Source of the DNA: a virus
Lineage: Duplodnaviria > Heunggongvirae > Uroviricota > Caudoviricetes
Strand: one strand, 5' to 3'
Length of the DNA stretch: 64,000 bases
IMG/VR virus record: IMGVR_UViG_3300010413_000002
Location: 1 to 64,000 of that record
Shown here: in pieces, positions 1 through 64,000 of the stretch
How positions within the stretch are numbered: the first letter of the stretch is position 1
Layout: every line of letters begins with the position of its first letter
Notes under the pieces: model-generated
Seen by the model: only the letters and a program-made list of their open reading frames with translations
Told to the model about the DNA's origin: nothing
The model's database searches: none
Made by a program: the position numbers and the translations under genes

Positions 1-473
1 GGAGCATGATGTGTAATAACAACACATCTTTTATGTTTGTATTTATCTAATTGCCATTGTAGATTTTTTTTAGACATCAGATGTTGAATATAAGTATCTT
101 CTGCTTTAAGAATTTTTTCTTTACATTGAATGTAGCTATAGTCATTCATATATCTTTCAGCTATAACTTTATTTTCTTCTATATCTTTATTACCATATTT
201 GAAATCTGTCCAAAGTGTTGTTGCAAAGAAAACGTATCGTTCATATTCTTTAATATAAACATATCCGTCTTTCTTAAATTTATTATTTCCATAATAATAA
301 TGATTTCCAGTACATCCAAAATATTTTGAATTACCTTTAATCTCATCAAGATACCTTTGTCCCATATCTCCACAATATAAAGTTAAATCAGCCTCTTTTG
401 GCGTTTCTTTTAATGGCGAATATGTACATTGTTTAAATTCACTATGAACGTCGCTTATTACATGTAATTTCAT
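1..473 (-). CDS. Calcineurin-like metallophosphoesterase. Partial: start codon at 473, open frame runs off the window start.
   Basis: Hand translation of the minus strand from the ATG at 473 gives MKLHVISDVHSEF...LYCGDMG...GNHYYYG...ITHHAP with no stop through position 1. The DxH, GDxxD and GNH(E/D) phosphoesterase motifs are present. It is absent from the ORF track because no stop lies in the window. It overlaps the stop of 442-1221 by about 30 nt. Confidence 0.6.
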   Translation of the reverse strand, partial: MKLHVISDVHSEFKQCTYSPLKETPKEADLTLYCGDMGQRYLDEIKGNSKYFGCTGNHYYYGNNKFKKDGYVYIKEYERYVFFATTLWTDFKYGNKDIEENKVIAERYMNDYSYIQCKEKILKAEDTYIQHLMSKKNLQWQLDKYKHKRCVVITHHA

Positions 474-1221
474 AATTCCTCTTTTTATATTGAATATGTT
501 CTTTAAGAATTTTTTGCCAACGTTTTGGTTTTTTTCCTAATTCCCATCTTGGATCTAAAACTAAATCATCATATAAATCTAATATTTCTTTTTTAACTTC
601 TTTGATAGCTTCATTTTCATCTTTATCCCAACAAACTATACCTAATTCTTTTAAGGAAACACTGCATTCTTTACCATTAGAATTTAATTCTATCGTTACA
701 ACAAAAGGTTTTTTTAAAATATAATTTTCTTCATCTAATGAAGATATTTTTCTAAAAATTTTTATACATCCATTGTTCATTATTAAAAATTTAAAACTTG
801 AAAATTCTTTTTCTTTATTTCTTTTTTTAAAAACATATCTATTTTTTTTATGATTGAATTCGTCTATTTTCCATTTGTTTGCATCAATTTCAAAACTTTC
901 TATATAGTAATTAGGTAAAATAATTTTTTTTACTTCTTCGTCTTTTAATTTATTTTCTTTTTTAGGTTCTTTTAAAAATTCTTTTATTGAGACCTCTCTA
1001 CAAATTACTGGACAATCATCGAAAATTCCGAAAAATGGCATTGCCCAATGTTGACATATATATGTAAATCCATATTTTAATCTATCGTAATTAAAGAGTA
1101 TATCATGAGGATAAAAACCTAATCTTTTAAATTTATTTTTTATTTTATTGAATTTTCTTTTACTGATATTTTTTGGTAATTTAATATATTTACATCTAAA
1201 ATCCTTTTTTGTTAATATCAT
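442..1221 (-). CDS. Hypothetical protein; member 1 of a three-member paralog family (N-terminus MI-TKKDF).
   Basis: 259-aa ORF. Its ATG overlaps the Rnl2 stop (ATGA overlap at 1218-1221). It shares an N-terminal ~80-aa domain with 26748-27218 and 31212-31799 (MIxxTKKDF..., LPKN-S-K-FNKIKNKF, (V/I)S(I/V)(K/E)(E/D)FL). Confidence 0.6.
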   Translation of the reverse strand: MILTKKDFRCKYIKLPKNISKRKFNKIKNKFKRLGFYPHDILFNYDRLKYGFTYICQHWAMPFFGIFDDCPVICREVSIKEFLKEPKKENKLKDEEVKKIILPNYYIESFEIDANKWKIDEFNHKKNRYVFKKRNKEKEFSSFKFLIMNNGCIKIFRKISSLDEENYILKKPFVVTIELNSNGKECSVSLKELGIVCWDKDENEAIKEVKKEILDLYDDLVLDPRWELGKKPKRWQKILKEHIQYKKRNYEITCNKRRS

Positions 1222-2198
1222 TCTCTTTCCTTAAATGTATCAAAGAACAAATCTTTTATAAGTTCTACTGATTTTTTGTTAATAATTTTTGTAATTCTGC
1301 TTTTCTCTTCGTTGCTTACTGATTTTATATCTATTTTATCATCTTTTGCATCATTTAGCAAGTCTTTTACAAACCTTCCTAAGAATATGCCGAAGTCTTT
1401 TTTGGTATATTGTTCTTTAGAAAATACAGCATCAAACCTGTTTTCGGTAATATAGCTTGATAAATTAGATATTAGTTCATTAGCTTCTTGGCTTAATTCT
1501 TTAAGTTTAATTTTAATTTTTTTGCCTTTTTCTGAAAACTTTTTATTTTTATTTTTGATTATTACTCTGCTTCCACCATTAGTAGTATAGTCCCCTTCAA
1601 AAGGTTTGATAACTGTTCCTTCACAAGTATTATTCTCAACAATTGGCAATCCATTCAATAAAGGAATCATACTATCAAAATCATTTGGATACTCCAAAAC
1701 TTCCTCTAAAGTTCCTATTTTTAAAGGTTCTAAGTAAGGAATTTTAAATTCTTTGAAGATTTCAATTGCTTCTTTATAAGCTATAAATTTATCATCTATT
1801 TTTAAATCAAAAAATACAACGTTTATATATTTGCTATATTGTATTCCTTTTTGGACTCTTAATTCTAAAGTCTCATTATTCCAAAGACCTCCGTATATTT
1901 CTCCATATATTATGATTGGTTTTTTGTATTTTTCATATATTTGTTTTATGTTGTCTTCGTATTTAGGAAGAACATTATGAGAATTATAAAAACTTCCTCG
2001 TATAAAAGAGGAACGGTTTCCATAATCAAAACCTTCTTCATCATAATAAAGCAAGATGTTAGCTCCGTGTACTTTTTCAGTGGCACACCACTTTTCTTCT
2101 TTTGGAACTAAATATTCAGCTTGGCATAATAAACTCTTGTTAGATATTTGTTTTATACTTGAATATTCTTTAAATTTTTCTTTTTTCATTTTTTCCAA
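1218..2198 (-). CDS. ATP-dependent RNA ligase, T4 Rnl2 family.
   Basis: Motif I KVHGAN (ATEKVHGANILLYY), motif IV EGTVIKP, motif V RVIIKNKNKKFSEKGK and N-terminal KEYSS all match T4 Rnl2 (EKIHGTN, EGYVLKP, RVAIKCKNSKFSEKKK). Confidence 0.85.
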   Translation of the reverse strand: MEKMKKEKFKEYSSIKQISNKSLLCQAEYLVPKEEKWCATEKVHGANILLYYDEEGFDYGNRSSFIRGSFYNSHNVLPKYEDNIKQIYEKYKKPIIIYGEIYGGLWNNETLELRVQKGIQYSKYINVVFFDLKIDDKFIAYKEAIEIFKEFKIPYLEPLKIGTLEEVLEYPNDFDSMIPLLNGLPIVENNTCEGTVIKPFEGDYTTNGGSRVIIKNKNKKFSEKGKKIKIKLKELSQEANELISNLSSYITENRFDAVFSKEQYTKKDFGIFLGRFVKDLLNDAKDDKIDIKSVSNEEKSRITKIINKKSVELIKDLFFDTFKERE

Positions 2199-2463
2199 AT
2201 AATGTTTGATATTCTTTTTCTAGTTTATTATCACAATAATTAAAATCAAAATTTTTCCAATTAGGTTTAATTCTAAAACGAATTATTTCTTTAGTTTTAG
2301 TTATTATAAAATAAAATATATTACCAACTTTTAAATATTTTCGTTGTCCCTTTTTGAATTCTTTAAATTTAACTCAGCAATTGTTGGCAAGTGTTCATCA
2401 TTATAATCATATACTGAAACATAAACTTTTTCGTCTTTTTTATCTATTTGTTCAATACAACAT

Positions 2464-2901
2464 TCAAGTTTCATTCTTTAATAGATTTGGATTTAATTCA
2501 AAATTTCCAATAATCTTCATATCAAGACAACCGTGGAAATTTTTATATTCGTTTTGGTTTCTCAATAAAAATTTAGCACCAACATCATCCCAAATTACTA
2601 CATATCGCTTTTTAGTATTATTTGGTTCATCAAAAACTTCAATAACATCTTTTTCAAAAATAACTTTTTTATTATTGTCTAATACTCCAGTGCTTTGAAT
2701 TAAAATAATGTTTTTTCCATCTGCTCTATAGTTAGTTGGGTCTCCATCTTTTAAATGTTTATCTAAAAAAACTCTATGAAAGTTCTCGTCAGAAAATTTT
2801 CTAAATAAATTTATAACACTATAAATCTTTTTTTCAGATTTTATAATAGCTCTATAATCAAATCTATCGTACATAAATCTCCTAATCAATAAAACTAGCA
2901 T
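2464..2901 (-). CDS. Hypothetical protein.
   Basis: 145-aa ORF in the co-directional gene chain, overlapping the ssb start. Confidence 0.5.
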   Translation of the reverse strand: MLVLLIRRFMYDRFDYRAIIKSEKKIYSVINLFRKFSDENFHRVFLDKHLKDGDPTNYRADGKNIILIQSTGVLDNNKKVIFEKDVIEVFDEPNNTKKRYVVIWDDVGAKFLLRNQNEYKNFHGCLDMKIIGNFELNPNLLKNET

Positions 2902-3301
2902 CAGAAAAGCTGTCTTTTACTGTTTCTACTGTAGTTTTGTTATAGTTATTTGTATTGTTATCTTTGCTGTCCAATAGTTTTAAAGTACAATTAAATCCTT
3001 GTAAAATAACTTCTGTTATATATTGTTCTATACCTTGATTATTTGTCCATTTTCTTGTCTTTAGCGAACCCTCAACATAGAGTTTTGAACCTTTATGAAT
3101 ATAGTTTTTAACTATATTTACTAATGAACCAAATACTACAACCTTATGCCAATCTGTTTTATTTTGTCTTATTCCTTGTTTGTCTTTATAGGCTTCTGTT
3201 GTTGCTAAAGAAAAAAAAGCAACTTCGTTTCCATTTTTTGTAGTTTTTATATCTGGTTCTTTACCAACATTTCCTACTAAAATTACCTTATTAACGCTCA
3301 T
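2882..3301 (-). CDS. ssb: Single-stranded DNA-binding protein (OB fold).
   Basis: MSVNKVILVGNVGKEPDIKTT...WHKVVVFG...LYVEGSLKTRKWT are classic SSB N-terminal motifs. Confidence 0.85.
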   Translation of the reverse strand: MSVNKVILVGNVGKEPDIKTTKNGNEVAFFSLATTEAYKDKQGIRQNKTDWHKVVVFGSLVNIVKNYIHKGSKLYVEGSLKTRKWTNNQGIEQYITEVILQGFNCTLKLLDSKDNNTNNYNKTTVETVKDSFSDASFID

Positions 3302-3467
3302 TTGTTTCCTTTTTATTATTAATATTATATAAGTAATTATCTACTCCTCTTTCTTCTCTGTTTCTTGCTAATTGTTTATTTGCAAAAGTTGTAATACCAA
3401 TAATTACTCCTATTATAATAAGAACTATTGATAATTCAATAAAACTAAATCCTTTATTCGTCTTCAT
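3291..3467 (-). CDS. Prepilin-type (type IV pilin / pseudopilin-like) small protein.
   Basis: The internal start gives MKTNKG|FSFIELSIVLIIIGVI: a short basic leader, G|F cleavage site, Glu at +5 and a hydrophobic helix. The track ORF 3291-3527 carries an implausible K-rich extension that overlaps the upstream gene. Confidence 0.55.
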   Translation of the reverse strand: MKTNKGFSFIELSIVLIIIGVIIGITTFANKQLARNREERGVDNYLYNINNKKETNER

Positions 3468-4245
3468 CTTCCTCATAGTCTTCTTCTTCGTCATCTTCAT
3501 CTTCCTCCTCTTGATTATTTGTTTCATTAAAATTCGCTATAGTGCTTATTTTTAAATCTTTTTTATTACAACCTAACTCTTCAATCATTTCATCAAAAGT
3601 CAAATCGCAATATTCATCTTCCCAGTCAGCTATAAAGTATAACCTATCAGTTTCTTTAATTTTTCCGAAAAGAACTGGGTCTCTCATATCTTCTTTTTCT
3701 TCTGAAGACATTTCTTTAACGTCTTCTTGATCTTCGTTCCAATAATGATATATAACAAAATCGTCAAAAAAATCTTTTACTTTATTTAATTTTTCTATAA
3801 CTTCATCAGGAATAATTCTTGTGTAATCTTCTAAGTCAGTATCTGAAATGTGTCCTTTTCTTATTTTGTGTTTATATTTATCTAAATATTTTTGTTCAAT
3901 AAAATACGTAATACCTTTACTTCTAATTAATAATTCTTTTCCTAGAATTATAGATTTATTCATAATCTTCTTTCCTAAAGAAATTTGTCCATTAGCTATA
4001 GCTTTATCAAAAGCTTTTTCTATTTTTCTTAAATTAGTTTCTAATTTAATCTTTTCTAAAGTTGAAAATTTTTCTTTGATATATTTAAAATAGAATTTAG
4101 GTCTTATTAAACCTTTTTTCTTTTCAATTTTTACTCCAAAATTTTCATCATTATGAACCGCAATAAAACGAGTAGCTTCAATATCTGAAGTGGTACTTGT
4201 TAATGATCCAGCGGTAGAAGGTTCTATAAAAAATGTTCCTGGCAT
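3454..4245 (-). CDS. Hypothetical protein with a poly-acidic C-terminus.
   Basis: 263-aa ORF ending EEEDEDDEEEDYEEDEDE. Confidence 0.5.
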   Translation of the reverse strand: MPGTFFIEPSTAGSLTSTTSDIEATRFIAVHNDENFGVKIEKKKGLIRPKFYFKYIKEKFSTLEKIKLETNLRKIEKAFDKAIANGQISLGKKIMNKSIILGKELLIRSKGITYFIEQKYLDKYKHKIRKGHISDTDLEDYTRIIPDEVIEKLNKVKDFFDDFVIYHYWNEDQEDVKEMSSEEKEDMRDPVLFGKIKETDRLYFIADWEDEYCDLTFDEMIEELGCNKKDLKISTIANFNETNNQEEEDEDDEEEDYEEDEDE

Positions 4246-4253
4246 ATTTTTCC

Positions 4254-4646
4254 TTATTTTTTCTTAGTTTTTACTTCTTCGTGAAGTAAATCGATTATAG
4301 TTAAAATTTCTTCAGTTTCCATTTCTTTCTTATCTAAATCTTCTGAAGTGAATTTTTCCATTAATTGTTCACTTATTTTATCTAGAATATCTTGAATTGG
4401 AATAAGTTTAGTTGTTACTTTTTGTTCTTTAGATAAGGTTTTCCAAAGATTGTAGTTTTTAGGAGTAAAATCAATTGTTAAGTCATCATCATTTTTTGTT
4501 ATACAAATAGGCTTCATTTCTTCTAAGAGATGAGAAGGAATTAAACTTAATAAATCACGATATACTTTAACAAATTCCTCTAGTCTTTCTTTACGAGGTT
4601 GGTTTATTTTTTCTAACGCTTTACAAATTTTCTTTATTTTATCCAT
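4254..4646 (-). CDS. Hypothetical protein.
   Basis: 130-aa ORF in the gene chain. Confidence 0.5.
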   Translation of the reverse strand: MDKIKKICKALEKINQPRKERLEEFVKVYRDLLSLIPSHLLEEMKPICITKNDDDLTIDFTPKNYNLWKTLSKEQKVTTKLIPIQDILDKISEQLMEKFTSEDLDKKEMETEEILTIIDLLHEEVKTKKK

Positions 4647-4685
4647 TTTTTTCTTTATTATTAATAATTAATTTAATAATAATTT

Positions 4686-5144
4686 TTATTTAGAATTAGT
4701 CAAGTAAAAATCATATCCTCTTACTTGCGGTCTTGGAATTTCTATATTAAAGAATTCTTCTGCCCAAATTATAAGTTTTGTTAAATAGTCTACTGTTTCT
4801 CCTTTACTTCCAGATATATCTGAAAGACTTTTAACTCGTGTACTATATGTTTTATCTATAGAATTGTAATTTATTTCTGTAAAGCCAATAACCTCTCTTA
4901 AATCATAATCTAATTTATCAGCGTTAATAATATTACCTTGTTCTTCCATCGCTTGTTTTATGGTAGGTAAAACGACTCCATAATAATAAGCTCTTTGTCT
5001 AATTGTCGGAGATGTTTTATGTGTTTTTACGTGAATATAGAAATCTTTGTTATTCTTTTTTAATTCAGCTATATAGTCTTTAAAAAATTGCCAAATAACT
5101 TTCCAATTATCTTTATTATCTTGCTTGAAAAAGAATTTACTCAT
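4686..5144 (-). CDS. Hypothetical protein.
   Basis: 152-aa ORF. Confidence 0.5.
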   Translation of the reverse strand: MSKFFFKQDNKDNWKVIWQFFKDYIAELKKNNKDFYIHVKTHKTSPTIRQRAYYYGVVLPTIKQAMEEQGNIINADKLDYDLREVIGFTEINYNSIDKTYSTRVKSLSDISGSKGETVDYLTKLIIWAEEFFNIEIPRPQVRGYDFYLTNSK

Positions 5145-5535
5145 AATCTTGTGAAAAAATAATATCTTTAATGGCTTCGACTTGATTTAAAGTTAAAAAA
5201 ACAGATTCATATCTATCTCCTTCTTCAAATGAAAAAACTACTTCAGCTAAATCATTAGCTGGCATTTGTAAATAATAAAAGTTATCTCTGTTTAATAGGG
5301 TTTTTTTAATTCTCTCTTCATATTCTTTTTCAACTATTTTACATTTGTATCTTAATTTATTTAATTGTTTTCTATCTTTTTCTTGTGCTTCTTGAATAGA
5401 AGTGATTTTTAATAGTTCATTAAATTCTTGTTTTTCTATTATTTTTTCTTTATCTTTTTTTAAATATGAAATTAAATATATTATTAAGCATATACTTATA
5501 ATAAATATAAAAAATTTAATTATCTTCCCTTTCAT
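5137..5535 (-). CDS. Hypothetical membrane-anchored protein.
   Basis: 132-aa ORF with an N-terminal hydrophobic helix. Confidence 0.5.
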   Translation of the reverse strand: MKGKIIKFFIFIISICLIIYLISYLKKDKEKIIEKQEFNELLKITSIQEAQEKDRKQLNKLRYKCKIVEKEYEERIKKTLLNRDNFYYLQMPANDLAEVVFSFEEGDRYESVFLTLNQVEAIKDIIFSQDYE

Positions 5536-5578
5536 AATTATATATATTTAATGAGGGATATTGCAATCCCTCTAAAGT

Positions 5579-6406
5579 TTACTCCTTAATCATCATAAGA
5601 TTTTGATTTCCTAAAACGTGAGTTGGTAATACCCCGTCCCACTTTTGTATCCATTCTTGTTGAACTTCTAATTTCTTTTTTTCAACTAAAGCTGGGTTGT
5701 TTTTTAACGCCATTCCTCTTACTCTATCTTGTTCAGCTTTTAATTTTGCTATTTCAAGTTTAGCTTTTTCCTCTCTGACTTCATTTTCTCTTTGCTGAGC
5801 TTTTTGAGTTTGTTTTATTTTTTCGTTTATACTTTCAACAACCGACTCTGGAAATCTTATATTTCCTAAATAAGATATTTTTTCAATAATTATTCCCAAA
5901 GGTTTCATTTGTTCTCTGACTTCATTTTCGACAGCATCTAACAACTCAGTTTTATTTTCGTTAATTTCTTGGACTTCCATTTTTGAAGCTTTAGAAACAA
6001 TAGTATCTCTAACAATATTTCTTAAATATTTATCAGTAATCTCTCCAATTCCTTCTCTGTATTTTTGAAAAAGTAAATTTATTTTATCTTTTTCTAAAGA
6101 ATAACTTATACCAATATCCACATTGCAAGGCATTCCTTGTTTAGATTGAAAAGAAATACTTTCATCGTTTTTACTACCTTCTGTTGAACCTAAAGTCCAA
6201 TTATAAGTTTGAGTAAAAGTTGGAAATAAATACAATTCTTCATTTATTCCAATCCAATATCTTCCAACTCCTAATTCTTCAGTTTCAACTCCTTTTGAGT
6301 TTCCTAATAAATTAACTTTAACACCAACATATCCAGCAGGAACTTTAGAGCAAGCTGAAATACTTAATGCTAATAATGAACAAGCTAAAATTTTTTTCAT
6401 TTTCAT
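5579..6406 (-). CDS. SPFH / band-7 (prohibitin/HflK-like) domain lipoprotein.
   Basis: Signal peptide with lipobox LSISAC. SPFH-like core and a C-terminal coiled coil (QKAQQRENEVREEKAKLEIAKLKAEQ). Confidence 0.65.
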   Translation of the reverse strand: MKMKKILACSLLALSISACSKVPAGYVGVKVNLLGNSKGVETEELGVGRYWIGINEELYLFPTFTQTYNWTLGSTEGSKNDESISFQSKQGMPCNVDIGISYSLEKDKINLLFQKYREGIGEITDKYLRNIVRDTIVSKASKMEVQEINENKTELLDAVENEVREQMKPLGIIIEKISYLGNIRFPESVVESINEKIKQTQKAQQRENEVREEKAKLEIAKLKAEQDRVRGMALKNNPALVEKKKLEVQQEWIQKWDGVLPTHVLGNQNLMMIKE

Positions 6407-6410
6407 AATT

Positions 6411-6638
6411 TTATATTTTTTTTATTAATAAACTAGTTAAGAAATAATATATTGGACAAACAATAGCCACAAATATTATTATTGCAAATATAACCAAAAT
6501 ATTACTCTCTGATGAAAGTAAATTAGGACATACTTGAAATCCTATAAAAGTGTTAAATATAAACAATAAGACTAATAATATAGTTTTATAAAATTTTTTA
6601 ATTTTTTTCATTTTTTTCTTTTTAATTAATAAATTCAT
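6411..6638 (-). CDS. Small two-helix membrane protein; possible partner of the SPFH protein.
   Basis: 75 aa, two hydrophobic segments, immediately upstream of the SPFH gene in the same orientation. Confidence 0.4.
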   Translation of the reverse strand: MNLLIKKKKMKKIKKFYKTILLVLLFIFNTFIGFQVCPNLLSSESNILVIFAIIIFVAIVCPIYYFLTSLLIKKI

Positions 6639-6667
6639 TATAGATTCTAAACTTTAAAAGTCAAACA

Positions 6668-7990
6668 TTAAATTAGATTTTTTCTTATAAAACTTAATAA
6701 ATCTTCTTTGTTGTTTTCAACTTTATCATCAAGAACTGCATTAAATAATTCTTGTAGAATAAATCCTATAATTTTATGTCCTTTTTTTAATCCAATAAGT
6801 TTCATTATATCGTTTCCATTAATATTTAAATCTTTTACAGAAAATGCTGGAATATAGTTTTTTACTTCATTTATTCTTTTTAAAATTGTTTTCCAGTAGC
6901 TTAATTTCTTTAACCTTTTCTTTCTGTTTGCTTTTCTATCAGCTATTTTTAATCTAAGAATATCCTTATAATTAACATTGTCATTTTCTAATGCTACTAA
7001 CCATCTTCTTATAGCTTTGTCTTTACTTGTTGGCATTATGTGCCACATATGAAGCTTTATAATATTGCATACTTTGTCTATAAATTCATTACTGAATTTT
7101 AAATTTAATAAAGTTTGTTTTGCATAACTACAACTATATTTTTCGTGATTATGAAATATTAATTTATCGTTTTTTATTTGAAACTTACTTTTGCCTACAT
7201 CGTGTAGCAATCCCGCCATTTTTACTATAGGATATTTACTAGAAATATAAGAACAAGTATCTAAACAATGTTCATAAACTGTTTCATTATGATGTTCTCC
7301 GCCATCTAAATACTTAATCTTTTTTAAACAAGGAAAAACAGTTCCAAGAATTCCTGTTTTATCTAAATAAATACAAAATTGCTTTAAGTTCTTGATGGAT
7401 TTTATTATTTCTTTATTTATTCTTTCTTTAGGAATCGACTTTATTCTTTTTTTAGAACCGCTTTTTTTCAAAAGTTCTTTTAAACTAGAGTCTTCTATTT
7501 CAAAATTTAGAATTGAAGCAAATCTAAAAGCTCTTAATATTCTTACTGGATCTTCTTTTATTCTTTCAGAAGGTTTTCCTACAAATTTGATTAGTTTATG
7601 CTGTATATGACTTTGTCCTCCAAAATAATCAAAATATTCATCCTTGAAAGGATCATAAGCTATTGCATTTATTGTAAAATCTCTTCGACTACAATCTTCT
7701 TTTAGTGTTTCAACGTAATTACAAACTGGTTTTCCTATAATATCGTATCTTTCTCCTCGAAAAGTTGCGACTTCAATTCCATCTACGAGCATCACTTTAA
7801 ATTGTTCTCCTACGTGAGAAAGTTTTCTATCTTTGAATATTTGTTTTATTTTGTTTGGTTTTGCGTTTGTAACAATATCATAATCTTTTGGTTCTAAACC
7901 AAGAAGTTTGTCTCTGGTGCAACCGCCTATGAAAAAAGCTTGATAACCTTTGTTTTGAAGTATTTTTATGATTTCAAGTTCTTTTTTCAT
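6668..7990 (-). CDS. cca: CCA-adding enzyme (tRNA nucleotidyltransferase) with C-terminal HD domain.
   Basis: FFIGGCTRDKLLGLEPKDYDIVT (pol-beta nucleotidyltransferase head, GGxxRDxLLGxxxxDxDxxT) and LLHDVGK (HD motif). Confidence 0.8.
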   Translation of the reverse strand: MKKELEIIKILQNKGYQAFFIGGCTRDKLLGLEPKDYDIVTNAKPNKIKQIFKDRKLSHVGEQFKVMLVDGIEVATFRGERYDIIGKPVCNYVETLKEDCSRRDFTINAIAYDPFKDEYFDYFGGQSHIQHKLIKFVGKPSERIKEDPVRILRAFRFASILNFEIEDSSLKELLKKSGSKKRIKSIPKERINKEIIKSIKNLKQFCIYLDKTGILGTVFPCLKKIKYLDGGEHHNETVYEHCLDTCSYISSKYPIVKMAGLLHDVGKSKFQIKNDKLIFHNHEKYSCSYAKQTLLNLKFSNEFIDKVCNIIKLHMWHIMPTSKDKAIRRWLVALENDNVNYKDILRLKIADRKANRKKRLKKLSYWKTILKRINEVKNYIPAFSVKDLNINGNDIMKLIGLKKGHKIIGFILQELFNAVLDDKVENNKEDLLSFIRKNLI

Positions 7991-9117
7991 TCCTCATTAA
8001 TATCGTTAACAACTAAAAACCATATAAATCCTCCACTTATTAATATTAAAGCTATAATTTCTAATATTTTAAAGTTTCCTTTGATTTCGTTTTTTAAATA
8101 CTCAAACTCCTTCATTTCTTTTCTTTCAAAATATTGATTAGTTGCTTTTTTTATTATATCAATTATTTCTAAATTTATTTTTTTATGTTGAATTAAGTTT
8201 TCACGAAGTTCTATAAAAACTCTATTATTTTTAGACCATCCAAATGAATAAACCCAAAGAATATCAGCTTTTTCATTAGTTCCAATAATTATTATAACAT
8301 CATTCTTTTTTCCTCCAACCCATTTAGCTTCTAATATTCTAGTAAAATCTTGCGAATTATCAGTTAAAACTAATACTGAATTCAATTGTTTCTGCTTACC
8401 TACTTCTCCTAGAAATTTTGAATATTCATAATTGAACTTCTTATAGTCTAAATTAGGCAAGTTTTTTCCAATTAAAATAACTCTATCTAAATATTGATAA
8501 TCATATATATTTAAAGGATAGTTTGGTATTTTATATTTTTCTGATTTTATTAATTCTTTAGAAAACAAAGAATGCTTTGCTCCAAGAATATAATTTTTAT
8601 ATTCATGTTTGCGGGAGACTGGATCGTCTATTTGAACTTTAGTAAATCTTGGAGGTTCATTCTTTCCTTGTTTATCAATTCTATCAATTTCAAAATTACC
8701 AAAATCATGATAAACCATATAAAACTTTTCCCAAGGATAAGTAAAGCAAGTATGACAACAAGTATCATAACAAGTACTACAATTTTTTCCATCTTCATTG
8801 CAATTACAATCATGTGGATTGCAACTATAACAATCACAACTATAATCGTTTCTACACCTAGAAAAATCATCATCATAAACGCAGATTTCTTTCTCAGCAA
8901 CTTTTCTAATAACTAATCCATTTAGAATTTCAGTATCTTTAAGAATACTATGAATATTATATTTATATATACCAAAGATAATTCCTATCATCAAAACAGA
9001 ATAACAAAAAAATTCTAAAAAGTGAATTTGTCTCTTATAAATTTTTTTTATTATAAGAGGAAGTATAATTGCAAATATAATTATAATTATCAATAACATT
9101 TCAACAATGAATATCAA
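7987..9117 (-). CDS. Membrane protein with a Cys-rich extracytoplasmic domain.
   Basis: N- and C-terminal transmembrane helices. Cys cluster CDCYSCNPHDCNCNEDGKNCSTCYDTCCHTC. Confidence 0.5.
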   Translation of the reverse strand: MIFIVEMLLIIIIIFAIILPLIIKKIYKRQIHFLEFFCYSVLMIGIIFGIYKYNIHSILKDTEILNGLVIRKVAEKEICVYDDDFSRCRNDYSCDCYSCNPHDCNCNEDGKNCSTCYDTCCHTCFTYPWEKFYMVYHDFGNFEIDRIDKQGKNEPPRFTKVQIDDPVSRKHEYKNYILGAKHSLFSKELIKSEKYKIPNYPLNIYDYQYLDRVILIGKNLPNLDYKKFNYEYSKFLGEVGKQKQLNSVLVLTDNSQDFTRILEAKWVGGKKNDVIIIIGTNEKADILWVYSFGWSKNNRVFIELRENLIQHKKINLEIIDIIKKATNQYFERKEMKEFEYLKNEIKGNFKILEIIALILISGGFIWFLVVNDINEE

Positions 9118-9652
9118 CTACTACTGCATAATAAGTATATAAATAATCTTTTGGTATTTCGTAATTTTCAGTACTTATATTATAAATATCACAAACACTA
9201 CAAAATCTTTCAGCAACAAACTCTTGATAAAGTTCAGAAAATTCATTAAGATGTTTTGTTATTTCCGAAAAAGGTCTTATATATTTCTTAACTTGTTTAA
9301 TACAATCACTAAGAGGCATTATATCATATTCTTTATTCATTAAAGAAGAATCAACTTCTACTTTTAAAGGGTTATTTCCTTTTGCTCCCAAATCTTCCCA
9401 AATCTTTTGTATTTCTTTTTTGTTTTCATACATAGTTGTATAAGAAATTTTTTTATTTTCATCTGCAAATTTTTTTTCACAAATTTTTAAAAACTCGCCT
9501 TTGTATTCAGAAAGAACACAGGAATACATACCTCCTATTCTATAATAAGGAGTCCAAACAGTTCCTTTATGTTTTTCTAAAAACTTCTCTACAATATCTT
9601 GAGCTTCTTCTTTTGAATTAGCTTTTGTTAATAATATTATTCCTTTATTCAT
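9101..9652 (-). CDS. Hypothetical protein.
   Basis: 183-aa ORF. Confidence 0.5.
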   Translation of the reverse strand: MNKGIILLTKANSKEEAQDIVEKFLEKHKGTVWTPYYRIGGMYSCVLSEYKGEFLKICEKKFADENKKISYTTMYENKKEIQKIWEDLGAKGNNPLKVEVDSSLMNKEYDIMPLSDCIKQVKKYIRPFSEITKHLNEFSELYQEFVAERFCSVCDIYNISTENYEIPKDYLYTYYAVVVDIHC

Positions 9653-10187
9653 TATTTCTTTTGTTTTTATTTTTATAAATAATTTTTTCTTGAATTTTAC
9701 CAGCAGTCCAACAGTTTATTTTAATACAAACTTCAACTGCCTCTCTAGGAGATTTATTTAAATACAATGCTGTTTTAGCTTCTCTAAATCCAGCACCATT
9801 ACTGTCAAATTCTCCTTCTTTTATTTCATAAATATCTAAATTATTCCATATATGATATAACTTTTCTTGATAATAAAAAAAATAATTATTTTCTAAAATT
9901 TTATCATCTTTGAATGTTTTTGAAAATTCTGAAATAATCCATTTTCTAAATTCCACAAAAAATCTTAATATATCCAATCTTTTATTTCCTTCTGGTTTTC
10001 TATTTTGACAAAATAATTCAAACTGATTAGATTCAGAACAAGAACCAGTACTACAAAAAATTATATTATTTACTTCAAATAATTTTTGAAAATTTTCATC
10101 TTTTGCACCACTATTTCCATAAAAGCCTCCGCTATCAGTAGCTATTTCTATTCTATCTTTATAATTTTTTACTGCTAATACAGTCAT
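9645..10187 (-). CDS. Hypothetical protein; possible Ntn-hydrolase (HslV/proteasome-like) fold.
   Basis: The N-terminus MTVLAVKNYKDRIEIATDSGG resembles the Thr1 N-terminus of proteasome beta / HslV. A later NGAGFREAKTALYL resembles the GSGxxxAxxA motif. Confidence 0.35.
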   Translation of the reverse strand: MTVLAVKNYKDRIEIATDSGGFYGNSGAKDENFQKLFEVNNIIFCSTGSCSESNQFELFCQNRKPEGNKRLDILRFFVEFRKWIISEFSKTFKDDKILENNYFFYYQEKLYHIWNNLDIYEIKEGEFDSNGAGFREAKTALYLNKSPREAVEVCIKINCWTAGKIQEKIIYKNKNKRNNE

Positions 10188-10204
10188 TATCTCTCCTTTT
10201 TATT

Positions 10205-10744
10205 TTATTCTAATTTTAATGGTTCATCTATTTTACTATCAAAAACTTCTTTAGTCTTTGTATTTATAACTATTGCATAAGGCTCAAGTTTTTCTTTGGT
10301 AAACCCAAATATTTTTAGGAATATTCCTTTTGGAACAGAATCGATCATTGTTTCAAAAGAGCGTTTTCTATCTAAAAGCATTTTTTGGCTTTTTTCAAAA
10401 TCATCTCTTCCTGCTTCTATTGTCCTTTGAATAGTTGAATAGAGTTCAGTTGATAGTTTATGATTATCTTCAGTAATTAATACTATTTTAGCTTTTAATC
10501 CTTCTTCTCCATATCTTCCAGTCATTGAAGCCTCTATTATCTCTTGTAGGTCTTTTTTGTACATTTTTGGAATTTGTACTGATTCCATTACTTTATTGGT
10601 AAAAGATGAGTATAAATTTTGATTCTGTTCGTAAGCGTATTTAATTCCTTTTAAAGAATTATTTCCATAATTATAAACTCCTATAAGATATATAGCTATT
10701 ATTGCTAATATAATTGCTATTCCAGTTAAAATATATTTTAGCAT
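10205..10744 (-). CDS. Hypothetical membrane-anchored protein.
   Basis: 179 aa, N-terminal transmembrane helix. Confidence 0.5.
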   Translation of the reverse strand: MLKYILTGIAIILAIIAIYLIGVYNYGNNSLKGIKYAYEQNQNLYSSFTNKVMESVQIPKMYKKDLQEIIEASMTGRYGEEGLKAKIVLITEDNHKLSTELYSTIQRTIEAGRDDFEKSQKMLLDRKRSFETMIDSVPKGIFLKIFGFTKEKLEPYAIVINTKTKEVFDSKIDEPLKLE

Positions 10745-10771
10745 TTTAGTCTCCTTTTAATAATTAATAAT

Positions 10772-11155
10772 TTATAAATTTTCTTTTGCTTCTTCATATC
10801 CTTCCCAATTATCTACACCAGCACACTCTAAAGCATTCAAAAAATCACTATCACGTTGTAAATTACGATTTTTTTCTTTTAGTTCTTTTAATTCATCTTC
10901 TATTATCTCATTAACTTGCTGATTTAAATAAACTTCATAAGCTTTAATAATTTCAGATTTTTTTGTATTTAATTTAGAAACTCCATTGTTTGTAATATGA
11001 CAGTATAATTCTGGCAAACCATCCATAAGATTATAGTAGTCAGCTAATTCACAAATTATTTTCTTCTTATTTAAAGAACCGTCTTTGTTTTCAACTATTT
11101 CTTTCCAATATTTGTTATAAATTTCTTCTTTCGTTAATTCTTTTTCTTCAGACAT
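10772..11155 (-). CDS. Hypothetical protein.
   Basis: 127-aa ORF. Confidence 0.5.
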   Translation of the reverse strand: MSEEKELTKEEIYNKYWKEIVENKDGSLNKKKIICELADYYNLMDGLPELYCHITNNGVSKLNTKKSEIIKAYEVYLNQQVNEIIEDELKELKEKNRNLQRDSDFLNALECAGVDNWEGYEEAKENL

Positions 11156-11180
11156 TTAGTTTTCCTTTTTTTTGTTAATA

Positions 11181-11693
11181 TTAATCTATTTTATTTTCTA
11201 ATGGTGGAAGTTTAGCTCCGTTTGAAATTTCTATTTCTTTCATTTTATCATAATCTTCTTGAGATATTTCTTCATAAGAAACGCTTGCTAACTTTTTAGA
11301 AAGCTCCCCAGATATTAAAGCCTCTACTTTTTTTAAGTTAAGTTTTTTCTTTGAAAGTTCTTCTTCTTTTTCTTTAATTTCATTAGAAAGTTTTTGAACA
11401 AGATTTCCAAAATAATTTTCAAGCTCTTGAATTGATGAAGGAAATAATTTTAAATCATTAGTACCACTATAAATTTTGTTTTCTATGTCAATTACATTAG
11501 ACCAAGAATTACGTTTATATTGCAAAAATTCTATATAAGTTGAACTTCCTTCGTTTAATAAATCTATGACAATACAATATGTCATTTTAATATTATTATC
11601 GTCTTCTTCTACCATCTTAACTACATCACCTTTTTTCAAAGATGTTATTTTTAAAATTTTAGCTTCAGATTGTATTAAAGTTTTAGTCTTCAT
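11181..11693 (-). CDS. Hypothetical protein.
   Basis: 170-aa ORF. Confidence 0.5.
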   Translation of the reverse strand: MKTKTLIQSEAKILKITSLKKGDVVKMVEEDDNNIKMTYCIVIDLLNEGSSTYIEFLQYKRNSWSNVIDIENKIYSGTNDLKLFPSSIQELENYFGNLVQKLSNEIKEKEEELSKKKLNLKKVEALISGELSKKLASVSYEEISQEDYDKMKEIEISNGAKLPPLENKID

Positions 11694-11735
11694 TTCATCT
11701 CCTTTTTTTAATAATTCTATATTATAAGTATTTAA

Positions 11736-11930
11736 TTAATTTTCAATACTTTTCTTATTTTTTTCAAAACTATGAAACTTATCACAATTTCCACAATATT
11801 TGAGATTGACATCGTTTTCGTCATAAGAAGTCATTCCGCATTTCTTACATTTTATGGCTTTTGTGAGAACTAAATAGTTTTTGTCTATGTAGATGATATA
11901 ATCATCATTTTCTTCAAGTATTACTTTCAT
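11736..11930 (-). CDS. Small zinc-ribbon protein.
   Basis: CKKCG...CGNC pairs. Confidence 0.45.
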   Translation of the reverse strand: MKVILEENDDYIIYIDKNYLVLTKAIKCKKCGMTSYDENDVNLKYCGNCDKFHSFEKNKKSIEN

Positions 11931-11932
11931 TT

Positions 11933-12295
11933 TTAATAAACTGTTGTTACTTTTCCGTTTTTAATAATAAATTCCTTATTGTCGCTTTTAACGTTATTAA
12001 CTCCATCAATAATAGCTTTTTCAACACCTTGTATTTCCAATATTTCTTTTTTTATTTTTGCAATTTTAACATTTGTAAATCTTTCCATATATCTAACAAT
12101 ACAATGGTCTGTTAGATAGTTTTTATCCTTTAAATTTATAAGTGTCTGTTCCAATTTTTTTTGTTGCTCTGACAATATTCGTATTTCTTCCGCTGTTTTT
12201 TTATGAATATCTTTTTTTTCAATTAAAAGCTTTTTAATTTCTCGTATTTGTTTTCGTAATTGTTTTAATTTTTCTGTGTGTAATTTTTTCATCAA
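11933..12295 (-). CDS. Hypothetical protein.
   Basis: 120-aa ORF. Confidence 0.5.
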   Translation of the reverse strand: MMKKLHTEKLKQLRKQIREIKKLLIEKKDIHKKTAEEIRILSEQQKKLEQTLINLKDKNYLTDHCIVRYMERFTNVKIAKIKKEILEIQGVEKAIIDGVNNVKSDNKEFIIKNGKVTTVY

Positions 12296-12385
12296 TTAGT
12301 TTTTCAGTTAACGCTTTGATTTCAACATCTATTATAAAATCAACCTTTTCAAATATATTAACAGCCATTTTATTTTTTTATTATT

Positions 12386-12667
12386 TTATAATTTTTCAAT
12401 ATAATTAACTACAATTCTATTACACTTCTCGGTTAATTTATCACTATCAAAAATTCTATCTATATATTTTTTAGGTAAATTTAAATGTTGATAACAACCA
12501 TCAGCAAAAATAGATTTAATAGCTTCTTCTTTTTTTCTTTCAAACAATTCCGCATAAGCAGGTTCTGTATATTCTTGTAAACCTGTATGATCTGTAGTAT
12601 AATCTAATCCATCATCATCTACTTCTTGTAATTTTACAAATTCTTTAATTAGTTGTTTCAATTTCAT
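12386..12667 (-). CDS. Hypothetical protein.
   Basis: 93-aa ORF. Confidence 0.45.
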   Translation of the reverse strand: MKLKQLIKEFVKLQEVDDDGLDYTTDHTGLQEYTEPAYAELFERKKEEAIKSIFADGCYQHLNLPKKYIDRIFDSDKLTEKCNRIVVNYIEKL

Positions 12668-13034
12668 TGTTTAAATAATTTTTTAAATTTTCTTCAGTTA
12701 AATCTTTTAAATCAATTTTTTTGTTATGAATTGAAATAGTTGTAATGTTTCTATCTAATAGATTAGCTTGTTTTTTTAATTCTTCAAGTGAAATATTATT
12801 ATCAACTGATGTAAAAAATTCTTCTTCTTTTCCATTGTTGTTATAACTAAAAATAACCGATGTTTTTTTAATTTCTTCAATCGATTTTTTATTTATTTTT
12901 AGTTCAAATCCTGCAATAGTAATAGATTTAACGTTGTTTTCTATTAAGTTTTCTAAAACAGAAAGCAATTTGTCTTCTTTTGGTATTTCATAAAGACCTT
13001 TTTTTCCGTTTTTATAAGATACGTTATATTTCAT
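12645..13034 (-). CDS. Hypothetical protein.
   Basis: 129-aa ORF. Confidence 0.45.
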   Translation of the reverse strand: MKYNVSYKNGKKGLYEIPKEDKLLSVLENLIENNVKSITIAGFELKINKKSIEEIKKTSVIFSYNNNGKEEEFFTSVDNNISLEELKKQANLLDRNITTISIHNKKIDLKDLTEENLKNYLNNEIETTN

Positions 13035-13065
13035 AAGTCCTCCATTTTTATTAATAAAATAAATT

Positions 13066-13623
13066 TTATAATTTTAATGTGTGGTTTTTAAAATTTATCA
13101 AAGCATTTAAATCTTTTTCTTTAAAAGTTATTAATTTATCAACCAATCCTTTTTTACATTTTTTTATAAAAGTAGATAGCTTTTCTTTTCCATCCATTAT
13201 AAAATTGTATTCATTATTGCATAAAATATTTTTATGATTAGATATTCTAACTGCAAAAAATATTTTTCCTTCGCTGTAATATTCGAAATATTTGCTAAAT
13301 TTCTTTGACAATTTCATAGTCTGTTCTATTTCTATTCCTTTTATACTTTTTAATTCATTTATTAAAGCGGTCATCTTTTTTTCAAATCTTTTATGCAAAC
13401 AATAAATAATGCTTAATTGTTTTTCTATAGAAATAAGTGAATATTCACTTTTTTTATTATTCTCTGCTTTTATAAATTTATCTTTTTCTCCAAATTTCTG
13501 TATTATTTTATTAGTAAATTTATCAGAAAAAATATAACCAACATTGTTATTTGAATACAAAGCGTATCTATTAAAGCTATTTTCTATTTCTTTTACAAAT
13601 TCATCATCTCTTAATATAAACAT
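13066..13623 (-). CDS. Hypothetical protein.
   Basis: 185-aa ORF. Confidence 0.5.
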   Translation of the reverse strand: MFILRDDEFVKEIENSFNRYALYSNNNVGYIFSDKFTNKIIQKFGEKDKFIKAENNKKSEYSLISIEKQLSIIYCLHKRFEKKMTALINELKSIKGIEIEQTMKLSKKFSKYFEYYSEGKIFFAVRISNHKNILCNNEYNFIMDGKEKLSTFIKKCKKGLVDKLITFKEKDLNALINFKNHTLKL

Positions 13624-13635
13624 TTTTTTTATTTG

Positions 13636-14034
13636 TTATTTTTTTGTATCCATAATATCAAAAATCATATTAGAATTTTCGTTTTTATCTTTTTTTGCAT
13701 TATTAGCCATACCAATAATAATATTTACAAAATCATCATTAGTTTTATTAAATATTTGACTTAAATAACCAACTACAAGACCTAAAGAACATGCAACAGA
13801 ATAAGCAGTTTGATTTTTTTGTTTATATAAAAATTTTACAGTTTTTCCAGCTAAATTCATTGCTTTTAAATATTGTTCTTTACTTTCTTTTTCTTGTTCA
13901 GTATTGACTTCGATTGTTTTAAGAAAAAGTTCTTTACTTTTTTTTAACATTTCGTCAAATTTTTTATCAAACTCTTTATTACTTAACATCTTCTTGTTCC
14001 TTATTATTAGTATCTTCATCAAAAATTTTATCAA
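13636..14034 (-). CDS. Hypothetical protein.
   Basis: 132-aa ORF. Confidence 0.45.
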   Translation of the reverse strand: MIKFLMKILIIRNKKMLSNKEFDKKFDEMLKKSKELFLKTIEVNTEQEKESKEQYLKAMNLAGKTVKFLYKQKNQTAYSVACSLGLVVGYLSQIFNKTNDDFVNIIIGMANNAKKDKNENSNMIFDIMDTKK

Positions 14035-14923
14035 TTATTGTAAATAACCACGGGGTTGTTGGTTCAAATTCTGGATGTTTTTCTGTTTTTTCTCTTAAAA
14101 TTGCAATCAACTCCTCAAAATAAGCTACATCTACACCAGTTAGTTGCTCTTCAAGAACAGAAGTGTTATTCAAATCTAATAATGATATTTGATAACACAT
14201 TTTAAAATATTCTCCTGCACTAATATTCCAACCTCTCTTAATAAACTTTCGACTTCTAATTACCGAAGTAATTGGATAAAGACTTCCACCATATTTTAGT
14301 TGTTTAGAAAGAAGCGATTCAAGAGCTTCTTTTTTTGTAATTAATTTATTTTTACTGTAATCATAATAATTAGTCGCATGAACAAAGTCATAATTCTTAT
14401 GTATTTCATCTGGCGTTCCGTAAAATCTTATTACAATTTGTATTTTGTCAGTTAAAGTTATTGCATTAGGACTAATAAAAGATACTTCAAATTTTTCCTT
14501 TTCTTTTTCTTTTTCTTCTTCTTCTTTTTCTTCAATTTTTTCATTACGCCAAAATCCTTTGTTTGGTATAAAAATTTTAACTCTATTTTTATCTAAATTT
14601 TCTAAAGCAATTGATACTTGTGTTTTTTGTCCAGTTATATTTTCATATTCATTCTCAAGGCTATCTATAGCTCCATCTAAAATTCTTAAATCTTTACAGT
14701 TAGTTTTTTCAACATAATATTGAGAAATAGCTTTTACGGCTTCTTTAGTTCTAAAATAAATATCAAAATCATTAACTTTTTCTTTCAAAAGCATTGAAGC
14801 TATAGAGCCTCCCGTAACTATTGTATTTTTAATAGCTAATTCCTTTACATTAGTATCGTCTATAGAATCTATCCATTTTTCTATTTTTTTATTTAAAATT
14901 TTTTTAATTGTTTTAATTTGCAT
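13979..14923 (-). CDS. Pol-beta-superfamily nucleotidyltransferase-fold protein (function unknown).
   Basis: TGGSIASMLLKEKVNDFDIYF fits the G[GS]-x(9-13)-D-x-[DE] minimal nucleotidyltransferase signature. 314 aa, with a poly-E/K linker. Confidence 0.4.
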   Translation of the reverse strand: MQIKTIKKILNKKIEKWIDSIDDTNVKELAIKNTIVTGGSIASMLLKEKVNDFDIYFRTKEAVKAISQYYVEKTNCKDLRILDGAIDSLENEYENITGQKTQVSIALENLDKNRVKIFIPNKGFWRNEKIEEKEEEEKEKEKEKFEVSFISPNAITLTDKIQIVIRFYGTPDEIHKNYDFVHATNYYDYSKNKLITKKEALESLLSKQLKYGGSLYPITSVIRSRKFIKRGWNISAGEYFKMCYQISLLDLNNTSVLEEQLTGVDVAYFEELIAILREKTEKHPEFEPTTPWLFTIIDKIFDEDTNNKEQEDVK

Positions 14924-15290
14924 TTTCCTCCTTTATACAACTTTCAACTAACAAAAGCATACGTGCTTTAAACGATTCGTTAGCTTTTAGTTTTTGAACG
15001 CTTCTTGTTATTACAGAATCGGCTTGCGATACAACTGTTTGAGAAATTTTTTTTATTACTTGTTTTTTAAGTTCTTCTTTAAACTCTTTTTGAGATAAAG
15101 CAGTTGAAATTATATTTTCAAATAAATTATTAATTTCAGAACTATGATTTTCCAAACATTTTTTATATATTTCATATAAAGGATTATTATAAGTTTCAGA
15201 AGTAATTTCAATTATACCTTTTTGCATATGAGTAAGAATTACTTTCATAATCTGTTCTTCTAATAAATCGATTTTATCTTTATTTGACAT
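14913..15290 (-). CDS. Hypothetical protein.
   Basis: 125-aa ORF. Confidence 0.45.
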   Translation of the reverse strand: MSNKDKIDLLEEQIMKVILTHMQKGIIEITSETYNNPLYEIYKKCLENHSSEINNLFENIISTALSQKEFKEELKKQVIKKISQTVVSQADSVITRSVQKLKANESFKARMLLLVESCIKEENAN

Positions 15291-15312
15291 ATTTATTTTT
15301 TCCTTTTATTTA

Positions 15313-15741
15313 TTAGCATCTAAATGGTAAAAATTCTTTATCTTCTTCTAATTTTTCTTTTATATATTTAAGTTTTGAATTCATTTTATTTTCAATCTCT
15401 AGTATATTTTTATAATTTAATTGTAATACTTTTGTATTCTTTTTAGTATATTTAGAATTAATATCTTCCATTGCTTTTCTTGAATTTAATATTAAAGCAT
15501 ATCTTAATAAACCACACCACCAACCTTCTTTGGTTTTACGTCTATCAATTAAATATTTATCATCTTCATTTATTATAACAAATTTATTTGTATTTTCTTT
15601 AGCTATTTCAAGATTTTCATTTCTTAATTCCATATATTCATTATATTCACGTTCTTTCATGTAAATATCAAAAGCTTTAAATTCTATACGTGAATTTTGA
15701 CATTCTATAGATTCTATTAATTCTTCTGCTCCTTGACCCAT
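15313..15741 (-). CDS. Hypothetical protein; first gene of the leftward block.
   Basis: 142-aa ORF next to the divergent control region. Confidence 0.5.
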   Translation of the reverse strand: MGQGAEELIESIECQNSRIEFKAFDIYMKEREYNEYMELRNENLEIAKENTNKFVIINEDDKYLIDRRKTKEGWWCGLLRYALILNSRKAMEDINSKYTKKNTKVLQLNYKNILEIENKMNSKLKYIKEKLEEDKEFLPFRC

Positions 15742-16095
15742 TTAAATTTATTTTGTTTTTAACTTTTTTTACTATAACACTACAAATTAAAAAGTCAAGA
15801 ACTTTTCATAAAAAAATTTTTTCTATAATAAAAAAGTGTATCAAAATGAAACAATATTTCAAATTTATTTTGAAAAAAACACTTGAATTAAATAATAATT
15901 TTATATATATATCGTTTAGGGAAGTTATACAAGTTTAGGGAAGTAAACAATTATAAGTATCACATCAAAATTAATTAAATTATAAATAAAAAAATACAAG
16001 AAGAAATAACTGGTATTTTAACAAACGATGTTTACGAATGGAAAAAAAGGAATTCAAAGATTTATAGAAAAATTATTAAATAAAAAGGAGGACTT
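15742..16095. promoter_or_regulatory. Divergent control region between the leftward block and the rightward replication block.
   Basis: 354 nt non-coding. Leftward promoter (TTGACT-16-TATAGT on the minus strand, about 15765-15796). Two direct copies of TTTAGGGAAGT (15916-15926, 15935-15945). Strong RBS AAGGAGG before 16096. Confidence 0.55.
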
Positions 16096-16899
16096 ATGAA
16101 ATATACATTTGAAGGTTTTTCACAGAAAAAAGCTATTGAAAATAAATTAGATTTTAAAGATCTTGCTATACTTAGATTTATAACTGATTTTTATCCAAAT
16201 ATGACGAAAAAAATTATTGATAATAAAGAATATGTTTGGATAAGTTATAAATATATTTTACAAGAAATTCCATTATTATATTTAAGCAAGAGATCTCTTT
16301 TTAATAGACTTACTGCATTAGAAAATAAAGGGTTTTTAGAAAGAAAATGTATAAAGAATAACGAAGGAACTTTTTCTTATATAAGATTAACTGAAAAAAT
16401 GGCAATTTTAATTAGTGAGGGTATGAAAAAAGCTTCTGACCGTATGAACTTAGATTCCGACGAGGGTCAGAATCTTATTTCCGACGGTGGTCAGAAGTTT
16501 ACTTCCGACCAAAATAATCCTTCTATTAAAATAAATTCTTCTATTAAAAATATCTTTTTAAAAGAAATATATATAAAGAAAGAAGAAAATGAAAAAAACT
16601 TTGAAGAATTTTGGAAAAATTATATCCCAATTAAATGCAATGATAGAATAGTTGGAAAAGGCAGTAAAAAAGAAGCGTATAAAGCATACAGTAAAAGTCT
16701 TAAAAAAGATACTCACAAAAACATCATAACTGGTTTAGAAGCTTATTTAAAGCATTGCGAAGAAAACAATCAATTTACAGCAGCCGTAACAACATTCTTA
16801 AATAAAGAATATTGGAAAAATGAATATGGAAACTTTATTAATGCAAGACAAAAAACTTACCAAAATTCAAATAATAATAATGAAAGGGAAATACTATGA
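16096..16899 (+). CDS. Phage replisome organizer / DnaD-like replication initiator (N-terminal winged-helix domain).
   Basis: N-terminus FEGFSQKKAIENKLDFKDLAILRFITDFYPNM...RLTALENKGFLER resembles phage replisome-organizer N-terminal domains. Followed directly by a helicase loader and DnaB. Confidence 0.6.
   Translation: MKYTFEGFSQKKAIENKLDFKDLAILRFITDFYPNMTKKIIDNKEYVWISYKYILQEIPLLYLSKRSLFNRLTALENKGFLERKCIKNNEGTFSYIRLTEKMAILISEGMKKASDRMNLDSDEGQNLISDGGQKFTSDQNNPSIKINSSIKNIFLKEIYIKKEENEKNFEEFWKNYIPIKCNDRIVGKGSKKEAYKAYSKSLKKDTHKNIITGLEAYLKHCEENNQFTAAVTTFLNKEYWKNEYGNFINARQKTYQNSNNNNEREIL
16455..16510. repeat. Candidate origin iterons embedded in the initiator gene.
   Basis: TTCCGACGAGGGTCAGAA (16455-16472), TTCCGACGGTGGTCAGAA (16479-16496) and TTCCGACC (16503-16510), with a 24-nt period. 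The segment is GC-rich in an AT-rich gene. Confidence 0.4.
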
Positions 16900-17540
16900 T
16901 TACGCTTAAAAGAAGAAACAGATTTGATAATATAACTTTTGATAACTTTGTTATAGACGAAAGTAATAAAGAAATTGTTGACTATTTAAAAGATTATTGC
17001 AATAACATTGAAAAGAAAATAGAACTCTGCGAAAATGTGATAATAAGCGGAACTGTAGGAACGGGAAAAACAATGTTAGCAAAGATTTTACAACAAAACT
17101 TACAAAAAAAAGAAATAACTGAAATAGTAGAAGAAGAGTCTTTTAATGGAACTGATTATGAAATTACTGAAAACAAACGAGTTAGAAAATTAAATATTAG
17201 ATATGTTTGTTGTAAAGACTTAATTGAAGAACTTCGTAAACATTTTTCTTCAGAGAATAAACAAAAAGTTCTTTGTTATCATGAAGCCGATATTTTAATT
17301 GTTGATGAAGTCGGAGTACAATACAATACAGACAATGAAAGAACAACTTTATATGATTTATTTGACTTCCGTTGGCAGAATTATAAACCTACAATTATTA
17401 TTTCAAACAATGAATTAATTCAGAAAGACAAAAATAGAGCGTTAGGTTTAAACAAAATATTAGGCTCAAGAATTTTAGATAGACTTAATAGTGGAACTAC
17501 AAGGTATTTTTATATCAATTCTAAATCAAAAAGAAGGTAA
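16896..17540 (+). CDS. DnaC/IstB-like AAA+ helicase loader.
   Basis: Walker A GTVGTGKTMLA and Walker B ILIVDEVG. Overlaps the initiator stop. Confidence 0.8.
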   Translation: MITLKRRNRFDNITFDNFVIDESNKEIVDYLKDYCNNIEKKIELCENVIISGTVGTGKTMLAKILQQNLQKKEITEIVEEESFNGTDYEITENKRVRKLNIRYVCCKDLIEELRKHFSSENKQKVLCYHEADILIVDEVGVQYNTDNERTTLYDLFDFRWQNYKPTIIISNNELIQKDKNRALGLNKILGSRILDRLNSGTTRYFYINSKSKRR

Positions 17541-18956
17541 ATGGAAGAAAAAGATAACGAAATTCACAACTTATACAACATAGAAGCAGAACAAACTGTT
17601 TTAGGGGTAATTATTTTAAATAATGAATACTTTGATTCTATAAATGAAATAATTAAAAAAGAATCGTTTTATGAGCCAATTCATTCGGTAATCTATGAAC
17701 ATATAGTTTATGTCTTAAAAGAAAAGAAAACAGTATTAGATTCCATAACTTTAAAGATATTTTTTAATACTAATGAGACATTAAAATCTATTGGCGGAGA
17801 TAAATACCTTTCGATTCTTTTAAGTATGGGAGCAGGAATTGTAGATATTAAAGATTATGCTAAGCTTATTAATGATTTATATAGAAAAAGACGGTTAATT
17901 TTACTTGGAGAAAAAATTGTTAATAGTATTTATAAAAATTCAAAAATCTCTGCTGATAAAATTATAGAAGATACAGAAAATTCTATTGAAAATATACAAA
18001 AAGAAACAGAAATAAAACTAAATATCAAAGAAGATATAAAAATAGCTAATGAAGAAATTTATGAAATAGGACTTGCATTAAAAGATCCAAATTATTTTAA
18101 TAAAGATTTAATAAAAACTGGTTTTAAAGATTTTGATAATAAATTCAATGGATTAAAAAAAGGAGAATTGGTTATATTAGCTGCTAGACCTTCTATGGGT
18201 AAATCAAGTTTGTCATTACAAATAGCATTAAATTTTATACAACAAGATAAAAATGTTATATTTTTTAGTTTGGAAATGTCAGAAAAAGAATTACAAACAA
18301 AAATATTTGCAAACATCAGTAGAATTAATTCAGAAAAAATAGAAAAAAGACAATTAAGCGAAGAAGAGTTTGAAACAATTTTTCTAAAAAGCGATGAATT
18401 TTTAAAGGATAAAAATTTTTTTATAGATGATACTTGTGCTGTTAATTGTAATTATATAGAAAAAATTTCAAGAAGAATTCAACGACTAAAAGGAGAGATT
18501 GATTTAATAATTGTTGACTATTTACAAATAATGGATTATCCAAAAGAAAATGAAGTTAAAGAATTAGGTTCTATCGTAGTTAGTTTAAAAAATATTTCTA
18601 AAAAGTTCAATTGTGCAATTTTATGTTTATCTCAATTAAATAGAAGTGTTGAATTGAGAGAAGATAAAAGACCATTTCTGAATGATTTAAGAGGTTCTGG
18701 CAATATTGAAGAAACAGCTAATATGGTTATTTTTTGTTATAGAAATTCTTATTATTTACAAAAAGAACTTAGTAAATTTGATATTTATGATATAAGTACC
18801 GAGTTTGAAAGAAAAGAAACTATGGCAAGATATGATTTAGTAAAAAATGATTTAGAACTTTTAGTAAGAAAAAATCGAAGAGGACAAACTGGTGATTGTA
18901 TGCTTTATTTTGATCCTAGATTTTCTTTAATAAGAGATAAAATTAGCTTGACTTAA
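17541..18956 (+). CDS. dnaB: Replicative DNA helicase, DnaB family.
   Basis: N-terminal EAEQTVLG signature, Walker A AARPSMGKSSLSL, IIVDYLQIM. Confidence 0.9.
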   Translation: MEEKDNEIHNLYNIEAEQTVLGVIILNNEYFDSINEIIKKESFYEPIHSVIYEHIVYVLKEKKTVLDSITLKIFFNTNETLKSIGGDKYLSILLSMGAGIVDIKDYAKLINDLYRKRRLILLGEKIVNSIYKNSKISADKIIEDTENSIENIQKETEIKLNIKEDIKIANEEIYEIGLALKDPNYFNKDLIKTGFKDFDNKFNGLKKGELVILAARPSMGKSSLSLQIALNFIQQDKNVIFFSLEMSEKELQTKIFANISRINSEKIEKRQLSEEEFETIFLKSDEFLKDKNFFIDDTCAVNCNYIEKISRRIQRLKGEIDLIIVDYLQIMDYPKENEVKELGSIVVSLKNISKKFNCAILCLSQLNRSVELREDKRPFLNDLRGSGNIEETANMVIFCYRNSYYLQKELSKFDIYDISTEFERKETMARYDLVKNDLELLVRKNRRGQTGDCMLYFDPRFSLIRDKISLT

Positions 18957-19010
18957 AACGAGAAGTTAGTAAACTAGACTTAGTTATTAAGTAAAGAAAA
19001 CAATTTAAAA

Positions 19011-19421
19011 ATGGAGATTAATTTAGTTTTAAAAAAAATTTCTCACAAACATCCAGAAAAATATGAAGTCTATAGCGGTTTCGAATTAGTAGGTTGTATT
19101 GAATTAAGACATGGTAAGTTAAAGGTTTATTTTCCAAGTAAAAAAGGAAAGAAAATTTATGAACATTTTTTTGGATGCGGTAAAGGAGAATTTGAAGACG
19201 AAGAAGAAAAAAGAGAATATTTAAGTATATGTAAACAAGAAATAGCTAAATCTTTAAAAAAAGATTATATTTTAAATAAACAAGTAAGTCTATCAATTTC
19301 AAAAGGTGTCTTAGAAGATGTTGATTTAGCTTTAGAGATAGAAAATAAATTTTATTCTTTGCTTGACGAAGTAATTGAAGATATGCAATTTTTTATAAAT
19401 AAAAAAACTGAAAAGAAATGA
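19011..19421 (+). CDS. Hypothetical protein.
   Basis: 136-aa ORF. Confidence 0.5.
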   Translation: MEINLVLKKISHKHPEKYEVYSGFELVGCIELRHGKLKVYFPSKKGKKIYEHFFGCGKGEFEDEEEKREYLSICKQEIAKSLKKDYILNKQVSLSISKGVLEDVDLALEIENKFYSLLDEVIEDMQFFINKKTEKK

Positions 19422-19861
19422 TTTCAAAAGAACAAAGAAAAATATCAGAAGAATATATAAAAAGATTAAGAAAAAATAGTGAATTCTTAACTAAATTGCA
19501 TTCTAAATACAAAGAAGAAATTAATTATTGCAAAATAATAAACGAAGCAAAAGAAAAAATGAAAAATAATTATTTAAAAGTATTAGATTATAGCAAGATT
19601 ATAACAGTAGATTTATCACAAACTCTTGATATATTTTTAGCGACTTCTGAAGATTTAAAAGGATTATATGTTTGCGATAGAGATATTGTAGAATTATTTA
19701 AAGAAATTCCAAATGTAATAAAAGTCATTTATAAAGCTTCTAAAGGTATGGATGTTAAAGTTCAACAAGCTCCATTTGATATTGGAAGAAATAGAGTTGA
19801 AGGAATTAATAATATCAAATATATAGTTAAAGAGATAAATAACAAAGATATTAAGGAGTAG
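19418..19861 (+). CDS. Hypothetical protein; paralog of 20490-20816.
   Basis: Shares FLATSEDLKGL..RDI...KEIPNVIK.IYKA with 20490-20816. Confidence 0.5.
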   Translation: MISKEQRKISEEYIKRLRKNSEFLTKLHSKYKEEINYCKIINEAKEKMKNNYLKVLDYSKIITVDLSQTLDIFLATSEDLKGLYVCDRDIVELFKEIPNVIKVIYKASKGMDVKVQQAPFDIGRNRVEGINNIKYIVKEINNKDIKE

Positions 19862-20137
19862 AAATGAAAATCTATAGAGTTGGATATAATTCTTTTTACA
19901 AAGAACAAGAAGTACAGACATATTTAGGTTATTATAAAGAAAAAAATGTAAACATAAATTAATTTGTTCTATTAATAAAAAAAAGGATGGAAATTACAAT
20001 GCTTGAGTTAGATGAAATAATTTATACTGTTAAAGATATAAAAACTGGTATTGTTGGAGTTTCTTATATTAGTGAAAAATTAGCTAAAATTGATTTATTG
20101 AGAAAATTAAAATTATTAAAACTAATATAGCGATAAT

Positions 20138-20506
20138 ATGATTAGAAAAGAAATACAAAAAATAATTGATAATATTTATAAATTTGAAATAATAGATAAA
20201 AACTTATCATTTGGAATTGATTTGGAATTTATTAATGATAGTGAGAACAAAGAACGATTATTGATAAAATTTGAAAATTTAGGTTTATTTGATAGAAGAA
20301 TAAAAATATTATTTTGGAAAGAAAAAGAATTTAGTTATTATCCTAGAGAAAGTTTAAAAATAATAAAACCATTAAGAGAAGAAAAAAGAATATTGTTTAA
20401 AGTTATTTCAAAAATTTTGAAACAATTTAATAAAGAAAAAAAAGAAAGAGAAATTCTTTTAGAAAGCGAGTGTTTAAATATTTTTAGATTTGAAAAGAAG
20501 AAATAA
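20138..20506 (+). CDS. Hypothetical protein.
   Basis: 122-aa ORF. Confidence 0.45.
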   Translation: MIRKEIQKIIDNIYKFEIIDKNLSFGIDLEFINDSENKERLLIKFENLGLFDRRIKILFWKEKEFSYYPRESLKIIKPLREEKRILFKVISKILKQFNKEKKEREILLESECLNIFRFEKKK

Positions 20507-20816
20507 AAAAAGAATGAAAGAAACAATTACATTGAAAAATTTAGAAAAAAAAATATCATATAATAAATCAGAAATAGTAAAAGTTAATTTATTTAGAGTG
20601 TTTGATACTTTTTTTGCTACTTCAGAACAATTAAAGGGATTAAATGTGGCACATCGTGATATATTTATTTTTATAAAGGAAATACCAAACGTAATAAAAA
20701 ATATTTATAAAGCTAAATATAATAAAGATTTTATAGTAAAACAACTTTTAAATGACGATATTGGAGATAAAAAATTAGATGGTATTTTTAGTATAAAATA
20801 TATAATAACAGAATAA
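20490..20816 (+). CDS. Hypothetical protein; paralog of 19418-19861.
   Basis: FFATSEQLKGLNVAHRDIFIFIKEIPNVIKNIYKA. Confidence 0.5.
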   Translation: MKRRNKKRMKETITLKNLEKKISYNKSEIVKVNLFRVFDTFFATSEQLKGLNVAHRDIFIFIKEIPNVIKNIYKAKYNKDFIVKQLLNDDIGDKKLDGIFSIKYIITE

Positions 20817-20825
20817 AATACGCTA

Positions 20826-21122
20826 ATGTTTTTTTATAAAATTTGTTTTAGATTGAAATACGGATTTAATTATAATGATAGTTTTCTTTTAGATCACGCT
20901 TTTATTAATTGGGCAAATAAAGTAGTAAAGTACTATTTAATTAATAAGATTAAAATAAAAGATATAAAAGATGAAGACGTAAAAGATTATCAAGAGATGT
21001 TAGATTTAATTGATAACTTATATGAAAACTATACTCAATCTAATGAAACTATGGTAAAGAAGTATAAGAAGTTTTGCAAGCTTTTCACAAAGCATTCGAT
21101 AGGACTATGGGTAAACTTATAG
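20826..21122 (+). CDS. Hypothetical protein.
   Basis: 98-aa ORF. Confidence 0.4.
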   Translation: MFFYKICFRLKYGFNYNDSFLLDHAFINWANKVVKYYLINKIKIKDIKDEDVKDYQEMLDLIDNLYENYTQSNETMVKKYKKFCKLFTKHSIGLWVNL

Positions 21123-21793
21123 CATTTAATCCAAATGATATTGTTGGAAAGAAAATTAATAATTTAACTATACTAAAATATATAGGAAAACAACCTTCTA
21201 AAAAATATTATTTTGCTGATTGGGACGGACATAGACTTTATCATAAATACAAAGTAAAGTGTGATTGCGGAGAACTTAGTATCGTAAGAAGACAAACATT
21301 AATTAAAAAAAATGCTGTTAATAGTTGTATTCATTGTAAATGCAAGAATTATAATTCTAAAATGCCAAAAACTTATAAAGTTTGGTCTTCTTTAAAAGAG
21401 AAAACTAATTCTAAAAAAAATAACTATTGTACTATTAACGGTATCAAAGTTTGTAATAGATGGTTAAAATTTGAAAATTTTCTTGAAGATATGGGAGAAA
21501 AACCAGAATATAAAATTCTTTTAAGAATTGATAAAAAAAAGAACTTTTGTAAATCTAATTGCAAATGGGGAACTTATAAAGATTCTGTTAAAAGACAATC
21601 AAATACAAATTTAGTTTCAATTAATGGAATAACGAAAAGTTTAAAGGGATGGTTTAGATATTTCAAATTCACAGAAAATCAATATGACTATTATATAGAC
21701 AAAAGAACTAAAAAAAAATCTTTAAAAAAATTTTTAAAATTAAAAGATACGGATACTGTAATTGAGCATTATAAAATAAAAGCTAAAACTTAA
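21107..21793 (+). CDS. HNH-family endonuclease (phage free-standing / homing endonuclease type).
   Basis: KVWSSLKEKT...NGIKVCNRWLKFENFLEDMGEKPE...LRIDKKKNFCKSNCKWGT matches the actinophage HNH consensus (YxxWxxM...GGRGIxVCxxWxxFxxFxxDMGxxP...LDRID...NCRWAT). Internal start chosen at 21107. Confidence 0.5.
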   Translation: MGKLIAFNPNDIVGKKINNLTILKYIGKQPSKKYYFADWDGHRLYHKYKVKCDCGELSIVRRQTLIKKNAVNSCIHCKCKNYNSKMPKTYKVWSSLKEKTNSKKNNYCTINGIKVCNRWLKFENFLEDMGEKPEYKILLRIDKKKNFCKSNCKWGTYKDSVKRQSNTNLVSINGITKSLKGWFRYFKFTENQYDYYIDKRTKKKSLKKFLKLKDTDTVIEHYKIKAKT

Positions 21794-21795
21794 AA

Positions 21796-22296
21796 ATGGA
21801 TAATCTTTTAGATCAATTAATACAAAAATGGGCTTGTCGACACAGAAGTCAAGCTTCTGGAAAGAAAGCTCAATGCGGACATCATATTATTACAAGAGCT
21901 AATCTTCTAACCCGTTGGGATATTAGAAATATAATGCCATTAACATTTCGAGAGCATTACGATATTCATAGTAATGGATTAGATTATAGAACTCCAACTC
22001 AAAAAGAATATTGTTTAAAGTTTGCCAATTCCTCTTTAGTTGATTATTTAGTTAAAAACCAATTAACTGAACAAGAATTCAAAGAACAAAAATTAGAAGA
22101 ATTATGCAAAGAGCTAAACATTTCAAATCCAAAAGAATATGCTATTAAAGAAATAACAAAAAATACTAAAAAGAAACTTGCTCAGACAGAATATAAAAAG
22201 AAAGCTCAAAATAAAGCACAAGAGCTTTGGCGTAAAAGACAAAAAGAATTCTATCAAAAGAAGAAAGCCTATCTAAAAAAAATCAAAAAAAGTTGA
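21796..22296 (+). CDS. HNH endonuclease.
   Basis: QCGHHIITRANLLTRWDIRNIMPLTFREHYDIH carries the H-H-N...H HNH core. Confidence 0.65.
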   Translation: MDNLLDQLIQKWACRHRSQASGKKAQCGHHIITRANLLTRWDIRNIMPLTFREHYDIHSNGLDYRTPTQKEYCLKFANSSLVDYLVKNQLTEQEFKEQKLEELCKELNISNPKEYAIKEITKNTKKKLAQTEYKKKAQNKAQELWRKRQKEFYQKKKAYLKKIKKS

Positions 22297-22343
22297 AATT
22301 TTCTTGACTATTTGCAAAATAAAATTATAGTTATAAAAAATAA

Positions 22344-22877
22344 TTGAATTGCAAGATGAAACTTAAAATAAGGGAATTTGTAAAAACAATAGGGGGAAAT
22401 GCAAATAAATTTGAAATCGATGGAAGTTTTATAAAATATAAAAGTTTACGTATATATATAACTACTCAACTAGAAATAGATACTCAAATTGACAAAAAGA
22501 TAAGTGGCTACCAAGAAGTACCTCGTTATAGATCTTTTTATCTTAACGAAGAAGAACACAAATTTTTAAGTGAAAAATTTAAGTTAAAAGTACAAGAAAT
22601 GGAAAAAATAAGAAAAGAAGAAGTAAAAAAGTCAGAACAAGAAATAATAGATTTATTTGAACAAAGGAGAAATATGAAAGTAGATTTTGAAAGAATGAAA
22701 AGTAATTTATCTTACTCATTAGATAAAACAAATGACATAACAGATAAAGCTTACGACGAAAATCTTAACGGATTTAATATTGATTTATTAAACGAAAAAG
22801 AAATTAAATCGTTAGCACAAGAGTATTTAGCTATTTATGAACTTTTATCAATGATAACGTGTTTGGAGGAGAAATGA
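22344..22877 (+). CDS. Hypothetical protein.
   Basis: 177-aa ORF. Confidence 0.45.
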   Translation: MNCKMKLKIREFVKTIGGNANKFEIDGSFIKYKSLRIYITTQLEIDTQIDKKISGYQEVPRYRSFYLNEEEHKFLSEKFKLKVQEMEKIRKEEVKKSEQEIIDLFEQRRNMKVDFERMKSNLSYSLDKTNDITDKAYDENLNGFNIDLLNEKEIKSLAQEYLAIYELLSMITCLEEK

Positions 22878-23362
22878 CAGTTATTACATATAAAAATGGA
22901 ATTTTGGCTTCTGATACGTTGGCAACAAATAATTCATATGATCATTCATTAAAACAACAAAAAATTTATATTGTTAAAAATGAAGTTTATGCTTTTACAG
23001 GAACAGTAAATAGAATGAATGAATATTTAGATTTTATAAAAGGAAAAATAAAAATTCTTACTTCTTGGGAGAAGAATGATATTGAAGGTATATGTATAAA
23101 TTTAAAAACTAAAAAAAAGTATCAGTTTCAAATTTGCGGAAATTATGTTTCTAAAATTGAATTTATAGATGATTTTGTTGCTTTTGGTTGGGGTAGACAA
23201 TATGCAAAAGGAGCTATGGAAATGGGAGCTGATGCTATAACAGCGATAGAAGTTGCTTGTAAATATACGATTTGTCAGTCTCCAATATATTATATTGATA
23301 TAAATGAAGAAAAACCAACAATTAAATTATACAAAAATGATAGATACAAGAGAAATTACTAG
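22874..23362 (+). CDS. HslV / proteasome-beta-like Ntn hydrolase (putative peptidase).
   Basis: RBS GGAGGAGAA then MTVITYKNGILASDTLAT (compare proteasome/HslV T-T-I-V-x-V-x-x-x-G-V-V-L-A-A-D-T-R-A-T). FGWGRQYAKGAMEMGADAITAIE resembles the GSGxxYAxxAxxA motif. Size about 163 aa. Confidence 0.5.
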   Translation: MTVITYKNGILASDTLATNNSYDHSLKQQKIYIVKNEVYAFTGTVNRMNEYLDFIKGKIKILTSWEKNDIEGICINLKTKKKYQFQICGNYVSKIEFIDDFVAFGWGRQYAKGAMEMGADAITAIEVACKYTICQSPIYYIDINEEKPTIKLYKNDRYKRNY

Positions 23363-23499
23363 GCTTGAGGTTATAGATCATAGAAAAAACGCCAAAGAAC
23401 AAGGAAGAGTTTATGTGGTTAAAGATGTAAAAATTACTTTTTCATTACAAGACAAAGATTTAACTTTAAAAATTTTTATTAATAACAGGGAAGAAAAAA

Positions 23500-24456
23500 A
23501 TGGAAAATAAAATAAAAGAACTAAAAAAGTTTTTAGATTTGGTAAATATAGTAAGACCAAAAAAAAATTTAGCAGTACCACAAGTAAATTTAGCCAAATA
23601 TCACAAAGGAAAATTAATTTATAATAATTTAGATTGTCAAATAGAATATAAATTAGAAGAAAAACTCTTTAAAAAAGATTGTTTAATAAATTTAAGTTAT
23701 TTATCTTTTTATTTAAAGAATTATCTTTTTTTAGATATTGATAATATTAAACAAGATGAAGCATTTTTCTTAAAATATAAAAGCTATTTTACATTTAAAA
23801 AATATAAAGAGAAAAATAGCTATGAAATAGAAGACTTACAAAGTATTATAAAATATACAATACCGTTTATTTCAAAAGATAAATCTAGGTATTATTTAAC
23901 TGGAATTTATTTCGATAAAAACAATTTAGTGGCTACAAATGGACACATCTTAATAAAATATCAATCTGATTGCAAATTTAATGATTCTTTTATTTTATCT
24001 ACTGAAATATGTAAAATTTTAACCAATCTAAAAGACGATATAAGTTTTTATTATAATAAAGATACTGTTTGTCAAAAAGTTATGTTTAAAAACGATAAAG
24101 TAAAAATTATTTCTAAGATAATAGATGGGGAATATCCAAATTATAATAATGTAATAAAACCTTGTTTGGAATATAAAAAGAAGTTATTTATTGAAGTTGA
24201 TGATTATAAGTTTATGAATTTAATGTCCATGATTAATTTTAATAAAAATAGTATAAAAATCAAAGGTAAAGAGTATATATTTAAAATTAATCATAAAATG
24301 AAAGGTTTGTTTAATGGAAAATATATAAAAAATATAATTGATATAGCTAAAAAATATAAGTATAAAGAAGTAAATTTTGCTTCTAACCAAGAATATCATC
24401 CTTTATTAGCAAAGGTAGATAATTGTACTTTATTGATAATGCCATTAAGAAACTAA
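23500..24456 (+). CDS. DNA polymerase sliding clamp (DnaN-like, short phage form).
   Basis: RYYLTGIYFDKNNLVATNGHILIKY matches the DnaN motif RYxLNGVLxE...LVATDGHRLA. Confidence 0.6.
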   Translation: MENKIKELKKFLDLVNIVRPKKNLAVPQVNLAKYHKGKLIYNNLDCQIEYKLEEKLFKKDCLINLSYLSFYLKNYLFLDIDNIKQDEAFFLKYKSYFTFKKYKEKNSYEIEDLQSIIKYTIPFISKDKSRYYLTGIYFDKNNLVATNGHILIKYQSDCKFNDSFILSTEICKILTNLKDDISFYYNKDTVCQKVMFKNDKVKIISKIIDGEYPNYNNVIKPCLEYKKKLFIEVDDYKFMNLMSMINFNKNSIKIKGKEYIFKINHKMKGLFNGKYIKNIIDIAKKYKYKEVNFASNQEYHPLLAKVDNCTLLIMPLRN

Positions 24457-24464
24457 AGGAGAAT

Positions 24465-24878
24465 ATGTTTAGTTTTAAAAAAAAGGAAGAAATTAAGGAA
24501 AGCAAAGCTGAAGAAGTTAAGCAAGAAGAAATTGCCTTAGATATTAGAGAAGAAATAAAAAAAATTGGAAATAATGTAGATAAGTTTATATTTAAGCGAA
24601 AACTTAATTCTTTTGGTCGTTCAGATTATGAATTTGAATATAAAAATTTATCTATTAGCTATTATCTTGATATTTTGTCAATATCAAAAATTTATTTAAT
24701 TAATAAAAATTGGAAAAAGGAAAAAAAATTATATCTATATCCATTACAGTTATCAAAAAAAGAAGAAGAATTTTTAGATGAGAAATTTTTAGAAAGAGCT
24801 AAACAAGAGAAAAAAAAAGAAGAAACAAGATTATTAGAAGAAGAAACTAAACTATTAAGAAAAGTTAAATTTGATTAA
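24465..24878 (+). CDS. Hypothetical charged coiled-coil protein.
   Basis: RBS AAGGAGAAT before the ATG at 24465. Confidence 0.45.
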   Translation: MFSFKKKEEIKESKAEEVKQEEIALDIREEIKKIGNNVDKFIFKRKLNSFGRSDYEFEYKNLSISYYLDILSISKIYLINKNWKKEKKLYLYPLQLSKKEEEFLDEKFLERAKQEKKKEETRLLEEETKLLRKVKFD

Positions 24879-26758
24879 TGATAATTTTTCGAAAATACCA
24901 ACAAAAATGTATAAATAAAGCAACAAGAGCTTTAATAGAGAGAGGAAATACAATAGGAGTAGCACCCACTGGAGCTGGAAAGACAATAATTATGTCTGGA
25001 ATAGTAAACAATCTCTTGATATTAAAAAAAGTTTCTAAAGTTTTATTTTTATGTCATAGACAAGAAATTAATCAGCAAAATTTTGAAAAGTTTATTAGAG
25101 TAACAGGTGTAACACCAACTCTTTTTATAAGTGCGTTTAAAAGCATCAAAAGAAAGATTGTTTTTGGAATGGTGCAAACGGTTTATAGGTCTTACGATAA
25201 ACTTCCAGCTTTTGATATGATAGTTGTAGACGAAGGACATCATTCTTGTGCAGAAAGTTATGATACAATAATTGAAGACCAAAAAAGAAAAAATCCTAAT
25301 TTAATAGTTCTTTTAATTACTGCAACGCCAAACAGGGGAGATAGACAAGGATTAATAAAGTATGTAGATAATGTTGCATTTCAAGTTTTTATTAAAGATT
25401 TAATAAAACAAGGCTTTTTGGTTAAACCAACGCCAATTTCAATTCCTCTTAATACCTTTGAAAATCGACATCATTTAGCAAAAGAAGAGAATTATGATTT
25501 TGTAAATCGAATTCTTTATAAGAAAATGCAAAAACATGAAGTTTTTAAGAGAAAGACTATAATATTCTGTAGAGATTTTAATCAAGTTGATAGCGTTAAA
25601 GACTATTTAGAAAAGATAGGAATAGAAACCGTTACAATTAGTTCAGAATTAAATGCTTATGATAGAAGCGAAAATCTTAGAAAGTTTGAAGAAAATGAAG
25701 TTGATATTATTTTAAATGTAGATGTATTAACGGAAGGTTATGATTATCCTCCTGCTGATTGTATAATCGTTTTACGAGCTGTAGGAAACAAGTCTTTGTA
25801 TATGCAAATGGTAGGAAGAGGTCTTAGAACTGTAGATCCAATAGAATATCCTAATGTATTTAAAAAAGATTGTCTATTATTAGATTTCGCTAGGAATCTT
25901 GAAGTTTATACTGATTTGGAACAAGAAGTTGATTTAATAGGACTCCAAAAAGAAGGTATGAATATAATGGATATTTTCAATGAGCCTCAAGAAAAAACTG
26001 AAATAACTTTAAAAGAAGTAGAAAAATCAATGCTTTTTAGCGAAGAAAGAAGAAATCTTTTTGAAAAATATAATGTCTTTTGGGAGTTTTTTGATAGTGA
26101 TATGGGATTTGTAAGTGGTTGTTGTGGTTATAAAAGTTCAATTTTTGTTGTAAATAATAATATATTTTACCAAGAAGACAAAAGAGAAAATAGCCGATTT
26201 CTTCTTATAAAAGATACGATTAATCTTGACAAATTAATTAATGATTGTATGATGGGAGAAGAAGAAAACAAAAAAAGAATAAATGAGCCAATAAATAAAG
26301 CTCAAATTAATATTCTTTTTGGAAAGTACAATATTGCAAGTTGCTCTAGCTATAGAGCGTCAGTGATGATAAATTTTGAGTTTAATAAGAAACAATTTGT
26401 TGAATTATTAAAAGGAATACAAATGAAATATAATTGGAGTAAAGAAAAAGCTACAAAATATTTAACTGATAATGAAATAACTTATAATGAATTAAAGAAT
26501 ATTTTAGATTCTGCTGAAGAAATATTTAAAAATTCAGATGAAAAAAGTTTCGTTAATAAAAATGCTCCTATAACATACTCTCTTAATTGTTTTAAAGGTT
26601 GGTTAAAAGAAAAATTAGAAGTTTGTAAGTTTTCTGATAAAATAAAAAAAACAAGTAACAATTATGGTAAAACCATAGCAAGTTCTGATTTTATAGTTTG
26701 TAGAAATATACTTTGGGAATTTGGAAAATTAATAAAAAAGGATAAAAATGATAATTAA
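24878..26758 (+). CDS. Superfamily-2 DExH-box helicase.
   Basis: Motif I VAPTGAGKT, motif II IVVDEGHHS, motif III ITATPNR, motif VI QMVGRGLR. Confidence 0.8.
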   Translation: MIIFRKYQQKCINKATRALIERGNTIGVAPTGAGKTIIMSGIVNNLLILKKVSKVLFLCHRQEINQQNFEKFIRVTGVTPTLFISAFKSIKRKIVFGMVQTVYRSYDKLPAFDMIVVDEGHHSCAESYDTIIEDQKRKNPNLIVLLITATPNRGDRQGLIKYVDNVAFQVFIKDLIKQGFLVKPTPISIPLNTFENRHHLAKEENYDFVNRILYKKMQKHEVFKRKTIIFCRDFNQVDSVKDYLEKIGIETVTISSELNAYDRSENLRKFEENEVDIILNVDVLTEGYDYPPADCIIVLRAVGNKSLYMQMVGRGLRTVDPIEYPNVFKKDCLLLDFARNLEVYTDLEQEVDLIGLQKEGMNIMDIFNEPQEKTEITLKEVEKSMLFSEERRNLFEKYNVFWEFFDSDMGFVSGCCGYKSSIFVVNNNIFYQEDKRENSRFLLIKDTINLDKLINDCMMGEEENKKRINEPINKAQINILFGKYNIASCSSYRASVMINFEFNKKQFVELLKGIQMKYNWSKEKATKYLTDNEITYNELKNILDSAEEIFKNSDEKSFVNKNAPITYSLNCFKGWLKEKLEVCKFSDKIKKTSNNYGKTIASSDFIVCRNILWEFGKLIKKDKNDN

Positions 26759-27218
26759 GACAAAAAAAGATTTTAAAGGAAAATGTATAGAATTACCAAA
26801 AAACTTAAGTGAGAAAATTTTTAATAAAATTAAAAATAAGTTTGATAAGCTTGCTTTACACTTTTCAAGTAATTATATATTTGGAGACCAAGAACACTGT
26901 CCATATATATGCTATTTATATGACGAAGCAAGTAATTATCTTAAAACTGATAATGTTCCTTATGGAGAAGAAATTTCAATAGAAGATTTTTTGAATGAAG
27001 AAGAAAATAGATGTTTGGTTGCTTATTCTTATTCAACTACTAGTATTAGTGGTTTCGGAAATATAGAAATGACACAAAATTCTAACGAACTTTATATAAA
27101 TAAAGAAACTATTGATCAATGGAGAGAAATTATTAAGGAAAAATTAAAAGAAAAGAATTTAGAAGTAGAAAAAGATAATATAATAATAATTAATCGAATG
27201 AAAATGGAAATAATTTGA
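26748..27218 (+). CDS. Hypothetical protein; paralog family member 2.
   Basis: MIIKTKKDFKGKCIELPKNLSEKIFNKIKNKFDKL...EISIEDFLNEEE. Overlaps the helicase stop. Confidence 0.55.
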   Translation: MIIKTKKDFKGKCIELPKNLSEKIFNKIKNKFDKLALHFSSNYIFGDQEHCPYICYLYDEASNYLKTDNVPYGEEISIEDFLNEEENRCLVAYSYSTTSISGFGNIEMTQNSNELYINKETIDQWREIIKEKLKEKNLEVEKDNIIIINRMKMEII

Positions 27219-27277
27219 TTGATATTTAAATAATGCTAATATTTTTTATTAAATAAAAGATTAAGAAAGGAGAATAA

Positions 27278-27580
27278 ATGTTTGGCGGAATGACTTGTAG
27301 TGAGCGTTGGCAATTAATGCAATTACAGTTTAAAGTAGGAGCAATGATTGCTCTTCAAGCAAATTTATATGACAAAATTTTGCCAAAAGAAAATCATTCT
27401 AAACTTTTAAAAGAAAGCACAAAAAGAATAGAGAAAATGGTTTTAAAAGAAAGAGAAGATATAAAAAATCTAAAAAAATTAGCAGAAGAAGAAAGAGAAA
27501 GTAATGAGGATTTTTTTAAAGTTTTTGGTTTGGATAAAAATGGAAAAAAGATTAAGAAAAATAAGGAGGAAAATGTTTAA
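27278..27580 (+). CDS. Hypothetical protein.
   Basis: 100-aa ORF with RBS AAGGAG. Confidence 0.45.
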   Translation: MFGGMTCSERWQLMQLQFKVGAMIALQANLYDKILPKENHSKLLKESTKRIEKMVLKEREDIKNLKKLAEEERESNEDFFKVFGLDKNGKKIKKNKEENV

Positions 27581-27974
27581 AATTTTTTTAAGAAAAAAGT
27601 CGCTTTCTTTACCACCTCCGCCATCAATGCCTAAAGCAAAAGAAGAAATAAGGCATGATTGTGAAAAAGATGGGCATTTATATGAAATTCTTGAAAAAGT
27701 TTACTATATTGATGATGCAACTACTGAAGTTCCAAAGCCAACTAGAACAGGACGTTTTTATTTAGAATGCTCTAATTGTAAAAAAAGATTAAAGTTAGAA
27801 GGAACTTGGATTTGTGTAGATTATCTTTGGGAAAACAATATAATAAGTAATGAAAATTGGAGAGAATTAAGAAAAAAAATTAGCGATTATTTAGATGAAA
27901 AATGGAATGATTATAAAAAATCTTTAAAAAAACCTAAAAGAGGTAGACCAAAAAAGAAAAAAGGAGACAAATGA
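27573..27974 (+). CDS. Hypothetical Cys-containing protein with an AT-hook-like basic tail.
   Basis: RBS AAGGAGGAAA then ATG at 27573. C..H / CSNC..C pairs. KRGRPKKKKG tail. Confidence 0.45.
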   Translation: MFKIFLRKKSLSLPPPPSMPKAKEEIRHDCEKDGHLYEILEKVYYIDDATTEVPKPTRTGRFYLECSNCKKRLKLEGTWICVDYLWENNIISNENWRELRKKISDYLDEKWNDYKKSLKKPKRGRPKKKKGDK

Positions 27975-28402
27975 AAGATTTTAAGTTGTGTTATATTGAA
28001 GGAAATTTTGCTTATTTTACTACGCAAGATTTAGATAAGCAAACTGGAGATGATTGGAACGATGCTCCTTATGATCTCAATGCTGGAGAACCATATACTC
28101 CAACTATTTATTATCCCTCTGGAAAAAAAGATCCTAGAGATTGGACAAATGGAAAACCAAATTGGGAAATTAAAAAATTAGTTTGGGAAGGAGATTTTGA
28201 CGAAGCGAAAAATATTTATATGGAAGATATAAATTGTATTTATTGTGTAGATGATATAAATAACAAAAAAGTTCCTTGGTTAGAATATCAAGGATATTCT
28301 AATGAAGATCTTGAGATTAAAATATGGGCAGGATGTTCAATTAAAGAGTTTAAAAAATTAATTAAAAAAGGCGGTGGAAAAATTTATGTGGAGGAAAAAT
28401 GA
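27971..28402 (+). CDS. Hypothetical protein.
   Basis: 143-aa ORF. Confidence 0.45.
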   Translation: MKDFKLCYIEGNFAYFTTQDLDKQTGDDWNDAPYDLNAGEPYTPTIYYPSGKKDPRDWTNGKPNWEIKKLVWEGDFDEAKNIYMEDINCIYCVDDINNKKVPWLEYQGYSNEDLEIKIWAGCSIKEFKKLIKKGGGKIYVEEK

Positions 28403-30966
28403 AAACTAAATTAAATATAGTATATGTCTTAGTAGGACCAACATCTTGTGGAAAAAGTTATTTTTGTAACGAAATGAAACAAAAGCTTACTAAACAAGGA
28501 TTAAGAACCGTTATCTTATCTTCTGATGAAGAAAGAAGAAATACATTTGGCGAAAATCTCCATAAATACAATAAACAAATGCTTCAGTCAAGCGAAAAAG
28601 CATTTAATATCTTATATTATAAATTGGAACAATTAATGAAATATCCTAATAGACCTCATTTTATATTTGTTGATACTACAGGTTTATCAGAAGATTTTAG
28701 AAACGATATTATCAATATAGTAAAAAAGACAAATTATAACCTTGGTCTTATTGTATTTACATATAAAGAAAAGTCTGAATACTATAAACACATCTCAGAA
28801 GAAGACTTAGAAAAAGGTAAACATATTATAGATAGACATATAACAAGATTAAAGAAAGACGTATTTAAAACACTTTCTAAGAAAAAATATAATTTTTGTC
28901 ATAATATAACTGAAAAAGATTTTTCAAATATAAAGTTTGAAATTGAAGATTTAGACTTATATAAATCAACCTTTTTAACAGATAAGGAAAATTATCTTGT
29001 TATAAGCGACATTCATGGACATTTTGATGAATTTAAGAAATTATTAGAATTGAACGAAATCAAAATAGAAAAAGACAGGATAGCTTCCTCCCCCTATAGC
29101 AAAATAATAATAAATGGGGATACAATAGATAAAGGTAAGCAAAGCAAAGAAGTCTTAAAGTTTCTTTTAAACAACAAAGAACATTTTAGGTTTGTCATAG
29201 GAAATCACGAAAATTTTATATATAAGTATCTAAAAGGAGAAATAGATATTAATAAGTTGAATAAGGAAATTTTAAAACAGTTTTCTTCAGCGGAGCAATA
29301 TAAAGACGATAAAGAGTTTTTTTTATTGTTGGAAGAATATATAAATTTATGCGTTCCTTTCTTACAGAACAGTTATTTTATAGTAAATCATGCTCCTTGC
29401 AAAAATAAGTATTTAGGATTGCTAAACTTTAAGTCTTTAAAGAAACAAAGAAACTACTTTATAAACGATAGAGAAAAAGCTTTAGAAGAATTAAGGTTTG
29501 TACAAGAACAAAGTCGAGGTAACTACCCACTTCATATATTCGGGCATATTGCAGTTAAGAAAGTTTCAAAAATAAAGAATGAGATTTTTACAGATACTGG
29601 TGCTGGAAATAATCAAAAATTAACTGCTTTAGAATTATCTTACAAAGAATTTAAGGACTCATATTATACAAAAAACATATCGGTCGATTGCGAAGGAGAA
29701 CCCAAACAAGAAGGTTTAGAAATAGAAAAAAAGAAAGAAGTAGATTTTGACCTATTAGAACCAAAAGAAAGAGGAAGAATTTATTGGGCAATAGATAACA
29801 AAGTTCAATTCATATCAGGTACAATGCCTCCTTCTGCTTCAAGTGATGAATATGGATTAGAAAGTTTAGAAACTGCTATATCCTACTTCGAAAGTAAAGA
29901 CTACAAATTAGAAGATTTAGTATTCCAACCAAAGTATATGGGATCAAGATGTACGCTTTATCTAAATAGAGACATTGAAAAGTGTATGATGACTTCAAGA
30001 AAGGGCTATAGGATTAGGCGTTTATATGATAAAAACGGAGAAGAGATTACTGATTTTGTTGAAATATATAACAAATTTTTAGCAAAACCAAAACTAAAGA
30101 AACTATTAGAAGACGAAACAATAGAAACTATTGTTTTAGATGGCGAACTAATGCCTTGGTATGCTCTAGGAAGAAATCTAATAGAAAACACCTATGAAAA
30201 AGTTGCTGATTGCATAGAAAATGAACTAGAACTTTTAAAGGAAACTAATTTTGAAGAAGCTTTAAGTAAAGTTGATAAAGCATACAAAGATTTTAATTTT
30301 GAAGAACGACATAAAAACGAAAAAGCTAAAGATTTAGAAGCTGAAATAGGATACACTATCTATAAAACTTTTTTAAATTATAAGAATAGCAATTTTGCTC
30401 CTTTAAAAGATGTTGAAAGTAATTTAAAAGAATTTAAAAATCAAATAAGCCTATATGGCTCTAAAGAGGAAATAGATTATAAACCTTTTGATATGCTTAA
30501 AATTATTTACAAAGACGGAACTGAAAAAGTTAAAAATCCAAAAAAGGATAGTTCGCATGATGTTTTTTGGAAAGTAAATAGTAATGGATGCCAAAAATTC
30601 TCCAAAATAGAAGAATTAAAAGAATGGTATGAAATTATAACTAAAGATTTAAAATTAGAGGGCTGTGTGATTAAACCAGAGTTCTTAAAAGATGATTGTA
30701 TACCTTATATGAAAGTTCGTAATCCTAGGTACTTAAAATTAATCTACGGATATGATTATGATGATAAGGATAACTTAGAATATCTAATTAGAAACAAAAG
30801 AACAAAAAAGAAATGTCAAGTTGCAATAGAACAATTTAAATTGGGGCTAAAGTTGTTAAATTTCAAGGTAGACGAAATTACTAAAGAAAACGAGGACTAT
30901 AAACAAACTGTTGCCAAAATAATCTTTGAGGAAAAGAAAGAGACTGAAATTGACCCAAGATTGTAA
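28399..30966 (+). CDS. Trifunctional Pnkp-like RNA-repair enzyme: 5'-OH polynucleotide kinase, metallophosphoesterase (2',3'-phosphatase) and C-terminal ligase-like domain.
   Basis: P-loop VYVLVGPTSCGKSYF at the N-terminus. Central calcineurin-type motifs ISDIHGH, INGDTIDKG, IGNHE. C-terminal region with KYMGSR (candidate KxxG adenylyltransferase motif I). 855 aa, the same domain order and size as bacterial Pnkp. Confidence 0.7.
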   Translation: MKTKLNIVYVLVGPTSCGKSYFCNEMKQKLTKQGLRTVILSSDEERRNTFGENLHKYNKQMLQSSEKAFNILYYKLEQLMKYPNRPHFIFVDTTGLSEDFRNDIINIVKKTNYNLGLIVFTYKEKSEYYKHISEEDLEKGKHIIDRHITRLKKDVFKTLSKKKYNFCHNITEKDFSNIKFEIEDLDLYKSTFLTDKENYLVISDIHGHFDEFKKLLELNEIKIEKDRIASSPYSKIIINGDTIDKGKQSKEVLKFLLNNKEHFRFVIGNHENFIYKYLKGEIDINKLNKEILKQFSSAEQYKDDKEFFLLLEEYINLCVPFLQNSYFIVNHAPCKNKYLGLLNFKSLKKQRNYFINDREKALEELRFVQEQSRGNYPLHIFGHIAVKKVSKIKNEIFTDTGAGNNQKLTALELSYKEFKDSYYTKNISVDCEGEPKQEGLEIEKKKEVDFDLLEPKERGRIYWAIDNKVQFISGTMPPSASSDEYGLESLETAISYFESKDYKLEDLVFQPKYMGSRCTLYLNRDIEKCMMTSRKGYRIRRLYDKNGEEITDFVEIYNKFLAKPKLKKLLEDETIETIVLDGELMPWYALGRNLIENTYEKVADCIENELELLKETNFEEALSKVDKAYKDFNFEERHKNEKAKDLEAEIGYTIYKTFLNYKNSNFAPLKDVESNLKEFKNQISLYGSKEEIDYKPFDMLKIIYKDGTEKVKNPKKDSSHDVFWKVNSNGCQKFSKIEELKEWYEIITKDLKLEGCVIKPEFLKDDCIPYMKVRNPRYLKLIYGYDYDDKDNLEYLIRNKRTKKKCQVAIEQFKLGLKLLNFKVDEITKENEDYKQTVAKIIFEEKKETEIDPRL

Positions 30967-30981
30967 AAAACGAGAAGAAAA

Positions 30982-31194
30982 ATGACAAAAAATTTAAAAT
31001 CAGAGACAATACAAGTGAACAATAATATTTATATAAATGGAGAACTGATAAAATTGCCTAAAAAGATAAAAAGGAATAGTCAGACTATTATAAACGAAAA
31101 TGGTAGAATTTATATTAATGGCTATAAATATTGCCCTATAAAAAAAGAGTTTAAATTTTCTGTAATAGGATTTATAAAAACAATATTATTTTAA
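30982..31194 (+). CDS. Hypothetical small protein.
   Basis: 70-aa ORF. Confidence 0.4.
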   Translation: MTKNLKSETIQVNNNIYINGELIKLPKKIKRNSQTIINENGRIYINGYKYCPIKKEFKFSVIGFIKTILF

Positions 31195-31211
31195 TTAAAT
31201 AAAGGAAAAAA

Positions 31212-31799
31212 ATGATAATTAAAACAAAAAAGGATTTTGATCCGTTTTTTTTAGAAATAACTCCAAAATTAACTGCAAAAAAATACGTAGAAGTTTGTAA
31301 TAAATTTAAAGCAATGGACTTTTGGTATGAACCAAGAAATGGTTTAAAAGAATTAGAAGGAAAAATAGGTCAATGTTATTTATATATAAACGCTACTGGA
31401 CATATATTTTCTGATTATAAATTAGATAAGGAAGGATTAAAACCATTAGAAATAATTTCAGTTGAAGACTTTTTAAGAGAGGAAGATTATCCTACAATTA
31501 TTCCTTCTGAAGAAAAATATGGAGGGATTTTCTATAAGGACAAAAGATATGATGAAACACCAAAAGGCATACAGCAACTAGTAGATGATTTTTCTAAAAA
31601 TAATCAAGGTGTTGTATTTCCAAAAGAAGATGAAAGGACATATGGTACAAAAAATAAAAAAAGTTTATTGCCAAATCCAAAAAATATAGAAGAAGAAGTA
31701 TACGGTACTCCAAGGTATAATGATGTTCTTATTGAAGAAAATAGAGTTTTAATTAAACAAATATGCGAATATTTAAGAGAAAAGGAGAATGATGATTAG
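31212..31799 (+). CDS. Hypothetical protein; paralog family member 3.
   Basis: MIIKTKKDFDPFF...CNKFKA...IISVEDFLREED. Confidence 0.55.
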   Translation: MIIKTKKDFDPFFLEITPKLTAKKYVEVCNKFKAMDFWYEPRNGLKELEGKIGQCYLYINATGHIFSDYKLDKEGLKPLEIISVEDFLREEDYPTIIPSEEKYGGIFYKDKRYDETPKGIQQLVDDFSKNNQGVVFPKEDERTYGTKNKKSLLPNPKNIEEEVYGTPRYNDVLIEENRVLIKQICEYLREKENDD

Positions 31800-32202
31800 G
31801 GATAAAATAAAATTATTTTTAGCTGAAATATTATTTTTCTTATTATTAACAAATAAAACATATAGTTTTAATAGTTTTGAAGAATGTAAACAACATGTTG
31901 TAGAAAATAAAATTATTCGTACGGAATTTATAAATTTTATAGAAAAAATAAAAAATGATTTTAAACCAAAAGGAAAAAATTGGTATAAAATAGATAAAGT
32001 TGGATGGAAAAATGATATAAATTATAACGTGACTGGTTATATACAAGGATATTATCTTGACGTCTGGTGTATTTCTTTTAAAGAAAATGAATATTTAGAA
32101 AAAAATTTAACTCCATTTTTAGAGAAGAAGTTTGGAGTAATCGCTAAGAAAAAATGGCTAGAAGATCATAAAAATGCAGAAAATGAATTATTAAACAATT
32201 AA
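31789..32202 (+). CDS. Hypothetical secreted or membrane protein.
   Basis: 137 aa with an N-terminal hydrophobic segment. Confidence 0.45.
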   Translation: MMIRDKIKLFLAEILFFLLLTNKTYSFNSFEECKQHVVENKIIRTEFINFIEKIKNDFKPKGKNWYKIDKVGWKNDINYNVTGYIQGYYLDVWCISFKENEYLEKNLTPFLEKKFGVIAKKKWLEDHKNAENELLNN

Positions 32203-32213
32203 TTTTAATTAGA

Positions 32214-33542
32214 ATGTATAAAACCTTACAACCAACAAAAATAAAACAAAAAAGTGAGAAATGGCTTGAACTTAAAAGAACAAAAATAGGTTCATCTGAA
32301 ATATATGGACTTGTAAAAAACTATATTAAGCCTCAAGAATTAGAAAGTTTAGGCATAAATAGTGCAGAATTTACAGAAAAGCCGTATACTACAGCTTGGG
32401 AACTTTATCATAAATTTACTAATCCTAATTATGTAGGAAGGTCTTTAAGTTGGGAACTTGCTGAATATGGAAATTCAATGGAAAAGTTTGCTTTTAAATG
32501 GTTAAAAAAAGGTAATTTCAAATATCAGAACTCTATTTTCACACAAGGGAATGTTTATGCTAATGATAACGACATAAGAATAGCTAGCTTAGATATAGAA
32601 GGCGAAACCGATTCTAAAGAAATAATTAAAGACGCTAATGGAAACTATATTGCTCTAGGAGAAGATAAAAACTTTATAATAGAAGTAAAAGCAATGTCAA
32701 AGTTTAAAGCTTCTAAAAATCAAATTTTAACTGAAGGAGTAGATTGGAAATACATATTGCAATTACAATGGCAACTTTGGTGTAGAAATATAAATTGGGG
32801 TGCTATATTGGTTTTTGAATTATTAAATGATACTCAAGCCAACAGAGGTTATGTTATAAGATGTGGAGAAACACTAAACAAAAAAGATTATGAATATATA
32901 GATAATGCAACTCAAAAGAGAATTTTTTTCTATAAGAGACTACCTCAATATGAAAAAATATTTGAATTAGCTTTAGAAAGATTTATGAATGATGTTAAGT
33001 TTAAGAACGAACCTAAATTTGTCTCAACAGAAAATAAAGCTTTTTGGATTCAACAACTTATGAGAAGAGATGATTTTATGAACTCTAAAAGATTTGATTT
33101 TAAGAAAAATACATTATCTTTTAATGCAGAAGACAAATCAATCAATATATTAGACGGAACATTTGAAGGATTAGAATTATTCAAAAAAGATAAAATAATA
33201 GTCTTTGGAAGCAAAAACAACAATAAAAGATTCAATATTAAATCTATTTCAGACAATAAGATTATAGTTAAAGAGAAGATAGAAGATGAATTTAATGTTA
33301 AAAATATTGAATTATGTAAGAAGCTAAGCATTTTTCTTAATGAAAACTTTACTAAGTTTTTTAAGCAGTATAAAAAGAAAAAGAAAGAAACTGAAAAATA
33401 TGAATACTTAAAGAACGAATTGGAACAGCGTTTATATTCAGAAGGGAAACTAGTAGTAAATAGTAGATATGGCAAGATTTCTTACGGAGCAACTGGCAGG
33501 ATAACTGTAAAATTAGAAGAAGAGGAGAAGAAAAATGTTTAA
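32214..33542 (+). CDS. YqaJ-like viral recombinase-domain exonuclease (lambda Exo / PD-(D/E)xK family) with C-terminal extension.
   Basis: WLELKRTKIGSSEIYGLV (compare YqaJ R-x-G-x-I-T-A-S), SLDIEGE...IIEVKAM (D...E-x-K) and YILQLQWQLW (the conserved Q-x-Q motif). Confidence 0.65.
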   Translation: MYKTLQPTKIKQKSEKWLELKRTKIGSSEIYGLVKNYIKPQELESLGINSAEFTEKPYTTAWELYHKFTNPNYVGRSLSWELAEYGNSMEKFAFKWLKKGNFKYQNSIFTQGNVYANDNDIRIASLDIEGETDSKEIIKDANGNYIALGEDKNFIIEVKAMSKFKASKNQILTEGVDWKYILQLQWQLWCRNINWGAILVFELLNDTQANRGYVIRCGETLNKKDYEYIDNATQKRIFFYKRLPQYEKIFELALERFMNDVKFKNEPKFVSTENKAFWIQQLMRRDDFMNSKRFDFKKNTLSFNAEDKSINILDGTFEGLELFKKDKIIVFGSKNNNKRFNIKSISDNKIIVKEKIEDEFNVKNIELCKKLSIFLNENFTKFFKQYKKKKKETEKYEYLKNELEQRLYSEGKLVVNSRYGKISYGATGRITVKLEEEEKKNV

Positions 33543-34113
33543 GCGGTTTAAGAAAGACCCATCTCAATCACAAATAAGAGACCAAATTAAATACATAGCT
33601 GGTTATTATTGTAGATTTCAGTTATTTTTAGAAGGACGTTTTGATTATAATCATACTTTTTGTTTTATATATCCTAAACAAAAAAAAGAAAATCAACACA
33701 ACGCAAAGGATTTTGAAGCAAAAATGTTAATTAAAATATACAACAAAGAAAAAAATGTATGTTTATATATTCGTAAAGAAGATGTTTTTGACGATTTGAA
33801 ATATATTCGCAAAAGAATAGAAAATACTTCAGTTGAAGATGAATATGATGAAATGATTAAAATGGATTTATACCACAAAGAGAAAAGTTTTATTGAAAAT
33901 CTATATGAATTTATAGATTTATCAGAAGAAGAACAAAAATTATTATATAAAACATTTAAACCAAAAATTTTAGAATTTGAAGAAAAATGTAAACAAGAAA
34001 GAATAGAAGAAAATAGAAGATATGAAGAAGAACAAAAAATTGAAAAACTCAAACAAAAAGAATTAGAAAACAATCTATTAAACTCAATAAAATTTAAAGG
34101 AAAAAAATGTTAA
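33535..34113 (+). CDS. Hypothetical protein.
   Basis: 192-aa ORF. Confidence 0.45.
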   Translation: MFKRFKKDPSQSQIRDQIKYIAGYYCRFQLFLEGRFDYNHTFCFIYPKQKKENQHNAKDFEAKMLIKIYNKEKNVCLYIRKEDVFDDLKYIRKRIENTSVEDEYDEMIKMDLYHKEKSFIENLYEFIDLSEEEQKLLYKTFKPKILEFEEKCKQERIEENRRYEEEQKIEKLKQKELENNLLNSIKFKGKKC

Positions 34114-34346
34114 AGTTTTTTAAAAGACTATTTTGTGAACATGATTATAGAATAGTTCAAATGTATAAAGGAAAATGGGTTGTCGATAGAGAATATTGTT
34201 TTTATAATTTGCTTTATTGTAGAAAATGTGGAAAAACTAAGATAAAATATTGGGGATTTTATCCTAAACATCATGGCTTATATACTCATATACAACAAAT
34301 GGCAAATGCTTTTGAAAATTTTGTTAAAAAGGAGGAAAAATGTTAA
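34107..34346 (+). CDS. Small zinc-ribbon protein.
   Basis: CEHD...CRKCG. Confidence 0.4.
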   Translation: MLKFFKRLFCEHDYRIVQMYKGKWVVDREYCFYNLLYCRKCGKTKIKYWGFYPKHHGLYTHIQQMANAFENFVKKEEKC

Positions 34347-35734
34347 AAGAACTACAAGATATAGTTTCAAAACCAAAAGAGCTTGAAAAGCTATTAAAAA
34401 GATTTGATATAAAAATTAGCAATCGAAATTCGTTAGCTAAAATTCGAGATGGTTTCTCTAAAATAGATAGCTACATAAGAAATAAAGCAGATTTAGAAAC
34501 AGCAGTTTTGTCTTTGTGTGGATCTTTCCAAAAACTAGAAGGATTAGGAATAGATTTAAACGAATCGGATTCTTTCTTTGTTTCTGGATACAAGAATGAA
34601 TTAAAAGCTGATTATGAATATACAGCATTACTGAGAGCTGCTGCTAAAAATGGCTTTTTAGCTTTGACTGATATTATTTTTGTCAAAAAAGAAGAAAAAT
34701 TTGCTACTTTTAGAGATACAACTACTAAAGACAGTCTTGTTAAAATAGATTATAGAGACGAAGGATTACCAAAGTACGTTACTTTAGATACGATAGAAGA
34801 TTATAAATTTTTCTTTTGTTTGCTTACTTTGAAAGATAATGAAAAACCTTATGAAATTGTGCATCAAAAAGAGTTAAAATTATTTCCAGAAGAAGTGTTT
34901 ACTATTAAAAGCAAGACAAAAACTCAAGATACTTATGATATTAAAAGATATAATCCAAAAACTCAAAGAAAAGAAGTTGTAGATCAAGGAAAATCAGTTT
35001 GGAATGAATTTACTCGTCAAATGATAGAAAAAACACTTATAAAACAATGTTTTAGATTGTTAAAAGACGTTTTACCTTGGGTTAAGAAGTTCTATGAATT
35101 TGAAGAAGAATCTAACGAGTATGAAGTAGGAGAATCAAACAAAACTGAAGGTTTAAAAGACAAAGTTCCAAATCTAGTTGTAAAAAACGCAGATTTAAAC
35201 AATCCTACCGAAGAACAAATAAGAGAGGCACAGCAAATTCAAGAAGAATACAAAAATAGTCCTATAATGAAAGAAACATACACAACCGAAATTAAGAACG
35301 GTTTAGACATATGTAAAACGTTAAAAGACTATCAATCCTTCATAGATACCTTCATAATCAAAATTTTATCCCTAGACGAAGATAAGGAGCTTTTAAAAAC
35401 TATAAAAGCAAAAGAAGATGAATTATCTCTTCAAAAAATAGAAAATCATCAAAAACAAAAAGAAGAAGAGCAAAAAAAAGAACTTCCTAAGAACATCAAT
35501 ATAGCAAAAGGAGTTCCAAAAGATTTTAATAAAGATAATTTAGATAAAAACAGAACTGAAATATTTGATAAGCTTAAAGCTGATTTAGAAAGTTGTGAAA
35601 CTATTGATGAATTAAGACAATGTTTTGAAAATCATAAATTCCAAGAAGATTTTGCTAAATTAGACAAAGACAGAAAAGATTTAATCGTAAATTCAAAAAA
35701 TTACTTAAAAGAACAATTGATGGAGAAAAAATGA
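34340..35734 (+). CDS. RecT-family single-strand annealing protein.
   Basis: AVLSLCGSFQKLEGLGIDLN...FFVSGYKN and ALLRAAAKNGF resemble the RecT core. It lies downstream of the YqaJ-like exonuclease, as in RecET / Red modules. Confidence 0.55.
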   Translation: MLKELQDIVSKPKELEKLLKRFDIKISNRNSLAKIRDGFSKIDSYIRNKADLETAVLSLCGSFQKLEGLGIDLNESDSFFVSGYKNELKADYEYTALLRAAAKNGFLALTDIIFVKKEEKFATFRDTTTKDSLVKIDYRDEGLPKYVTLDTIEDYKFFFCLLTLKDNEKPYEIVHQKELKLFPEEVFTIKSKTKTQDTYDIKRYNPKTQRKEVVDQGKSVWNEFTRQMIEKTLIKQCFRLLKDVLPWVKKFYEFEEESNEYEVGESNKTEGLKDKVPNLVVKNADLNNPTEEQIREAQQIQEEYKNSPIMKETYTTEIKNGLDICKTLKDYQSFIDTFIIKILSLDEDKELLKTIKAKEDELSLQKIENHQKQKEEEQKKELPKNINIAKGVPKDFNKDNLDKNRTEIFDKLKADLESCETIDELRQCFENHKFQEDFAKLDKDRKDLIVNSKNYLKEQLMEKK

Positions 35735-35919
35735 AAAAATATTATGCAAGATATAAAAATGGTTTAGCTATTGATTGGTGGGTAATTTATAGAAAAAGAA
35801 AATATTGGTTTGATAAAAAAGTAAGTAAATTTTTTAGTTCTCCTGCAACACGTTCAAGAGAAGTTTTTAAAGAAATAGTAGAACCAGAATTAGAAAGATT
35901 AGAAAAGGAGGAAAAATGA
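35731..35919 (+). CDS. Hypothetical small protein.
   Basis: 62-aa ORF. Confidence 0.35.
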   Translation: MKKYYARYKNGLAIDWWVIYRKRKYWFDKKVSKFFSSPATRSREVFKEIVEPELERLEKEEK

Positions 35920-36206
35920 ATAAAGAAAACAATTTAGAAGAACATAAAGAAAAAATAGAGTTTATTAACGCAAAAACAAAGGAAATTATTGATTCAGTTC
36001 CTTTAAATGAATACTTTAATATAATTTTGTTGTCAATAGCTACTTCTTTAGTTGAGATTGCAATTAGAGCATATATAGATTTAGAAGACAAAGAAGAAGA
36101 TTCTATAAGAAAACTAATAGCTGAAAATTTTTATAATTGTATAATGAAAAAACAACCAACAAATACAACTGGAAACATATTTGATCTTACTAATATTATT
36201 AACTAA
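35916..36206 (+). CDS. Hypothetical protein.
   Basis: 96-aa ORF. Confidence 0.4.
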   Translation: MNKENNLEEHKEKIEFINAKTKEIIDSVPLNEYFNIILLSIATSLVEIAIRAYIDLEDKEEDSIRKLIAENFYNCIMKKQPTNTTGNIFDLTNIIN

Positions 36207-36217
36207 AAAAGATATTA

Positions 36218-36463
36218 ATGTTATTGGCAGAAAACCTAAGATTTCATGCTTTTATAGAAATGGTTGAAGGAAATTGTCCTAAATGTTATGGAAAACTAAA
36301 ACAATGTGGCTATGGTACTTTTGAAGATCTGACTTATGTTTGTTTGAAATGCGAAACTCCATACAAACTAAAATTAATTAAATTAAGAGATAAAGATATT
36401 GACAAAAAAGCTTTAGCTAATTTTATTAAAGAAAATCGAAAAGAAAAAGATGAAAGAAGTTAA
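36218..36463 (+). CDS. Small zinc-ribbon protein.
   Basis: CPKC...CLKC. Confidence 0.4.
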   Translation: MLLAENLRFHAFIEMVEGNCPKCYGKLKQCGYGTFEDLTYVCLKCETPYKLKLIKLRDKDIDKKALANFIKENRKEKDERS

Positions 36464-36908
36464 AGGAATGAAAATTTGTTCTACTAAAAATTGTATTCAT
36501 AAAGGAAAACAGCAACTAAAAAGTAATTTTTATACAAACAATAAAAATTCAGACAAATTATGTGTTCAATGTAAGGATTGCCATAGGGCAAGACTTGAAA
36601 GAAAAGTAAAAAACGATCCGAATTATTGGAAAAATCGTTATAAAAAATATGAAAATTATAATAGAGAATATAAAAGTACTGGAGAATTTAAAGAACGGCG
36701 TAAAACACTTAGAAAAACCAATGAATACAAAGAACGACGTAGTAAATATAGAAGAGGACGATATAAAAACGACGAAGAATATAGAACTAATTGTTTAAAG
36801 ATATGTAAAAAAAGATACATAGAGAAACAAAATAATATGTGTGATGACTTATTTAATGATTTTTTAATTAATATAGAAGAACGAAATGAAACATATACAA
36901 ACTCTTAA
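36450..36908 (+). CDS. Zinc-finger basic protein; paralog family with 40027-40461 and 53297-53599.
   Basis: C-x4-C...FY...CVQC then a K/R/Y-rich tail with EYKxRRxxxRK repeats. Confidence 0.45.
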   Translation: MKEVKGMKICSTKNCIHKGKQQLKSNFYTNNKNSDKLCVQCKDCHRARLERKVKNDPNYWKNRYKKYENYNREYKSTGEFKERRKTLRKTNEYKERRSKYRRGRYKNDEEYRTNCLKICKKRYIEKQNNMCDDLFNDFLINIEERNETYTNS

Positions 36909-37092
36909 AGTAGAGTACGACAAAGAAGAAGATATAACAATCAAGCTCTTCACTAAAAGACAAATGAAAGAATATGTGAAGCTACAAGATAAATCTGACG
37001 CTAGCGAAGATTTTATGGTTGGATCAAGTTTAGAGGAAAGAGGAATTAAAGGTCTTTTTTTTGAAAAAAGCTTAAAACGCCCTATTTATTAA
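36886..37092 (+). CDS. Hypothetical small protein.
   Basis: 68-aa ORF. Confidence 0.35.
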   Translation: MKHIQTLKVEYDKEEDITIKLFTKRQMKEYVKLQDKSDASEDFMVGSSLEERGIKGLFFEKSLKRPIY

Positions 37093-37355
37093 ATTTCTAA
37101 AAAACTTCCCTTTTAAATTTTAATATATATAATATATCTTATGGCAATTTAAACGTTGTATATAATAGATGATATGGACACGGGAGCATTACCCGTCTCT
37201 TCCACCAATTGATTATAAGGGGGAGAAATAGATTTGACATACATTCAAAGATACAATCTTTGCTCAGAGTGATTTCTGTGAAAGTCAAAAAAATAACTGG
37301 AGAAGAAATTCTTTTAGCCGCCTAAAAATTCAAAATTTTAAGACGGAACGGTTTG

Positions 37356-37388
37356 GGAGAGCCGTTTTACCAAACTCTCCTTTGTTTT
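37356..37388. terminator. Bidirectional rho-independent terminator between convergent blocks.
   Basis: GGAGAG-ccgttttaccaaa-CTCTCC stem-loop followed by TTTGTTTT. It sits at the stop of the minus-strand tdk and downstream of the plus block. Confidence 0.5.
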
Positions 37389-38208
37389 AAATCTCATTAA
37401 ACCAATTGTATTTTTCTTTTTTGCTTTTCTTTTTAATTTCTTCTTTAGCAAAAGTTTTTGATCTTCTTCTGTTTTTCTTTATTTCTTTTAAAACGTCTTC
37501 AATCTTTTTTTTATCATGATAATTTGAAAATAATTGCTTTTTCTTACTTTTCTTTTTTTTGAAATTTTTCCATTTAATTTTATTATAATCTATATCTTCA
37601 TTACAATAATCATGATGTTTTTCACAAACTGCTTTATATTTATCTCCATCGCCAACAACAACCAAATTTTTGTTTTTAATGATTCTGCCAGTGCAAGTTC
37701 CTTTTTCGCAACAGCCTTCAACACTGCATTCAGCAGTTAGATAAGTAATATTTTTACTTTTAATCAATCCATCTCCTATTAATTTCTTTGTTATTGGGAA
37801 ATATTCATTCTTGAAGTCTCTATCTAAACCAGCTAAAAATATTTCTATTCCTTGATTACTAAAAACTTTAATCATTTTAATAAATCCTTCAACTTCTTTT
37901 TTATTATTAATTCCAAAAAATTGGAGTTCATCTATAGCAATGGCTTTTATGCCTTTGTTTTCTTTAATGATTTTTTCTATATCTTTATAATTTTTAACAG
38001 AATAAGCTTCTGTTTCTTTTCCTGTCCTTGATAATACTTTGTTTTTGCCATATCTGTCATCATCAAAGGTGTGCTTAAAACATATAGCCTTTTTTTTATT
38101 TTTTTTACAAAGCTCAATGTATTCTACAACTGCATTTGATTTGCCAGCATACATTGATCCTGTATATAATTTTACTCTTTTTATAGAGGTTTTTGTCTTT
38201 TTTTCCAT
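37387..38208 (-). CDS. tdk: Thymidine kinase with C-terminal Zn ribbon and Lys-rich tail.
   Basis: LYTGSMYAGKSNAVVEYIE (P-loop), IDELQFF, C..C / CEKHH zinc ribbon. Confidence 0.85.
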   Translation of the reverse strand: MEKKTKTSIKRVKLYTGSMYAGKSNAVVEYIELCKKNKKKAICFKHTFDDDRYGKNKVLSRTGKETEAYSVKNYKDIEKIIKENKGIKAIAIDELQFFGINNKKEVEGFIKMIKVFSNQGIEIFLAGLDRDFKNEYFPITKKLIGDGLIKSKNITYLTAECSVEGCCEKGTCTGRIIKNKNLVVVGDGDKYKAVCEKHHDYCNEDIDYNKIKWKNFKKKKSKKKQLFSNYHDKKKIEDVLKEIKKNRRRSKTFAKEEIKKKSKKEKYNWFNEI

Positions 38209-38302
38209 AACTTTCTTTTTTTAATTAAATTTAATAAATTCTTTACAAAACTGATTTTGCTTATTACAATGTATAATATCATAATAATAAAACAAAAACA
38301 AG

Positions 38303-38617
38303 ATGTTTAACGAACTTAATTTAGAAGAATTTAAAGAAATAATAAAATCTGATAAACCTATACTAATAGATTTTTATGGAAAACATTGTCCTCAATGTAA
38401 AATAATTGCTCCAATCTTAGAAGAATTATCAAGTAAAATGAAAGATAAACTAGGTTTTTACAAGTTTGATATTAATCAAGATTTAGAAGTAGCGAAAGAA
38501 TATAATATTCAAAGCCTTCCAACTATAATTATTTTTAAGGAAGGTAAAACTTTAAACGTTAGAACTGGAAGCGGTTCTAAAAAGATTATTCAAGATTGGA
38601 TTAATGAAAAAATTTAG
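38303..38617 (+). CDS. Thioredoxin-fold protein (CPQC active site).
   Basis: FYGKHCPQCKIIAP. 104 aa. Confidence 0.7.
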   Translation: MFNELNLEEFKEIIKSDKPILIDFYGKHCPQCKIIAPILEELSSKMKDKLGFYKFDINQDLEVAKEYNIQSLPTIIIFKEGKTLNVRTGSGSKKIIQDWINEKI

Positions 38618-39068
38618 TATTTTATTATTAAGTATATTTTTGATTGCAACTTGTCCAATAAATGAATTTAAAGTTGTTAAAGTTATAGATGGAGATACTT
38701 TTGATATAGAAGAGATTGGACGAATTAGATTAATTGGAGTTGACGCATATGATTCACGTAGTACAAGAATGATTAGAAAGCAATCAGAGAGAACTGGGTA
38801 TAACCAAAAGAAAATTAAACAACTTGGAGTTAAAGCTACTGAATTTGCAAAAATTATTCTATTTGGAAAATGTGTAATTTTAAAAAAAGATTATAAAGAT
38901 ACAGGTAGTTTTAAAAGAAAATTAAGACAAGTAGAAGTTGAAAATAAAGATTTTGGAGAATTGCTACTAAAACGAGAATTAGGAAACGCTTATTGTGGAG
39001 ACCAAAAAGTTGCAATGTTTCAATATTACAACCAATTAAGTAAATTTAAGTGCAAAAATAAGAAGTGA
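38604..39068 (+). CDS. Secreted thermonuclease (staphylococcal-nuclease-like).
   Basis: Signal peptide. VIDGDTFDIEEIGRIRLIGVDAYDSRS matches the SNase motif V-x-DGDT...R-L-x-G-I-D-A-P-E. Confidence 0.75.
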   Translation: MKKFSILLLSIFLIATCPINEFKVVKVIDGDTFDIEEIGRIRLIGVDAYDSRSTRMIRKQSERTGYNQKKIKQLGVKATEFAKIILFGKCVILKKDYKDTGSFKRKLRQVEVENKDFGELLLKRELGNAYCGDQKVAMFQYYNQLSKFKCKNKK

Positions 39069-39257
39069 TACTAAAAGTATAAATCTCTATACAACCTATA
39101 GTAATTATAAAAAATGTTAAAAAAACACCAAAAAATACTTAAAAGTAATAAAAATTTTATCCTCAAAGTGTAGTTTTTTTGGCAAAATACTTCCCTAAAA
39201 ATTAAGAAAAAATTAAAATCATATACATAATGTATTTGTTTAATAAAAGATAATCTA

Positions 39258-40052
39258 ATGAACAAAAAATTTTTATCGATTTTATCTGAATATATTCCAA
39301 CTTCAAAAACTGGAACTCAATTTGAAAGCGAATTGAGAAAAATGAATATTTCAAGACAAGAATTAGCACATCTTTTTGGAGTGCCTGTTAATACAATTGC
39401 AAGAAAATTTAATAAAAACAGTCAGCATTATAAAAAGAAACAAAAAAAAGTTATAGAAGAATGGGCTTTGTATGGTATAAAATGTGCTATTAATGATATA
39501 GAAAAAAGAGCTGAAGAAGTTAAAAAAAGAAAAGTAGAAGAAGCTAAACAGCTTGTAACATACGCAAAAGGAGAGCTTACGAATAGAGATATAATTATGG
39601 CTGAAAAGAGAGTTGATATTTTACAAGCGATAGAGGTTTATGGTGCTAATATCAAGAAAATTTCTAAATCAGTAAACTTACATCCAACAACGATTTTAAA
39701 ACATATTTTAAGCGATGAAGAATTAAAAAATGAATTTGAGATAAGAGGAGAATTTGATATTTTAGATCAAATGAAAATCTTGAAAGATATTGCCAAAAAT
39801 AAAGAATCTAGTGATAAAGATAGAATTAGTGCAGCAAAAGAGGTTATAAAAAACACTAAATCAAAACTTTTAGATAAAAATAATGAAAATTTCAATAATA
39901 AACCAATTGGACCAAATAATTTTTTCATTAAACAATTTCCTAAAAAAAATAAAGTAAAGGAGATAACTCCAACTAGAGATAATATTATTGAAGATGAGGA
40001 AGGAAACGAATTTGTAATTATAGATAATGACGAACACGATAAAAAAATTTAA
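39258..40052 (+). CDS. HTH DNA-binding protein (function unknown).
   Basis: ELAHLFGVPVNTIARKF helix-turn-helix. Confidence 0.45.
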   Translation: MNKKFLSILSEYIPTSKTGTQFESELRKMNISRQELAHLFGVPVNTIARKFNKNSQHYKKKQKKVIEEWALYGIKCAINDIEKRAEEVKKRKVEEAKQLVTYAKGELTNRDIIMAEKRVDILQAIEVYGANIKKISKSVNLHPTTILKHILSDEELKNEFEIRGEFDILDQMKILKDIAKNKESSDKDRISAAKEVIKNTKSKLLDKNNENFNNKPIGPNNFFIKQFPKKNKVKEITPTRDNIIEDEEGNEFVIIDNDEHDKKI

Positions 40053-40461
40053 GAGATGTATTATTTGCGGCAAAGAAAAACCACTTTCTGAATTTTATAA
40101 ACAACATAATTATTTTAAAGGACGAGTAAAACCTACACTTAAATACAATAAAAAATGTAAAAGATGTTTTATTGATAAATTTAGAAATCCTTGGGTTGAA
40201 AAAAATAAAGAATTGCAAAAAATTTATAGAAAAAATTATTATTTAAAAAAAACTGGCAAATTCGATAAAATTGATAAAAGTGAATACAAAGGCAGAATTT
40301 GTGAAAGATCGCATAGAATTGTTAACCATTTAAAACGAGAAAAGAATAAAAAGATGATAAATGATTTTCAAACTAATGCTCGTCTTTTAAAAAATGAAGA
40401 TAAAGCAAAAATAGATGCAAAATATCAAGAAATAGTTGATATTTTGACACCTAAGAATTAA
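40027..40461 (+). CDS. Zinc-finger basic protein (paralog family C).
   Basis: CIICGKEKPLSEFY...CKRC...W..KNKELQKIYRKNYY. Confidence 0.45.
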   Translation: MTNTIKKFKRCIICGKEKPLSEFYKQHNYFKGRVKPTLKYNKKCKRCFIDKFRNPWVEKNKELQKIYRKNYYLKKTGKFDKIDKSEYKGRICERSHRIVNHLKREKNKKMINDFQTNARLLKNEDKAKIDAKYQEIVDILTPKN

Positions 40462-40787
40462 AATTTTAGATTATTTTTTAGGATAAAATATCCTATCATT
40501 AGAAAAAACATGTTGGCTCAGTTTTTTATAGGTTTATATATTAAGATTAATTCAATTAATCTTTGTAAAGTAAAAATGTATTTTTATTTAAATGTAAAAA
40601 TGATATTTAAGATTTTTTTTCATATATTTTATTTTTATTAAATTAATACAACTTTCAAATTTAAGATTAGCATTTTTATTTTTAAATGTCAAGCGTTTTT
40701 GAATATTTTTTTGATGATTGTTGTAAATTTATATGTCACAAAAGAATAATTCTATAATATATTAAATATAGTTTTGTTTTTTTTATT

Positions 40788-40955
40788 AATTAATAACTAT
40801 TTCGTCTACTCTTCAATTTATTAATCAAATATTGTTTTTTTATTTTAAACCTCCAATATTCTTTTTCTTCTTTCTCTATTTCTTCAACGTATTTTTTATA
40901 AATTTCCTCCATTGCTTTTTTTGAGGTTAGTTTTTTAATTTCGTTTTGTTTTTCC
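40788..40955 (-). CDS. Small hypothetical protein (55 aa, below the track cutoff).
   Basis: Hand-translated MEKQNEIKKLTSKKAMEEIYKKYVEEIEKEEKEYWRF...; co-directional, 14 nt after the stop of 40969-41217. Confidence 0.3.
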
Positions 40956-40968
40956 ATTTTTTTTTAAT

Positions 40969-41217
40969 TTATGTATCGTCATTGTCTTCCTCCATTGGGA
41001 AAATGGTTTTATAACTTGCTTTCATCACTTCACATATATGTGAAACGTCTATTGTATATGGTTTATCTATTTTAATATCTCCATAGTAAACAGGAAAAAC
41101 AAACATTTCATTGTCTTGAATTTTTAACACCAAATGCCAACCAATATCACACAAATACACTCTATCTCCTGCCTTAATTTCTAATTCATTCCATTTTATA
41201 ATTTCTTCTTTACTCAT
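40969..41217 (-). CDS. Hypothetical protein.
   Basis: 82-aa ORF. Confidence 0.45.
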   Translation of the reverse strand: MSKEEIIKWNELEIKAGDRVYLCDIGWHLVLKIQDNEMFVFPVYYGDIKIDKPYTIDVSHICEVMKASYKTIFPMEEDNDDT

Positions 41218-41638
41218 CTTTGTACTCCTTTATGTTGTGAATATTACCTATAACTTTAATACAAAGTTGTCCTTTTTCATTAGTTCCAACTCTGTGTAAA
41301 AAATTACTATCCATTTTTTCTCTGCAATTTATCCAACAAAAATGGTCTTTATCTAATTCTATTTTAACAAGTTTATCATTTTCAAAAGGCAATATTCCTT
41401 TATCCCTTTCCCAAACTCTTTTGCCCTCAATATCATAATGACCAGTCCATTTATCAGGTTTTTTTATTATTTCTATAAGATTGTTTCTTATATCGAAAAC
41501 ACTTAAATCTAAATCATTGGGAAGAATATAATGTTTATTTTTTAGTTTTATATAATAGCCGTAAACAAAACGTTTTATTTTGCTATTTTTGAATTTTATT
41601 ATTCCTCTTGCAATAAAGCTGTTCATTTCATTTTTCAT
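41210..41638 (-). CDS. Hypothetical protein.
   Basis: 142-aa ORF. Confidence 0.5.
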   Translation of the reverse strand: MKNEMNSFIARGIIKFKNSKIKRFVYGYYIKLKNKHYILPNDLDLSVFDIRNNLIEIIKKPDKWTGHYDIEGKRVWERDKGILPFENDKLVKIELDKDHFCWINCREKMDSNFLHRVGTNEKGQLCIKVIGNIHNIKEYKDE

Positions 41639-41922
41639 TTTTGTTTTTGGTTGGTTAAAAATAATAATTTATAAGCATTATTTTTATTTAATTCAACTTC
41701 TTTATTATTATAAAATAATCTTGTCTCTCTAATAACTTCCCATTTTTTATTTTCGTATAATTTATTAATATCAATTGTAAATTTTATATTCTTAAATGTA
41801 AATTTAATCATTCTAACAATTTGATACTTTCCAGAAGTATAATCGTAAAAATCAACAAAATATTGTTCTTCTTCTTTTTTAAACTTTTTAATATTTTTTT
41901 GTATAAAACTTATTAACTTCAT
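41635..41922 (-). CDS. Hypothetical protein.
   Basis: 95-aa ORF. Confidence 0.45.
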   Translation of the reverse strand: MKLISFIQKNIKKFKKEEEQYFVDFYDYTSGKYQIVRMIKFTFKNIKFTIDINKLYENKKWEVIRETRLFYNNKEVELNKNNAYKLLFLTNQKQK

Positions 41923-41994
41923 TTTTCATTTTTCATCTTTATTCAGTTTCACGAAAAAATCGTGCAACTCATTTTTACTTAACTTGACCACTAG

Positions 41995-42420
41995 TTAAAC
42001 AACAAAAACCCCATTGCCTAACTCTTGAAATGGTTGCGGTTCTCGGTTGGTTTCCTTGTAAACGTGAGCCGACCATTGTTTTAAGGCTTCAAGGATTAGA
42101 TTATAGTATTTGTCTCTTTCTGTGTTAGATTTAAACTCTTTTTTAGCTATATACAAATCCATCATCGCACAGATTTTTTTCCCATTTGAACAACATTCTC
42201 CTCTTAAACCTATCCATTTTCCATACTTTTTCACATTTACAGCAAAAAGTTCTGCACATTTGAAACTTTTTATTGTGATACTATTACTTGCCTTAAAAGT
42301 AGGATAATCTTTAAAAAAAGGTCTAATTTCTTGTTGCCACCAGCTCTTATTTTGTTCTATGATTTGAAACGCTAAAGCCTTCTCGAATTTAACCAATTGA
42401 AATTTAAGATTTTGTTTCAT
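41995..42420 (-). CDS. Hypothetical protein (3' end locally GC-richer).
   Basis: 141-aa ORF. Confidence 0.45.
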   Translation of the reverse strand: MKQNLKFQLVKFEKALAFQIIEQNKSWWQQEIRPFFKDYPTFKASNSITIKSFKCAELFAVNVKKYGKWIGLRGECCSNGKKICAMMDLYIAKKEFKSNTERDKYYNLILEALKQWSAHVYKETNREPQPFQELGNGVFVV

Positions 42421-42595
42421 TTTTATCTTTATTGTTTGATTCTTTCAAATTATTTATAAAATTAATCATATGGTCTGCACATCTTGTAAATCCTTTACAT
42501 AACCCTTTAGATTCTCCTTCACTATAGTCAATTAATCCTTCGTGAGGTTCTTTTACTTTTTCTAATTCTTTTAAAATTTTTTCTTTTAAATCCAT
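42404..42595 (-). CDS. Hypothetical small protein.
   Basis: 63-aa ORF. Confidence 0.35.
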   Translation of the reverse strand: MDLKEKILKELEKVKEPHEGLIDYSEGESKGLCKGFTRCADHMINFINNLKESNNKDKNETKS

Positions 42596-42839
42596 TTTTA
42601 CCTTCCTTTTTTTGTTAATAAATTATTTAATCTTCATATTCAGTCCATTCATCTTTTCTTGATTTTTCTAATAATTCTTTATATTTCATAAGCTCTTGTT
42701 TTGTATGATTTAACTCTTGTTTTAATTCTATAATTTTATTTTTTGCTTTTTTTAAAGCTTCTCTCAAAATTTTTTCTTGCGACATACTTTTCCTAAATTA
42801 TTCCATAATGTTTTTTATGCATTATTTTTTTATTATTGT

Positions 42840-43118
42840 TTAATATTCAACATTACTTAGTTTTATACTTTTGCACTTTTTGCATTTATAAACCGCTACT
42901 TTTTTTGTGGGTGATTGTAAATAACAATCTAATTTGTATTCGTGAAAATGTGGCGGAAAAAATCCATAACTATAAAAAAATACTAATAAAAACGAAGAAA
43001 TTATATTAATACCAAAAAAAGTTATAGTATCATATCTAAAAATTGCTCTTAAAACTATATTGACAATCCAAATTAACAAAAATATAATACTTGTTATTTT
43101 TTTACTTTTTTCAGCCAT
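42840..43118 (-). CDS. Small membrane protein with C-terminal Cys pair.
   Basis: Two transmembrane segments plus CKKCKS. Confidence 0.4.
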   Translation of the reverse strand: MAEKSKKITSIIFLLIWIVNIVLRAIFRYDTITFFGINIISSFLLVFFYSYGFFPPHFHEYKLDCYLQSPTKKVAVYKCKKCKSIKLSNVEY

Positions 43119-43137
43119 CTCCTTCCTCCTTTATTTA

Positions 43138-43524
43138 TTATCTCATAAACTTTATTAAATTCTTAATAGTATCAATAAAATTTTTCTTCTTTTCTTTATC
43201 TTTTACATCTTGCAAAAGTCTACTTATAATTAAAATTTCTTTGTTTAAATCATCGTAATCAATGTTTTCAATAATGTTAGAATTATTGTTTTCATTGTTA
43301 TTATCTAAACCATCAAAAAAGTATATAATAGGAACTTTTAAAATTTTTGAAAGTTTGTAAAGCTTTCCAGCAGAGATTCTATTCTCTCCCTTTTCATACT
43401 TTTGTATTTGTTGAAAAGTAATTTTCATTAATTTTCCTACTTTTTGTTGGGATAAGCCCAAATTAATTCTTCTTAATTTTAACTTTTTTCCAACATGAAT
43501 GTCAATGTTTGTTACTCTTTTCAT
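43138..43524 (-). CDS. XRE-family (Cro/CI-type) HTH transcriptional regulator.
   Basis: LKLRRINLGLSQQKVGKLMKITFQQIQKYEKGENRISAGKLYKLSKIL. Confidence 0.75.
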   Translation of the reverse strand: MKRVTNIDIHVGKKLKLRRINLGLSQQKVGKLMKITFQQIQKYEKGENRISAGKLYKLSKILKVPIIYFFDGLDNNNENNNSNIIENIDYDDLNKEILIISRLLQDVKDKEKKKNFIDTIKNLIKFMR

Positions 43525-43614
43525 AATTCCTTTTTTTAATTAATATTTAATAATCCCGTATTTTGTTTTTTCTATATTTATTCTAAATTTGAATAACATT
43601 TCATAAATCATTGT

Positions 43615-44907
43615 TTATTTATTAATAACTTTTTTGAATTTGTCTATCATAATATCAATAGTTTTTTCCCAAGTAAACAATTTAGATCTTTCTAATCCCT
43701 TTTTAATTAACTCATTTCTTAATCTTTTGTTATAATATAAACCTTCATAAGCTTTTAACAAATCATTTTTCTTTTTTGGATTAATTAAAATTCCTGCATT
43801 TCCAACTACTTCTGGTAAGGAAGAAGTGTTTGAACTTATGACTGGAGTTCCGCATTTCATAGCTTCTAGTGGAGGAAGTCCAAAGCCTTCATATAAACTC
43901 GGATAAACGAAAAACATAGAGCCACTATATAATGGAGCTAAATCTTCATCGTCTACATATCCAATTTTAATTATTTTGTTTTTGTGTTTATTTAAATTTT
44001 TAATCTCTTTGTTTAATAGAACAATAAATTTTTCCCAATGAGAGCCTCCTAATATGAAGTATAAATCATCTATTTTGTTCTTTTTTATAAACTCAACAAA
44101 ACATTTAATTGCATGTATTAAGTTTTTTCTTGGTTCTAATGTACATAAACTAAAGATATATTTAGATTTTTTTGGTATATTATACTTTTTTAAAACTTTG
44201 TTTATTTTTCTTTTATTTTTACAATAATAAAAATTGTTTGATGTTGCAAGAGGTATTGTTATTATCTTGTTCTTATCAACTTTTTTATTATATTTTAATA
44301 AATCTTTTTTTGTAAAGTCTGAAATAGTAAAGATATTACTATCTTTATTTAAAGAGTTATAAGTATTCTCAAACCAACCACCTTGTCTTTTTTTGTAAGA
44401 ATAATCTTTTAAAACTAAAGGGATTATATCATGAATCATAATATAACTTTTAATACTTTTTTCTTTTTTAATGAAAGTTGGTATTTTATAAATAGTTGAA
44501 ATATAGTCTGTAATTTTGTAAGATTTTAATGTATCTTTTTTTATGATTATCTTTAATAATTTTAAAGAAATAGAAATTAATAATTTAATAAGATTTAAAA
44601 TATTTTTAGTTAAAAAATCTCTTTTTCTTCTTAATTGCTTCAATTTATTAATTAAAGAAAGTAGTTTTTTTTCTAAATATTTTGATTCATTAAAAAATTT
44701 TAAGTTTTTAAAACAATTTTCTTTTCTAAAAGTGTCGATTAAATACATTAAGTCTTCTTCAATATAGCAAATTACATTAATATCTTTTCTTTTAAGAAGT
44801 TCTAATAAGATATTTCTACATACAAAGTATATTCCACTTCTATAACTATTATTTAATAATCCTTGTGCGAGTAATGTTGTATCATATAAAATATTTTTCT
44901 TTTTCAT
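43615..44907 (-). CDS. Glycosyltransferase, family GT1 (GT4-like).
   Basis: C-terminal EGFGLPPLEAMKCGTPVISSNTSSLPEVVGNAG signature (E-x7-E motif region). Confidence 0.75.
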   Translation of the reverse strand: MKKKNILYDTTLLAQGLLNNSYRSGIYFVCRNILLELLKRKDINVICYIEEDLMYLIDTFRKENCFKNLKFFNESKYLEKKLLSLINKLKQLRRKRDFLTKNILNLIKLLISISLKLLKIIIKKDTLKSYKITDYISTIYKIPTFIKKEKSIKSYIMIHDIIPLVLKDYSYKKRQGGWFENTYNSLNKDSNIFTISDFTKKDLLKYNKKVDKNKIITIPLATSNNFYYCKNKRKINKVLKKYNIPKKSKYIFSLCTLEPRKNLIHAIKCFVEFIKKNKIDDLYFILGGSHWEKFIVLLNKEIKNLNKHKNKIIKIGYVDDEDLAPLYSGSMFFVYPSLYEGFGLPPLEAMKCGTPVISSNTSSLPEVVGNAGILINPKKKNDLLKAYEGLYYNKRLRNELIKKGLERSKLFTWEKTIDIMIDKFKKVINK

Positions 44908-44918
44908 TTATTTCATTT

Positions 44919-45131
44919 TTATTTAATAAAATATCCATTTAAACATAAATTTTCAAATTTAAAACTATTAATTTTTATCCATTCTTTTGTTTTTTTAAAT
45001 GAATCATTTCCAAATTCTTTTTTCATACTTTCGACAGAGAATTTTTCGTCGCAACTTAAAACTTCATAGAAGTCATACTCATCTTTACAAATTTTAATAT
45101 TACAATTGTTTTCTTTATAAATTTTAAACAT
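44919..45131 (-). CDS. Hypothetical small protein.
   Basis: 70-aa ORF. Confidence 0.35.
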   Translation of the reverse strand: MFKIYKENNCNIKICKDEYDFYEVLSCDEKFSVESMKKEFGNDSFKKTKEWIKINSFKFENLCLNGYFIK

Positions 45132-45278
45132 CTTTCTCCTTTTTGTTTTTAATAAAAAAAATTTTTTGCATTTTTTTCTTCTTTTTTTATCTCTAGTATA
45201 GATTGGGTATCTTTTTTATCAATTTCGTTAATCTCCATTGAAATTTGACCCCTTAAAATTGATTTTTTAATCATATAT

Positions 45279-45842
45279 TTAAATATTGTTTTGTAAATAT
45301 TCTAAAATATCTAAAAATTCGCTTGTTTTCAACATGTTTTTTTGATTGTTTTCAAAAATATAAGCCTTTAAAAAATTAATTGCTTTATTTTTTGTTAAAG
45401 GAGCTTCTTTTTTATACTGAAATTTATCTTTTCTATCTTTATATTCTAAAATTTTGCTACTATAACAAGAGGCTTTATGAAAAATTTTATTAAAATATTC
45501 TCTAGCTTTTAAGAATCCTTCTTTTTTTCCAATATTTTCTATATATTCTACACTTTTTAAATATCTTTGTAAATATCTAAATTCAATCTTTCTTTTCATT
45601 AAAGATGGGTAATTATATTTAATTTCTTTAAATAATTTAGAAATTTTTACTAAATTATAATAAAGTTCGACTTCTTCTTGTTCTAAATCTTCTTTATAAT
45701 GTTTTGCTATATTTATCCATTTATAATTTTTATATTTTTTACTATCGCATTCGCCTGTATATCTTATTATCATATATTGAATACGCTCATAAAAATCTTT
45801 TTTCGCTTCTTCTTCTAATTGTTTCTTACTTTTTCTTCCCAT
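45279..45842 (-). CDS. Hypothetical protein.
   Basis: 187-aa ORF downstream of a perfect-consensus promoter. Confidence 0.5.
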   Translation of the reverse strand: MGRKSKKQLEEEAKKDFYERIQYMIIRYTGECDSKKYKNYKWINIAKHYKEDLEQEEVELYYNLVKISKLFKEIKYNYPSLMKRKIEFRYLQRYLKSVEYIENIGKKEGFLKAREYFNKIFHKASCYSSKILEYKDRKDKFQYKKEAPLTKNKAINFLKAYIFENNQKNMLKTSEFLDILEYLQNNI

Positions 45843-45892
45843 TTTAATCTATTATGAATTATTCTTTATTTTATAAAAAGAATTATAACTTA

Positions 45893-45941
45893 AAGAAAAT
45901 AATTGTCAAGTAAAATCCGACAGAAAAATATTTTTTAAAAA
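45893..45941 (-). promoter_or_regulatory. Leftward sigma70-type promoter (TTGACA-16-TATAAT) plus conserved upstream cassette.
   Basis: Minus-strand TTGACA at + coordinates 45915-45920 and TATAAT at 45893-45898. The 35-nt block 45907-45941 is identical to 49159-49193. Confidence 0.55.
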
Positions 45942-45967
45942 AAAGTAAGTTATACACAAAAAAAACT

Positions 45968-46101
45968 TGACAATTAAAAATGTTTAATATATAATTATAT
46001 TAGATTACAAATTGTGGCTCAGTTTTAATCTATACAACTTTAATCTCCGAAAGAGATTTTTTTTCATAGAGGATCGATATTTATTATTGATCCTTTTTTT
46101 G
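45968..46101 (+). ncRNA. Candidate ~100-nt small RNA: promoter, two hairpins and an intrinsic terminator.
   Basis: TTGACA (45968-45973), 17-nt spacer, TATAAT (45991-45996). Hairpin AATCTC-CGAAA-GAGATT. Terminator AGGATCGAT-atttatt-ATTGATCCT plus a T7 run ending about 46101. No ORF. Confidence 0.45.
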
Positions 46102-46114
46102 TTTTTGCAAAAAA

Positions 46115-46285
46115 ATAAGAGGAGATTTTAATTCCCCTCTATTATCGTCACACTATCCCGTACGAACCAATTTACATTGGTATTCAAGGATAGATAGTTA
46201 ATTTTGCTATCTATCCACTATCACTACTACTATCTAATGCAATTGCATTAATACTAATATATAATATCTTTTTAAAAAGTCAAGA
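46115..46285 (-). ncRNA. Candidate minus-strand small RNA convergent with the plus-strand sRNA.
   Basis: Leftward promoter (TTGACT-16/17-TATATT on the minus strand, about 46250-46285). 10-bp perfect hairpin GGATAGATAG-9nt-CTATCTATCC (46189-46217). Minus-strand terminator AGAGGGG-aattaaaat-CTCCTCT plus a U-run (about 46115-46148). Confidence 0.4.
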
Positions 46286-46474
46286 AAAATTTGAGTTTTT
46301 AAAAAACCATATTAAAAATATTATAATAATTGCAAAAATCATATTTCCTCCTTATAGAGTGAGAATAGTAGTAGTGCATAAAAAAATAACACTCTCACTC
46401 CAAAAAACTAGATTTTTATTAAATTAGTTTCTATTTAATTATAGCTAATAAAAATAAAAAATCAAGATGTTTTC

Positions 46475-46759
46475 TTAATTTTTGCAAATATTAGTATAAG
46501 ACTTTATTGATTCTTCTCTTAGTTCGTTTTGTAATTTTTTTATTATTTTTTTAATTTTTTTCATTGGAAGAAGTTTGTTTGGATTTTTATTTTCTTTTCC
46601 AATTAAATATCCTTTTATAAAAATCAAAATTTCATCCGATTCATACAACGATAAATACGGAATAATATATTTGTTTTTACAAATTTCTTCTATCTCTTTT
46701 TTGTTTAAAGTTTTCATAGTGATAATATTGGTTGATAAAAAAGTAATTTTTACTACCAA
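46475..46759 (-). CDS. Hypothetical protein.
   Basis: 94-aa ORF. Confidence 0.4.
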   Translation of the reverse strand: MVVKITFLSTNIITMKTLNKKEIEEICKNKYIIPYLSLYESDEILIFIKGYLIGKENKNPNKLLPMKKIKKIIKKLQNELREESIKSYTNICKN

Positions 46760-46993
46760 TATTTATTATATTGAGAATTTTATTTAAAATCAATAAAAGA
46801 AGAATTTATCTTTTGTTTTTTCTTTTTAAATGTTCCTTAAAAAAGTCTACCGCAGTTCTAAAAAAATGACTTCTTGAAGAGAAATTATTTTTTTCTTTTA
46901 AAGAATCAATTTCTTTTATTTCTTCTTTAGAAGCTCTTAAATATAATTGTTCTGTTTTTGGATTTTCAATTTTTACTCGTCCCAATTTGCCTC

Positions 46994-47209
46994 CTAATTA
47001 TTGTTTTTTTCTATTTCTTGAGCTAGCTTTCTAAAATATTCTTTTGCTTTTTCAAGATATAATGCTAGTAGTGTGTAATTTTTAGAGTTTTTTTGCTTTA
47101 TTCCGTAAGCCATCTCTTGAGAAAGTTTTTGTACTTTATTAAGTTGAATATAACCTTTCAAATAATTTTGACTATTTTTGTTTATTATTTTTTTAGTTTT
47201 TTTATCCAT
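46994..47209 (-). CDS. Hypothetical small protein.
   Basis: 71 aa. The TTTAGGGAAGT motif lies about 35 nt upstream of its start. Confidence 0.4.
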   Translation of the reverse strand: MDKKTKKIINKNSQNYLKGYIQLNKVQKLSQEMAYGIKQKNSKNYTLLALYLEKAKEYFRKLAQEIEKNNN

Positions 47210-47287
47210 CTTTTCTATGTTTTTTGTTAGTAAAATACTTCCCTAAAATTTTTCAATATTCTATAATTTAATTATATAAAATTGTTT

Positions 47288-47524
47288 TTACATTGTAAAT
47301 ATTGACATAAATAAATACTTCCAAACGGCAAAGTTTAAACCAATAAGAAGTATTGAAAAACTTAATGAAATCAAAGCGCAATCATATTTTCTTTTTTTAA
47401 ATCTATAAAAAGCTTCAGAACTTAACATTATTAAAAAATACATAAAAACTATACCCATGGTAAGCATTCCAATCTTTTCTCCAAATGTATTAAGTAATAA
47501 TGAATCTGTTTTAGTTGTTAGCAT
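47288..47524 (-). CDS. Small membrane protein.
   Basis: 78 aa, two hydrophobic helices. Confidence 0.4.
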   Translation of the reverse strand: MLTTKTDSLLLNTFGEKIGMLTMGIVFMYFLIMLSSEAFYRFKKRKYDCALISLSFSILLIGLNFAVWKYLFMSIFTM

Positions 47525-47792
47525 TAATCTCCTTGTTTACATTTAAAGCATAAGCAATAGCTTTTTTTGCTTTGGTTAAAAACCTTTCTCTTTCTTCCGA
47601 ATCTTCGAAACAACCTTTCATTTGGTCTCTAAATTGTTTAGAGAAAATTGTATTTCCTTCAAAATCATTAACTCTAAAATAACCATAACGTAATCTTATA
47701 TAACCTACGTTTCTATCTTTGTAAAAAGCATCGTATTGTTCTGGACAAGCATCACAAGTTTTTTCTAATTTTATCTCGTTAGATTTTATCAT
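47511..47792 (-). CDS. Hypothetical protein.
   Basis: 93-aa ORF. Confidence 0.45.
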   Translation of the reverse strand: MIKSNEIKLEKTCDACPEQYDAFYKDRNVGYIRLRYGYFRVNDFEGNTIFSKQFRDQMKGCFEDSEERERFLTKAKKAIAYALNVNKEINANN

Positions 47793-48133
47793 TGTTTTTC
47801 CTTTAATATTTTAATTATATTTTTAATATTATTTTTTTCTTCTTGTAATTGCTTACTTATATCGTTTAAGTGATTAATTAGAAGTTCTTTTGCATTTTTC
47901 TTAGACTCGAGAATTTTTTTAAATGTCACACATAAACCTATATTTTCATTATCAAAATTAAATCTAAAAAATTGGTCATCTTTATTCATTTCACATTGTG
48001 AAACTTTAACTGAATTATATTCGTCTAAACCAGTAACGTATAAACTAGCTAATTTGCCATATTCTTTTAATTTATCCTTTTTCATTGATTTTTCCTTACT
48101 TAATTCTTTGTATAACAATAACTTTTTGTTCAT
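47789..48133 (-). CDS. Hypothetical protein.
   Basis: 114-aa ORF. Confidence 0.45.
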   Translation of the reverse strand: MNKKLLLYKELSKEKSMKKDKLKEYGKLASLYVTGLDEYNSVKVSQCEMNKDDQFFRFNFDNENIGLCVTFKKILESKKNAKELLINHLNDISKQLQEEKNNIKNIIKILKEKQ

Positions 48134-48815
48134 TCGTTAATTTGTAATTATGAAAATCAGAATAATCTATTTTAAAGTGATGACATATCATTTTTAATAT
48201 TAGCATTCCATAATCACAATATTCGTATTCATAACTATCTTTTATATTTTGATAAAGTTTATCATTTATTAGCCATACCCAAGCTAGCATGTGATTAATA
48301 GACCTTTCTGCCGATATTCCTCTTTTATTTAAGGCTTTGTTAAAGGCAAATGGCATATAATCTTTTATTTCTTTTAAAGGATTAGTAAGTTTTTTCCATT
48401 TTTCTTTTCCTAATTCTATATCTTTTATGTATTCTTCTTTAAAAATGTCCATTTTCTTTATATTTTTAAAAGATAAATACAGTATTAAATCGTCTTTTTG
48501 CCAACCAAATATATTTTCACATTTTTCGATATGGTCAATTATTTCTTCTTGTTTTCTTATAATTTTTGGAGCTGGCAACTTTTTAAGTTTAATGAATTTT
48601 TTTGTTTCTTTTTCATCTAAATATCTTTCTAAATCAGAAAATGAAACTTCTTTGTATACTGGTTCTCCTTTAATACAATTACATCCGCTATCAAAATATA
48701 ATTTATCGTCTTTTACGAAATATCCTAATGGATAATCACAAATACTACATCTTCCCGTTTCAAAAAATCCGTGTCTTTTAATTGCTTCTAATAAAGTTTC
48801 TATATTTTTTTTCAT
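48096..48815 (-). CDS. Hypothetical protein with N-terminal Cys cluster.
   Basis: 239 aa; CSICDYP...CNC. Confidence 0.5.
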   Translation of the reverse strand: MKKNIETLLEAIKRHGFFETGRCSICDYPLGYFVKDDKLYFDSGCNCIKGEPVYKEVSFSDLERYLDEKETKKFIKLKKLPAPKIIRKQEEIIDHIEKCENIFGWQKDDLILYLSFKNIKKMDIFKEEYIKDIELGKEKWKKLTNPLKEIKDYMPFAFNKALNKRGISAERSINHMLAWVWLINDKLYQNIKDSYEYEYCDYGMLILKMICHHFKIDYSDFHNYKLTNEQKVIVIQRIK

Positions 48816-48824
48816 TAATCCTCC

Positions 48825-49019
48825 TTAAAAAAATAAAATTATATGCACAATAGCAGAAACTACCATTATAATCTCTGAAAAAATCAATAATTTCCTATTT
48901 AACAAAATAATAGAAATAATTGTCATTCCTAAACCAATTAAGAACATATAGATACTAACTTCATTAGTATATAAAAAGTTTGCTAAAGTTTCTATCATAG
49001 AATTATTCTTTATTTCCAA
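48825..49019 (-). CDS. Small membrane protein.
   Basis: 64 aa hydrophobic. Downstream of promoter cassette copy B. Confidence 0.4.
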   Translation of the reverse strand: MEIKNNSMIETLANFLYTNEVSIYMFLIGLGMTIISIILLNRKLLIFSEIIMVVSAIVHIILFF

Positions 49020-49924
49020 AAATAATATGTAGTTTACTCATTGTTTTTTAAGTTTGTTAAAAGAATAATAGCAATAAAAATCTAGTATAAAAATATATCT
49101 CAATAATTTAATTAATCATAAAATTGCTATTACTCTTAAACTATACTATACAATATAAAAAATAATTGTCAAGTAAAATCCGACAGAAAAATAATTATTG
49201 GATTTTTCTTGTTTTTTAAAAAATTTTTTGTTATTCTTCTTTTGATTATTTTAGTTAATTATCTAAATATAGTAGCTTTTGTTTCTTGCACGTCTTATAA
49301 TTTCCATATTTGACTCCTTCAAAAGCTACTACTCTTCATAAAAAAATAAGATATTTTCACAGAAAAAATGTTAGTTATGACTTCCGTAATTTAAAAAATA
49401 TAGTAATATTAGAATAGAAATAATTATTTTCTTAGAGAAACTGGCTCGCCTGCAAAGCACAGAGAGAAAAAGAATCCAGCTACAACAGCTATTCTTTTGG
49501 TGTCGACATATAAGAGCCATAAGATAACATAAAAAAACTTATATGCCGACAAATGTTGAATGAGTAATTCTTTATTTTTATAAAAGATATTTTCTTTAAA
49601 GTCAAGCAAAAAATAAAAAAGCTCTTGAAAGAACATATTTGGCAATATCTCTTCTCTCAAAAGCCTTTTTTTCAGGACTTGATTATATACAACAGAGTCA
49701 TATATAACTTAATTATAAGTAATACTTTTTTAAAAGTCAAGAAATATTGAATATTTTTAAAAACTTAGGCTCTATTCCCGCTCTTGCTAAGGAGATAAAG
49801 CCTATATAAAAAATTTCAACAAACAAAATTGCAATGTATCATTCCTCTAATAAAAAGCATTTTTGTTTGCTATATAAATTATAGTATAAAGATTTTTAAT
49901 TGTCAAGAAAAATCATAAAAATAC

Positions 49925-49953
49925 TTGACACTTTCAAAAAAGTATTGTATAAT
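49925..49953 (+). promoter_or_regulatory. Perfect-consensus sigma70 promoter (TTGACA-17-TATAAT) firing rightward into a non-coding region.
   Basis: TTGACA 49925-49930, 17-nt spacer, TATAAT 49948-49953. Back-to-back with a leftward TTGACA-17-TATAAT promoter at about 49870-49898. Confidence 0.6.
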
Positions 49954-49959
49954 ATTATA

Positions 49960-50420
49960 AGTATAATAAGTAGCTCAGGGAAAGAGTTCTTGGTAGACAA
50001 GAGGGTCATAGGTTAAAGTCCTATCTTACTTATACTAGAAAGATAGATTAAAGATAGCCTTGAAGATTTTAAGAGTCAATCAGCGTTCAGTACAAACGCA
50101 TATCTTTCGCAGAATGGTACAAAGAGTTTAATAATTGAACACATTGGGTTAAAAATTACTACATTAAGCAAGAGATAACTACTCAGTAATTAAGTAGTAT
50201 TTGTTAGTAAATTTCACTAATTCTTTGTACCAAAAAAACTAGAGAGTAGCCAAAATGCTATATCCAAAAAGGAAACACAAGTATTAAAGGTAGTTGTAAA
50301 AAAAGTTTGATAAATAATGCAAAAACTACATTGTGAAGAAAATATTGCTTAAAGGTATCCTAAATCATTTAGTGCAAACTCGGCAGTATATTCCCTCTCT
50401 AGTTAAAAAACTAGACAATA
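49960..50420 (+). ncRNA. Candidate structured non-coding RNA (~450 nt) downstream of the consensus promoter.
   Basis: No ORF of 60 aa or more on either strand across 49661-50448. Long-range complementarity AAACTAGAGAG (about 50237) with CTCTCTAGTT (about 50398). Local hairpins ACTACT-cagtaatta-AGTAGT and TCTAGTT-aaaaa-AACTAGA. Confidence 0.35.
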
Positions 50421-50448
50421 AAGAAAAAATTATTTAAAATAAAATTTT

Positions 50449-50895
50449 CTACGCTATCTTTTTAATAAACCTCTTATGTTTCCAATATCCCTCATGCCTA
50501 TCATTAATATAGCTCAATAGATTGCTTCCATCTCCGTCTCTATAATAGATTATATCTCTACCAAACACCGCAACAAAACACTTCAATTCATTATAAGACA
50601 AAGAAGATACGTACTCTAAAGGAATTATATTTATTGTTGGCAAGTTGTTATTTCTCGCAAAGTCGTAAAAGAATTTCAACATTCTAAAATCAAGCCTCTT
50701 TCCATAAAGCATAGCCTCATCTACCATTTCTTCAATAACAAACACTATTCCTCTAAGAATAAAAGACAAATACGCACCGTTTTTATTTCTATGATTCCTT
50801 ATAGAATAGCATAAACTCTCCGCATAACAATTACTAACTATATTATTAGCTCTTCTATAAGCATTTAATTGTATTTTAATTTCCCTATCTTTCAT
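50449..50895 (-). CDS. Hypothetical protein.
   Basis: 148-aa ORF. Leftward promoter TTGACA-17-TAGTAT at about 50900-50930. Confidence 0.5.
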   Translation of the reverse strand: MKDREIKIQLNAYRRANNIVSNCYAESLCYSIRNHRNKNGAYLSFILRGIVFVIEEMVDEAMLYGKRLDFRMLKFFYDFARNNNLPTINIIPLEYVSSLSYNELKCFVAVFGRDIIYYRDGDGSNLLSYINDRHEGYWKHKRFIKKIA

Positions 50896-51386
50896 AGTTT
50901 AATACTACCAACAAAACATTAATTTGTCAAGCAAAATCAAACAGAAAAAACCTTAAACAAAGGAAGGAAAGATAAAAAAGTTGTGAGTATAGTAAAAGGT
51001 TTATGTAAAAAGCTAAAAATTGTAGTAATAGCTACATTTCGGTAGTGAGTATTGTTCTTCTTTTAATTTTTAATCAAAGTCTTTATTAATAGGATTCTTT
51101 GCATTGTATACAAGATTTAAAAAACTACAAAATTGTAGTAGAACGTTATCTAAAATAGAGAAAAGTTATGTGTTGAGGTTGTATAGGTTGATGAATAAAA
51201 GGTTTGCGTGATTTTTTTAGTTACTAACTTTTTGGGTGGTTTTTGGGGTTTTTTCAAAATTTGAATAGGTGTAATAAAAATATTACACTAAAATGAAAAA
51301 AATCTTTTTATTTTCAAAAAAATTGCAAGTTTTCTCGTTAAAAGTGTGTATTTTTCTAAAAATCTTCATTTTTCTAAATCCTTTAT

Positions 51387-51638
51387 TTATAGGCATCGAG
51401 GCAACTTCTCTCACTACGAAAACACCCCAAAAAAAGACAAAAAAATATCCTGTATTTTTTCTCAAAACACAAGATTAAATTGCATATTACTATACTTAAA
51501 TGTATTATATTTGATACTTTATATTTGATAATTTTAGATTAAAGCCTAAAAAAGGCTTACAACTTTAGCCAAAAATAGCTAAAATCGTAAACCCCTATGA
51601 ATAAAGGAACGAGGCAACTTCTCTCACTACGAAAACAC
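51387..51638. repeat. Perfect 29-nt direct repeat pair (CGAGGCAACTTCTCTCACTACGAAAACAC) separated by 194 nt.
   Basis: Copies at 51387-51415 and 51610-51638. Each is preceded by CCTTTATTTATAGG or its near reverse complement CCTATGAATAAAGG. Only spurious overlapping mini-ORFs lie here. Confidence 0.5.
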
Positions 51639-51645
51639 TTTATTT

Positions 51646-52335
51646 TTAATGTCTATCTTCATAAAAGTATCTAACTTGATATTGATTACCTTCTCCTAAT
51701 ATTCTGTTTTTACTGGTTTCTTTTATTAAAGATGCTAAATTGTTTAAATATTCTCTTGCTTCTCTTTTGTATTTCTCGCCTATTTCGTAAGCTAATTGAC
51801 GTTGTATGCTTTCATCTTCTAATTCCTTACTATCTTTATAGTAAGCTATGGTGTTTATATATAGAATATTGTTGGTTTTTCCCCAATATTTAAGAAATTC
51901 TTTTGGGTCTGGCGTATTCTCTCCAAATATTGTTATTTTAAGTTTGTTTTCTCCAAATGTTTTAGTTTTTTCAAAAAAGTCTTTTGTTAGCTCTATAGCC
52001 TTTTGATAATCAGTAAAATCAGTGCTTTTCAAACAAGGTATGTTTTGTTTATCGTATCTGCAATATAAATAAAAATTGTTTATAAACTTTATTTCTGTTG
52101 TAAACCTCATAAAATTATGTCCATTTTCTCCTTTTGTTATTTTTAAAAAGGAAATTTGCGGTTCTCCTAATCCGAAATAATAGTATTTAAAAGCTTCTTC
52201 CTTTTCTTTGTTGCTTTGATTTGTTGATGCTTTTTGGTATTGTTTTTTTATTTCGGCAATACTAATTGATTCAGCTAAACATTGAGTTGAAAGAATTGTA
52301 AGTGTTGTTGTTAAGATTGCTAATTTATTGTACAT
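51646..52335 (-). CDS. Secreted hypothetical protein.
   Basis: Signal peptide MYNKLAILTTTLTILSTQCLA. 229 aa. Confidence 0.5.
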   Translation of the reverse strand: MYNKLAILTTTLTILSTQCLAESISIAEIKKQYQKASTNQSNKEKEEAFKYYYFGLGEPQISFLKITKGENGHNFMRFTTEIKFINNFYLYCRYDKQNIPCLKSTDFTDYQKAIELTKDFFEKTKTFGENKLKITIFGENTPDPKEFLKYWGKTNNILYINTIAYYKDSKELEDESIQRQLAYEIGEKYKREAREYLNNLASLIKETSKNRILGEGNQYQVRYFYEDRH

Positions 52336-52549
52336 ATTTACCTCCTTTTATGTCAATAATTACCTCTTCTTGAGGTGTAAATTGAGTCTTACTATCTAAG
52401 TAAGAATTGTAGATAATTGTTAAAAATCCCATAATTATAATAAATGTTATTATTAATATTAAATCTTTTAGCATCTTGCCTCCTTTTTTATTAAAAAAAC
52501 AACTAACAATTGAAAAACGTAGATACCTATAAATAAAGAAACCAGTCAA
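52325..52549 (-). CDS. Small membrane protein.
   Basis: 74 aa, one transmembrane segment. Confidence 0.35.
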   Translation of the reverse strand: MTGFFIYRYLRFSIVSCFFNKKGGKMLKDLILIITFIIIMGFLTIIYNSYLDSKTQFTPQEEVIIDIKGGKYVQ

Positions 52550-52606
52550 CTTGCTTCACAGGGAAAATACAAATAATTTTCCTTATTTAAAAATACACTA
52601 CAACTT

Positions 52607-52924
52607 TTAGTTAATACCCCTTTTTTCTATTATAAATTCCCTAAAATTTTGCCAATTTTCATTTTGTATTCTCTCTTTTTCTATTGTCAATTCCTTAATG
52701 TCTTCTATTGTAGAGTTATAGATTTTTGTTTGATGGCAATTGTATATTGAAAGAAGAAGTGCTATTAAACCTATTGTTTTTCCAAGATTTTTTTCGCATA
52801 GCGTTATTGATAAGGTTTTCTTGATTAAGTCAAACCAAAATTTAAAGCCTATTTTTAATACCAATCTTGTCTCTTTGGTTAGCAATACAGCCAAAAATAT
52901 GGATATAATTAAAAATTTATTCAT
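52607..52924 (-). CDS. Small membrane or secreted protein.
   Basis: 105 aa, N-terminal hydrophobic segment. Confidence 0.4.
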   Translation of the reverse strand: MNKFLIISIFLAVLLTKETRLVLKIGFKFWFDLIKKTLSITLCEKNLGKTIGLIALLLSIYNCHQTKIYNSTIEDIKELTIEKERIQNENWQNFREFIIEKRGIN

Positions 52925-53121
52925 TGTAGTCCTCCTTCAATATTTAGTTGTCCGTCCACGATAAGTTTATCTCTTATTCGTTTCATTGCAAGTTCTTCTC
53001 TCTTGTTTGCTTTTTGTCTCTCAATTGAGATAATTTGCTCTTCTCTCATTTCAATTTTATAAAGACAAAAAAGTGAAATTGATAATGCCGTAATTGAAAT
53101 CATAAAATTTAACTTGTTCAT
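52921..53121 (-). CDS. Small membrane-anchored protein.
   Basis: 66 aa. Confidence 0.35.
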   Translation of the reverse strand: MNKLNFMISITALSISLFCLYKIEMREEQIISIERQKANKREELAMKRIRDKLIVDGQLNIEGGLQ

Positions 53122-53296
53122 ACTAAAGTTTTTTTGTTATACATAAATAAATAAAATAAAAGAAGAAAACTATCAAGCCTATGTCTAAAAATAAGATTAT
53201 ATTTTTTATAATTTCTGTCATTTTTCTCCTTTTTAATTTAAAGGCTATTTTTAAAGCCGTACGTTAATAATTTAATAAAAGATTATACATTTCAAC

Positions 53297-53599
53297 TCAA
53301 GCAGTAATTTTGTTAATCTCCGTTGATTTTTGTAAGACGTTTTTTCTCTCCCTACGTTTTTTGTTATATTTTATACTTGCTTTTCTCCTTATCTCTTTCC
53401 CTTTTGGAGTTTTTGCATAATTTTTTGCGTACTCTTTTGCTCTTTTTTTATTTTTTGGTTTTTTATACCAATTTTTTTTGTAAATGCTTTGCTTACATTT
53501 TTTGCAATTTAGTTCTTCATTATCAAAAGCCTTGTTTATTAAATCTTTTTTGTAAAATTTGTCTCTACCTAATTTTTTCTTACATCTGTCACATTTCAT
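53297..53599 (-). CDS. Zinc-finger basic protein (paralog family C).
   Basis: MKCDRCKKKLGRDKFY...CKKCKQSIYKKNWY, then a Lys-rich tail. Confidence 0.45.
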   Translation of the reverse strand: MKCDRCKKKLGRDKFYKKDLINKAFDNEELNCKKCKQSIYKKNWYKKPKNKKRAKEYAKNYAKTPKGKEIRRKASIKYNKKRRERKNVLQKSTEINKITA

Positions 53600-53725
53600 A
53601 ATTCTCCTTTATTTTTTGGTTTCAAATTAAATTGCCCTATCCCATACACTCCCATGAAACTTGCTCTATCGCCATCAAGTTTAGGACAACCTAATTTGAG
53701 TTTCTACTATTGCAATAGTATTCGT

Positions 53726-54001
53726 TTAATCTTCTATTTCTTTATATAGTTTAATAGCGTCTTGTATTTTTTTCATTTTCATATCATAAAGCCCGCAAGC
53801 ATATATATATAATTCTCTATAATTCTTAACAGATGAAATCATTTTTATACCTCCGTAATTATTAATCTGTAAAACTAAATTAGCACCATATAAATATAAT
53901 TCTCCTTTTTTGGTTTTTTTATTATATTGTTTTTTGCAACCTTTATATCTATTCCCAAAAATTTCTTTAAAAAAATATTCTGCTTCATCTTTCCAAACCA
54001 T
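53726..54001 (-). CDS. Hypothetical protein.
   Basis: 91-aa ORF. Confidence 0.4.
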   Translation of the reverse strand: MVWKDEAEYFFKEIFGNRYKGCKKQYNKKTKKGELYLYGANLVLQINNYGGIKMISSVKNYRELYIYACGLYDMKMKKIQDAIKLYKEIED

Positions 54002-54039
54002 TTTTAACCTCCTTGAAATTTAATTTTTTATTAATATTT

Positions 54040-54288
54040 CTAATCTTCTTCGTCTTTATAATAAAATTCATCAATTCCATTTTCATTACAAAATTTTAAA
54101 AGTTTTTTAGCTTGTTTTAACGCCTTATATCTTGTTAGTTTATAATCCTCTGTATTTATTAATTGTTCAAGCAAGTAAGTATTAAAAACATTATCTTCCA
54201 ATTCATAAGAACGTTCTAAAGCTGTACTTAAAGCTTTTGAAATTCCGTCAATATGAAAAATTCTGTGTATAAGTCCTATTTTAAACAT
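54040..54288 (-). CDS. Hypothetical protein; shares a C-terminal motif with 54630-55064.
   Basis: LKQAKKLLKFCNENGIDEFYYKDEED compared with EIKKLLKFCKNNKIDVFYYK. Confidence 0.4.
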   Translation of the reverse strand: MFKIGLIHRIFHIDGISKALSTALERSYELEDNVFNTYLLEQLINTEDYKLTRYKALKQAKKLLKFCNENGIDEFYYKDEED

Positions 54289-54551
54289 ATGTCTCCTTTT
54301 ATTTGTTTAAGTTCTTTAATCGTAATATTCCCGTGTTTTTTTAATACTTGTCTTAATTCTAACAATTCATAAATCCGACCTTCGTTATATTGTATCTTAT
54401 CGGCTCTATACATCTCTAAGCCAGTTATATGACTACTGATTGTTTCGTTATCGGTTGACTTCCAATTAATTTTATAAAGTCTATTGCCGTCTTTGTCAAA
54501 TAGCCTTATCGTATTGTTGTAAATTGGTATTTCACTCTTTTTTGCATACAT
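54276..54551 (-). CDS. Hypothetical protein.
   Basis: 91-aa ORF. Confidence 0.4.
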   Translation of the reverse strand: MYAKKSEIPIYNNTIRLFDKDGNRLYKINWKSTDNETISSHITGLEMYRADKIQYNEGRIYELLELRQVLKKHGNITIKELKQIKGDICLK

Positions 54552-54629
54552 TGTAAACCTTTTTTGTTATAACGGACTTGTCTTAATCAGTCCGCCGTCC
54601 CCGTTCGCCCATCTTAGATGGGATTCTTG

Positions 54630-55064
54630 TTATTTATAATAAAACACATCAATTTTGTTGTTCTTGCAAAACTTTAAAAGTTTTTTTATTTCTTTAAGGT
54701 TTTTATCGTTAAGTTTTATTTTCCCGTTATTTTTTGCTATTTCTTCTAAATGATAAATTGAACATGAAAAATCAGTATAAAACCAAAGAATATCAGAGAG
54801 TTTTTTAACTAAACTTTTTGTAATTCCTTTCATGCAACAAATTCTACGCATATCTATTATTTTAAATGCACTTTTTTTTGTTGGAAAACGATTTTTATTG
54901 TAAATTCTTACACAGCCTTCAATAAAACTATCCATTGTTGGTTTATCGTCTTCAAAATCAATTAAAGTTTCCAAAGTGTCTCGTACGCCCTGTTCGTATT
55001 CGCATAAATCATCTCTGTCTTGATAAAGTTTCAATAAGTCTTTTTCGTTTTTTATATCTTTCAT
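54630..55064 (-). CDS. Hypothetical protein (paralog of 54040-54288 at its C-terminus).
   Basis: 144-aa ORF. Confidence 0.45.
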   Translation of the reverse strand: MKDIKNEKDLLKLYQDRDDLCEYEQGVRDTLETLIDFEDDKPTMDSFIEGCVRIYNKNRFPTKKSAFKIIDMRRICCMKGITKSLVKKLSDILWFYTDFSCSIYHLEEIAKNNGKIKLNDKNLKEIKKLLKFCKNNKIDVFYYK

Positions 55065-55074
55065 TTCAAACCTC

Positions 55075-55578
55075 CTATTCTTCTATCCATTTAAAAAACT
55101 TTGTAAATAGCGGGATCCAATGAGCCTCATAAAAATCATAATTTCCACCAGCTATAAACAAATAATATTCGTCTCTAAATTCAAGCAAGCCGATTCCTAT
55201 GTCTGCGAGTTCATCAATTCTTTCGTTGTATATTTCTGATGACCAGCTTCCACCTTTAATATGAAAAACAGCACTCCATATCGGATAATTTTCATCTTGT
55301 CTTTCTTCAAGATAAATATCAAAATCTTCAATTAAATTACTTTCTTCACTTTCTCTTAAGTTCTCTAAAGTTGGATATTTCTTGTAGTCAGAATTGTTTA
55401 TTAAAAATTCTTTGTAGTAAAATTTGTCAGATGGTTGAATTATATTAATAGTATCTTTATAACCACTTAATTCTTGCAAATCTTTCAACATTTCAAAGTC
55501 AGTTTCAGCAAATTCTCTGTCAAAATAATAATTTGCTAAGTCTCTTTTGCCTTCTATGATTAGTTGATTTTTAGTCAT
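55075..55578 (-). CDS. Hypothetical acidic protein.
   Basis: 167-aa ORF. Confidence 0.45.
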   Translation of the reverse strand: MTKNQLIIEGKRDLANYYFDREFAETDFEMLKDLQELSGYKDTINIIQPSDKFYYKEFLINNSDYKKYPTLENLRESEESNLIEDFDIYLEERQDENYPIWSAVFHIKGGSWSSEIYNERIDELADIGIGLLEFRDEYYLFIAGGNYDFYEAHWIPLFTKFFKWIEE

Positions 55579-55592
55579 TTTGTACCTCCGTT

Positions 55593-55997
55593 TTAATATA
55601 CATAATAAGTTTCTTCGTTATATTCTACTTCTAAATAATCATCTTTCATCAATTCCGCCCATTCGTCCCAATCAATGCAAGAGGCAAGAGGACTGTTTTT
55701 TTCAATATATCCAAATTCATAAGCTTTTTCTTCTGCATATTTATCAAAATAATTTTCGTGGACTATGATTTGTCCGTATTCAAAACTATCTCCGTTTGAG
55801 TCCTCGCATTGCTCTTTAAAACTTTCTAATTGTTTTAATTCTCTTTTTTCGTCTTCGCTTAAAAGTTTGTGTTCTTTTGCGTTTTTTAATGCGTTTATTC
55901 TTTCTTGAATATCGCGTGAATCTATAACGTCTTGAGTCAAACTTATCTCGAAACATTCAGTTGAATTTAATAATTCTTGTGCTTCTTCTTTATTCAT
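55593..55997 (-). CDS. Hypothetical acidic protein.
   Basis: 134-aa ORF. Confidence 0.45.
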   Translation of the reverse strand: MNKEEAQELLNSTECFEISLTQDVIDSRDIQERINALKNAKEHKLLSEDEKRELKQLESFKEQCEDSNGDSFEYGQIIVHENYFDKYAEEKAYEFGYIEKNSPLASCIDWDEWAELMKDDYLEVEYNEETYYVY

Positions 55998-56012
55998 ATT
56001 GTCCCTTTACTA

Positions 56013-56204
56013 TTAATATTTAATTTCTTCAAAATTCATTTCATTGTAAGTTTCTCCACATTTTCTACAAACAAATAATTCATTGTTTACTTCTGGCACT
56101 TCGTCACATTGATACTCTAAAATCCCGTTTTCGTTAAGTTCCCAAACTTCGTATGAGTCTGTATTTCTAATGAATTCCGTGCTTCCGCATTTACATTTTT
56201 TCAT
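56013..56204 (-). CDS. Small zinc-ribbon protein.
   Basis: CKCGS...CRKCG. Confidence 0.4.
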   Translation of the reverse strand: MKKCKCGSTEFIRNTDSYEVWELNENGILEYQCDEVPEVNNELFVCRKCGETYNEMNFEEIKY

Positions 56205-56404
56205 AAAATCCTTTTTTTATTAACCTATTATTATAATATACTATAAGAATTAATTGTCAAGAAAAATCGTATTATTTTTTAAAATATTTTTGATTTTTAA
56301 AATATCTTTTAACAAAGTTAAACGTAAGTTCTCCTTAGTTAATCTTGAATAAAGACTTAATAAAAATTCAGCTTTGTTTCTCAAAAGAATTATTTGTGTA
56401 TTAC

Positions 56405-56557
56405 TTAATCTTCCCATTGAATACCTCTTCTGTTGTTGATTAGGTTTACTTCTTCGTTTATGTCTTCGCTGTAGTCAGATACTTTGTCCAAGTAATCGTC
56501 TTGAATTTCTTGTGAATTATATTCATCAAGAAAATTTTGTAGTGGTAGTGAGTTCAT
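56405..56557 (-). CDS. Small acidic hypothetical protein (50 aa, below the track cutoff).
   Basis: Hand translation MNSLPLQNFLDEYNSQEIQDDYLDKVSDYSEDINEEVNLINNRRGIQWED. Promoter cassette copy E lies upstream at 56583-56627. Confidence 0.3.
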   Translation of the reverse strand: MNSLPLQNFLDEYNSQEIQDDYLDKVSDYSEDINEEVNLINNRRGIQWED

Positions 56558-57377
56558 AATTTCCCTTTATTATTGTATTAATTATAATATAAACCATAAG
56601 AATTAATTGTCAAGAAAAATCGTACAAGGGGGGGTCTTTTTTAAAAAATAAAGTTGGGAAATTTTGAGCCGTACCCAACCCCCCATTCTATTCCCACAAT
56701 TTTTTTGCTTGAAAAATAAAACTTATACGTTAAGCTTTGAAAGAAAATCTTGTGATAAACAAGAATGCGTATACTTAACTTAAATATTATAATTTTAATA
56801 AATTCTTAAAAGAAAAAATTAAAACAGAAAACATTAATTGATAATATTTATAATAAATTTCATTTGTTTATTAACAATACAAAAGAGCCAGTTATTTCAA
56901 ATAGTGATATAATGGAGATTTATAAAGTAATTAAACAAATAGATGATTGTAATGAATTACTTGCTTATTAAGAGAGAAAAAATATGAGTATAACTAGTTT
57001 TTTAATTTTTTCAAGTTTTATATTTTTGTTAGATCCAGTATCAATTATTATACTAATACCTTTATATTTTTGTTTATTTTAATAATGGAAAAGTTTTATA
57101 TATTTCAGTTATATTTTTTAAAACAAAAACACCCCAACAAAGACCTTTGCCCTATTCAACAATAAATAAAGCTTCTTTTTGTCTATTGCTTTTTCCGCCA
57201 AGTGAGCAAGTATTACTAAAGCCTTTTAATATATCGCCTTCAAAGATTAAATTTCCTTACTTATATCTTTCGAGAAATCTGTCTCCTCCGTACTCGTACT
57301 CAATAATTTCATTGGATTTTCAATGCACCAAGACAAGGCATCAAATGAATTTTTAAATGTTTTTGTCATTTTTTATT

Positions 57378-57896
57378 TTATTTATTAAAATTTTTATCTT
57401 CAAAAAGAAACCAATGTCCTTTATCTTTGGCTATGTCCCAATTGCATTCTTCTCCTTCTTCTGTTTCCCTATCTGTACTCCAGATATCGCAAACACTTGT
57501 CCAATTAAAACAAACTCCAATATAATCTTTATAGTCTAATTGTTTTAAGTCTTCTTTTATTGCAAGAAAATGAAAACGTTCTTTTTCTATTGGATACTTA
57601 TTTATCCAATCATCTATTGCTTTGCAGAGTTTATTAAAGTTTTCTTTTTTTATGATTGTGTAATCAAAAGTGCAAGCTAGTAAAATTTTCTCAAAGCTTT
57701 TTAATCTTTTATCATCTACTAATTTCCAAAGAGGTTGATAGTTTTCTAAGCGTAAATCAAACCAACTTTCTACATTGAAATATTCTTTGACTAAAGCGTT
57801 CCAAATTACTGGAGCTGAGAAATGAGAGTTTTGATACTCTTTTATTTCTTCAATTTCTCCCTTTTTCGGAACTCCGTACATTGTAGTCCAACTCAT
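57378..57896 (-). CDS. Hypothetical protein.
   Basis: 172 aa. Leftward promoter at about 57925-57960. Confidence 0.5.
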   Translation of the reverse strand: MSWTTMYGVPKKGEIEEIKEYQNSHFSAPVIWNALVKEYFNVESWFDLRLENYQPLWKLVDDKRLKSFEKILLACTFDYTIIKKENFNKLCKAIDDWINKYPIEKERFHFLAIKEDLKQLDYKDYIGVCFNWTSVCDIWSTDRETEEGEECNWDIAKDKGHWFLFEDKNFNK

Positions 57897-58074
57897 GAAC
57901 TTTTTTTAATTATTAATCTAATTATAGTATAAACCATTAAAGAATTTTTGTCAAATAAAATTTGAAAAATAATGTTTTTATTTGTTGATTATTTCAGTCT
58001 TTATAGAAGCTTAAAATATTATAGAAAATATTGTTTTTTCTTGAAAAATAAAAATCTAAAGTTATAATAACTTT

Positions 58075-58335
58075 ATGGCATGTTTTTTTAATAAATATAT
58101 AACTATACACATTTTCTGTTCATTTAAAATAGAAAATCAAAAAAGATTTGAAACAGTTGCAATTAAACAAACTGAATATATTGATATATCTAAAACAAGA
58201 AAGGAATTAGAAAAGCTTTATAAATCAAAAAAAGTTAAAGATATACGAATATTATCAATAAAATGTTTTTTTGAAAATAAATTTAAATATTTTTTAAAAA
58301 AATTTAAAATAAGAAAAAATGAAAAAATTATTTGA
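58075..58335 (+). CDS. Hypothetical protein.
   Basis: 86 aa. Plus promoter TTGAAA-16-TATAAT at about 58040-58068. Confidence 0.35.
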   Translation: MACFFNKYITIHIFCSFKIENQKRFETVAIKQTEYIDISKTRKELEKLYKSKKVKDIRILSIKCFFENKFKYFLKKFKIRKNEKII

Positions 58336-58558
58336 TAATGTATATGTGCTATTAATTTTAATAGTTTTAATTACACCTTTAACTGGTATGGGAATTGCTT
58401 TTTTGATATATGATAGCGGAAAAACCGTTTGTAAAAGGCAAAGTAGAGTGCAAGGAGTTGAATTTTATAAATATGATAATTTTACTGGCGTATGTCTAGT
58501 AAAATATAAAGGTAAGGTAATAGATATTGATAAGATTGTTTATAATGTTAATGAGTAG
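58319..58558 (+). CDS. Small membrane protein.
   Basis: 79 aa, one transmembrane segment. Confidence 0.4.
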   Translation: MKKLFDNVYVLLILIVLITPLTGMGIAFLIYDSGKTVCKRQSRVQGVEFYKYDNFTGVCLVKYKGKVIDIDKIVYNVNE

Positions 58559-58793
58559 TATATGAATAACAAACATAGAAAAAAAACAAAAAAAGAAGTT
58601 ATTAAGACTACAAAGAATTATATAGAAAATCTTTTTCCAAACCTCATACTATAGCTCAAGCATATGATGAAACTGATGAAGAATTTAAAAAAAGATTAGA
58701 AACACTTATAAAAGACAATAATATAACAAACCTTAATCAAATCAATGTTGTTGGCAAGATTGTGTTTTATAATAATTAATTTAAAGTTAATTT

Positions 58794-59150
58794 ATGACTA
58801 AATATATAATAGGAGAATTTAAAATAGCTGGAAACCTCCAAATTAACGAAGATGAAGTAGTTAAAGATTGGTTAAAACGTCCTCATTTATGGTGGATTGA
58901 GCAATGGGTTGATTATAAAACTGATTTGAAAAAATTTAGACTAATAAGATATAGACAAATAAATAGTGCATGTACAGATCTAAAAGTAAGTATTGATAAC
59001 GAAACAACAAAAAGATTAATAGATAGATTGAGTTTAAAGGAATTAGAAAGCGGTGTTTTTAGATATGCTTCTGAATGGTGTCTTCCTATTAGATATACTA
59101 TTATTAGAGAATATAATCGTAACAAAAATAAAAGACTATATAGTATTTAA
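58794..59150 (+). CDS. Hypothetical protein.
   Basis: 118-aa ORF. Confidence 0.45.
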   Translation: MTKYIIGEFKIAGNLQINEDEVVKDWLKRPHLWWIEQWVDYKTDLKKFRLIRYRQINSACTDLKVSIDNETTKRLIDRLSLKELESGVFRYASEWCLPIRYTIIREYNRNKNKRLYSI

Positions 59151-59164
59151 TTTAGAATATTATA

Positions 59165-59572
59165 TTATTCATAGATTAAAATAGATACTTTTGCCGTTAT
59201 GCTTACAATATAGTTTTCTATTTCAGCGTTGACGATAAGTCCTTCAAAGGAATATCTTTCTTTATTTATAACAAAACTTCCATTTATTTCTTTTTTGTGT
59301 TTAGTAATTTCCATAAAATCTTTATAAGACATTTCGAACTCTATAAGAGTTTCGTCTAAGAAGATTAAATTTTTAGCCTTTGGAATATTGCTAGTATGTG
59401 ATATATCTATTATCTTTATCTCTTTGGGAGAATATATCTGAAATCCATTTATTTCTAATTTATCAATTTTTCCTGTTTTTTTATCTTTGTGAATTACAAT
59501 AGGAGATCCGTTATACTTATACTTTTCGTTTTCTGTAGTTTCTGATTCTGTAAAAAGAAAATATGGAGGCAT
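59165..59572 (-). CDS. Hypothetical protein.
   Basis: 135-aa ORF. Confidence 0.45.
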   Translation of the reverse strand: MPPYFLFTESETTENEKYKYNGSPIVIHKDKKTGKIDKLEINGFQIYSPKEIKIIDISHTSNIPKAKNLIFLDETLIEFEMSYKDFMEITKHKKEINGSFVINKERYSFEGLIVNAEIENYIVSITAKVSILIYE

Positions 59573-59655
59573 AATCTAATTAATATTTTTTAGAAAATCT
59601 ATTCTTCTCATTTTTTATTGTTTTTTAAGTTTATTTAACTTTTCTTTTAATAATT

Positions 59656-60138
59656 TTAATTCTTTTTGTTTTTTTTTATTTGTTTATTTATGCGTTCTTT
59701 TTCGTAATTAGCATTCTCTACTATAAATCCTTTTATGCTTTTATTATCAATAATATAAGGATATTCATCAGCATCATCAATATCGACATCAGAAAAAACT
59801 GCATTTAATAATTCTACTTGTTCTGGATAGTATTTTTCCTCTATTCTATGAAATTCGGCATTTGCAACGCTTTGCAACTTATTATTTGGTAATCGCAATA
59901 AGACAAGATGACTGCTATATGCTCCCATATATTTTCTCACTTGAACAACTTTTCCTATTAAATAATAAAATTTATTTTTTTCTTTGTTGTAAAATCCGCC
60001 TGTAAGTACATACGAATTTTTATCACTAAGTCTCCATTTTGTTGTATCGCTGTAACCTATTCTATGATAATAACTTTTTTCCTTTATTGTTTCAATTAAA
60101 AAATCTTTAATATCTTTATAACTTATTTTTTTATCCAT
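59656..60138 (-). CDS. Hypothetical protein.
   Basis: 160-aa ORF. Confidence 0.45.
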   Translation of the reverse strand: MDKKISYKDIKDFLIETIKEKSYYHRIGYSDTTKWRLSDKNSYVLTGGFYNKEKNKFYYLIGKVVQVRKYMGAYSSHLVLLRLPNNKLQSVANAEFHRIEEKYYPEQVELLNAVFSDVDIDDADEYPYIIDNKSIKGFIVENANYEKERINKQIKKNKKN

Positions 60139-60184
60139 ATTTCTTTTATTTTTTTATTCTACTGTAATAAAAATATTACACTTA

Positions 60185-60421
60185 TTAAGTTTTTTTCTTT
60201 TTAGTTTTTATACCGTATCCAGTTAATAAACACAATATAACTAAGATAGCAAGTGGAAGCCATATAGGACTAAAAATCCATAACCAATTTATATTAAAAA
60301 TTTTAAATAATTTCAAAAAAATAAGCAAGACTGTACATCCTACACAAAATCTATGAGTAGAAAATTTAATTATTCCTAAATTAAATGTTATTTTATTTTT
60401 TTCAATTTTAATTATTTTCAT
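60185..60421 (-). CDS. Small membrane protein.
   Basis: 78 aa, two transmembrane segments. The 18-nt palindrome lies 4 nt beyond its stop. Confidence 0.4.
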   Translation of the reverse strand: MKIIKIEKNKITFNLGIIKFSTHRFCVGCTVLLIFLKLFKIFNINWLWIFSPIWLPLAILVILCLLTGYGIKTKKKKT

Positions 60422-60451
60422 ATAAATCTATTAAGCCCATTGTTCATTATA

Positions 60452-60844
60452 TTATTCTTTTAAAGAAATTCTTGGTTTTTCGCCTATTGAATAATTAATT
60501 CTAAATAGAGGTATTTTTTCTTTTATACGTTCTTCATTATGGTCAAAACAGTAATAAATCATTTTTCTTGATTGAAGTAAGTCTAAATAATCAATAACAT
60601 TTCCATCTGTATTAATGTCATATCCTCCTTTTCCAAGCCAATATAAAGGTCTTTCTGGAAATGTTGGCATTGGCATTGGTTTTATATATTTTTTAAAAAA
60701 TTCGTCTGATTGTTTCTTTTTTAACTCTTTAATTTCTTTTTCTAGTTCCCTTACTCTTTTTTTTAGATTTTTTTTAGGAGTTTTTTCTTCTTCTAATTCT
60801 TTTATAATTTGCCTTAAATTATCTATTAGTTCTTTATTTTTCAT
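60452..60844 (-). CDS. Hypothetical protein.
   Basis: 130-aa ORF. Confidence 0.45.
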   Translation of the reverse strand: MKNKELIDNLRQIIKELEEEKTPKKNLKKRVRELEKEIKELKKKQSDEFFKKYIKPMPMPTFPERPLYWLGKGGYDINTDGNVIDYLDLLQSRKMIYYCFDHNEERIKEKIPLFRINYSIGEKPRISLKE

Positions 60845-61042
60845 ATTTCCCTTTTTTATTAATAATTTTATATCCTTTAATAAAACAACTTATTCTAAAT
60901 ATAATATCTATAATAATAGTAATTACAAAGCTAATAGTATTTCCATTAAACAATCCTTCAAAAAAAGATTGTCCTACAATTCCTATTCCATTTATTATTG
61001 AATTCATAAATAAACATAAAAAGAAAAAATCTAACTTTGTTA

Positions 61043-61363
61043 TTACTTTATTTTAATTTTGTTGATAATTTTGTTATTTTGTATTTCTAAATATTTTTCT
61101 TCTTTTTTTTCTAGCTCTTTCGCTATCTTTTTGAATTCCTTAATGAAAAGTTTATGTTCTTTTTCTGACAAATCAATACTTTTTAATCTGTGATACCCAA
61201 AGAATAATGGCTTTAGATAGATAGTGATTGCTAATGAAGACTTTTTAGTTGGAAAGTATTCGTAAAAATACAAGACAACATTTTTATAATGAAGTCCATT
61301 AAATTTCTTTATTGGTTTGAATTTATGTTTATTATCTATAATTTTTTGTAATTTTTCTTTCAT
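61043..61363 (-). CDS. Hypothetical protein.
   Basis: 106-aa ORF. Confidence 0.45.
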   Translation of the reverse strand: MKEKLQKIIDNKHKFKPIKKFNGLHYKNVVLYFYEYFPTKKSSLAITIYLKPLFFGYHRLKSIDLSEKEHKLFIKEFKKIAKELEKKEEKYLEIQNNKIINKIKIK

Positions 61364-61374
61364 ATCTTTACTTT

Positions 61375-61653
61375 TTAAGATTGTTCATTAATTTTTTCTT
61401 CCCACATTAGTTCATAGATATATTCCATAAACTTTTTAAAAGATTGTTTTTTTTGTTCTTCAAATCCAGTTGCTTCATCTATCATCTTTTCTAAAGGATT
61501 TTTAGCAAAACTTCCAAAATCTACACAATCTTTATTTTTTTCTAAAAACTCATCTTTTAATTCTTCAAATTCTTCTATTCTGTTATTTATTAAATAATTT
61601 ATATAAGAGGCTGTAAAAGCTTTATTTAATTCTTCATTTTCTGTTTTTTTCAT
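61375..61653 (-). CDS. Hypothetical acidic protein.
   Basis: 92-aa ORF. Confidence 0.45.
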   Translation of the reverse strand: MKKTENEELNKAFTASYINYLINNRIEEFEELKDEFLEKNKDCVDFGSFAKNPLEKMIDEATGFEEQKKQSFKKFMEYIYELMWEEKINEQS

Positions 61654-61871
61654 ATTTTTACCTTATATACTTAAAAATTAATACTAAAACTAATACAATA
61701 AACGCTATATAGCAAATAAATCCAATTTTAGTTTTAATTTTTTTTAATGATTTATTAATTTTTGATTTATTGTTAGTAATTTGTGGTCTTTCCATTTTAT
61801 GATTTTTATTTTAATTTTTTTTAATTATAATATATATTTTATAATTTTCAATATTTTTTTAAAAAAAATAT

Positions 61872-61899
61872 TTGACTTTTATATTTTTTGTTCTATAGT
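61872..61899 (+). promoter_or_regulatory. Sigma70-type promoter (TTGACT-16-TATAGT) upstream of the tRNA-like cluster.
   Basis: TTGACT 61872-61877 and TATAGT 61894-61899, about 100 nt upstream of the first tRNA-like element. Confidence 0.45.
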
Positions 61900-62005
61900 T
61901 TATTCAATGGCAAAAGAAATTCCTATAAAAAAAATAATTTAGGTTTATTGATTATTTCTCGCCATGAAAATAAATAGACAAAAAAAGTTCCTATATATTA
62001 GGAAA

Positions 62006-62107
62006 ACAGGGGTACGATGGTTCAAATCCATCCGCTATCTTAAGATGGCGTGGCAGAGTGGTTATGCACCTGTGTGTATTACTTTTCGTCTATTAAAAAA
62101 ACACAGG
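62006..62107 (+). tRNA. tRNA-like element alpha with apparent permuted order. The 3' half (anticodon-stem 3' strand, variable loop, T-arm, acceptor 3' strand) lies upstream of its matching 5' half (acceptor 5' strand, D-arm, anticodon-stem 5' strand).
   Basis: 3' half 62006-62040: ACAGG-GGTAC-GATGG-TTCAAAT-CCATC-CGCTATC-T. TAA linker. 5' half 62044-62073: GATGGCG-TG-GCAG-AGTGGTT-ATGC-A-CCTGT. The acceptor strands GATGGCG and CGCTATC pair 7/7 (one G-U). CCTGT pairs with ACAGG. The extended stem 62069-62075 with 62101-62107 encloses a 25-nt loop. Confidence 0.4.
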
Positions 62108-62132
62108 AAGTTCCTATTTTAATGCTCGATAA

Positions 62133-62240
62133 GCAGGAGGTCGTAGGTTCGAGTCCTACCTTCCGCATTTGCGGTTGTAGCTCAGTTGGTAGAGCGCCTT
62201 TATGTACTTCCCGTTTTTATTAATGATAAAGGCAGTTCCT
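62133..62240 (+). tRNA. tRNA-like element beta. A canonical tRNA 3' half (62133-62167) is followed by a canonical 5' half (62171-62201), but the halves do not pair well with each other. Possibly a degenerate, split or trans-paired tRNA.
   Basis: 3' half GCAGG-AGGTC-GTAGG-TTCGAGT-CCTAC-CTTCCGC-A. 5' half GCGGTTG-TA-GCTC-AGTTGGTA-GAGC-G-CCTTT. Acceptor complementarity is only 5/7. An 8-bp stem GCCTTTAT / ATAAAGGC encloses a 22-nt loop. Confidence 0.3.
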
Positions 62241-62288
62241 ATAAATCGTTTCACAAAAGATTACTGCCCATCAAAACAAAGGAAAATT

Positions 62289-64000
62289 ATGAAAACTTTA
62301 AAATTATTTAATGCTGTTATATCAAAAGAAAATAAGACAGTAAAACCTTTTATTTCAACAAAAGGATATATTATTGAATCTAATGCTATGTGGGCAGTGA
62401 ATGATATTATAAAATTTTATGACGAACAAAGTCTAACAGGAAACGATTTAAACAAAACTTTTCATAAATCTTGGCAAAAAATAAAAGAAAGCACAAGATT
62501 TGAATTGTTTTTAGAACAAATACAACATTATATTTCTACCTATGGAAGTAATTTTAAAGATGAAATATATATTCCTAATGAAGTTTTGAACGTTCCAAAT
62601 TTAAAAATTATATTTAAAGTAATAAAAGCATACACAAAAGAAGAATTGATAGAAAAATGTCTATTTTTATTAAAGTCTGGTATAGCTTTAAAAGAAGAAA
62701 CAATAAATGATGTTCTTTCTATATTAGTTGATGAATTAAAATATGAATTTACAGGCAAAGAGGGAATAAAAAATAAAGAAGCTATTATAAAAATTGCTGA
62801 TTTATATAATGTACTTCCTCAGGATACAATGGAATTTTTCAGATATATTATATATCGTTCTACTGGACAATCTCTTTTAATTAAGAGTAATGACTTAATA
62901 GAAGCTATTAAGGACTCAAATTACAATCCTACAGCTCAATTTAATAAATTTGGACTAAAGAGACTATCGGAGATATTTAATAGGTTTAAACCTTTGTTTT
63001 TGGCGTTTAAAAAACATTGTCCATCGACAATAAATAAAATCGCTAAACTTTCAAAGAAATTTCATAAAGCTTTGGTACAAAACCCATTAAACAATGTAAC
63101 AAACAAATTGTTAAATTTAGAAGATTTACATTGGTTGGATAATGCTACAATTTATGCTTTATTTAAAGCTTTATCAGCTTGTTATTCAAGAAAAAATGGA
63201 CAAGATAGTTTTATTTATAAGATAAGAAATGGAAAATCTTGGGTAAAAGAAAACAAAATAAACACCGAAATTTGTGAGAAAAACTTTAAAAGTTTATTAG
63301 ATTATTTAAAAAGAAGAGTAAATTTAAAAGATAAAAAATTCTATTTGCCGAAAGACATTAAATTTGCTTTGCCAACTTCTGAAAAGATGTTTGTTGGTAA
63401 TATACCAGTTGGAAGTAAATTTTATGGAGAAAAACTAGCAGTAGGTATTTATTGGGAAGATAAATGGGGAGCAAGAGACTTAGATTTATCAGGAATTAAT
63501 ATTGATGGTAAAGTAGGTTGGAATTCGTCTTACAATCAAGGAATTGGTAGTTTAATGTATTCTGGAGATATAACTTCAGCACCAAATGGAGCTGTTGAAT
63601 ATTTATATGCTAATGAAGGATTAAATGAGCCAACTTTAGTTAAAAACAATGTTTATAATGGCAAAAATGATTGTGGATATAAAATTATAGTAGGAAAAGG
63701 AGATGAGATCACAAAAGACTACATGATGAATCCTAATAACTTATTTATGGAAGCAAAATGTAATTCTGTTCAAGTGCAAACAATTTTAGGAATTTTCTTA
63801 CCAGAAGAAAAAGGTCAATCTTTTGTGTTGTTAAACTTTGGTGCTGGACATATTAGAGTTTCTGGAAATTCTGAAATATCTAATATTGCCACAAAAGCTT
63901 TATTGCAACAATATAAAGATTTTATTTCTTTAAATGTAATATTGCCAAAACTTGGAGCAAAAATAGTAGAGGAATCAGAAGAGGCTGACTATGATTTAAG
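62289..64000 (+). CDS. Large hypothetical protein, partial (more than 570 aa; open frame runs off the window end).
   Basis: RBS AAAGGAAAA then ATG at 62289. Hand translation MKTLKLFNAVISKENKTVKPF... reached the window end with no stop. No plus-strand ORFs are listed here in the track, as expected for an unterminated frame. No recognisable motif. Confidence 0.5.
   Translation, partial: MKTLKLFNAVISKENKTVKPFISTKGYIIESNAMWAVNDIIKFYDEQSLTGNDLNKTFHKSWQKIKESTRFELFLEQIQHYISTYGSNFKDEIYIPNEVLNVPNLKIIFKVIKAYTKEELIEKCLFLLKSGIALKEETINDVLSILVDELKYEFTGKEGIKNKEAIIKIADLYNVLPQDTMEFFRYIIYRSTGQSLLIKSNDLIEAIKDSNYNPTAQFNKFGLKRLSEIFNRFKPLFLAFKKHCPSTINKIAKLSKKFHKALVQNPLNNVTNKLLNLEDLHWLDNATIYALFKALSACYSRKNGQDSFIYKIRNGKSWVKENKINTEICEKNFKSLLDYLKRRVNLKDKKFYLPKDIKFALPTSEKMFVGNIPVGSKFYGEKLAVGIYWEDKWGARDLDLSGINIDGKVGWNSSYNQGIGSLMYSGDITSAPNGAVEYLYANEGLNEPTLVKNNVYNGKNDCGYKIIVGKGDEITKDYMMNPNNLFMEAKCNSVQVQTILGIFLPEEKGQSFVLLNFGAGHIRVSGNSEISNIATKALLQQYKDFISLNVILPKLGAKIVEESEEADYDL

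Follow-up and report, generated by a model that had tools for sequence, protein, structure and literature searches.

Two convergent, separately terminated transcription units predicted in an early-region island of an uncultured phage

A gap of 630 bases among the early genes of an uncultured, AT-rich phage (about 25% G+C) is best explained, as a whole, by two convergent units that are separately terminated and work independently. The island would then be a junction of transcription units, set in an orphan phage's early region of leftward transcription. We consider this explanation about evenly poised between right and wrong. The window, that is, the whole 64-kb stretch of DNA analyzed, encodes phage replication and recombination proteins of the typical kind. 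The same phage also has a permuted tmRNA, tRNA-like pieces and an RNA-repair enzyme. The elements named in an earlier sequence-only reading of the island are real, but its positions were consistently 1 nt too high; the coordinates given here are corrected.

Promoter families and the plus-strand unit

Perfect promoters of the TTGACA-17-TATAAT type occur five times in 64 kb, against 0.18 expected from Markov simulations. The extended motif of one promoter family, class A (CTTGACAATTA), is present in six copies in the window (0.1 expected), and the motif of a second family, class B (TTCTTGACTTTT), in three (0.12 expected). The two repeated families provide a ready map of early transcription in this genome. 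The features on the rightward side of the island are as follows.

45842-45279, minus strand: 187-aa gene, with its own class A promoter at 45882-45909
45882-45909, minus strand: class A promoter of the 187-aa gene, TTGACA-16-TATAAT, 12/12, from the family alignment
45967-45995, plus strand: class A promoter of the plus RNA, TTGACA-17-TATAAT, 12/12, with the extended motif CTTGACAATTAAAAAT
46002-46104, plus strand: predicted non-coding RNA of ~100 nt, from promoter, fold and terminator
46068-46107, plus strand: intrinsic terminator ending the plus RNA; its 12-bp stem (46068-46096) closes a 5-nt loop and precedes the T-run TTTTTTTGTTTTT

The counts bear on the reading that the island holds chance products of AT-rich sequence and makes no discrete RNAs or, in a related form, that it encodes an RNA mimic such as an RNA anti-CRISPR (a solitary repeat unit) imitating a CRISPR repeat of the host. 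We regard this reading as very improbable. Promoter-like sites scoring at least 9/12 do occur at the chance frequency of AT-rich DNA (27 found, 24.9 expected), and the island has no homologue and no Rfam family. However, perfect promoters and extended promoter motifs are 25- to 60-fold above expectation, and the terminators exceed it as well.

The plus-strand promoter was recovered just as the sequence-only reading had it, with TTGACA at 45967-45972, a 17-nt spacer and TATAAT at 45990-45995. A 21-nt stretch of it shows 95% identity with the promoter at 49906(-) by self-BLAST. This promoter and the leftward promoter of the 187-aa gene are divergent twins, with a 12-nt perfect inverted repeat common to both. 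The promoter of the 187-aa gene lies within a 35-nt exact repeat (45896-45930 = 49159-49193).

Firing rightward, presumably through the sigma-70-type RNA polymerase of the host, the plus-strand promoter would give a non-coding RNA of ~100 nt. A search for the host with the CCA-adding enzyme, covering one genome per species (185,579 species), returned no match. The predicted RNA has a 5' hairpin (46002-46031), an unpaired linker AUACAACUUU (46032-46041), a second hairpin AATCTC-CGAAA-GAGATT (46042-46058), a U-rich stretch (46059-46067) and the terminator, which is present as had been claimed. The second hairpin had been described as carrying a GNRA-like cap; the stem is there, but the cap is really a 5-nt CGAAA pentaloop. 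The whole RNA folds at -24.9 kcal/mol (z = -3.98; 0 of 200 shuffles as stable). The body without its terminator is modestly structured (z = -1.94).

We found no SD-led ORF in the plus RNA. The frames at this unit are a 39-codon TTG frame without SD, which runs through the terminator, and a 20-codon frame on the opposite strand, also without SD. In silico, the unit matches a small-RNA gene in having its own promoter, its own intrinsic terminator and no translated ORF. It is a credible stand-alone small-RNA gene with no translatable ORF, well supported but unproven.

The plus RNA may be a stable, trans-acting base-pairing RNA, in which case its target would lie outside the island, in a phage or host message. 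The target prediction that had been suggested covered the 112 translation-initiation regions of the window, and no significant target was found among them: the best duplex, at -25.3 kcal/mol, is equaled or bettered by 25% of shuffles, whose mean is -23.5 +/- 2.6. The linker sequence TATACAACTTT has an 11-nt perfect match just 5' of the SD of the ORF at 14923-13979, for which we estimate a chance expectation of ~0.15-0.8. The 5' sequence of the plus RNA had also been said to recur at 40511. The recurrence exists (2 mismatches in 15, 12 nt exact) but is weak, as 31 of 100 shuffles have at least as many matches and its core GTGGCTCAG is the generic motif of tRNA positions 7-15 (D-arm). The 40.5-kb gap and the island have only four 11-mers in common.

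The minus-strand stretch and a 20-codon reading frame

The leftward operon runs from an RHH gene (46806-46985) through an 80-aa gene to an SD-led 20-codon ORF. The features on this side of the island are listed in the direction of transcription.

46438-46465, minus strand: weak promoter-like site, TTGATT-16-TATAAT, 10/12, just past the stop of the 80-aa gene
46355-46402, minus strand: leader hairpin of 12 bp, 46402-46391 paired with 46366-46355
46222-46376, minus strand: long-range helix of 12 bp, arms CACUACUACUAU (46376-46365) and AUAGUAGUAGUG (46233-46222), with the SD and ORF between them
46353-46280, minus strand: SD AAGGAGG (46353-46347), 4 nt, ATG, and the 20-codon ORF (46342-46280), peptide MIFAIIIIFLIWFFKNSNFS
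46256-46283, minus strand: class B promoter, TTGACT-16-TATATT, 10/12, its -35 overlapping the stop of the 20-codon ORF
46141-46250, minus strand: structured RNA body, a 3' UTR and/or a separate ~137-nt RNA, from the predicted fold
46108-46140, minus strand: intrinsic terminator for leftward transcripts, with the 8-bp stem AGAGGGG..CTCCTCT (46140-46118), then UAUUUUUUU

The island had been described as free of ORFs; this 20-codon frame, with AAGGAGG 4 nt before its ATG, shows otherwise. Within the limits that the sequence-only reading gave them, both RNAs are indeed free of SD-led ORFs. The window has 14 copies of AAGGAGG; apart from this one, 11 of 13 precede an ORF of at least 49 aa, at a distance of 3-6 nt from its start. 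This analysis supports translation of the small ORF as a prediction from sequence. An open frame of 20 codons after an ATG is expected by chance in ~16% of cases at this base composition, by our estimate. The weak site at 46438-46465 may serve the small-ORF message as a promoter of its own; sites of such quality are found at the background frequency given above (27 vs 24.9). The predicted peptide has 20 residues, with 13 consecutive hydrophobic ones and a tail KNSNFS in which a single Lys is the one charged residue. Its hydrophobicity may follow from T-rich codons and so reflect base composition alone. The peptide has no match among toxin families; the only Pfam hit is DUF5976 (E = 0.12), and PADLOC gave none.

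A 12-nt inverted repeat with at least three G/C, such as the one that forms the long-range helix, was found in only 2 of 300 shuffles of the island. In the predicted full-length fold, a UC-CUCU/GGAG-GA helix adjoins it and would cover the SD. In a truncated (nascent) transcript, the model instead forms the leader hairpin, which leaves the SD unpaired and rivals the anti-SD pairing. The leader motif recurs in a second small-ORF cassette at ~49270-49340, which is likewise bracketed by a helix. For further work, the small ORF and its helix are more promising than the convergent pair as such, and so are the RNA-rich islands nearby.

The class B promoter was identified where a leftward promoter had been proposed, with TTGACT at 46283-46278, a 16-nt spacer and TATATT at 46261-46256. 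A 20-nt stretch of it is 95% identical to the promoter at 49740(-), which also heads a short, terminated unit without an ORF. Fifteen nucleotides are identical to the promoter at 15797(-), the head of a leftward operon. Directly downstream of the class B -10 element is a perfect 16-bp palindrome, TAATGCAATTGCATTA. The body that follows has a palindromic 5' hairpin (46250-46235), the perfect 10-bp hairpin (46216-46188) already reported, and others at 46181-46166 and 46165-46145. It ends in the terminator and T-run, again as reported. The fold has z = -3.88 with the terminator (0 of 200 shuffles as stable) and z = -3.20 without it.

This stretch also forms the 3' UTR belonging to the upstream message with the SD-led 20-codon ORF, and the 12-bp long-range helix joins it to that message. 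Support for an independent small RNA is weaker here than for the plus RNA, judging from a promoter of 10/12 that nevertheless has a twin at 49740; sites of 9/12 or better are no commoner in this AT-rich DNA than chance predicts. We propose that the leftward operon, with its RHH gene, 80-aa gene and hydrophobic-peptide ORF, ends in a structured 3' UTR of 170 nt with its own terminator. Once this 3' UTR has been transcribed, the 12-bp helix and the anti-SD helix could close the ribosome-binding site of the peptide. The class B promoter over the ORF stop could additionally yield the 3' UTR as an RNA of ~137 nt.

The proposed junction and the search for relatives

The two RNAs do not overlap; their terminators end at 46096 and 46118. 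At -18.1 kcal/mol, their best local duplex is on a par with shuffles (mean -17.1 +/- 2.2). A search with the whole RNAs gave gapped duplexes only, and these (-27.6 kcal/mol) are weaker than the shuffle mean (-35.3). Antisense or toxin-antitoxin pairing of the two RNAs was rejected, as their complementarity is not above that of shuffles. The convergent small-RNA pair of the sequence-only reading is correct in geometry, and its plus-strand half holds in silico; its minus-strand half is weaker. No functional link between the two RNAs was found, and their convergence is a matter of geometry.

These results also weigh on a module resembling type I toxin-antitoxin systems, in which the peptide is a membrane toxin, its message is silenced by the 5'-3' helix and an RNA antitoxin controls it. 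The antitoxin would be the plus RNA by way of terminator read-through, or the ~137-nt RNA pairing with the leader in trans. Several features fit: a small hydrophobic ORF with a canonical SD, a structured message whose long-distance interaction occludes that SD, and a small RNA that is convergent and has a strong promoter. Among prophages of AT-rich Gram-positive bacteria, type I modules are frequent and typically convergent (PMC6563280). However, the plus RNA and the peptide message neither overlap nor show complementarity above shuffles, and the ~137-nt RNA, which carries a 12-nt complement to the leader, is on the same strand, which is not the defined type I arrangement. The peptide has 20 residues and no charged tail, whereas Gram-positive toxins typically have 28-60 residues (PMC6563280). 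It matches no known toxin family, and its hydrophobicity may just reflect T-rich codons. We find such a module quite unlikely.

A more speculative proposal, which we think improbable, regards the island, together with a partial copy of it at 49.3 kb, as small-ORF cassettes under an undescribed form of regulation. The peptide would be made from the nascent message only, before the helix locks it. A sense RNA from the promoter in the last codons of the ORF would lock the message in trans, as a same-strand antitoxin or repressor. The plus RNA would be a separate riboregulator whose 5' end copies tRNA positions 7-15.

Independently working units, our preferred explanation, give the terminators a role. 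Back to back, they would keep the transcripts apart and shield the following gene, which is served by a promoter of its own. They are the only two consensus terminators in 44.5-47.5 kb, where 0.2 terminator-like sites are expected in 3 kb and 2 were found. A terminator scan of the 64-kb window gave 63 hairpin-plus-T-run sites, with both of these in the top 12. The units at 45967(+), 46283(-) and 49740(-) are the only promoter-plus-terminator units in 64 kb that lack an SD-led ORF and have a convincing promoter. All three of these compact units have a hairpin at the predicted +1.

The locus could also be transcription punctuation only, with real promoters and terminators and with short RNAs that are functionless by-products. 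The plus promoter and terminator would then be an insulator or a transcriptional-interference element where the leftward operon ends, and the minus stretch a plain 3' UTR with a terminator. The back-to-back unidirectional terminators, set precisely in the space that separates an operon end from the promoter after it, agree with this, and the 12-nt inverted repeat of the divergent twin promoters suggests duplication of a promoter module. Neither a target nor conservation was found, and the body of the plus RNA is weakly structured. Yet a perfect-consensus promoter would make the plus RNA abundant, an insulator needs no 66 nt of RNA ahead of the terminator, and the +1 hairpin and unpaired linker in three of three compact units resemble selection for stable RNAs. 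We judge punctuation alone to be unlikely.

Two further features raise the matter of protein-bound DNA.

46153-46234, no strand: GATAG/CTATC pentamer cluster, 7 copies, 6 of them within 60 nt
43138-43524: HTH gene, near the island

The cluster, the 10-bp inverted repeat and the palindrome could be operators or a replication, partition or packaging site, bound for example by the RHH protein next to the island or by the HTH protein nearby. The seven pentamers fall within 82 nt, against a window mean of 0.09 per 50 nt and a next-best cluster of three; the palindrome lies just past the class B -10, and the RHH gene belongs to the same operon. On the other hand, four of the seven pentamers are the two arms of one single hairpin. 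A packaging or origin site had been named earlier as the competing reading of this region; apart from low-scoring AT-rich runs, we found no direct or tandem repeat arrays of the iteron kind, and the GC-skew turning points are elsewhere (~16 kb and ~40 kb), where they follow gene orientation and not the island. Protein-bound DNA would also leave the plus-strand promoter-terminator unit unexplained, and it is compatible with transcription. As a full account of the island, it is most improbable.

In the collections searched, the phage is without relatives. The Rfam scan that had been suggested, with the Rfam 15 covariance models, gave no match in the island at the gathering or E-value level; the best sub-threshold match is that of a terminator hairpin to a plastid 3' UTR model (22.9 bits, 48.4 needed). 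No match was returned by blastn of the region against 50,697 phage records, by tblastn of the 187-aa neighbor against phages, or by IMG/VR protein-anchored scans with the 187-aa gene and a glycosyltransferase gene. Among 5.8 billion clusters, the flanking proteins have no homologues save one 66% match, a homologue of the 187-aa gene in a different context from which the island is absent. The 239-aa and 80-aa genes have no homologues in protein cluster searches.

Searches with shorter sequences gave the same picture. A 19-mer of the plus RNA matches IMG/VR only in CDSs of two unrelated phages, where it encodes the C-terminal Cys-rich peptide CPDCGSVLIRENGC, and a 24-mer had 0 hits in JGI metagenomes. 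The promoter motif gave 14 single chance matches in IMG/VR, without protein similarity. The back-translated peptide core had 0 hits in IMG/VR. In metagenomes, a gapped pattern of the promoter and GTGGCTCAG turned up six tRNA genes of bacteria plus a single unrelated locus, and no relatives. Logan contigs (SRR14699974) are 100% identical to the window and therefore add no variation. The hairpin pattern GGATAGATAG-N9-CTATCTATCC had 0 matches in IMG/VR and in 185,579 species, each represented by one genome, a result for exact matches to this hairpin. It argues against the RNA mimic mentioned above, for which a perfect hairpin downstream of a strong promoter speaks.

Comparison with known systems

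If transcribed as predicted, the island would yield regulatory RNAs, together with a micro-peptide, in a lineage of phages that has no sequenced relatives. Post-transcriptional control in lineages of this kind is almost wholly unexplored. In practical terms the value is modest; small RNAs of phages form a class already known.

Small RNAs of phages and prophages that have their own promoter and intrinsic terminator include lambda OOP RNA, P22 sar RNA and DicF. Phage ncRNAs from 5' UTRs, 3' UTRs and antisense promoters are documented and have been mapped in Pseudomonas phages (PMC10914365). Like these, the plus unit is a compact arrangement of promoter, hairpins and terminator, of ~100 nt and without an ORF; the plus RNA lies among early or regulatory genes and is a predicted product of host RNA polymerase. 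OOP and sar are cis-antisense to a neighboring gene, whereas the plus RNA, as predicted, overlaps no gene and has no sequence or Rfam relationship to them.

The enterobacterial MicL and DapZ are 3' UTR small RNAs from internal promoters. In PAK_P3, ncRNA1 and ncRNA2 are derived from 3' UTRs by processing (PMC10914365). The minus RNA resembles 3' UTR-derived small RNAs in sharing its terminator with the upstream message and in having its promoter at the very end of the upstream ORF. It differs from the known ones in that this ORF has 20 codons and in that the RNA would carry a helix arm for the leader of its own message.

Long-distance 5'-3' interactions are found in the hok and aapA1 messages. 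The type I modules of Gram-positive prophages include txpA/RatA, bsrG/SR4, yonT/SR6 and C. difficile CD0977.1/RCd11 (PMC6563280, PMC5848175), and their toxins are small hydrophobic peptides (<60 aa) with a transmembrane segment and a charged C-terminus (PMC6563280). The island has in common with such modules a small hydrophobic ORF, a strong SD, a long-range pairing that would occlude the SD, a convergent RNA gene and a mobile-element setting. Unlike them, it shows no overlap or complementarity between RNA and message, and its peptide is shorter, with no charged tail and no toxin homology.

In P22 immI, the RHH repressors Arc and Mnt stand beside the small antisense sar RNA. Here too, a gene of the RHH family is in the operon that ends at the island, and a small-RNA gene is transcribed against that operon. 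However, sar overlaps the ant ribosome-binding site while there is no overlap here, and the homology found is limited to the RHH fold family. The locus is a plausible, though fairly ordinary, phage regulatory locus.

Setting and promoters of the intergenic island

The window has a G+C content of about 25%, and its short, tightly packed ORFs are arranged as three strand blocks. Phage replication and recombination proteins of the typical kind are encoded (a DnaB-like helicase, a second helicase, a RecE-like exonuclease, a thymidine kinase and a CCA-adding enzyme). No DNA-level relative was found among 50,697 phage records, and no known phage protein exceeds 34% identity to the DnaB. The island, which holds the two candidate small RNAs, is a 632-nt gap (45843-46474) within the leftward gene block and is among the largest gaps of the window. 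All elements listed there by the sequence-only reading are present, at positions consistently 1 nt lower.

The 187-aa left neighbour of the island (45279-45842, minus strand) has only one homologue in a search of 5.8 billion protein clusters, and the two are 66% identical. This homologue lies at 10001-10564 of a 15.6-kb phage contig with terminase and small-terminase-like genes, in another gene neighbourhood and without an intergenic region. Mobile accessory genes typically behave in this way. The right neighbours (239 aa and 80 aa) have no homologue in the same clusters, and IMG/VR, JGI metagenomes and GTDB genomes, scanned both by DNA pattern and with proteins as anchors, yielded no relative. 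Two Logan contigs from independent short-read assemblies (run SRR14699974) show no difference from the window. Both break exactly at a 35-nt exact repeat (45896-45930 = 49159-49193), which holds a promoter of the repeated class A family and the upstream sequence CTGTCGGATTTTAC.

The plus promoter matches the consensus at 12/12 positions, as had been claimed (TTGACA 45967-72, a 17-nt spacer, TATAAT 45990-95). It is one of two 12/12 sites in a consensus scan of 44.5-47.5 kb; promoter-like sites with at least 9/12 matches numbered 27 in the consensus scan against a background of 24.9. The window contains five perfect promoters, all between 43 and 50 kb, where first-order Markov simulations give 0.18. 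The class A motif CTTGACAATTA occurs six times (0.1 expected) and the motif of the second family, class B, TTCTTGACTTTT, three times (0.12 expected). The plus promoter and the class A copy at 49906 agree at 20 of 21 nt, and the class B copy at 15797 is the head of a leftward operon. Both island promoters are probably genuine, the plus promoter more strongly so.

Promoter families and terminators
45967, plus: class A, with CTTGACAATTA
45909, 49172, 49906, 56260, 56613, minus: class A, with CTTGACAATTA
46283, 49740, 15797, minus: class B, with TTCTTGACTTTT
46068-46096, plus: terminator
46140-46118, minus: terminator

The two terminators are those of the sequence-only reading. They stand back to back and are the only terminator-like sites in 44.5-47.5 kb, against a shuffle expectation of 0.2. 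Transcription punctuation or insulation alone, with the short RNAs as functionless by-products, is an unlikely account of this arrangement.

The whole 64 kb was scanned for compact units, defined as a promoter of at least 10/12 with a terminator 40-260 nt downstream and without an SD-led ORF (SD, ribosome-binding motif of AAGGAGG type). Four units were obtained, one of them a weak site at 10005 (plus strand). The other three all have a 5' hairpin at the predicted +1.

Compact units from the scan
46002-46104, plus: plus RNA, about 97 nt
46250-46108, minus: minus RNA, about 137 nt
49615-49740, minus: third small-RNA-like unit (49740-49615), class B promoter 11/12, RNA of about 90 nt with 5' hairpin, z = -4.71

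The terminator of the third unit has a 19-bp stem and a T-run. The unit is homologous to the minus RNA in the promoter region but not in the RNA body.

The plus RNA and its relation to the minus RNA

The predicted fold of the plus RNA (46002-46104) comprises a hairpin from +1, a 10-nt unpaired linker, the AAUCUC-CGAAA-GAGAUU hairpin and the terminator. The capped hairpin is thus as previously described, except that its loop is a pentaloop and not GNRA. The fold energy is -24.9 kcal/mol (z = -3.98); for the body minus the terminator, z falls to -1.94. Rfam, a scan the earlier reading had proposed, gave no family for this RNA at either threshold. The target prediction proposed with it gave, in its phage part, no significant target among the 112 translation-initiation regions of the window. 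Of specific leads, the best is an 11-nt stretch perfectly complementary to the linker TATACAACTTT (46031-46041), directly 5' of the AAGGAGG of ORF 14923-13979; by estimate, roughly 0.15-0.8 such matches would arise by chance. The 5' motif GTGGCTCAG does recur at 40511-40525, but its core is generic tRNA position 7-15 sequence, and a search for this 9-mer behind consensus promoters brings up tRNA genes of bacteria; the recurrence carries little weight as evidence. That the features of the island are due to chance, or to an RNA mimic such as an anti-CRISPR, is highly improbable. The pattern of the perfect 10-bp hairpin, which belongs to the minus RNA, was not matched exactly in any of 185,579 species genomes.

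The two RNAs had been described as a convergent pair. They do converge geometrically. Because the terminators are unidirectional and the predicted ends are about 10 nt apart, the transcripts do not overlap. Whole-RNA and windowed searches found no duplexes between them above shuffles (best local duplex -18.1 kcal/mol, shuffle mean -17.1 ± 2.2). We therefore treat the two RNAs as independent units.

A 20-codon ORF and its predicted long-range helix

Contrary to the description of the island as ORF-free, a 20-codon frame, MIFAIIIIFLIWFFKNSNFS, lies at 46342-46280 on the minus strand. It is preceded by AAGGAGG (46353-46347), 4 nt and then ATG. AAGGAGG has just 14 copies on both window strands. 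As 11 of the 13 others lie 3-6 nt 5' of the start of an ORF of at least 49 aa, the motif is a good predictor of real starts in the window. The TGA of the ORF falls within the -35 element (TTGACT) of the minus promoter. The minus RNA (46250-46108) has five predicted hairpins, including the expected perfect 10-bp one at 46216-46188 (z = -3.88). Since an SD-led ORF is found upstream of it, a leftward message probably ends in this region as a 170-nt 3' UTR.

Gene at the head of the leftward order
46985-46806, minus: 59-aa ORF, RHH-family gene (CopG family, Pfam RHH_1 21.3 bits, cut-off 20.5)

Counted upstream from the minus terminator, it is the third gene. The probable order of leftward transcription is RHH gene, 80-aa gene, 20-codon ORF, 3' UTR and terminator. 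The RHH protein may regulate the class B promoters or the palindromes.

CACUACUACUAU (46376-46365, 11 nt 5' of the SD) and AUAGUAGUAGUG (46233-46222, past the ORF) form an inverted repeat of 12 nt without mismatch. Among 300 dinucleotide-shuffled versions of the island, just 2 contained a repeat this long with 3 or more G/C. The repeat supports the view that the leader and the 3' UTR would be parts of one RNA. In the nascent (truncated) transcript, the predicted fold has a 12-bp leader hairpin and a free SD; with the 3' arm present, it has the long-range helix, and UC-CUCU is paired to GGAG-GA of the SD. A second small-ORF cassette (about 49270-49340, minus strand) shares the leader motif TTATTTTTTTATG ... 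AAGGAG ... AAATATG. There, a 13-bp helix brackets the SD GAAGGAG and a 14-codon ORF, MEIIRRARNKSYYI, a layout that parallels that of the island.

With its hydrophobic micro-ORF, predicted pairing over a long range and convergent RNA, the island has the architecture of type I toxin-antitoxin systems (PMC6563280), which makes such a reading attractive. However, the plus RNA fails the defining complementarity test, and the peptide has fewer residues and less charge than known toxins and matches no toxin family. We hold such a cassette to be quite unlikely. A protein-bound DNA site is very improbable indeed: seven GATAG/CTATC pentamers in 82 nt (46153-46234; window 0.09 per 50 nt) and a perfect 16-bp palindrome directly after the class B -10 element would suit it, whereas the island has no iteron arrays and no skew inflection.

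RNA-rich surroundings and known systems

RNA-repair and RNA-maturation enzymes
28399-30966, plus: 855-aa Pnkp-type protein with kinase, phosphatase and ligase domains (PNKP_ligase 2.2e-26)
6668-7990, minus: CCA-adding enzyme (RNA maturation)

Permuted and alpha-type two-piece tmRNA models match 37102-37383 (plus strand) over their full length at Rfam gathering level (101.4 and 98.9 bits); ARAGORN made no call there. This region resembles a permuted tmRNA gene carried by the phage. At 61985-62260 (plus strand), tRNA halves occur in permuted order. A T-arm and 3' acceptor strand (about 62016-62050) stand upstream of the 5' half (62044-62075), and the acceptor strands pair. The region also has three copies of GTTCCTAT and a partial match, below gathering, to the YrlA (Y RNA-like) tRNA-like domain (62135-62200; 33.1 bits, E = 8e-5). 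A perfect promoter at 49925-49953 (plus strand) is directly followed by a tRNA-like element (49964-50032; Rfam tRNA 33 bits, E = 1.3e-4), which has an anticodon loop of just 5 nt and no ARAGORN call. About 400 nt of ORF-poor sequence (27% G+C) lie 3' of it, and 49925-50440 may be a larger non-coding RNA. The ORF-poor stretch contains the next-best GATAG/CTATC cluster (3 copies, 50021-50080); that at 46153-46234 is twofold denser than any other in the window. The RNA-repair and maturation enzymes, the tmRNA and the tRNA-like elements suggest that the phage is heavily invested against RNA damage.

A perfect consensus promoter (43060-43088, plus strand) faces into a Cro/CI-type HTH gene (43138-43524, minus strand), and is a candidate source of a long antisense RNA to this repressor-like gene; a terminator-like hairpin lies within the gene (43447-43461, plus strand). 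Of all terminator-like hairpins in the window, the strongest (18-bp stem, -22.8 kcal/mol, T-run from 51553) lies in a further gene-poor gap (50896-51645, minus strand), which has a second one at 51445.

The small-RNA interpretation of the locus is partly supported. We rate the small-ORF cassettes with long-range helices, together with the RNA-rich surroundings, as the more unusual leads. Neither RNA was placed in any described family. Lambda OOP and P22 sar are classical phage small RNAs; the plus unit would work as they do but, unlike them, is antisense to no gene. The minus unit resembles the 3'UTR-derived ncRNAs documented in phages (PMC10914365). The sequence observation is partly confirmed, and the locus is a candidate further case of a known kind of phage RNA.

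Follow-up and report, generated by a model that had tools for sequence, protein, structure and literature searches.

The island and its setting

The window analysed here comprises 64,000 nucleotides (IMG/VR record IMGVR_UViG_3300010413_000002) of a novel large AT-rich phage, in which positions 49020-50448, here called the island, form a 1.4-kb gap between genes. The island is poor in ORFs, as the original prediction had stated: its longest ORF has 78 aa and a TTG start (49424-49660, minus strand). From about 49050 to 50450 the codon-usage log-odds are negative in six frames of six, and they are positive in the flanking genes. No frame thus carries a coding signal, and the 78-aa ORF, already suspected to be spurious, most likely is so, in view of its negative log-odds. 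When TGA, TAG or TAA was converted singly to a sense codon, no spanning ORF was created in the island. The codon-usage log-odds and the stop-codon scan together reject a recoded or frameshifted ORF, and the longer gene with a non-canonical start or a frameshift that had been considered as a counter-explanation was not found across the island.

The genes in the neighbourhood are small and mostly uncharacterised, and probably belong to an early region; searches of Pfam, PHROGs, NCBIfam and PADLOC with the neighbouring proteins gave nothing informative on function. To the left, the first ORF of a leftward operon encodes a small membrane protein (48825-49019). To the right, a convergent gene ends at the island border:

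50449-50895, minus strand: gene for a 148-aa protein, with an intrinsic terminator at 50413..50459 (minus strand)

This terminator has a dG of -10.1 on the minus strand, where it is followed by UUUUUU, and is weak on the plus strand (-3.2). Elsewhere, the phage encodes a two-piece tmRNA, YrlA-like tRNA mimics and the RNA-repair enzyme PNKP. The YrlA-like modules are located at about 62.0-62.2 kb, with a YrlA-like Rfam match at 62135-62200. A 570-aa ORF beside them was considered as a Ro60/TROVE protein, an assignment that Pfam and PDB sequence searches did not support.

Promoters and leftward units

The island contains these sigma-70-type promoters, one of them rightward and four with at least 11/12 matches:

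49925-49953, plus strand: rightward promoter, perfect TTGACA-17-TATAAT, predicted start A49960
49906-49878, minus strand: promoter of unit U1, perfect consensus, predicted start A49871
49740-49712, minus strand: promoter of unit U2, 11/12 matches, predicted start A49705
49605-49577, minus strand: promoter of unit U3, TTGACT-17-TATAAA, 10/12 matches, predicted start at about 49566
49172-49145, minus strand: promoter of the leftward operon ("cassette copy B"), TTGACA-16-TATAGT, 11/12 matches

The original prediction had located all of them. The rightward promoter is indeed a perfect match at 49925-49953, and the leftward promoters proposed for 49712-49741 and for about 49148-49180 were recovered. 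The one given as 49870-49898 is real and perfect, but its true coordinates are those of the U1 promoter, and the one given as 49572-49601 exists as the 10/12 site of U3. The two perfect promoters stand back to back, with their -35 hexamers 18 bp apart. The high promoter density claimed for the island holds for promoters with at least 11/12 matches (4 against 0.15 expected) and for perfect ones (2 against 0.003 expected, in a first-order Markov model of the window), but not at the lenient threshold of 9/12, where 19 sites compare with 19.5 in shuffles. The promoters belong to a phage-wide cassette family with the core CTTGACAATTA; cassette copy B (49159-49199), for example, is 95% identical to 45896-45936. 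Sequences resembling the transcribed bodies are absent from the rest of the window.

Downstream of the leftward promoters, the following units and elements were found:

49759..49906, minus strand: unit U1, with promoter, long 5'-terminal hairpin (49871-49818), and terminator (49804-49766) with U-run; RNA of about 111 nt
49612..49740, minus strand: unit U2, with promoter, 5'-terminal hairpin (49705-49685), and terminator (49669-49616) with U-run; RNA of about 94 nt
49436..49605, minus strand: unit U3, with 10/12 promoter, 14-bp hairpin (49551-49501), two GC-richer hairpins, and a terminator-like hairpin (49479-49441)
49331-49320 / 49281-49270, minus strand: 12-bp stem around a small ORF with a Shine-Dalgarno sequence; whole element 49263..49331, z -2.8
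49061-49075 / 49123-49137: 15-bp hairpin in the 5'-UTR of the leftward operon, z -3.4

U1 and U2 have the layout of intrinsically terminated small-RNA genes, namely a promoter, a short ORF-free body, and a GC-containing hairpin with a U-run behind it on the same strand. Their terminators come about 90-110 nt after promoters that match the consensus at 11/12 or better, and are two of the top three terminator hairpins found in the 64 kb. That of U1 has a dG of -16.9, and that of U2, which is bidirectional, has a dG of -21.6 and is the second strongest intrinsic terminator found in the window. Both units fold more stably than all of 200 shuffles (z -4.7 for U1 and -5.0 for U2), and the z values of 160-nt windows across neighbouring genes scatter about 0. 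U3 conforms to the layout weakly. With its 10/12 promoter, a weak terminator-like hairpin (dG -8.3) and a fold z of -2.7, it is the least certain of the units. The hairpin of 12/13 bp that had been noted at 49498-49546 is real, although it pairs 49501-49514 with 49538-49551 and is complementary at 13/14 positions. In all island units, and in both units of a sibling island at 45843-46475, a helix begins at the predicted +1.

As the three units are co-oriented with the leftward operon and lie directly upstream of it, they could also be read as its regulatory leader. The tandem promoters and terminators would then be a timing or attenuation device, with the short RNAs as by-products: early transcripts would stop at the terminators, and a later antitermination factor of phage or host would allow read-through into the genes for the membrane protein and a 239-aa protein. 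The weakness of the U3 terminator, and the lack of a strong one between U3 and the hairpin around the small ORF or the operon, are in line with this reading. However, the operon owns an 11/12 promoter (49172-49145), the terminators of U1 and U2 are very strong, neither antiterminator proteins nor antiterminator RNA families came up in the vicinity, and the rightward RNA described below would be left unexplained. We therefore regard a leader function as rather unlikely.

The rightward transcript

At A49960, the start predicted for the perfect rightward promoter, begins a tRNA-like cloverleaf that the original prediction had overlooked. It had also missed the helix that closes domain A (below) and the intrinsic terminators. 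The cloverleaf extends over 49960..50036 and is made up as follows:

49960-49970 with 50025-50036, plus strand: acceptor stem, 11 bp, C50029 bulged
49973-49987, plus strand: D arm, loop AGGGAAA, GG present
49988-50002, plus strand: anticodon arm, 5 bp and a 5-nt loop GUAGA
between anticodon and T arms, plus strand: variable loop GGGUC
50008-50024, plus strand: T arm, loop UUAAAGU

The Rfam scan that had been suggested for parts of the island was carried out on 48900-50600 with all 4227 families and at E up to 10. It matched the tRNA family (RF00005) at 49964-50032, scoring 33.0 bits where the gathering score is 29 (E 1.3e-4, and 0.0021 in a 28-kb search), but left the trailer described below and the rest of the island unmatched. 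The element keeps most of the tRNA core, including U8, A14, G18-G19, the R15-Y48 pair, G53-C61, and U54, U55, R57 and A58 of the T-loop. Position 56 is an A. The anticodon arm has 15 nt instead of the canonical 17, and departs from a 5-bp stem with a 7-nt loop, U33 and purine 37; if the loop is taken to have 7 nt, GGUAGAC, position 33 is a G. The acceptor stem has 11 bp rather than the mature 7 bp, no CCA is encoded, and ARAGORN calls no tRNA. In view of the long acceptor, the shortened anticodon arm, the missing U33 and the altered T-loop, the element, as modelled, cannot decode, which makes it a tRNA mimic.

Folded in isolation, the element (49960-50037) has the cloverleaf as its minimum-energy structure, and all four stems are fully paired but for one bulge. 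By itself, the element is thermodynamically ordinary (z -0.9). In the ensemble computed for the full transcript at equilibrium, pairing with the trailer outcompetes the cloverleaf (p of about 0 for the acceptor and 0.17 for the T stem).

Directly 3' of the cloverleaf follows a long ORF-free stretch:

50038..50465, plus strand: structured trailer, about 430 nt, 3' end approximate
50083-50099, plus strand: hairpin, ensemble p 0.96
50115-50125 / 50222-50232, plus strand: closing helix of domain A, ensemble p 0.98
50237-50246 / 50395-50404, plus strand: closing helix of domain B, ensemble p 0.85
50050-50071 / 50440-50461, plus strand: helix P1, a possible closing helix, ensemble p only 0.2

As expected, the 450 nt or so into which the rightward promoter would fire are rich in hairpins and free of ORFs, and none of 100 shuffles of the trailer folds as stably (z -4.44). 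The 10-nt complementarity reported between AAACTAGAGAG (50236) and CTCTCTAGTT (50395) is present. By a hand estimate, such a match is close to chance level within an AT-rich stretch of 500 nt, and it matters only because it closes the ensemble-stable domain B. A loop motif common to two trailer hairpins, UCAGUA, occurs at chance frequency only. The 3' strand of P1 overlaps the terminator of the 148-aa gene, and no convincing terminator was found for the plus-strand RNA, which would run antisense into 50449-50895.

This last feature, together with a putative 14-codon ORF, could be taken to indicate an antisense or toxin-antitoxin module, in which the rightward RNA would regulate the convergent 148-aa gene, or the 14-codon ORF would be the target of the leftward RNAs. 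The ORF, MEIIRRARNKSYYI (49307-49263), is preceded by the Shine-Dalgarno sequence GAAGGAG (49320-49314), and the 12-bp stem encloses this sequence and most of the ORF, so that ribosome binding site and start codon are sequestered. Yet neither the 148-aa protein nor the 14-aa peptide is a small hydrophobic toxin, and neither PADLOC nor Pfam nor NCBIfam gave a match. The only ORFs of the island with a Shine-Dalgarno sequence, this one and a 10-codon TTG ORF at 49834, encode a basic 14-mer and a 10-mer, where a type I system would pair a hydrophobic toxin ORF with an antisense RNA. Moreover, a strong antisense promoter facing the 14-codon ORF is absent. Such a module is therefore very improbable.

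With its strong promoter, followed by about 500 nt of DNA that is AT-rich and lacks ORFs, the island is also reminiscent of a transcription-activated replication origin, an option raised in the original prediction. The rightward transcript would then provide an R-loop or primer where AT-rich DNA unwinds, as in the ColE1 RNA II, T7 and T4 origins, and a weak 9/12 antisense promoter (50079-50051) could give rise to an RNA I-like countertranscript. The option found no support. Iterons, DnaA boxes and tandem repeats (apart from one trivial 9-nt repeat) are absent from the island, and its only direct-repeat families are the promoter cassettes. Turns of the cumulative GC skew at about 16 kb and about 40 kb follow gene orientation, there is no inflection at 49-50 kb, and the replication genes (DnaB, helicase, clamp) are 20-30 kb away. 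An origin at this place would thus come as a considerable surprise.

Relatives of the island RNAs were not found in the phage, plasmid, IMG/VR, metagenome and genome collections searched. BLASTN (word size 11) with 48800-50900 gave no match among 50,697 phage records and 72,556 plasmids, and exact patterns of the tRNA-like element and the promoter cassette gave none in IMG/VR. In a structure-aware cloverleaf pattern, the loops were fixed and the stems left free. Run on genomes and on a metagenome collection that excludes the phage's own contig, it retrieved 47 metagenome and 26 genome stretches, none of which is a cloverleaf (best 12/21 stem positions paired). The flanking 148-aa and 239-aa proteins have no relatives in IMG/VR, and in a collection of 5.8 billion proteins they matched only themselves, in a 122,666-bp JGI contig and an identical Logan contig. 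The phage is also present in SRR14699974. A search for thymidine kinase in genome contigs, as a clue to the host, returned nothing. Scanning IMG/VR with the 16-nt promoter core gave 82 single matches, mostly due to chance. One of them (L155) led to a second record (L157), and apart from this pair no relatives turned up. They have in common only the 570-aa ORF from 62289 onward, and show no synteny with the island.

The lack of homologues would also be expected if the island were a decayed spacer, with cassettes spread by recombination, degraded genes, a decaying tRNA gene and a functionless trailer. The repetition of the promoter cassettes across the region agrees with such an origin, as do the absence of U33, of C56 and of a complete anticodon arm in the tRNA-like element and its rejection by ARAGORN. 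In addition, a distantly related phage has an island of real tRNAs that includes low-scoring tRNA-like elements. On the other hand, the cloverleaf stems all pair, although random decay would hit stems as readily as loops, which disfavours a decaying pseudogene. The nucleotides of the tertiary core are mostly intact, the element has a perfect-consensus promoter, the terminators are strong and precisely placed, and the trailer folds far better than its shuffles. Altogether, we consider mere decay improbable.

Proposed function and comparison with known systems

The explanation to which we incline, with somewhat more confidence than doubt, is that several independently transcribed genes for non-coding RNAs are clustered in the island, in what is probably an early phage region, with RNA functions that we infer. 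The original prediction had named regulatory RNAs as one of three options, next to an origin and a decoy or antisense system, and the promoters, the terminators at about 90-110 nt, the cloverleaf at the +1 and the folded trailer fit it. Host sigma-70 RNA polymerase would read the island RNAs from the phage-specific consensus cassettes. Leftward, U1, U2 and the weaker U3, each with promoter, stem-loop at the +1, short body and terminator, and then the operon promoter, would follow one another. The leftward small RNAs may act as base-pairing or protein-binding regulators of the early phase. Rightward, the cloverleaf would fold first during transcription and bury the 5' triphosphate end. Enzymes that process tRNAs (RNase P, RNase Z or 3' exonucleases) would probably recognise it and cut the transcript into a free tRNA mimic and the long RNA. 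Both may work in trans, with host RNA or tRNA biology or tRNA-directed defence as their target, which would fit the RNA-centred equipment of the phage, with its two-piece tmRNA, YrlA-like mimics and PNKP.

The island RNAs probably extend a known kind, with the long RNA led by a tRNA mimic as the unusual one. Short transcripts from host-type promoters, with intrinsic terminators, are familiar from early or accessory phage genes, as in the species 1 and 2 RNAs of T4 and the OOP RNA of lambda. U1-U3, as predicted, resemble these, but have no sequence or Rfam relationship to them, and the island is denser, with three tandem units and a divergent pair of perfect promoters.

The tRNA-like element also invites comparison with phage tRNAs that counter tRNA-cleaving defence systems, such as retron Ec78 (bioRxiv 10.1101/2023.03.15.532788) and Septu (PMC13096335). 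It is tRNA-shaped and strongly promoted, in a phage that has PNKP. In contrast to this element, those tRNAs decode, and replace or resist cleaved host tRNAs. As it cannot decode, the island mimic could, speculatively, only be a decoy or competitor.

Also comparable are mimics that do not decode, such as the tRNA-like domain of the YrlA Y RNA in bacteria and phages and the mascRNA cut from eukaryotic MALAT1. They have a tRNA-like core and elbow, and an anticodon arm that is defective or absent. The island mimic is likely to be recognised by tRNA-processing enzymes. YrlA is circularly permuted (T arm, acceptor hairpin, D arm, within a Ro-binding stem), has a loop-closed acceptor stem and is tied to Ro60/Rsr, whereas the island element has the normal 5'-to-3' order, and YrlA (RF02553) has no match in 48900-50600 at E up to 10. 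Like the island mimic, mascRNA is covalently attached to a long RNA, from which it is freed by processing, but it is located at the 3' end and not at the 5' end.

The large phage RNAs ROOL and GOLLD are often found near tRNAs or covalently joined to them (PMC12286853). Like these, the rightward RNA is phage-encoded, non-coding and hundreds of nucleotides long, with a multi-domain part of about 430 nt behind a tRNA-shaped module, so that the trailer is tRNA-linked by way of its tRNA-like element. However, it is shorter than either, and it is linked to a mimic that does not decode, where ROOL and GOLLD have real tRNAs. ROOL (RF03087) and GOLLD (RF01998) are absent from the cmscan results for 48900-50600 at E up to 10. 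It is conceivable, though doubtful, that the rightward transcript founds a new class of phage RNAs, in which a non-decoding mimic at the very 5' end is processed by the tRNA-maturation machinery of the host, so as to release or position the RNA of about 430 nt. Such RNAs would be functional analogues of tRNA-linked ROOL and GOLLD, unrelated in sequence. Together with the tmRNA, the YrlA-like mimics and PNKP, the mimic-led RNA might then belong to a set of tRNA-mimicry tools with which the phage manipulates the tRNA biology of its host or weakens tRNA-targeting defence. If the RNAs are real, the phage gives a dense and very strongly promoted block of its genome to non-coding RNAs, including a large RNA fused to a mimic. 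The biology of ROOL and GOLLD is still unexplained, and conflicts of phages and bacteria over tRNAs are under active study. Although predicted from a single genome, a compact and independent case with a clear promoter and a candidate processing signal would be a handy experimental entry point to large tRNA-linked phage RNAs.

Promoters and coding potential of the island

The region 49020-50448 had been described in the original prediction as poor in ORFs and dense in strong promoters. The observation holds, and the feature is real: a 78-aa ORF starting with TTG is the longest in the island, codon-usage log-odds fall below zero in every one of the six frames, in contrast to positive values in the flanking genes, and reassignment of the stop codons, one at a time, opens no long frame. 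Four sites match the sigma-70 consensus in at least 11 of 12 positions, two of them perfectly; the window, modelled as a first-order Markov chain, would give 0.15 and 0.003 such sites in 1.4 kb. At a lenient threshold of 9/12, the island is not enriched in promoter-like sites, and thus only the strong promoters count.

Predicted promoters of the island (the first four are sigma-70 promoters identified by consensus match)
49172-49145, minus strand: promoter, at least 11/12 consensus
49740-49712, minus strand: promoter, at least 11/12 consensus
49906-49878, minus strand: promoter, perfect consensus
49925-49953, plus strand: promoter, perfect consensus
49605-49577, minus strand: weaker fifth promoter, TTGACT-17-TATAAA

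The island promoters share the extended core CTTGACAATTA with a family spread through the phage, other members of which lie at about 45.9, 46.3, 50.9, 56.2, 56.6 and 57.9 kb. Nothing else in the window resembles the sequences downstream of the island promoters. The window encodes replication genes (a DnaB-type helicase, a second helicase and a sliding-clamp-like protein). A transcription-dependent replication origin had been suggested for the island. This reading is less well supported, as iterons, initiator boxes and a skew change are all absent from the island.

Predicted leftward RNA units

Minus-strand reading and a whole-window scan for terminators (hairpin plus U-run) yielded three predicted small-RNA units.

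Leftward units of the island (minus strand)
U1: perfect promoter 49906-49878; terminator 49804-49766, dG -16.9, about 111 nt downstream
U2: promoter 49740-49712; bidirectional terminator 49669-49616, dG -21.6, about 94 nt downstream
U3: 14-bp hairpin 49551-49501, two GC-richer hairpins and a weak terminator; fold z -2.7

Only one other terminator hairpin detected in the 64 kb ranks with those of U1 and U2, which belong to the top three by strength. The predicted U1 and U2 RNAs have fold z of -4.7 and -5.0 (0/200 shuffles as stable), and z scatters about 0 in 160-nt windows of the neighbouring genes. The island could be read as decayed spacer, but this is less well supported than a set of non-coding RNA genes. 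The hairpin in U3, near the two GC-richer ones, is the long hairpin noticed originally. In every unit, the first helix starts at the predicted +1 nucleotide, as in both units of a sibling island (45843-46475); this pattern would be expected of RNAs built for stability.

To the left of U3, a 14-codon ORF and its good Shine-Dalgarno sequence lie within a 12-bp stem. Beyond it, the leftward protein-coding operon begins at the 11/12 promoter 49172-49145, with a 15-bp 5'-UTR hairpin ahead of the genes. A promoter-terminator attenuation leader for this operon is also a less well supported account of the island.

In the sibling non-coding island, two perfect promoters diverge, at 45909 (minus) and 45967 (plus). 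It has a predicted plus-strand RNA of roughly 100 nt with two terminators (z -4.5), a predicted GC-richer minus-strand RNA of roughly 140 nt (46250-46108, z -3.9), and sliding-window z down to -9.8. A third ORF-poor island (50896-51645) contains the strongest terminator detected in the window (51593-51554, dG -22.8; minus-strand z -7.8) and two identical direct copies of a 29-nt sequence, CGAGGCAACTTCTCTCACTACGAAAACAC, at 51397-51425 and 51610-51638, the latter just past the stop codon (51646) of a minus-strand 229-aa gene; a third copy, 69% identical, lies at 52542-52570. A fifth perfect TTGACA-17-TATAAT promoter (43060-43088, plus strand) opposes the minus-strand gene flow; it would yield a transcript of about 200 nt that lies antisense to a 128-aa gene (43138-43524) and ends at a terminator-like hairpin (43260-43297).

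The tRNA-like cloverleaf and its trailer

The -10 hexamer of the rightward promoter ends at 49953, and the predicted transcription start, A49960, coincides with the start of a helix in a tRNA-like cloverleaf (49960-50036). Rfam, scanned permissively, matched tRNA at 49964-50032 with 33.0 bits against a gathering score of 29 (E 1.3e-4), and again in a 28-kb scan (E 0.0021). Folded in isolation, 49960-50037 has the cloverleaf as its minimum-energy structure. It retains U8 and A9, a D arm with a 4-bp stem and 7-nt loop (A14, R15, GG, A21), a 5-nt variable loop ending in C48, and a T arm with a 5-bp stem closing on G53-C61 and with U54, U55, R57 and A58. The acceptor stem deviates (11 bp, one bulged C, CCA not encoded), the anticodon arm lacks two nucleotides (5 bp and the loop GUAGA; G at position 33 if the loop is taken as 7 nt), T-loop position 56 is A, and ARAGORN rejects the element. 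By these sequence features, the cloverleaf appears to be a tRNA mimic rather than a decoding tRNA. A decaying pseudogene is disfavoured, because all stems pair perfectly and the upstream promoter is perfect.

The trailer that follows (50038-50465) has neither an ORF nor an Rfam match, and its predicted fold is more stable than those of shuffles (z -4.44, 0/100 shuffles as stable).

Helices of the trailer (plus strand, ensemble pairing probability)
50083-50099: hairpin, 0.96
50115-50125 / 50222-50232: domain A closing helix, 0.98
50237-50246 / 50395-50404: domain B closing helix, 0.85; the 10-nt long-range complementarity seen originally
50050-50071 / 50440-50461: closing helix P1, about 0.2

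In the full-transcript ensemble, trailer pairing competes with the cloverleaf at equilibrium, so that the latter would need to form co-transcriptionally. On the minus strand, hairpin 50413-50459 makes a good terminator for a convergent 148-aa gene, but it is weak on the plus strand. The rightward RNA therefore has no defined 3' end and may run antisense into the 148-aa gene; as an explanation of the island, an antisense or toxin-antitoxin module is less well supported than a cluster of non-coding RNA genes.

Relatives and the tRNA context

The phage is novel, with a large and very AT-rich genome (about 24% GC), and only about 30-50% protein identity to the closest known phages. The window also encodes a RecT-like protein, a YqaJ-like protein, a thymidine kinase and a glycosyltransferase. 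For several small proteins, the closest phages infect Alphaproteobacteria. This and a two-piece tmRNA of the alpha type suggest that the host may be an AT-rich alphaproteobacterium. The circularly permuted tmRNA gene (37102-37383, plus strand; Rfam tmRNA_permuted 101 bits, alpha_tmRNA 99 bits) is not called by ARAGORN.

Homologues of the island were found neither by blastn against phages and plasmids, nor in IMG/VR with exact patterns and flanking proteins, nor in metagenome and genome collections with a pattern fixing only the three loops. Both proteins that flank the island have only self-matches among 5.8 billion clusters, in one JGI contig (122,666 bp) and in a 3.4-kb Logan contig of identical sequence (SRR14699974). 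The only relatives reached, the IMG/VR contigs L155 and L157, have one ORF in common with the phage, 12 kb from the island, and nothing of the island itself.

In 61872-62290 (plus strand), two tandem YrlA-type permuted tRNA mimics lie at about 62.0-62.2 kb behind a 10/12 promoter (61872-61899), each in the order T arm, acceptor hairpin, D arm, with four same-orientation copies of RTTCCTAT in the region. The first (about 62008-62073) was identified by eye (acceptor CGCUAUC-UUAA-GAUGGCG, stem ACAGG/CCUGU); the second (62135-62200) scores 33 bits with Rfam YrlA (E 2e-5), short of that family's gathering score, 69. An Rfam tRNA with a 59-nt insert (62044-62167) is an artefact joining the first mimic's 5' half to the second's 3' half. 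No Ro60/TROVE protein was found. Directly 3' lies an ORF of at least 570 aa (62289-64000, plus strand) with no Pfam, PHROG, NCBIfam or PDB match, the C-terminal part of which resembles, by eye, a TerD-like beta domain. Two homologues, 62% and about 50% identical, lie in the IMG/VR contigs (L157 7607-9301; L155 2054-3754). A tRNA-related role is possible for the protein, since a large tRNA island follows 3 kb downstream in L157 (12449-15393; 13 tRNA genes by ARAGORN, 14 Rfam tRNA matches with E up to 0.5). This island of L157, a distant relative, includes two short tRNA-like elements that score low (35-37 bits) and have a truncated anticodon arm, at 13054-13118 and 15199-15263, as well as a match resembling mascRNA or tmRNA (13348-13426). 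Phages of this sort may commonly carry non-decoding tRNA-like elements. An 855-aa PNKP-type RNA-repair enzyme (28399-30966, plus strand) combines kinase (AAA_33), metallophosphatase and PNKP-ligase domains.

Promoters, terminators, the cloverleaf and the thermodynamic signal are present in the island, which is best explained as a group of adjacent non-coding RNA genes of the phage; we infer that these are expressed. The original guess of regulatory RNAs was broadly right but incomplete, as the cloverleaf and terminators define what the island contains. A tRNA-centred role is plausible, because the phage also carries the tmRNA, the YrlA-like mimics and PNKP. tRNA-maturation enzymes might process the cloverleaf, and the island RNAs could act in host takeover or counter-defence.

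In sequence the island RNAs are new, but their kind is known, and the part worth an experiment is the long RNA led by a tRNA mimic. Covariance models exclude membership of the ROOL or GOLLD families, which are nevertheless the closest analogues. These phage RNAs are often found near tRNAs or covalently joined to them (PMC12286853), and here, too, a long RNA follows a tRNA-shaped element.

What the first reader, a model, noticed from the sequence alone, without database searches (positions are those of the whole stretch)
61985..62250. tRNA-like cluster in which the 3' halves precede the 5' halves (apparent circularly permuted or split tRNA genes)
Downstream of a TTGACT-16-TATAGT promoter, a textbook tRNA 3' half (62006-62040) comes first. 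It reads ACAGG / GGTAC / GATGG-TTCAAAT-CCATC / CGCTATC / T.

Three nt later comes a textbook 5' half (62044-62073). It reads GATGGCG / TG / GCAG-AGTGGTT-ATGC / A / CCTGT. Its acceptor strand is fully complementary to that upstream 3' half (7/7 with one G-U). Its anticodon-stem strand CCTGT pairs with ACAGG.

The 5' half is then closed by a 7-bp stem around a 25-nt loop (62069-62107). A second unit follows with the same layout: 3' half 62133-62167, TTT, 5' half 62171-62201, then an 8-bp stem around a 22-nt loop. Its halves are mismatched. An AGTTCCTAT word recurs at about 123-nt spacing (61988, 62110, 62234).

No normal (5' then 3') tRNA can be assembled from this region. Permuted tRNA genes are known only from a few algae and archaea. 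Finding one in a phage-like element that also carries RNA ligases, Pnkp and a CCA enzyme would be remarkable. The ligases could even take part in maturation.
Basis: seen in the sequence. Interest (0 to 1): 0.85.

Follow-up and report, generated by a model that had tools for sequence, protein, structure and literature searches.

The report
Y-RNA-like tRNA mimics, not tRNAs
The "backwards" tRNA halves are real, but they are the tRNA-shaped cores of two small Y-RNA-like RNAs; these belong to a widespread, apparently undescribed RNA family that always sits in front of one uncharacterised protein, often next to the RNA ligase RtcB.

Summary
At 62006-62073 and 62133-62201 a T arm and 3' acceptor strand precede the matching 5' acceptor strand and D arm, and no ordinary tRNA can be assembled.

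The interpretation needs changing. Each unit is closed by its own 5' and 3' flanks, not by an anticodon loop. The flanks form a bulged helix with a conserved motif, AAA-NNNNG-UUCCUAU / UA-CNNNN-C. This is the layout of YrlA-type bacterial Y RNAs.

The window carries four such modules (61908-62273) behind one promoter: two simple hairpins and two with tRNA-like cores. Covariance models built only from other contigs find all four (E 1e-11 to 1e-23). Covariation across 28 relatives is very strong.

The modules lie upstream of one ~588-aa protein family in 110 of 112 loci (phages and Bacteroidota). That protein has no detectable Ro60/TROVE similarity. It has a TerD-like C-terminal domain, and RtcB is a recurrent neighbour. 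Sister RNAs with GUUCCUUCG sit in front of true Ro60 genes.

In Flavobacteriia the same tRNA-like unit occurs in the normal, unpermuted order, so the window form is a genuine circular permutation of a tRNA mimic. Function is inferred, not shown: a Ro60-independent RNA-repair or surveillance particle.

The parts
61872..61899 (+). Sigma-70-type promoter: TTGACT, 16-nt spacer, TATAGT. The predicted start lies a few nt before module A.
   Evidence: 10 of 12 consensus matches. Such matches are common in this AT-rich DNA, so function is inferred from position only.
61908..61964 (+). Module A, a simple hairpin module. Outer stem UGGC/GCCA, AAA bulge, stem AGAAA/UUUCU, UUCCUAU 61920-26, UA before the 3' strand, C bulge.
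   Evidence: Model R2, built from 45 modules of other contigs, scores 48.4 bits, E 2.6e-11, full length. The MFE of the array folds it this way.
61976..62091 (+). Unit 1, a Y-RNA-like RNA with a tRNA-like core. Outer stem AGAC 61976-79 / GUCU 62088-91. AAA bulge. Stem AAAAG 61983-87 / CUUUU 62082-86. UUCCUAU 61988-94. Anticodon-like stem ACAGG 62006-10 / CCUGU 62069-73. Variable loop 62011-15. T arm 62016-32. Acceptor hairpin 62033-50 (7 bp, loop UUAA). U8 G9. D arm 62053-67.
   Evidence: Model R1, built from 28 non-window units, scores 81.5 bits, E 1.9e-18, positions 1-121 of 121. Sequence, MFE.
62099..62216 (+). Unit 2, same layout. Outer stem AAAC 62099-102 / GUUU 62213-16. ACA bulge. Stem GGAAG 62106-10 / CUUCC 62207-11. 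UUCCUAU 62111-17. Anticodon-like stem GCAGG 62133-37 / CCUUU 62197-201 (4/5). T arm 62143-59. Acceptor hairpin 62160-77 (5/7, loop AUUU). U8 A9. D arm 62180-95.
   Evidence: R1 scores 101.2 bits, E 1.6e-23, full length. Rfam YrlA scores 33.1 bits on 62135-62200.
62224..62273 (+). Leader module, a simple hairpin 15 nt before the start codon. Outer stem UGAU/AUCA, AAA bulge, stem GGCAG 62231-35 / CUGCC 62264-68, UUCCUAU 62236-42.
   Evidence: R2 scores 50.2 bits, E 7.7e-12. In 103 related loci the last module ends a median of 20 nt before the start codon; in 86 of those 103 it has the 3' signature C-AC, whereas the window's leader reads C-AU (the 'CAT' class, 3/103).
62289..64000 (+). Gene for the partner protein family, cut by the window end. 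The full-length identical protein P0001 is 588 aa: a helical/mixed N-terminal domain plus a TerD-like C-terminal domain.
62069..62107 (+). It competes with unit 1's anticodon-like stem and with unit 2's 5' stem.
   Evidence: Real complementarity. Absent from the array MFE and not conserved in relatives.
62196..62233 (+). It competes with unit 2's anticodon-like stem and with the leader module's 5' stem.

Best explanation
**What it is.** Positions 61908-62273 form one transcription unit: a promoter, four RNA modules, then a protein gene.

**The module (shown).**
- Each module is a helix formed by its own 5' and 3' ends.
- The helix has a 3-4-bp outer stem, an A-rich 3-nt bulge opposite a single C, and a 5-bp stem ending in G-C.
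- It then opens into an asymmetric loop that displays UUCCUAU on the 5' side and UA on the 3' side.

**The tRNA-like core (shown).**
- In units 1 and 2 a complete tRNA-like core sits inside this helix.
- Its order is anticodon-like stem, variable loop, T arm, a 7-bp acceptor stem closed by a tetraloop, then D arm.
- That order is why the '3' half' is read before the '5' half'.
- The RNAs are tRNA mimics of the YrlA / Y-RNA type, not tRNAs. They have no anticodon loop.

**Also shown:** the fold, its covariation, family membership, and the near-obligate position upstream of one protein family.

**How it most likely works (inferred).**
- The downstream 588-aa protein binds the UUCCU helix of all four modules.
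- The copy 15 nt before its own start codon gives feedback control of translation.
- The tRNA-shaped cores present a tRNA elbow and acceptor to tRNA-handling factors such as RNase P, the CCA enzyme, ligases or nucleases.
- The particle would then act as adaptor or decoy in RNA repair or surveillance during infection.
- This would parallel Ro60-Y RNA particles, but with an unrelated protein.

**Origin of the permuted order (inferred).** It most likely arose by tandem duplication of an unpermuted tRNA-like unit, followed by loss of the outer halves.
For: **Fold and family**
- Covariation on 28 non-window units: 96% of cells paired against 66% in shuffles. 247 double-change cells against 70. Slid controls give about 40%. 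All 7 acceptor pairs and all 9 flank pairs covary.
- Within-unit against between-unit pairing: acceptor 6.77/7 against 3.39; flank stem 5/5 against 3.29.
- Models built without window sequences find all four modules at full length, E 1e-11 to 1e-23.
- The MFE of 61906-62290 gives four consecutive modules.

**Link to the protein**
- 110 of 112 loci of the protein family have at least one module in the 800 nt upstream on the same strand. Density is 3.06 per kb there against 0.002 per kb elsewhere.
- The last module ends a median of 20 nt before the start codon.
- The same pairing is seen in Synechococcus phages S-CRM01, S-CBWM1 and gut phage Phass-1.

**Y-RNA kinship**
- Rfam YrlA gives partial hits.
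- Permuted units with GUUCCUUCG lie directly upstream of TROVE+vWA genes and match R1 at full length, 50-71 bits.

**Repair context**
- RtcB lies next to the protein gene in two gene orders across several genera.
- The window also encodes an Rnl2-like ligase, Pnkp, a CCA enzyme and tmRNA.

**Both permutations exist**, and tandem units can be read in either frame.
Against: - No expression, processing or binding data exist. The protein-RNA interaction rests on gene neighbourhood only.
- Rfam's YrlA model scores far below its cut-off (33 against 69 bits). The known Ro60-binding motif GNCGAA/CGAA is absent.
- Unit 2's acceptor has two U-U mismatches.
- The window-specific closing hairpins are statistically non-random and the model does not explain them.
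- Covariation for the simple modules was measured on sequences selected for pairing, so only the pair-type diversity counts there.
Confidence: 0.8

Rival explanations
1. These are true circularly permuted tRNA genes. The transcript is circularised by a ligase and opened at the acceptor by RNase P and a 3' nuclease. The product is a decoding tRNA.
For: - The 3' half precedes the 5' half, with 7/7 acceptor complementarity in unit 1.
- Ligases, Pnkp and a CCA enzyme are encoded in the window.
- ARAGORN in intron mode calls tRNA-Tyr(gta) and tRNA-Asn(att) on artificially re-circularised units.
Against: - Joining the ends does not give a 7-nt anticodon loop. The ends form a conserved, covarying bulged helix.
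- The same helix occurs alone, with no tRNA part, in hundreds of copies.
- The 'anticodons' are inconsistent, and the GUA is part of the conserved UA-C motif.
- There is no 3-4-3 BHB motif.
- In unpermuted relatives, removing the module hairpin would leave a loop of more than 20 nt.
Confidence: 0.03
2. The units are two-piece tRNA-like RNAs. The closed acceptor loop is cut by RNase P and trimmed, and CCA is added by the phage enzyme. Each unit then becomes two base-paired pieces with a free CCA end, as reported for Mycobacterium smegmatis YrlA. This extends the best explanation rather than excluding it.
For: [quoted passage not shown]
- The window encodes a CCA-adding enzyme at 6668-7990.
- Acceptor loops vary freely in length (4-18 nt) and sequence.
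- The same phage has a two-piece tmRNA gene.
Against: - No CCA is encoded, and no conserved discriminator was seen.
- Unit 2's acceptor has two U-U mismatches.
- S. Typhimurium YrlA and D. radiodurans Yrn1 are not cleaved.
- There are no data here.
Confidence: 0.25
3. The element is a purely cis-acting leader. The whole 61908-62273 array is the 5' UTR of the downstream mRNA and only regulates that gene. No free small RNAs are made.
For: - There is one promoter upstream, and no intrinsic terminator was predicted in 61650-62350.
- The array is always on the same strand, directly upstream.
- The last module lies 10-30 nt before the start codon.
Against: - In Phass-1 the modules lie about 1.3 kb downstream of the gene, next to tmRNA.
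- S-CRM01 and L116 have extra units downstream of the gene.
- Loci hold up to 4 strict modules, or up to about 6 by eye, with different inserts. That exceeds what a feedback operator needs.
- Ro60-linked Y RNAs are likewise made from polycistronic precursors and then processed.
Confidence: 0.12
4. The element is an ordinary tRNA with a long insertion (62044-62167), or decayed tRNA gene fragments left by recombination.
For: Rfam tRNA hit of 29.5 bits, just above the 29-bit cut-off.
Against: - The hit has 3 acceptor mismatches out of 7 and a 59-nt insertion.
- It leaves the other two halves orphaned.
- ARAGORN finds nothing.
- The permuted frames score 81-101 bits with an independent model.
- Strong covariation rules out pseudogenes.
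Confidence: 0.01

Closest known systems
YrlA-type bacterial Y RNAs bound by Ro60/Rsr (Rfam RF02553; Chen et al. 2014, PMC4201824)
   Same: - The element order is the same: the 5'/3' ends pair into a bulged protein-binding stem that encloses a tRNA-like domain made of a variable region, T arm, closed acceptor-like stem and D arm.
- Several RNAs per locus include plain hairpins and T-arm-only forms.
- They are encoded on the same strand next to the protein gene.
- RtcB is a neighbour.
- They occur in phages.
   Different: - The motif is UUCCUAU / UA-C instead of GNCGAA.
- The Rfam score is half the cut-off.
- The adjacent protein is not a TROVE/vWA protein. It is an unrelated family with a TerD-like domain.
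- One module is a dedicated leader at the start codon.
- A normal-order (unpermuted) version of the tRNA-like unit also exists.
Circularly permuted tRNA genes of Cyanidioschyzon merolae, other algae and Thermofilum (from my own knowledge: Soma et al. 2007)
   Same: The 3' half is encoded upstream of the 5' half, with a few nt between the acceptor strands.
   Different: - Those genes restore a normal anticodon loop through a BHB-dependent circular intermediate and decode codons.
- Here the ends form a conserved protein-binding-type helix, and there is no anticodon.
Two-piece (permuted) tmRNA, present in this same window at 37102-37383
   Same: - The gene order is permuted, with the T arm and 3' acceptor strand first.
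- The acceptor may be opened by RNase P and CCA addition.
   Different: There is no G3-U70 pair, no tag reading frame and no pseudoknots. A full D arm is present.
Ro60-linked Y RNAs carrying GUUCCUUCG (found here upstream of TROVE genes in GC-rich, phage-like tRNA arrays)
   Same: - The permuted tRNA-like core is the same.
- GUUCCU sits at the same place after a 5-bp stem.
- They match R1 at full length, 50-71 bits.
   Different: - They lack the AAA and C bulges, and have GUCC instead of UUAC on the 3' side.
- The partner is a true Ro60 ortholog.

Membership tests
Circularly permuted tRNA gene | 3' half upstream of 5' half on one strand, with complementary acceptor strands | tested here: met
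   Unit 1 pairs 7/7 and unit 2 5/7.
Circularly permuted tRNA gene | Joining the unit's ends restores a 7-nt anticodon loop with a usable anticodon | tested here: not met
   The ends form a covarying bulged helix. ARAGORN needs 31-41-nt 'introns' and gives GTA and ATT.
Circularly permuted tRNA gene | Bulge-helix-bulge motif (3-nt bulge, 4 bp, 3-nt bulge) at the junction for a splicing endonuclease | tested here: not met
   The junction is a 4-bp stem, a 3-nt/1-nt internal loop, a 5-bp stem and a large asymmetric loop. No endonuclease gene was identified among the 20 largest window ORFs scanned.
Ordinary (or intron-containing) tRNA | Called by standard tRNA finders in native order | tested here: not met
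   ARAGORN gives 0 genes, also with -i on 61900-62300. Rfam gives 29.5 bits against a cut-off of 29, with 3 acceptor mismatches.
YrlA / Y RNA-like (RF02553) | tRNA-like domain in the order T arm, closed acceptor-like stem, D arm, enclosed by a stem of the 5' and 3' ends | tested here: met
YrlA / Y RNA-like (RF02553) | Score at or above Rfam's gathering threshold (69 bits) | tested here: not met
   Unit 2 scores 33.1 bits. Unit 1 is not reported at E up to 10.
YrlA / Y RNA-like (RF02553) | GNCGAA(N)G / CGAA Ro60-binding motif near the 5' end | tested here: not met
   The motif is G-UUCCUAU in all four window modules and in 226 relatives. The known motif is as described in PMC4201824 and PMC12135203.
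YrlA / Y RNA-like (RF02553) | Encoded within about 4 kb of, and on the same strand as, a Ro60/TROVE gene | tested here: not met
YrlA / Y RNA-like (RF02553) | Bound by Ro60 in vivo | not testable with these tools
   Needs immunoprecipitation.
UUCCU-module RNA family (defined here by models R1 and R2) | Full-length match to a model built without the window | tested here: met
   R1 scores 101.2 and 81.5 bits. R2 scores 50.2 and 48.4 bits.
UUCCU-module RNA family (defined here by models R1 and R2) | Located directly upstream, same strand, of a P0001-family gene | tested here: met
   In the window the array ends 15 nt before ATG 62289. The family rule holds in 110 of 112 loci.
Two-piece tmRNA | G3-U70 in the acceptor, tag reading frame, pseudoknots | tested here: not met
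   Position 3-70 is U-A in unit 1 and G-C in unit 2. Rfam tmRNA models hit only 37102-37383.
Ro60/Rsr (for the protein) | TROVE HEAT-repeat ring plus vWA domain | tested here: not met

The most novel reading that the evidence does not exclude
The UUCCU-module RNAs and the downstream TerD-domain protein form a previously unrecognised, Ro60-independent counterpart of the Ro60-Y RNA particle. Phages and Bacteroidota would use it together with RtcB-type ligases.

In the permuted units the closed acceptor would be opened by RNase P and given CCA by the phage's own enzyme. The particle would then carry a two-piece, anticodon-less, tRNA-shaped arm that works as a decoy or adaptor for tRNA-targeting nucleases and repair enzymes during infection.
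Probability: 0.2. Interest if true: 0.9.

Novelty: new variant of a known kind. Interest (0 to 1): 0.72.

Why it matters
**What would be new**
- Bacterial Y RNAs are so far defined by their partner, Ro60.
- Here the same RNA design (an end-to-end bulged helix plus a tRNA mimic) is tied to a different, uncharacterised protein family of more than 1800 members.
- That family is found in Flavobacteriia chromosomes, cyanophages, a gut phage and many uncultured phages, often beside RtcB or inside tRNA arrays.

**Why it would matter if the protein binds these RNAs**
- Y-RNA-like particles would be broader than Ro60.
- It would give a handle on the still unclear function of bacterial RtcB operons, and on how large phages protect or exploit the tRNA pool.

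**Other points**
- The two natural circular permutations of one tRNA-shaped RNA illustrate permutation by duplication. They show that the 3D shape is what selection sees, not the position of the ends.
- The unpermuted units score 42-61 bits with the Rfam tRNA model. They may be annotated as odd intron-containing tRNAs or pseudo-tRNAs.

Tried and rejected
**tRNA tests**
- ARAGORN in default and intron modes on the native region found nothing.
- The direct join of the halves gives no tRNA. Only with the score threshold relaxed (-ps90) does ARAGORN report, for unit 1, an undetermined 65-nt 'tRNA-???' with a 2-nt 'anticodon'.
- The chimeric tRNA at 62044-62167 has a poor acceptor and leaves two orphan halves.
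- The splicing idea (module hairpin as an intron removed with RtcB) fails. Excision would leave loops of 20 nt or more, and in some units only UUA separates the stem from the module.
- The junction geometry does not fit a BHB motif.
- A tmRNA-like reading fails: no G3-U70, tag or pseudoknots.

**Other RNA ideas**
- GAAGTTCCTATT resembles the 13-nt FRT repeat (from my own knowledge). I treated this as coincidence, because the word is the 5' strand of a covarying RNA helix.
- UUCCUAU fits the anticodon-loop consensus. Position 37 is only 90% A, and the Ro60-linked class has U there. I left this as an unexplained resemblance.

**Protein homology to Ro60**
- The afdb50 fold library was unavailable.

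**Window relatives**
- DNA similarity to sequenced phages gave only a tRNA-like 67-nt match.
- DnaB and Pnkp gave no close phage relative, so the host is unknown.

**Literature**
- I found no paper on Y-like RNAs with a non-TROVE partner, on permuted tRNAs in phages, or on this protein.
- The Burroughs and Aravind 2016 survey of RNA repair systems and the 2020 Ro60 review could not be opened. A prior description cannot be excluded.

**Strict regex scan**
- In Markov resamples of the window the looser form of the scan (outer stem with a 2-4-nt 5' bulge; no C bulge required) gives 2.4 hits on average.
- I therefore did not rely on that scan alone for significance inside the window; the CM E-values carry it. 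The locus-wide count used a tighter version that also requires the C bulge.
Full report
**1. The observation**

- A TTGACT, 16-nt spacer, TATAGT promoter lies at 61872-61899.
- In unit 1 the order is: ACAGG, a 5-nt variable loop, a T arm, and the 3' acceptor strand CGCTATC (62006-62039). Then comes TTAA. Then the 5' acceptor strand GATGGCG, a D arm and CCTGT (62044-62073).
- Unit 2 has the same layout at 62133-62201, with two U-U mismatches in its acceptor.
- AGTTCCTAT occurs at 61986, 62109 and 62234, against 0.58 copies expected in the whole window.
- ARAGORN finds no tRNA in the window.
- Rfam's tRNA model gives one borderline hit, 62044-62167 at 29.5 bits against a cut-off of 29. It joins the 5' half of unit 1 to the 3' half of unit 2 across 59 nt, with three acceptor mismatches.

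**2. First lead away from tRNA**

In a permissive Rfam scan the best hit in the region is YrlA, the bacterial 'Y RNA-like' family. It covers unit 2's T arm, closed acceptor and D arm at 33.1 bits, E 2.3e-5 locally, against a cut-off of 69. YrlA RNAs are described as tRNA mimics in which the acceptor stem is closed by a loop and the RNA's ends pair to form the Ro60-binding stem (PMC4201824). That layout necessarily puts the T arm before the D arm.

**3. The downstream gene and its relatives**

- An open reading frame starts at 62289 and runs off the window. The identical full-length protein, P0001, has 588 aa.
- It has no Pfam, PHROG, NCBIfam or PDB-sequence match.
- It has more than 1800 homologs. 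Those in Chryseobacterium, Tenacibaculum, Aquimarina and other Bacteroidota chromosomes are 65-70% identical.
- Homologs at about 30-38% identity occur in Synechococcus phages S-CRM01 and S-CBWM1, where the gene is embedded in the tRNA array, and in gut phage Phass-1.
- In S-CRM01 a full-length, sub-threshold YrlA hit lies directly upstream of the homolog.

**4. The conserved module**

Reading S-CRM01 beside the window showed that the 5 nt before each (A/G)UUCCU pair with 5 nt that follow a UA further downstream. The pairs differ from copy to copy:
- In the window: AAAAG/CUUUU, GGAAG/CUUCC, GGCAG/CUGCC, AGAAA/UUUCU.
- In S-CRM01: GAAAG/CUUUC, GGAAA/UUUCC, AGAAG/CUUCU.

I then fetched 119 loci encoding the protein family. 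Arrays of one to four such modules by the strict scan (up to about six by eye) precede the gene almost everywhere.

*Consensus from 226 distinct copies:*
- a 3-4-bp outer stem;
- an AAA bulge (76-91% A at each position);
- a 5-bp stem ending in G (92%);
- UUCCU followed by A (90%), U (85%), A (75%);
- a variable insert;
- U (92%), A (93%);
- a 5-bp strand starting with C (91%);
- a bulged C (92%);
- the outer stem's 3' strand.

*Association with the gene:*
- 110 of 112 loci have at least one module in the 800 nt upstream on the gene's strand.
- Density is 3.06 per kb there against 0.002 per kb in the rest of the loci on both strands.
- The last module ends a median of 20 nt before the start codon and usually has C-AC instead of C-G after the stem.

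*The insert can be:*
- a short hairpin;
- a T arm plus a hairpin;
- a complete tRNA-like core.

**5. Test of the fold for the window-type units**

*Collecting relatives:*
- A pattern scan of viral and metagenome contigs and a parser gave 31 curated permuted units.
- Twenty of the scanned loci carry a homolog of the protein next door.

*Covariation on an alignment of 28 units, none from the window (A3):*
- The six-helix structure has 96% of cells paired, against 66% in shuffles and about 40% when partners are slid.
- It has 247 double-change cells against 70 in shuffles.
- Every acceptor pair shows 3-6 pair types.

*Independent models:*
- Model R1, built from that alignment, finds unit 2 (62099-62216, 101.2 bits, E 1.6e-23) and unit 1 (61976-62091, 81.5 bits, E 1.9e-18). 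Both match at full length.
- The 45 seeds were chosen for pairing, so their 100% pairing is by construction. Their diversity of pair types is not.

*Thermodynamics:* the minimum-energy fold of 61906-62290 (-90 kcal/mol) consists of exactly these four consecutive modules, with the T arms, acceptor hairpins and D arm in place.

**6. The closing hairpins**

- They are real complementarities and unlikely by chance (15/5000 and 4/5000 shuffles).
- Each uses the D-side strand of the anticodon-like stem and the 5' flank of the next module, so each excludes the conserved fold.
- They are absent from the array's minimum-energy structure.
- They are not kept in the sister contig L121, whose protein is 76% identical.
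- They are not kept in the other permuted units.
- I leave them unexplained. They could be an alternative conformer, a processing signal or a by-product of duplication.

**7. Not a tRNA**

- Joining the ends of a unit does not make an anticodon loop.
- ARAGORN calls the artificially re-circularised units only in intron mode. It then needs 41-nt and 31-nt 'introns' and reports unrelated anticodons, GTA and ATT. The GUA is part of the conserved UA-C motif.
- No bulge-helix-bulge motif is present.
- Excising the module hairpin from the unpermuted relatives would leave a loop of more than 20 nt.
- The acceptors lack G3-U70 and there is no tag frame, so the units are not tmRNA-like either.

**8. 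Both circular permutations exist**

- In Flavobacteriia chromosomes and several viral contigs the tRNA-like unit has the normal order. It runs: 5' acceptor strand, D arm, D-side stem, UA-CNNNN-CG, a small loop, AAA-NNNNG-UUCCUAU, V-side stem, T arm, 3' acceptor strand.
- There are 32 such units in 29 loci. Acceptor pairing is 6.84/7 within units against 4.02 between units.
- ARAGORN calls none of them.
- Rfam's tRNA model scores them at 42-61 bits with an insertion of about 45 nt.
- Two tandem unpermuted units in L101 give an 84-bit 'permuted' R1 hit across their junction.
- In the window, the 5' half of unit 1 partly pairs with the 3' half of unit 2.
- This frame ambiguity is what permutation by tandem duplication and loss of the outer halves predicts. 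That origin is an inference.

**9. Relation to Ro60 systems**

- The pattern scan also recovered a GC-rich class with the same permuted core and G-GUUCCUUCG, lying inside tRNA arrays of phage-like contigs.
- The gene directly downstream of these is a TROVE+vWA protein, that is, a Ro60/Rsr ortholog, in all six proteins tested.
- These RNAs match R1 at full length, 50-71 bits. None reaches Rfam's YrlA cut-off.
- The RNA family is therefore related to Ro60-linked Y RNAs in both layout and sequence signature.

The window's protein, by contrast, is not a Ro60:
- Profile-profile comparison with 11 TROVE proteins gives 0.1% probability.
- The N-terminal domain has no informative match.

**10. Context**

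- RtcB is the one conserved neighbour of the protein gene outside simple synteny. It lies upstream on the same strand in about 55 Chryseobacterium loci. It lies downstream in Aquimarina, Algibacter, Winogradskyella and a Flavobacteriaceae MAG. This mirrors the known rsr-yrlBA-rtcBA arrangement (PMC4201824, PMC7790460).
- The window itself encodes an Rnl2-like RNA ligase (1218-2198), a Band-7 protein, a CCA-adding enzyme with an HD domain (6668-7990), a Pnkp-type kinase-phosphatase-ligase (28399-30966) and a two-piece tmRNA (37102-37383).
- No close sequenced phage relative was found.

**11. Mechanism**

*Shown:* the fold, its conservation, the array organisation and the gene association.

*Inferred:*
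- The protein binds the UUCCU helix.
- The start-codon-proximal copy gives feedback control.
- The tRNA-shaped cores engage tRNA-handling enzymes, so that the particle acts in RNA repair or surveillance.
- The 7-bp acceptor may be opened by RNase P and extended with CCA, as in M. smegmatis YrlA.

**12. Novelty and limits**

I found no description of these RNAs or this protein family in Rfam 15, Pfam, PHROGs, NCBIfam or the searchable literature. Two relevant reviews could not be read.

I rate it a new variant of a known kind. It is a Y-RNA/YrlA-type tRNA mimic with a different motif, a different partner protein and a natural pair of circular permutations.

Noticed in passing
window 37102-37383 (+): A circularly permuted (two-piece, alpha-proteobacterial type) tmRNA gene. 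Rfam tmRNA_permuted scores 101.4 bits and alpha_tmRNA 98.9 bits. ARAGORN did not call it.
   Followed up: no
window 49964-50032 (+), within ORF-poor stretch 48816-50448: A tRNA-like cloverleaf (Rfam tRNA 33 bits in a local scan) with a 7/7 acceptor (ATAAGTA/TACTTAT) but only a 5-nt anticodon loop. It lies just after a perfect TTGACA, 17-nt spacer, TATAAT promoter. ARAGORN does not call it. The surrounding 1.6 kb has no long ORF and several strong promoter-like sites.
   Followed up: partly
window 1218-2198(-), 5579-6406(-), 6668-7990(-), 28399-30966(+): A set of RNA-repair genes: an Rnl2-like RNA ligase, a Band-7/SPFH protein, a CCA-adding enzyme with an HD domain, and a Pnkp-type kinase-phosphatase-ligase.
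   Followed up: partly
L325 9251-9370, L304 4179-4289, L216 5850-5960, L261 2264-2367 and others: A GC-rich class of permuted tRNA-like Y RNAs carrying GUUCCUUCG. They lie directly upstream of TROVE+vWA (Ro60) genes inside phage-like tRNA arrays. All score below Rfam's YrlA cut-off, so Rfam's model misses this Ro60-linked subclass.
   Followed up: partly
L040 2678-2798, L043 2650-2759, L101 2462-2575 and 2585-2701, L116 2642-2755: Unpermuted tRNA-like units of Flavobacteriia score 42-61 bits with the Rfam tRNA model despite a roughly 45-nt insertion in place of the anticodon loop. Annotation pipelines based on Infernal could label them as intron-containing tRNAs or pseudo-tRNAs.
   Followed up: partly
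L101 3-1695, L105 69-1861, L116 347-2132, L041 6986-7792; L001 and L002 throughout: The protein/RNA locus sits beside or inside arrays of 8-19 tRNA genes in several Flavobacteriia chromosomes and in cyanophages S-CRM01 and S-CBWM1.
   Followed up: no
L003 7461-7899 (Phass-1) and L023 4732-4988: A tmRNA gene lies immediately next to the modules or the protein gene in two viral loci. In Phass-1 four modules (7073-7446) directly precede the tmRNA and lie about 1.3 kb downstream of the protein gene.
   Followed up: no
L040, L044, L053, L056, L082, L105, L116, L119: about 100-300 nt upstream of the first module: A conserved palindromic word, ACTACGCAAAANNATTGCGYA, precedes the RNA arrays in different Flavobacteriia and Cytophagia genera. 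It may be an operator or promoter element.
   Followed up: no
L001 3788-3934 (S-CRM01 g173c, minus strand): The annotated 48-aa hypothetical gene g173c lies on the opposite strand across two of the RNA modules. It is probably a spurious call.
   Followed up: no
L116 4883-5014 (+): A further YrlA-like or permuted unit (Rfam YrlA 34.4 bits, R1 53.5 bits) lies downstream of the protein gene in Pontimicrobium. One locus can therefore hold both permutations.
   Followed up: no
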